In this document: positions 1 to 12,367 of the stretch, piece after piece
How the letters are laid out: each line of letters begins with the position of its first letter
Numbering within the stretch: position 1 is the stretch's first letter
Assembly (NCBI GenBank): GCA_046497275.1
Contig: JAWOFX010000169.1
Coordinates: 1 to 12,367, forward strand
Direction of reading: 5' to 3'
DNA length: 12,367 nt
Origin: Promethearchaeia archaeon
GTDB taxonomy: Archaea > Asgardarchaeota > Lokiarchaeia > Sigyniarchaeales > SOKP01
The notes under the pieces: model-generated
Databases searched by the model: none
The model's input: the letters and a program-made list of their open reading frames with translations, nothing else
What the model was told of the DNA's origin: nothing
Program-made: the position numbers and the translations under genes

Positions 1-338
1 TGGAGTTTTAATTTTTATAAAAATGTATTATTTTAGAATAAATTTTTAAAATTTAATATAGGTCATATAGCTAATGGCTACATAATAAGACTCATATGAT
101 AAAGTAGAATATATTAATCTATTCAAATTAAACAGCTCAATATAGTTAATGTACTCCTTATAATTATATTAATTTGAGTTAATTTATTAACCCTTTTTTT
201 TATTGAAAAAATTCCATCTATTATTATGTATGTAGTTTTATCAATCATTTATAAATATATTTTATTAGATCGTAAATTGGAACATTTGAAAATTTCAATA
301 TTTCAAATCTCTTTCGGAGAAATAGGAATGGTAAATTT

Positions 339-2288
339 TTAAACCCCAATTTTTTTGGATTGATGATTGATGTAAAAAAATACTCCTCCACTTGTTCCAA
401 GAATAGAATCAAATATTACAAGCATTAAAATAAATAAGAATTGGCTACTCTTTTCTGATAAGATAAAATCTCCGATTATTAACTTTTCAAGTGTAATAAA
501 ATCGGTTAAAAAAAAGATCACAATTAGCAATATTAAAGCAAAAAATACCAATTGAATGATGCCGATTATTTCATTAAATATAAATATAAATCGCTTTTCC
601 CTTTCACTCAACTCAATAATTTGTCCTTCCTCAGTTTGAATGACTACCTCTTTACTCCTTTCCTTCTTTAAAATATAATAAAGAATCTCTTTTAGTGGAA
701 CTATTTCAAAGAAAACAGTTATTAATGAAAAAAGGCATATTGTAGAAATAATACTTATTAGGATATTAGTAAAAATAGGATTTATAGCTTCTATTTGTCC
801 TCCAACGCTAATGATTAAGATAAAAAAGCCCGTAACTAGTGTAAAGAAAAATTTAAGACCAGTTAAAGTTAGTTGTACTGAAGGATTATCCGAGATAGAA
901 ATAAAATAAAAAGAAAAGCCGACAGCCAGAATTATTAATCCAAGCATTAGATTTGACAACGCAAAAAAAAATGCTGTAATTAAAAAAATGGTTCCATAAA
1001 TTCGCTTTTTACTGCTAAAAAATAAATATAGGATTAATCCAATAAACAACCAAATTATTGGAACGAAAATAATAGATAGTTCTATATTCATAATAAGTAA
1101 TCCACTCAAAACCATAGCTAAAATTGTACTATAGGGATGGAGAGGTACTTTAAAAGTATCTTCAGAATACATTTTCTTTTTCGTTTTTCTAAATTTAAAT
1201 ACGGTTAAAGCTAAGCTATTAATTATAATCATATAAGCGACAACAGTAATAGATGCAAAAAATTCTACTTGACCCGATAGTACTATTAATATCAAGATAA
1301 TTGATGATAACTTTATAGCTTTCACAGGTGCATTAGCATCCGCATCTATTTCAGCATATTTTCGATCCGTGAAGTCATTGATGGAAAGCCCGACAAGGTT
1401 GCGAGACTGCGCCATTAGAGATATTCCAAGAGTAGTTAATAGAGAAAAAATAGCGCCTAAATAAACTATAAAATAAATAATATTATTAGTTGACACAGCA
1501 TCTAAGAATGCAATTTCACTTTGTTGTATACTATTTAAATCTGTTGAAATATATAATGAAATAATAACCAAAAGATAAATCACTGTTGTAATTGAGATCA
1601 TCATATAATAAGCTTTAGGAATATTCTTACGGGGTTTTTCTACTTCTTCTGCTATGGTACAAATGTCTTCAAATCCAATAAATATAACAAATAATAATGC
1701 TGCGGCAGGTATTATTGCAAATATTCCATTGGGAAAGAAATATTCAAGATTCCAATCAATTGATGGATTAGGGTTAAGAAATAAAAAAATTGAACCAATA
1801 ATAAGAGAAAGAACTAAAGAAGTTGTTAATGGAATCTGAATCCTTGATAAAAATCTTGACCCTTTAAGATTAACATAAGCCATCAGGAGAACAAAACCAA
1901 TTGCAAGGGGAGTAATAAGATATTCATTGAGGTTGAGAAAGGATACTATAAAAGACCCTAAAGTATGGGCAACTAGTGCACCATACGACATATTAGCGAG
2001 CCAAGTTAACCAACCGAGGTATAATGCTTTTTCACCATATGCCTCTTTAACATATACAAAGCTTCCTCCGTTTATGGGTTTAACACTTATTACTTCTGAA
2101 TAAAAACTAACAGCAATAAATGAAAATAAAGAACCTATAATAAGGGATATAATTGTAGCGGGACCCGCGATTTGCCCTGTAAGTCCTAATAACGAATATA
2201 TACCAGCCCCAGTTAGAGCACCAATTCCCAAAATTGTGAGTGAAAAAAGTTTTACTTTTTCGATGTGTTCTGTGAAGTTTTCGCCCAT
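339..2288 (-). CDS. APC-superfamily amino acid permease with additional C-terminal membrane domain
   Basis: 649-aa ORF. It has TM1 GIGALTGAGIY, loop GGSFVYVKEAYG, TM6 FIGFEDICTIAEEVEKPRKNIPKA, TM8 QSR and C-terminal FKVPLHP, all typical of APC/cationic amino acid permeases. About 220 extra hydrophobic residues follow aa 430. Confidence 0.9.
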   Translation of the reverse strand: MGENFTEHIEKVKLFSLTILGIGALTGAGIYSLLGLTGQIAGPATIISLIIGSLFSFIAVSFYSEVISVKPINGGSFVYVKEAYGEKALYLGWLTWLANMSYGALVAHTLGSFIVSFLNLNEYLITPLAIGFVLLMAYVNLKGSRFLSRIQIPLTTSLVLSLIIGSIFLFLNPNPSIDWNLEYFFPNGIFAIIPAAALLFVIFIGFEDICTIAEEVEKPRKNIPKAYYMMISITTVIYLLVIISLYISTDLNSIQQSEIAFLDAVSTNNIIYFIVYLGAIFSLLTTLGISLMAQSRNLVGLSINDFTDRKYAEIDADANAPVKAIKLSSIILILIVLSGQVEFFASITVVAYMIIINSLALTVFKFRKTKKKMYSEDTFKVPLHPYSTILAMVLSGLLIMNIELSIIFVPIIWLFIGLILYLFFSSKKRIYGTIFLITAFFFALSNLMLGLIILAVGFSFYFISISDNPSVQLTLTGLKFFFTLVTGFFILIISVGGQIEAINPIFTNILISIISTICLFSLITVFFEIVPLKEILYYILKKERSKEVVIQTEEGQIIELSEREKRFIFIFNEIIGIIQLVFFALILLIVIFFLTDFITLEKLIIGDFILSEKSSQFLFILMLVIFDSILGTSGGVFFYINHQSKKIGV

Positions 2289-2309
2289 AGCAAGGTCTCT
2301 CTTTTTTGC

Positions 2310-2316
2310 TATTTAA
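2310..2316 (-). promoter_or_regulatory. Candidate archaeal TATA box (TTAAATA) for the APC permease
   Basis: TTAAATA on the minus strand lies 22-28 nt upstream of the ATG at 2288, the spacing expected for a leaderless or very short-leader transcript. Confidence 0.5.
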
Positions 2317-2578
2317 GATTTTAATATTTAAAAATTTTCGTTAAATAAAAAATTTGTTTTAAATAAGAATGAATTAAATCCTAATTTAATAAAATTATTT
2401 AGCCAATACCCTTAATCTTTCTTTTTCTGCTATTTAACAATTTCTAGATACATAATTTCAAATGCAAATCCTTTATGCAAAAGACTAAAGATTAGTGTCG
2501 GCTATAAAAGCCTAATATTAATATCTACTCGAAGTACATTATTGGATAAAGAAATAGATGTGAAAACAATAATAATAT

Positions 2579-4057
2579 TTATTTTTGCAACTTTATTTTA
2601 AGAAATAAATGAAATGCACGAGGACCAAAAGTTACTAATATATAAAAATTCTCTCTTCCTCCAATATTTAATCTACCATCTGAAATTGGTAATATTATCT
2701 GTCTGGTTCCATAATTGGTTGCCAAATCGTGATCAAATCTGTTAAAATCAGCCCTATTCTCCAAGGCTCTGACAGTATGAAAATATTCAGAACTATCATC
2801 TCTCGAGAGTTCAGCAAATTTAAAATGGAGATCTAAATAGTTTCCATACTCATGTTCGTTTGTAATTAGAGTGGTTGTACTATGATATGATTTTAGAAAT
2901 AATGTACCCTCTTTATATTCGGGAAATCTTTGCTTGGCAGTACTAAAAATTTCTTTGATAATATTTGTGAGGAATATTAACTGTGTTATACTATAACTCC
3001 TTAATTTTAGTTTATATGAAATATTAATCTCATTTTCGTTTTCTAAGACTTTTTCTTGTTTGATATCTAATAGAGTTTTAAACATATGCTTCTTTTCCTC
3101 TGGAATTTCATAGATATTGGAATTAAGCCGAGCAGCATTTCTGAAAACCCACGTTCTTAATAAAGATTTTTGAGAAAAAGAGAGATCTTCCGTTGCCTCC
3201 AACAATCCTCTATATATCTGTGATATCTCTAGAGTGGGACTTGCGCTACCGACTATTATCCTATGCCATGTATTTTGGATAAATCCATCTATAGAGAATA
3301 GATTTTTAAAGTATTTTGTAGGAGTCATTCCACCTATACATCTTGGATCCAGTTCGAGCCAAAGATTATTATAATAACGCATTAATTGGTAATATAAGCC
3401 CAAATCTCCCGATATATCTAGCCCACTTAGTATAATCCGGATATCAAGATGATTACTTACAAATGATTGAATAATTTCCTTGGAAATAAATCCACTATAA
3501 TAATTGGGAAAAAATATATTTCCAATATCTATTTTTAGAAATAAACATTCTTTTTTTACATAGTCTAATAATCTATTGAGTTGAGTATTATCAAGATTAT
3601 TCAAATCAAGCATCGTGTATGAGGGATAAAGAACTATTCCTACGACATCAATTATTTCGTTAATCTCTTTGATCTTCTGAGCTAAGTTCTCATTCTGTGT
3701 TGTTAAAGTAAAGGATAGGATTGCCTTGAACAATTCTGGAGCTTTTTTTGCGACATTTAAGAGGTCTTTATTTTCTATTCCATATTCCCTACCCAAATTC
3801 AAAGCTTGAAGAAATGCTAATTCTATATTAGAACACTGCAATTCAACTTTAAGATCATCCAGATTAAGATTTCGATGATAAAAATAAGGATGTCCTTCTG
3901 CGTTTTTTAAGGAAAGTAAATTTTTTAGTTTATCAGATTTTTCACAATTCTTAAATATGGGCCACATCAAACTATCAATTTGAGGATATAAGAAAGCATT
4001 GCCGAATCTTTCACCAAAAATACATGAATAATCTGGTTGATATAATCGTTCGATCAT
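2579..4057 (-). CDS. Fusion: degenerate Amidohydrolase_2-like TIM barrel (aa ~25-312) + YjbQ/UPF0047 (secondary thiamine-phosphate synthase family) domain (aa ~344-490)
   Basis: The C-terminus has YjbQ-type motifs GTLFLKSYHSTTTLITNE, EYFH, LPISDGRLNIG and FGPR. The N-terminus follows the Amidohydrolase_2 motif order (IDS.., GIVLYP, IDIG, IILSG, NLWLE, RIIVGSASP, RNAARL) without the metal ligands. Confidence 0.75.
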   Translation of the reverse strand: MIERLYQPDYSCIFGERFGNAFLYPQIDSLMWPIFKNCEKSDKLKNLLSLKNAEGHPYFYHRNLNLDDLKVELQCSNIELAFLQALNLGREYGIENKDLLNVAKKAPELFKAILSFTLTTQNENLAQKIKEINEIIDVVGIVLYPSYTMLDLNNLDNTQLNRLLDYVKKECLFLKIDIGNIFFPNYYSGFISKEIIQSFVSNHLDIRIILSGLDISGDLGLYYQLMRYYNNLWLELDPRCIGGMTPTKYFKNLFSIDGFIQNTWHRIIVGSASPTLEISQIYRGLLEATEDLSFSQKSLLRTWVFRNAARLNSNIYEIPEEKKHMFKTLLDIKQEKVLENENEINISYKLKLRSYSITQLIFLTNIIKEIFSTAKQRFPEYKEGTLFLKSYHSTTTLITNEHEYGNYLDLHFKFAELSRDDSSEYFHTVRALENRADFNRFDHDLATNYGTRQIILPISDGRLNIGGRENFYILVTFGPRAFHLFLKIKLQK

Positions 4058-4079
4058 ACTTGTATGAAATGTGTATTGC

Positions 4080-4088
4080 TTTTAAATA
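4080..4088 (-). promoter_or_regulatory. Candidate TATA box (TATTTAAAA) for the amidohydrolase-YjbQ fusion
   Basis: TTTAAAA on the minus strand lies 23-29 nt upstream of the ATG at 4057. Confidence 0.45.
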
Positions 4089-4114
4089 ATTAATCTTAGA
4101 AAATTATATATTAA

Positions 4115-4822
4115 TTATAAATATTCCAACTTGAATTCAAAAATGCTTTTTAGTTGTTGGACGATATCTTTTAATAAAGTAAACTCCTCTTCCAGAAAAT
4201 TGTGGGATTTTAAATAATAAATCTCAACAGAAAGAGAATTCTCATAGATTTTACTTCCATAGGATATTTTCCATGGCGTTTCCTCATAATTTTTTGAAAA
4301 ATATTCCTTTCCTTGGAAAATTATTTTAGCAGAAACATCCTCAGGAAATTGAAATCCAACTCTCAAATTTTTCAATACGTCTTTAAAGATATCATCAACA
4401 GCACTAATCGGCTGACATAAAACATTTGAAATTTTATATAAACAATCTAATTCCTTTACTCGTTCTCTCAATTTTCTCTCAGAATTAGCAAGTTTTTCAG
4501 TAAGAATTGTTAAAACTATTCCGATTAAAATGAAGAATAAAACCCTGATTAAATTATCGAATAAATATTCCAAGTGGAAAGTTCTCGTAATGAAAGGTAA
4601 AAATATTAAAATGATTGATAAAATCCCTACAATTATTAATCCATGCTTTTTCCACCATAATATCGATATTGTAATTGGTAGGTAAAAGAAATGCGAAAAG
4701 ATAATATCTGTATCGAAATAAAGATTGAAATAAAATGTTATAAATAGTGAAATTAGAACTAAAATACACATAAGTACTGCTCTATATAGATTAGACTTGT
4801 TTTCTTCAAAATATTTTTTCAT
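4115..4822 (-). CDS. Membrane sensor-like protein: ~4 TM (DUF4118/KdpD-TM-like) + coiled coil + GAF-like domain, no output domain
   Basis: Four hydrophobic helices (with FSHFFYLPI..WW..G) in aa 15-108 are followed by LRERVKELDCLYKIS...FQFPE...AKI...Y...ETPW...VEIYY...FLEEE..LL. This pattern is familiar from GAF-like modules of archaeal and deltaproteobacterial sensor kinases. Confidence 0.65.
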   Translation of the reverse strand: MKKYFEENKSNLYRAVLMCILVLISLFITFYFNLYFDTDIIFSHFFYLPITISILWWKKHGLIIVGILSIILIFLPFITRTFHLEYLFDNLIRVLFFILIGIVLTILTEKLANSERKLRERVKELDCLYKISNVLCQPISAVDDIFKDVLKNLRVGFQFPEDVSAKIIFQGKEYFSKNYEETPWKISYGSKIYENSLSVEIYYLKSHNFLEEEFTLLKDIVQQLKSIFEFKLEYL

Positions 4823-4971
4823 TTACTTTAAAATTATTCAAAAAATTATTAAAATTATAATAAGATTAACAAAAGAAATTAGTTATTTACAATTTTTAAA
4901 CTAAATGTATTCTTAATCATTTTAATGATATTATTATAAATTCATAAAATAATAATAAAACGCGTAGATTT

Positions 4972-6963
4972 ATGGTTTTAAAAAGTAGGTTTAGAAATAT
5001 CAAGGATGGTTACCCTATAATCATTAAACCCAATATTGGACAACCCATTTTATTAAATTTAAACCAGTTAAAGGCTAATATTCGAGATAATGGAGATAGT
5101 ATTAAGTTTGAAATGTTAATTTTAGCAAATTCCTCCTTTAAAAAAGAAGATATAGAGAGAATTTTTTCCAATAGAACATATATACAACCACTTTTAAAAG
5201 ATCACGGAGAATTCCAAGAGAGACGAGGAAGTAAAAAAAAAGTTGAGATAAATTCTGCTATTAGATTAGATTTTATTGATTTCAGGACAGAAGAGTATGC
5301 CTCTGAGGAGTTATGTGAAGTATGGGACATCAATCGTACATTAAAGAAAAGGGAACGAAAGGCATCCAAACGAAAACAACTTTTTAAATGTCATGTTGAA
5401 ATAGATATATCGCCAGAGATTTTAGAAATTTTAAAACAAAATTCTTTTATTTTATTTGATTTAATTGTGAAATACCCTCAGATAAACCAAAGTAGAACCA
5501 ATTATCATAGTATAGCGATTTATGATAAGGAATGGACAGAATTTAACTTTATTCATGCTTCGGATACTCATATCGCAAGAAGAAATGATTTTATCCATAA
5601 ATATCTTAAAGTAAAGGAATTAAAGAGAATTAAAAAAAACTTAAAAAAAGGAGAAAAACAAACATCCTATTTATTGGATAGAGAATTTCAGTTTAAAGAG
5701 GAATTTCAAGAAGAGAATCTTGAACGGTTTAGGCATGGTAAATATAATTTCAATAGCAATTTAAGGCTTTTCATATCCACCGTGAATGAAATGAGCAGAA
5801 AGGGAATCTTAGATTTTATAATTATTACAGGGGATCTTGTAGATTATGTTGACACCGCTAATAATGATGAATATTATGATAATAATTTCCAATTTTTTTT
5901 AGATATTCTCTTAGGTGTTAATCGAGATCCCAATTTGAACGATAAAGAGCTTCTAAATATAACTGAATTAACAGTTCCAATTTTTACGACAATTGGGAAT
6001 CATGATTATCGAAAAGGTCACTACAGCATAAAAGCGGGCAATCTATTCAAGAGATTTGGATTAAAGAATTTGGATATCAAAGACTATAAAGACGAGAAGT
6101 TTTTTAATTATTTTAAGGCAATATATTCAAGGACCAAGTTTTTAAAAGATTATTTAATGTATATAAATCCTAATCTGAATTTTAAAGTCGAAATAGGAGA
6201 TGAAATTTCTCTAATTTTTTTAGATACTGGAATCGATTCAATAGCAGATATTTTTGGAGTATTGAGAAGCGCTCCAAGTACACGAGGATTAAAAAAATAT
6301 CAAATAGATCTGCTTAGAAGATTTATTCAACAATCTAAAGATAGACATATTCTATTATTTATGCATGCCCCCCCATTATCCCCCAATCTTGGACCATGGA
6401 AAAAATGGAGTTTACGAAAAAAATTTAATTTAGACAGAAATATAGAGTGGTACGATTTTTATAAGCCAAATATTAAAAAATATACAGGAAGTAAACGAAT
6501 AGATTCGATTTTAAATTTTAAATATCAGACAATAATGTATAGATGGAGAACATTAATGGAAATATTATCTGGATCAGATGAGATAATTAAGAGAAAAATA
6601 GATATGGTTTTTTGTGGTCATACACATACTTTAAAAGAATTTAGGATTGAGGAGGCTAAAGATTTTGAGAAGAAAAAAGTTAACTATGGATTTTATTTTG
6701 TACCTTATTATATAGATGTTCCTTGTAAGATATATACTAACAGATATAGAGATATCTTCGAATTATTTGATGATGATATAAATAGAGAAAGCTGGTTTGA
6801 TGCTAAGAAACCTTTTATTTTTCAAACGCAAGGATTAGGTCCATTATCTTCAAAATTTAAAGTTAAACCTCCTGGGTTTCGATTAATATCAATAAAAAAT
6901 AATCATATATCCAATGTAAAAGTCTATTCAATGCATTTAAAAGAAAATGATTTGAGAAATTAA
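4972..6963 (+). CDS. Large calcineurin-like metallophosphoesterase (MPP superfamily)
   Basis: All five MPP motifs are present in order: SDTH (D198/H200), TGDLVD (D288), GNHD (N343/H344), MH (H465), GHTH (H550/H552). No signal peptide or TM segment is evident. Confidence 0.88.
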   Translation: MVLKSRFRNIKDGYPIIIKPNIGQPILLNLNQLKANIRDNGDSIKFEMLILANSSFKKEDIERIFSNRTYIQPLLKDHGEFQERRGSKKKVEINSAIRLDFIDFRTEEYASEELCEVWDINRTLKKRERKASKRKQLFKCHVEIDISPEILEILKQNSFILFDLIVKYPQINQSRTNYHSIAIYDKEWTEFNFIHASDTHIARRNDFIHKYLKVKELKRIKKNLKKGEKQTSYLLDREFQFKEEFQEENLERFRHGKYNFNSNLRLFISTVNEMSRKGILDFIIITGDLVDYVDTANNDEYYDNNFQFFLDILLGVNRDPNLNDKELLNITELTVPIFTTIGNHDYRKGHYSIKAGNLFKRFGLKNLDIKDYKDEKFFNYFKAIYSRTKFLKDYLMYINPNLNFKVEIGDEISLIFLDTGIDSIADIFGVLRSAPSTRGLKKYQIDLLRRFIQQSKDRHILLFMHAPPLSPNLGPWKKWSLRKKFNLDRNIEWYDFYKPNIKKYTGSKRIDSILNFKYQTIMYRWRTLMEILSGSDEIIKRKIDMVFCGHTHTLKEFRIEEAKDFEKKKVNYGFYFVPYYIDVPCKIYTNRYRDIFELFDDDINRESWFDAKKPFIFQTQGLGPLSSKFKVKPPGFRLISIKNNHISNVKVYSMHLKENDLRN

Positions 6964-7919
6964 CTTTGTTTCATAAATTCTCTAACTTCTTCATAGCTAT
7001 TATCAGACATAGGTCCGAAATTTCTAACTTTTAATGCACCGACGGCATTTGCAAATTTTCCAATTTCATAAAGATTCCATTCTTTTAAAAACCCAACAAT
7101 AAATGCTCCTCCAAAAGAGTCTCCAGCACCTGTAGGATCGATTTGCCGCACCTTATATGCAGGTATTTTTATACCTTCATTCTCTTGCTTTGAAAAAATT
7201 CTAGATCCATCGCTTCCTTGTTTTAAAACTACAATTTCAGGACCATTTTCTAATAAATTGCGACAAGCTTCTATTTCACCATCTACTCTTGCTAGCATTT
7301 CTGCTTCCTCACCACTTGGGAGTAGGATTTTTGTCTGTTTAAGTACTGGCATAGAAATATCCAATATCTTCTCAATTTCAAGCATTTCAGGTCTTAAGTT
7401 TGGATCGAAGCTTATTATTACATCTGGATTTTGTTTTTTCGCAATATCTAATGCTTTATAGCATGCTTCTCTTGATTGCTCGCTAATTGACAAAGCACTT
7501 CCCATGATATGTAAGGCTTTGATATCAGAAAAGTATTCTTCTGAGAGATCATCTACAGATGTGTTTCCAGCAGCTCCAGCAGAAAATATAAATTTTCTTG
7601 AACCATCCGAATTATATTGATTAAATGCAATCCCCGTAGTTTGCTGATTCTCAACTCTTATATAGGAGGTGTCTATACCATCTTTTTTCATTTTTTCTAT
7701 AATGCATTCACCAAATTCATCATTTCCAACAACACCAATATAACCCGTTGAGATATTAAATGGTTTTGCCATTCTCGCAGCTGAGTCAATAAAAATAGCA
7801 GGAGCTCCACTTGGATAAGGACCTTTATAGATACCGCCAATTCTTCCGTGAGGGACATCCACATCATCGCGCATAATTTCTACTAATAATTCTCCTAAAG
7901 ATATAATATTTGGACTCAT
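6960..7919 (-). CDS. PfkB/ribokinase-family carbohydrate kinase
   Basis: N-terminal IISLGELLVE, PSGAPAI, GVVGNDEFG, SFDPNLRP and the PfkB anion-hole signature DPTGAGDSFGGAF with its catalytic Asp. Confidence 0.93.
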   Translation of the reverse strand: MSPNIISLGELLVEIMRDDVDVPHGRIGGIYKGPYPSGAPAIFIDSAARMAKPFNISTGYIGVVGNDEFGECIIEKMKKDGIDTSYIRVENQQTTGIAFNQYNSDGSRKFIFSAGAAGNTSVDDLSEEYFSDIKALHIMGSALSISEQSREACYKALDIAKKQNPDVIISFDPNLRPEMLEIEKILDISMPVLKQTKILLPSGEEAEMLARVDGEIEACRNLLENGPEIVVLKQGSDGSRIFSKQENEGIKIPAYKVRQIDPTGAGDSFGGAFIVGFLKEWNLYEIGKFANAVGALKVRNFGPMSDNSYEEVREFMKQS

Positions 7920-8040
7920 TTTCAGCTACTTATATTAATATATTTTCCAAAAAAATATGATTATTACTTAAAATTTATGATTAATGCCTCAAATTTCTAA
8001 TCAAAAAAATATACAAATTTGTTATTCTGATAATAAGCTA

Positions 8041-8047
8041 TTTAAAA
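8041..8047 (+). promoter_or_regulatory. Candidate TATA box (TTTAAAA) for the PAP2-like gene
   Basis: Lies 22-28 nt upstream of the ATG at 8069. Confidence 0.45.
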
Positions 8048-8068
8048 TTTTAAGAGAAAAGTATAATT

Positions 8069-9139
8069 ATGTCAACTAAAGAAGATTTTAAGAATTCTAA
8101 AACGAAACTAGAAAAATTTTTATCACATTATATTGTTGTTGCTGGAATGGTTGGGATTTTTATCTTGGCCTTTCTGTTTCAACTCTTTTTTGAACATTTA
8201 GATGAAGTCTTCATCTCAACTATTTTGAGAAATGAATTTTTACGTCCTATTTGCGATCCTTTCTGGTTGATAATTTATTGGGGTACTGTTGCGCTCGTTT
8301 TTCTTTCTATAGCTGTTTATTTTGTTTTTGATAATAAAAGGGGATTAGGTTTAGCAATGGTAGCTATAGTCGTATTAGGGGGATTATTCTTAGGAGATGC
8401 ACTTAAATCATTTTTCGAACTCTTTGGAATTCAAAGACCCGATATTCCAATAGATTGGGTTCCAAATTTCTACGCTGATTTCTTGCCTACTCGAACAGAA
8501 ACAAGTGATTTTCCAGGTCAGTCAGTATTAGTTCCTGCGGCACTTTCAGTCTATTTTTATCTCAAAAAACCGAAGAAATGGAAAAAAATTGCATTTCCTA
8601 TCTATGTGGGTCTTATGATGTTTGCACGCCCTTATGTAGGCGTGAACCATTTTTCTGCAAATATCGCTGGTACAATAATAGGTATTTACATCGGATTAAT
8701 CGTCTATAAATTCACTCCACTAGTAAGGAATTTAGACATATTTGAAAATAAAATTTATAAATTACTAATATCAATTGGCGTATTTGGTTTGATGGTGATA
8801 ATCTATTCATATCAGCGTCCATTCTTAATAGAACCTGCTCAAGGGGTTGATCTTGATGTCAGAATGTTCATGATGGTCCTCGGAGGTTTCATTGGATTAT
8901 CTGTCACAGATTATCCCAAAGAGTTAGAATTCCAATTAGAAACAAGCGTCCATAAATTCAAACATTTAATCAGTATTATACTCTCTTATATCGTACTTTT
9001 TGGTTTATATGTATTTACCTTAATACTTGGACCAGCTTTACTCTGGTTAGGAATTATTATAGGTTTCATTGATGGGTTGTGGATTGCTATTGGTGGGCCA
9101 ATGTTGGTTGAATACATTAATAAAGAAACTATAGTTTAA
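8069..9139 (+). CDS. PAP2-superfamily-like integral membrane protein with degenerate catalytic motifs
   Basis: Multi-TM protein with LKSFFELFGIQRP (C1), SDFPGQS (C2 position), ARPYVGVNHFSANIAG (C3 position) and a further 4-TM C-terminal region like that of PAP2/glycerophosphoryl-type membrane proteins. Confidence 0.7.
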   Translation: MSTKEDFKNSKTKLEKFLSHYIVVAGMVGIFILAFLFQLFFEHLDEVFISTILRNEFLRPICDPFWLIIYWGTVALVFLSIAVYFVFDNKRGLGLAMVAIVVLGGLFLGDALKSFFELFGIQRPDIPIDWVPNFYADFLPTRTETSDFPGQSVLVPAALSVYFYLKKPKKWKKIAFPIYVGLMMFARPYVGVNHFSANIAGTIIGIYIGLIVYKFTPLVRNLDIFENKIYKLLISIGVFGLMVIIYSYQRPFLIEPAQGVDLDVRMFMMVLGGFIGLSVTDYPKELEFQLETSVHKFKHLISIILSYIVLFGLYVFTLILGPALLWLGIIIGFIDGLWIAIGGPMLVEYINKETIV

Positions 9140-9180
9140 TTTAAACAAAATAATATAAAAAATAACCAAATAATTTTCAA

Positions 9181-9185
9181 GAGGT
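9181..9185 (+). promoter_or_regulatory. Shine-Dalgarno GAGGT for the amidohydrolase
   Basis: GAGGT lies 7 nt before the ATG at 9193, in a 53-nt gap after the co-directional PAP2-like gene. This suggests co-transcription. Confidence 0.5.
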
Positions 9186-9192
9186 TAAAAAT

Positions 9193-10134
9193 ATGACAAT
9201 TGATTCACATGTTCATCTATTTTTTGAAGGAAGCGACCCTGAAGAATTTTTCATGGGATGTGCGAGAGCCGGAGTTTCAATATTTGGTAAAGATAAACCT
9301 AATGAAGAACATCAAGATGCGAGGCAACTGTATCTTCAACTGATGGATATTCTTTCAGATCAAGATGGAAGTAGATTAATTAAAGAAATGGATAAAGCAG
9401 ATATCGATAAAGCAATTCTCTTACCATTAGATTTCTGGTTGAAATATCCCAAAGCTGAATTTTCAGGAATTTCTATTAAAGAGAAAAATGAGATTTATGG
9501 AAAAGTTGTTGAAACATATCCTGATAGATTTAAAACATATTTTGGAATTGATCCAAGAAGAAAAGATGCCAGAATATTACTCGATATAGCAATGAAAAAA
9601 TGGCAACCTGTTGGGCTAAAGATTCATCCAACTGCAGGGTTTTATCCAGATGATCCAGCTTGCTATCCTTTATATGAGTTAGCAATAGAGTATAATTTAC
9701 CTATTTTGATTCATAGTGGGCAAGAACCCGCACCAATGGAAGCAAAATGGAGTCACCCAATGTATATCGATAAAGTAGCAGCAGATTTTCCAGAAGCGAC
9801 AATTATTGTGGCACATTGCGGACATGGGTGGTGGCGACAAACCTTGGATATGGCAATAATGAAACCAAATATGTATGTTGATTTTTCAGGCTGGCAACCC
9901 TTATTTAATATCAATCCAGATTATTTTTGGGAACCATTACGGTTTGCGATTGATACACTGGGACCATGGAGGGTTCTTTTTGGATCTGATGGAAGTATGT
10001 TAGATGTTTTTCTTTCTCCAAAAAAATGGGCAAAAGCAGTATCAAATCCTTCCAAAACAACAGATATAGAATTTACTGAGAGTGAGATTGAAATATTTAC
10101 AGAAAAAGCAGCAAAAAAATTATATAATCTTTAA
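9193..10134 (+). CDS. Amidohydrolase_2 family metal-dependent hydrolase (TIM barrel)
   Basis: Intact motifs IDSHVH, GLKIHP, LIHSG, VAHCG, NMYVDFS and RVLFGSDG. Confidence 0.92.
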   Translation: MTIDSHVHLFFEGSDPEEFFMGCARAGVSIFGKDKPNEEHQDARQLYLQLMDILSDQDGSRLIKEMDKADIDKAILLPLDFWLKYPKAEFSGISIKEKNEIYGKVVETYPDRFKTYFGIDPRRKDARILLDIAMKKWQPVGLKIHPTAGFYPDDPACYPLYELAIEYNLPILIHSGQEPAPMEAKWSHPMYIDKVAADFPEATIIVAHCGHGWWRQTLDMAIMKPNMYVDFSGWQPLFNINPDYFWEPLRFAIDTLGPWRVLFGSDGSMLDVFLSPKKWAKAVSNPSKTTDIEFTESEIEIFTEKAAKKLYNL

Positions 10135-10143
10135 TATTTACCC

Positions 10144-10190
10144 TTTTTCTTATATATTTAAATTTTTTTTAATTTAATTGGCTTTTTTTT
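10144..10190 (+). terminator. Oligo-T tracts, probable archaeal terminator after the amidohydrolase
   Basis: T5 at 10144-10148, T8 at 10163-10170 and T8 at 10183-10190, directly after the stop at 10134. Confidence 0.45.
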
Positions 10191-10230
10191 CAATTCGATT
10201 CTATAAATTTTGTTTAAATTTTAAAATTTT

Positions 10231-10246
10231 AAAGAATCGATTCTTT
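10231..10246. promoter_or_regulatory. Perfect 16-bp palindrome AAAGAATCGATTCTTT, candidate transcription-factor site
   Basis: The sequence is its own reverse complement. It abuts the TATA-like TTTTAATA (10244-10251) upstream of the flavin reductase-like gene. Confidence 0.35.
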
Positions 10247-10281
10247 TAATATTCAAAGAATTTATTATAACTAGATCTAAT

Positions 10282-10758
10282 ATGGCTGAAAACAGAAAAA
10301 TTATTAGTCCATATGATTATATCGAACATTTCTTTAGTCATACGGGTCTTTTAGTTTCTATGGGAAAGGATGGACAAAAGAATGTAATGGCATTAGATTG
10401 GAAGTCTATAGGAGAATTATGGCATATTCCCGTAATAACTATCGCAGTAGCACCAAGTCGCTATTCATTCAAATTGTTAACAGAAGGAATCAGAGCATTC
10501 ACTTTAAACATCCCTTCATCAAAAATTTCAGACGCAATTATGATTGCCGGATCTTCCTCCGGTAGAAATACTGATAAATTTAAGAAAGCAAATCTGAGCA
10601 TAATTGAAGGAAAAAGTATCCAAGTTCCTACTCTTCAAGATAGTTTATTAAGTTACGAATGTGAAATTGTTCACGAGACCAAATCAGGGAATATGGCTCC
10701 ACATCATCTATTCTTTGGTAAAATTATAAAATCATATGCTTCAAAAGAGATAACATAA
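10282..10758 (+). CDS. Flavin reductase-like (DIM6/NTAB, flavoredoxin-type) FMN-binding protein
   Basis: LLVS...NVMALDW...P.ITIAVAPSRYS...FTLNIP...AGSSSGRNTDKF...P.L...YECEI...HHLFFGKI matches the Flavin_Reduct split-barrel pattern. Confidence 0.9.
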   Translation: MAENRKIISPYDYIEHFFSHTGLLVSMGKDGQKNVMALDWKSIGELWHIPVITIAVAPSRYSFKLLTEGIRAFTLNIPSSKISDAIMIAGSSSGRNTDKFKKANLSIIEGKSIQVPTLQDSLLSYECEIVHETKSGNMAPHHLFFGKIIKSYASKEIT

Positions 10759-10885
10759 TAAATTGAAAATAAAATTAGTAATAATTTTTTTATTATTATT
10801 TATTTTTTCTAAAGATCTCATAAATATAGAAGTTAAAATCCAGTTTTCTCTTCTTTAGATTGATTAAATTACTTAATTATTATTT

Positions 10886-10903
10886 TTTACGATATGTCGT
10901 AAA
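10886..10903. promoter_or_regulatory. Candidate DtxR-family operator TTTACGA-TATG-TCGTAAA
   Basis: Perfect 7-bp inverted arms with a 4-nt spacer. It overlaps the BRE position just upstream of TATA-like TTAAATA (10906-10912) of the ZIP-DtxR operon. Confidence 0.6.
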
Positions 10904-10912
10904 GCTTAAATA
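10901..10912 (+). promoter_or_regulatory. BRE-TATA (AAAGCTTAAATA) of the ZIP-DtxR operon
   Basis: A purine run is followed by TTAAATA, 34-40 nt upstream of the ATG at 10946. Confidence 0.5.
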
Positions 10913-10945
10913 AAAACTCCATTTATAATATAATGAGAAATCATT

Positions 10946-11701
10946 ATGAATACTCTTTTGATAATAATTCTTTTTGGGTTTTTCATGAGCTTAATAGCTT
11001 GGATCGGATTAATCACTTTATCTATTAAAGAAAAAATATTAAGGAAAATTTTATTGGTTTTGGTGGCGTTCTCTGCAGGAGCTTTACTAGGTGGGGCATT
11101 TCTTCATTTATTGCCCGAAACTATTTACCACGGTGGTGATCCCATGACAACATGTATTTGGTTAATAATCGGATTCTCAATATTTTTTCTTTTAGAACAA
11201 TTTTTACAATGGCAACATCAACATAAAGTACCATCAGAATATAAAAAGCCTGTAGGTTATTTAATATTAGTTGCTGATGCATTACATAATTTTATTGGAG
11301 GGTTAGCAATTGCCAGTTCTTTTATGGTTAATTTCGAAGTAGGAGTCATTACATGGATTGCCGCAGCAGCTCATGAAATTCCTCAAGAATTAGGTGATTT
11401 TGGTATACTTCTGCATAGTGGATGGAAAAAAAGAAACGCGCTAATATTTAATTTTATTTCAGCATTAACAATAATTCCTGGAGGGATTATAACATTTTTT
11501 CTTTCTGCAAGTATAAACACAAGTTTTTTGCTACCTTTCGCTGCTGGAAACTTCATATATATTGCTGCTTCTGATTTAATTCCAGAAGTAAAACATGGAA
11601 AAGAAGATTATGGTGAATCAGTGATAACGAGATTAGGGCATTTTGTTGCATTTATAGTAGGTATCTTATTTATCTTAATGGTGAGAATTATTTTTGGATA
11701 A
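10946..11701 (+). CDS. ZIP-family (LIV-1-like) divalent metal transporter, probably Zn
   Basis: FSAGALLGGAFLHLLPE, short His loop QHQH, TM4 DALHNFIGG, TM5 HEIPQELGDF, FAAGNFIYIAASDLIPE. Confidence 0.93.
   Translation: MNTLLIIILFGFFMSLIAWIGLITLSIKEKILRKILLVLVAFSAGALLGGAFLHLLPETIYHGGDPMTTCIWLIIGFSIFFLLEQFLQWQHQHKVPSEYKKPVGYLILVADALHNFIGGLAIASSFMVNFEVGVITWIAAAAHEIPQELGDFGILLHSGWKKRNALIFNFISALTIIPGGIITFFLSASINTSFLLPFAAGNFIYIAASDLIPEVKHGKEDYGESVITRLGHFVAFIVGILFILMVRIIFG
11680..11684 (+). promoter_or_regulatory. Shine-Dalgarno GGTGA supporting the TTG start at 11694
   Basis: GGTGA lies 9 nt before TTG, inside the end of the ZIP gene. The two CDS overlap by 8 nt. An alternative ATG start is at 11724. 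Confidence 0.4.
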
Positions 11702-12143
11702 AATAGAAAACTTTAAGACTAATATGGCAGAACTCGACTATACAGTTATAAAATTTTTATTTAGAGAAAATAATCTTATAAAAATTGGAGTTCTTTCGGA
11801 TAAATTGGAAATTCCTCATTCTACTTTAGGAAGTTGTATCGGAAGACTTAAAAAAAAGGGTTTAGTAAAGTATGAACCCTATTATGAGGTCGAGCTTACT
11901 AATGAAGGTAAAGAATTGGCCAAAGAAATTTTAAGACATAAGCATTTACTTGAAATATTTTTTTATAGAGAATTACATCTCACTAAAGAAAAAGCACATG
12001 AAGAGAGCGAAAAAATTAATCTTGTATTCTCCTGTGAAACTATAAATAAAATATGTGAAAAATATGGTCATCCTAAAAAATGTCCTTGTGGAGAGACTAT
12101 TTTAAACTCATGTCTATGCTATTGCAAACAATCGAATTTTTAA
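11694..12143 (+). CDS. DtxR/MntR-family metal-dependent transcriptional regulator with Cys-rich C-terminus
   Basis: Winged HTH (LDY...PHSTLGSCIGRLKKKGLVKYEPY.EVELTNEG), dimerisation helix (LLE..F...L.L....AHEESE) and HPKKCPCG matching the family P..CPHG motif. The start is TTG 11694 or ATG 11724. Confidence 0.88.
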   Translation: MDKIENFKTNMAELDYTVIKFLFRENNLIKIGVLSDKLEIPHSTLGSCIGRLKKKGLVKYEPYYEVELTNEGKELAKEILRHKHLLEIFFYRELHLTKEKAHEESEKINLVFSCETINKICEKYGHPKKCPCGETILNSCLCYCKQSNF

Positions 12144-12147
12144 TCTC

Positions 12148-12155
12148 TTTTTTTT
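12148..12155 (+). terminator. T8 tract, probable archaeal terminator of the ZIP-DtxR operon
   Basis: Eight consecutive T begin 5 nt after the stop codon at 12143. Confidence 0.5.
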
Positions 12156-12367
12156 CTAATTATAACTATCTAAAATAATTAATACTTATAATTCAATAAG
12201 ATTCCAGAATTTCATTAATAAGAGTATTTAAGATTTAGGAATATATATCTATATATTCGATTTTTAAATCCATTAAATTTTATAAATTTATGTTATAATC
12301 CGCGACACAACGGAATAATTAAACAAAAGAGATATTTTTAAATACAATTGAAAACTTTTTGAGTAAT

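Follow-up and report, generated by a model that had tools for sequence, protein, structure and literature searches.

A YjbQ-like domain fused to an amidohydrolase-type barrel without canonical metal ligands in Lokiarchaeia, and its counterpart as an overlapping archaeal gene pair

Introduction

Proteins of the YjbQ/UPF0047 family (PF01894) are present in bacteria as well as in archaea, usually form trimers and stand alone with a length of about 140 aa. Structures have been available for about 20 years (1vmj, 1vph, 1ve0, 1xbf, and 2p6c), and only promiscuous activities are known. YjbQ is described as having a low thiamine-phosphate synthase activity and as rescuing pdxB when present in multicopy (PMC3010111 and PMC3020362, citing Morett, 2008), and a preprint from 2026 still states that it has “no clear function” (10.64898/2026.06.26.734693). 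In a control search we found YjbQ in 10 of 14 well-known genomes. A pdxB deletion is rescued by overexpression of either yjbQ or php with the same complementation pattern, designated “pathway 2” (PMC3010111). Php, the phosphotriesterase homology protein of E. coli (4lef), has an amidohydrolase-superfamily barrel as well, but belongs to a different family of the superfamily than the barrel described here, is a predicted metallohydrolase by annotation, and is not linked to yjbQ in that account of pdxB rescue (PMC3010111).

Here, we describe a protein in which a YjbQ-like domain sits behind such a barrel. It is encoded on a stretch of 12,367 nucleotides from a Lokiarchaeia genome (contig JAWOFX010000169.1), in the following called the window. 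An earlier note, made from the letters of the window alone, had pointed to this gene as a “catalytically stripped” amidohydrolase fused to YjbQ and as a candidate for an undescribed architecture.

Architecture and distribution of the fusion

The fusion gene is an ORF of 492 aa at positions 2579–4057 on the minus strand, on which all of its parts mentioned here lie. It starts with an N-terminal extension (aa 1–23; 3989–4057) in front of the first barrel strand, in which L5, P8, and D9 are invariant in the alignments and the mean entropy is 0.85. In predicted models the pLDDT of aa 1–10 drops from 90 to 58 once the YjbQ domain is removed. The extension is followed by a (β/α)8 barrel of the Amidohydro_2 fold (aa 24–318; 3104–3988), supported by hhalign, VIA-align, Foldseek, and entropy. 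A variable charged linker region with a mean entropy of 2.27 (aa 312–345) differs in length among the homologues, the homologue P0126 being longer by as many as about 90 residues; entropy and length variation place its end at aa 319–328 (3074–3103). The C-terminus is formed by a divergent YjbQ/UPF0047-like domain (aa 329–492; 2582–3073), assigned by Pfam, matches to PDB profiles, Foldseek, and profile scores, before the stop codon (2579–2581). The full-length AF2 model has a pLDDT of 92 and a pTM of 0.90, and an independent AlphaFold DB model (A0A524C494) superposes on 493 residues with a TM-score of 0.93.

More than 190 full-length homologues with 53–80% identity were found, all of them in Asgard archaea, and 66 of 400 Asgard genomes harbor the fusion. 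Dozens of independent assemblies contain the ORF uninterrupted and with an identical start and length, and the fusion is a genuine conserved Asgard protein of the Lokiarchaeia type and not an assembly artefact. The barrel profile matches no more than 32 clusters in a set of 1.84 billion representatives, and every full-length barrel cluster examined (nine clusters, 483–585 aa) also has the YjbQ domain. An apparent stand-alone barrel, P0123 (349 aa), ends at the edge of a contig of 1073 bp, and the other short matches are fragments as well. Both domains are under purifying selection, with an omega of about 0.1–0.17 for the barrel and of about 0.065–0.08 for the YjbQ domain. For the unsaturated pair L043/L021 the values are 0.17 and 0.065, respectively, and for the window protein compared to L004 they are 0.11 and 0.08. 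With the fusion and the ligand loss described below conserved over this family at a dN/dS of about 0.065–0.17, the view of the earlier note that the gene is not simply decaying was confirmed. At the same time the gene is dispensable in Lokiarchaeia, where it has been lost repeatedly and where remnants are seen in situ. The architecture also appears to be undescribed, as had been suggested: searching the literature for YjbQ in combination with Asgard yielded no paper on the fusion, and the databases label it only as “YjbQ family protein” or “hypothetical”. The fusion protein has no match in NCBIfam.

The barrel has lost its metal ligands but keeps a conserved face

A Pfam search gave no match for the N-terminal domain of the window protein, since the gathering cut-off of PF04909 (26.4) is not reached; P0122 and P0128 score 23–24.5 bits. 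Of the two Pfam families that the earlier note had expected, PF01894 was found in this way, whereas PF04909 was not. BLASTP of the fusion protein against the amidohydrolase encoded at 9193–10134 returned nothing significant, and thus a profile-profile comparison was needed. With hhalign, the barrel family profile aligns to the Amidohydro_2 proteins of the same genome with 97.5% probability (E 6.8e-12, 253 columns), and among the 1.84 billion representatives the barrel profile finds a genuine member of PF04909 (E 3.7e-6). When PDB sequences were searched with this profile, only noise was obtained, with 3irs at E 1.3. In structural comparison using VIA-align, however, 3irs is the best match of the AF2 barrel (Z 22.0, rmsd 3.4 Å, 262 residues aligned). 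The next-best folds are sugar or aromatic lactonases of the cog3618 group in the amidohydrolase superfamily, namely 4dlf/4do7 (4dlf with Z 19.8, rmsd 3.4 Å, 258 aligned), 4i6k (Z 19.5, 3.2 Å, 248 aligned), 2ffi (Z 18.8, 3.5 Å, 249 aligned), and LigI, 4d8l (Z 17.8, 3.8 Å, 252 aligned), at an identity of just 12–13%. Foldseek matches the barrel to amidohydrolase folds at E values of about 1e-9. The amidohydrolase-type domain proposed by the earlier note is thereby established by hhalign and the match to 3irs. Less fortunate was its choice of the protein at 9193–10134 as the “intact paralog”, as this is the most distant Amidohydro_2 protein of the genome, scoring −1.7 bits with the barrel profile.

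None of the canonical metal ligands is left in any of the fused homologues. In the hhalign register, the HxH of β1 is replaced, with IDSHVH aligned to IDSLMW, so that the two His residues correspond to L30 and W32; divergent fused members have L or Q at the first and W or F at the second position. The β5 His is replaced by D177 (LIHSG aligned to KIDIG), which is invariant in the fused family, and the β8 Asp by A272 (FGSDG aligned to VGSAS), with A, S, or G throughout the family. For the β6 His the register is uncertain by one to two residues, but there is no His near the Ser/Gly/Leu stretch (S211/G212/L213) found in its place. The replacements at β1, β5, and β8 are the same pairs that the earlier note had read from the sequence, and the ligand loss extends to fused members with only 33–41% identity. 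A MAFFT register that puts “PDF” (aa 8–10) of the fusion under “DFHIH” of the pair-type barrels discussed below was rejected, as it is contradicted by the structure-based and the hhalign registers.

In place of the metal site there is a conserved set of polar residues consisting of D28, Q84, Y144, K175, D177, E235, S271, and E277. The catalytic face is the most conserved surface of the barrel, with an entropy of 0.72, while the face opposite to it has 1.47 (Mann-Whitney p 1.6e-5). Since conservation is concentrated there, the pocket, whose members were assigned from the strand ends and from conservation, seems to persist despite the loss of the ligands. “Catalytically stripped” is therefore correct as far as the canonical ligands are concerned, whereas “dead” is not supported for a barrel with a fixed polar set and with its highest conservation on the catalytic face.

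The YjbQ-like domain

The C-terminal domain is recognized by Pfam as UPF0047/YjbQ (PF01894), as the earlier note had seen, although the match of aa 370–480 is borderline (29.3 bits, cut-off 27). In a six-frame search of the genome the fusion scores 32.8 bits with PF01894, and the same genome contains two further, canonical stand-alone YjbQ matches. Moreover, 1vph and 1ve0 among the solved YjbQ structures are matched by the profile of the domain (E 6e-7), and Foldseek gives target-normalised TM-scores of 0.76–0.84 to 1vmj, 1vph, 1xbf, 1ve0, and 2p6c, so that the domain has the fold of the family. Compared to 1vph and 1ve0, the positions H392-T393-T394, N400-E401, D409, H427, D437, N439, H443, and G478-P-R are kept, most of them being invariant in the fused family. 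In contrast to YjbQ/UPF0047, the strand motif GTWQ is changed to GxRE in the fused family (GGRE in the window protein), in ExDGPR the Glu has given way to V475 (V or L in the family) and the Asp to F477, and six residues are inserted after H427. Because these canonical motif residues are lost, the domain may not carry the canonical YjbQ chemistry. Throughout the fused family the domain is always attached to the barrel and does not occur in the stand-alone form of about 130–150 aa.

The closest unfused relatives are an overlapping gene pair

For both domains the closest unfused relatives are encoded together, by an overlapping pair of a YjbQ gene followed by an Amidohydro_2 gene on other archaeal contigs, one of them labelled as a Thermoprotei MAG. 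The only unfused protein matched by the barrel profile, P0151, is encoded by a gene that follows a YjbQ gene at a distance of 3 nt, and adjacency or overlap of both genes is also seen in L065, L068, L070, L074, and L075, where the neighbors are otherwise different. With the YjbQ-domain profile the YjbQs of the pair score 33–51 bits, whereas the genome’s own canonical YjbQ scores 3.3 bits; with the barrel profile the amidohydrolases of the pair reach 19–53 bits compared to −1.7 to 15.6 bits for the genome’s own paralogues. The change of W to R in GTWQ is common to the fusion and the pair-type YjbQs, for example as GGRENIY in L075 compared to GGRENFY in the fusion. On the barrel side, P0151 matches 3irs at E 1.3e-15, and the BB4693-like proteins (3irs/3k4w, uncharacterised) together with P0151 and P0154–P0156 have the motif G-S/T-x-x-P-x-x-E after β8, as does the fusion. 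3irs, like the fusion barrel, has an Ala at the β8 ligand position.

However, the barrels of the split pair usually keep the metal site, consisting of HxH, the His residues of β5 and β6, and Asp or Glu at β8. Loss of ligands is sporadic among them (P0151 lacks HxH, P0155 has Gln instead of the β5 His, and most have Glu at β8), whereas the fused barrel has none left and in addition carries the conserved extension of 23 residues. Furthermore, the order is YjbQ followed by the barrel in the split pair, but barrel followed by YjbQ in Lokiarchaeia, and this reversal argues that the fusion is not the product of a simple read-through. These comparisons show that the fusion gene unites what is otherwise a conserved module of two archaeal genes, a variant YjbQ and a BB4693/3irs-like Amidohydro_2 barrel. 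A fusion and an overlapping gene pair that are conserved independently are a hallmark, in genomes, of proteins coupled physically or in a pathway, and the proposal of the earlier note that the fusion could serve as a Rosetta-stone clue is supported in the sense that it links YjbQ to an amidohydrolase barrel. With a barrel that has its ligands when split and lacks them when fused, nature has moreover performed an experiment that can reveal the catalytic partner and the conversion of a metalloenzyme barrel into a metal-free module.

The split pair is rare, with about six protein clusters found, and a scan of metagenome contigs with the pair-type YjbQ motif returned two loci, both already known. 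We also considered whether adjacency to an amidohydrolase is a general trait of YjbQ and rejected this, as YjbQs with at most 48% identity to the pair type (P0169, P0171, P0172) have no amidohydrolase neighbor. Neither was one found next to a stand-alone R-type YjbQ of Asgard archaea (G291).

Genomic neighborhood

The neighborhoods of the split pair are related to sugars and contain a MalK-type ABC transporter, SIS domains with EIIC-GAT and FBPase_3, or GalK, GalT, and GalE with PfkB. A sugar kinase of the PfkB family is also encoded in the window (6960–7919, minus strand), two genes away from the fusion, and in 43 of 53 loci the synteny of both genes is preserved. The kinase has 52% identity (E 8e-114) to the PfkB encoded with GalK, GalT, and GalE behind the split pair in the Thermoprotei MAG, and for both the best NCBIfam family is tagatose kinase, at scores below the cut-off. 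A calcineurin-like metallophosphoesterase of 663 aa is encoded on the opposite strand (4972–6963, plus strand), and in most relatives it is the divergently transcribed neighbor of the fusion (39 of 53 loci). A gene for a coiled-coil protein follows the fusion in 34 of 53 loci. Co-inheritance with the fusion was rejected for the kinase, because in a genus with no fusion in any of 54 genomes 47 of the 54 have a PfkB orthologue and the locus is otherwise undisrupted. The metallophosphoesterase and the fusion are likewise not strictly inherited together in Lokiarchaeia. Divergent fused members are found in unrelated gene neighborhoods.

A predicted homodimer

ESMFold2 predicts a homodimer of the fusion protein with a score of 0.53, the best control having 0.00. 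This mark is reached by 20 of 30 solved same-chain pairs and by 1 of 23 solved single chains, counts that hold only roughly here, since the prediction was made with our own alignment. Two of three runs share 94% of the contacts, and the third scores 0, so that the minimum agreement is 0%; the pLDDT of the partner is at least 79. Residues 2, 4–5, 20, and 22 of the N-terminal extension lie in the predicted interface. A dimer would set the fusion apart from the usual trimer of the YjbQ family.

Possible function of the fusion

In the reading that we prefer, the fused module has a barrel that no longer performs metal-dependent hydrolysis, and a pocket of D28, Q84, Y144, K175, D177, E235, and S271 would instead bind a substrate or intermediate, which is probably derived from a sugar and possibly phosphorylated. 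The YjbQ-like domain, with its remaining cluster of His, Thr, Asn, Glu, and Asp, would perform or complete the chemistry. The protein would probably form a symmetric dimer and act in this form, each barrel contacting the YjbQ domain of the other chain, with helix 67–77 and the loop and helix 277–287 facing residues 353–357 and the GPR motif (477–481), and such a contact would resemble a complex between the two proteins of the split pair. Since the gene has been lost repeatedly, its role would be an accessory one. For this account as a whole we see about an even chance.

Alternatively, the fusion could be a bifunctional enzyme, with a barrel that is itself catalytic through K175, D177, E235, D28, and Y144, either metal-free or with Mg or Mn bound by carboxylates, for example in the hydrolysis of a lactone or ester or in an isomerisation, and with the YjbQ domain catalyzing an adjacent step. 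Such a barrel would fit the strong conservation of the catalytic face and the polar or charged residues at the C-terminal ends of β1, β2, β4, β5, β7, and β8, which are invariant even at 33–41% identity, and the invariant Asp in place of the β5 His could still bind a metal. The sporadic ligand loss in the split pair also hints at a relaxed metal dependence in this clade, and the nearest folds include the lactonases 4dlf and 4d8l. Of these, LigI (4d8l) reportedly works without a metal. Yet LigI, like the other cog3618 lactonases named above, keeps the His and Asp residues that are all gone from the fusion. Moreover, with L30 and W32 bulky hydrophobic side chains occupy the would-be metal position, and we know of no precedent in the superfamily for catalysis by a residue set of this kind. 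We therefore regard a catalytic barrel as a serious but rather unlikely alternative.

It is also conceivable that neither domain is an enzyme and that both are remodelled relics, acting as ligand sensor, regulator, or as a structural or oligomerising scaffold, which comes close to the sensing or scaffolding role suggested by the earlier note. With the CRMP proteins, non-enzymatic roles of amidohydrolase folds that lack a metal have a precedent, and 4b90 is among the fold matches of the barrel (Z 15.3, rmsd 4.2 Å, 266 aligned). The loss of every barrel ligand, of Trp and Gln in GTWQ and of Glu and Asp in ExDGPR would agree with this, as would the dispensability of the gene with its repeated loss and in situ remnants, and the gene for a coiled-coil protein that often follows. 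However, the YjbQ domain keeps most of the invariant polar residues (H392, T394, N400, E401, H427, D437, N439, H443, and R480) and has a lower omega than the barrel, the conservation is centred on the catalytic face and not spread over the surface, and the split counterparts are located in metabolic operons, all of which makes purely non-enzymatic roles improbable. That the protein is a mis-assembled or read-through fusion or an amidohydrolase pseudogene, for which nothing speaks but the absence of the ligands and a Pfam score close to the cut-off, is refuted by the intact ORF in dozens of independent assemblies, an omega of about 0.1 and the agreement with A0A524C494.

Together, the fusion and the gene pair give YjbQ a named partner, the BB4693/3irs-like amidohydrolase, which is an uncharacterised structural-genomics target, and with sugars or sugar phosphates and a tagatose-kinase-like kinase a plausible field of chemistry. 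A bolder and in our view doubtful extension is that YjbQs are obligate partners of amidohydrolase barrels in an unrecognised step of sugar or sugar phosphate metabolism together with a tagatose-kinase-like PfkB, the Lokiarchaeia barrel being a metal-free pseudoenzyme solely for substrate binding or activation of the catalytic YjbQ domain. If this were true, the fusion and its split counterpart would for the first time open a way to the reaction that the widespread YjbQ family performs in the cell. The rescue of pdxB by php as well as yjbQ can be taken as a further lead only, and its parallel to the fusion may be a coincidence; the AF2 barrel aligns to Php with a Z of 16.7 and an rmsd of 3.4 Å over 250 residues.

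Architecture and distribution of the fusion

The gene at 2579-4057 on the minus strand is an open reading frame of 492 codons, whose product has UPF0047/YjbQ as its sole Pfam match (aa 370-480, 29.3 bits at a cut-off of 27); the first 330 residues have no Pfam match and NCBIfam returned no match to the protein. In the AlphaFold2 model, built from 59 homologues (pLDDT 92, pTM 0.90), a beta/alpha barrel of eight strands (aa 24-318) is joined by a short linker to an alpha+beta domain (aa 329-492). Foldseek matches in the PDB separate cleanly by domain: the C-terminal domain resembles the YjbQ structures 1vmj, 2p6c, 1vph, 1xbf, and 1ve0 (target-normalised TM 0.76-0.84), and the N-terminal domain the amidohydrolase-2 barrels 3irs, 4i6k, 4do7, 2dvt, ACMSD, and others. 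In a Foldseek-independent search the N-terminal model alone also has 3irs as its best match (Z 22.0, rmsd 3.4 Å, 262 aligned), followed by cog3618 amidohydrolases such as 4dlf (Z 19.8, rmsd 3.4 Å, 258 aligned) and roughly fifty further proteins of the amidohydrolase superfamily. Moreover, hhalign aligns the family profile of this domain with five Amidohydro_2 proteins (97.5% probability, E 6.8e-12, 253 columns), and PF04909 is also indicated by protein-language-model features. The AlphaFold DB cluster representative A0A524C494, which is 51% identical to the fusion, superposes with TM 0.93 over 493 residues, and therefore the interdomain geometry is predicted reproducibly.

The fusion is not confined to this assembly, a possibility that the earlier note had raised against its own reading. 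A word-indexed search of 5.8 billion proteins gave 194 matches, and nearly all of the 120 listed have 487-515 aa, 53-80% identity and full coverage; where a source is named among them, it is a Promethearchaeota, Lokiarchaeota, Thorarchaeota, Hodarchaeota or Hermodarchaeota MAG. Homologues are labelled "YjbQ family protein", "hypothetical" or "thiamine phosphate synthase YjbQ". Of the 52 loci from a species-level genome scan, only two bear a label other than Asgard or uncultured archaeon; these, Nanopelagicaceae and Bathyarchaeota, are probably binning errors. Among 400 Asgard genomes scanned, 66 carry the gene, most commonly those of the window's own family (52/134), but also those of three other families of the same order and one further family of the phylum, whereas most other Asgard families lack it (0/31, 0/22, 0/19, etc.). 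When 1.84 billion representatives are searched exhaustively with HMMER, the barrel profile matches only 32 clusters, and all nine full-length clusters examined (483-585 aa) include the YjbQ domain. A stand-alone form of the barrel was considered and rejected, since the single 349-aa "barrel only" protein stops at the end of a 1073-bp contig and the shorter matches are fragments. The architecture is real, lineage-restricted and without annotation on its N-terminal two thirds, and the literature searched contained no description of it, in line with the suspicion that it was undescribed; it is a new variant assembled from known domain families.

Ligand loss and conservation in the barrel

All canonical metal ligands of amidohydrolase barrels are replaced. 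According to hhalign and MAFFT alignments, which reproduce the residue equivalences proposed in the earlier note, both His of the strand-1 HxH motif correspond to L30 and W32, the strand-5 His to D177 and the strand-8 Asp to A272; the strand-6 His position falls at S211-G212-L213 with no His nearby, the register being uncertain by 1-2 residues. In the MAFFT alignment the same ligands are missing, and the same architecture is kept, in fused members down to 33-41% identity. The paralogue at 9193-10134, with which the barrel had originally been compared, is a genuine, fully liganded Amidohydro_2 protein (Pfam, 109.5 bits), but among the four Amidohydro_2 genes of the genome none is further from the fusion barrel (-1.7 bits with the barrel profile). 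BB4693 (PDB 3irs), a structural-genomics barrel, itself has Met/Thr instead of the strand-5 His and Ala instead of the strand-8 Asp in the alignment, and for this reason the whole BB4693-like subfamily may be drifting from the canonical metal site.

Purifying selection acts on both domains. Nei-Gojobori omega is 0.17 for the barrel and 0.065 for the YjbQ domain in the unsaturated pair of loci L043/L021, and 0.11 and 0.08, respectively, between the window and locus L004. Across 33 syntenic loci the barrel shares 55% and the YjbQ domain 61% identity with the window protein, and both values are bracketed by the neighbouring metallophosphoesterase (48.5%) and PfkB kinase (68%). Furthermore, the catalytic face of the barrel, scored over the C-terminal ends of the strands and the four positions that follow, has a mean entropy of 0.72 bits versus 1.47 bits on the opposite face (Mann-Whitney p 1.6e-5), and none of 10,000 random draws was as low. 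Residues invariant across the deepest divergences include D28, Q84, Y144-P145, K175, D177, E235, R239, S271, P274, and E277. This polarised conservation together with the invariant residues argues for a retained pocket rather than a relic, so that the designation "dead barrel" is not appropriate and "metal-less barrel with a conserved pocket" is the better term. The main rival to the composite mechanism set out below is a re-tooled barrel that is still catalytic, which we consider the less likely of the two.

The YjbQ-like domain and a split gene pair

The YjbQ-domain profile matches solved YjbQs at E 6e-7 in a PDB profile search, and the alignment with these shows that the family residues H392-T-T, N400-E401, D409, H427, D437-x-N439, H443, and G478-P-R480 are kept. 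However, the canonical G-T-W-Q is G-G-R-E in the fusion, Glu and Asp of E-x-D-G-P-R are replaced by V475 and F477, and six extra residues follow H427. Since the same genome contains two canonical YjbQ matches (122 and 113 bits), of which one is a complete gene that stands alone on contig C66 and one lies at a contig edge (C3), the fused domain is a specialised paralogue and not the only YjbQ of the cell.

The idea that the fusion links the barrel to YjbQ function is strengthened by the existence of the two domains as a split gene pair elsewhere. Among the 1.84 billion representatives the barrel profile matches a single unfused protein (HMMER, E 3.7e-6), the 288-aa PF04909 protein P0151. This protein likewise has 3irs as its closest solved relative (E 1.3e-15), and its gene begins 3 nt past a 149-aa YjbQ gene. 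All relatives examined have this arrangement of YjbQ followed by amidohydrolase, often with overlapping frames, whereas the other neighbours differ: BcrAD/BadFG ATPase and AdoMet decarboxylase (L065, L066, L067), a MalK-type ABC transporter (L068, L069), SIS, EIIC-GAT, SIS_2, and FBPase_3 (L070, L074), or divergent GalK, GalT, and GalE with PfkB downstream (L075). One member is labelled as a Thermoprotei MAG. The data on the split pair point towards sugar-phosphate chemistry. By profile scores each domain of the fusion has its closest unfused relative in the corresponding pair member: with the YjbQ-domain profile, pair YjbQs reach 33-51 bits, compared with 3.3 bits for the canonical YjbQ of the genome and 9-16 bits for more distant YjbQs, and with the barrel profile, pair amidohydrolases reach 19-53 bits versus -1.7 to 15.6 bits for the genome's own paralogues. 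hhalign aligns the YjbQ-domain profile with the pair YjbQ P0153 at 95.6% probability (E 1.2e-8), without a gap across the insertion, and with a canonical YjbQ at 7%. The W-to-R change is common to pair YjbQs and fusion, and the L075 motif GGRENIY corresponds to GGRENFY of the fusion. As the domain order is reversed relative to the pair, the fusion did not arise by simple stop-codon loss. Most pair amidohydrolases retain HxH, the strand-5 and strand-6 His and the strand-8 Asp or Glu, the exceptions being P0151 without HxH and P0155 without the strand-5 His, and complete ligand loss is therefore a derived feature of the fused proteins.

In an Asgard genome of another family (L073, G291:C141, 2141-2608, minus strand) a YjbQ of the pair-type variant stands alone. 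It has the motifs HHHF...KDGR...AVNA.AH and GGRQ and reaches 53.7 bits with the profile of the fused domain; no amidohydrolase adjoins it on the contig of only 2.8 kb.

Predicted dimer and putative function

Two copies of the fusion score 0.53 in ESMFold2 versus 0.00 for the best control, a mark that 20 of 30 proteins solved as pairs of one chain attain, compared with one of 23 solved as single chains; as a custom alignment was supplied, these counts apply only approximately. Two of three runs share 94% of contacts and the third scores 0, which brings the minimum agreement down to 0%; the pLDDT of the partner is 79 or more. The predicted symmetric interface comprises, on the barrel side, aa 2-5, 20-22, helix 67-77 with the invariant E72, and 277-287 after strand 8, and on the YjbQ side of the other chain 353-357 and F477-G-P-R-A481. 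Consistent with this interface, a model without the YjbQ domain has pLDDT values lower by 15-40 points at aa 1-10, 271-280, and 311-335. The prediction supports a putative dimer.

The thiamine-phosphate synthase activity of YjbQ is low and not considered physiological, and yjbQ is a multicopy suppressor of pdxB, according to PMC3010111 and PMC3020362, which cite Morett 2008. YjbQ is still described as lacking a clear function in a 2026 preprint (10.64898/2026.06.26.734693), and the literature search gave no paper connecting YjbQ with Asgard archaea. The most likely mechanism, to which we give about an even chance, is that of a composite protein in which the barrel pocket would bind a sugar-derived ligand and the YjbQ-like domain would supply the chemistry, the whole working as a cross-braced dimer. 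yjbQ and php fall into one complementation class (PMC3010111), and Php, the phosphotriesterase homology protein, is an amidohydrolase-superfamily barrel found among the N-domain fold matches as 4lef; this parallel is only a lead. Fusion and split pair together make the long-open YjbQ question experimentally approachable.

Gene neighbourhood and repeated loss

A PfkB kinase gene lies upstream on the same strand in 43 of 53 fusion loci, and a calcineurin-like metallophosphoesterase (4972-6963, plus strand, 663 aa) is the divergent neighbour in 39; downstream follow a coiled-coil protein (34), an APC permease (30), and a PHP phosphoesterase (28). The window PfkB shares 52% identity (E 8e-114) with the one that immediately follows the L075 pair, and the best NCBIfam model for both is tagatose kinase (256 and 318 bits, under the 420-bit equivalog cut-off). 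This recurrence of PfkB across two archaeal phyla is suggestive. Co-inheritance within Lokiarchaeia was rejected for both neighbours: PfkB orthologues are present in 112 of 135 family genomes, including 47 of 54 of a fusion-less genus, and metallophosphoesterase orthologues are also found without the fusion. Divergent fused members (35-37% identity) have unrelated neighbourhoods, yet these again include phosphoesterases (Metallophos_2, Exo_endo_phos, PHP).

Two genomes without the fusion have a block of PfkB, coiled-coil, APC, and PHP genes that contains no trace of the fusion gene. Stop-riddled remnants occupy the expected place in G259, G255, G251, and G243; those at G259:C260:716-1534, G255:C45:6347-6490, and G251:C303:5525-5638 have multiple stops or are short fragments beside the metallophosphoesterase. 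The remnants indicate ongoing in-situ loss in one Lokiarchaeia genus, and the fusion gene is therefore, given also the fusion-less blocks, accessory and repeatedly lost.

The Pfam match of the metallophosphoesterase is stretched over aa 192-553, which implies large insertions. A paralogue (30-36% identity) occurs in most of the family's 135 genomes, and several orthologues in other genomes have single in-frame TGA, TAA or TAG codons. Upstream of the fusion by 57 nt on the same strand lies a 235-aa membrane protein (4115-4822, minus strand). Its DUF4118-like sensor module is weak (22.4 bits, below cut-off), and it lacks a kinase domain; it is a neighbour in only four related loci, the metallophosphoesterase mostly being directly divergent instead. 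The coiled-coil protein (about 484 aa; L005:6849-8303 and relatives) has only sub-threshold matches, to tropomyosin, HAUS1, and crescentin-type models, and its gene is missing from the window, where a 290-nt gap precedes the permease. This APC-family amino-acid permease (339-2288, minus strand, 649 aa) has a permease domain ending at about aa 420, and its last approximately 230 residues, without a Pfam match, resemble additional transmembrane segments. A ZIP metal transporter (10946-11701, plus strand) and a DtxR/iron-dependent-repressor family regulator with a TTG start and a Cys-rich C-terminus (11694-12143, plus strand) overlap by 8 nt and are likely a metal-homeostasis pair.
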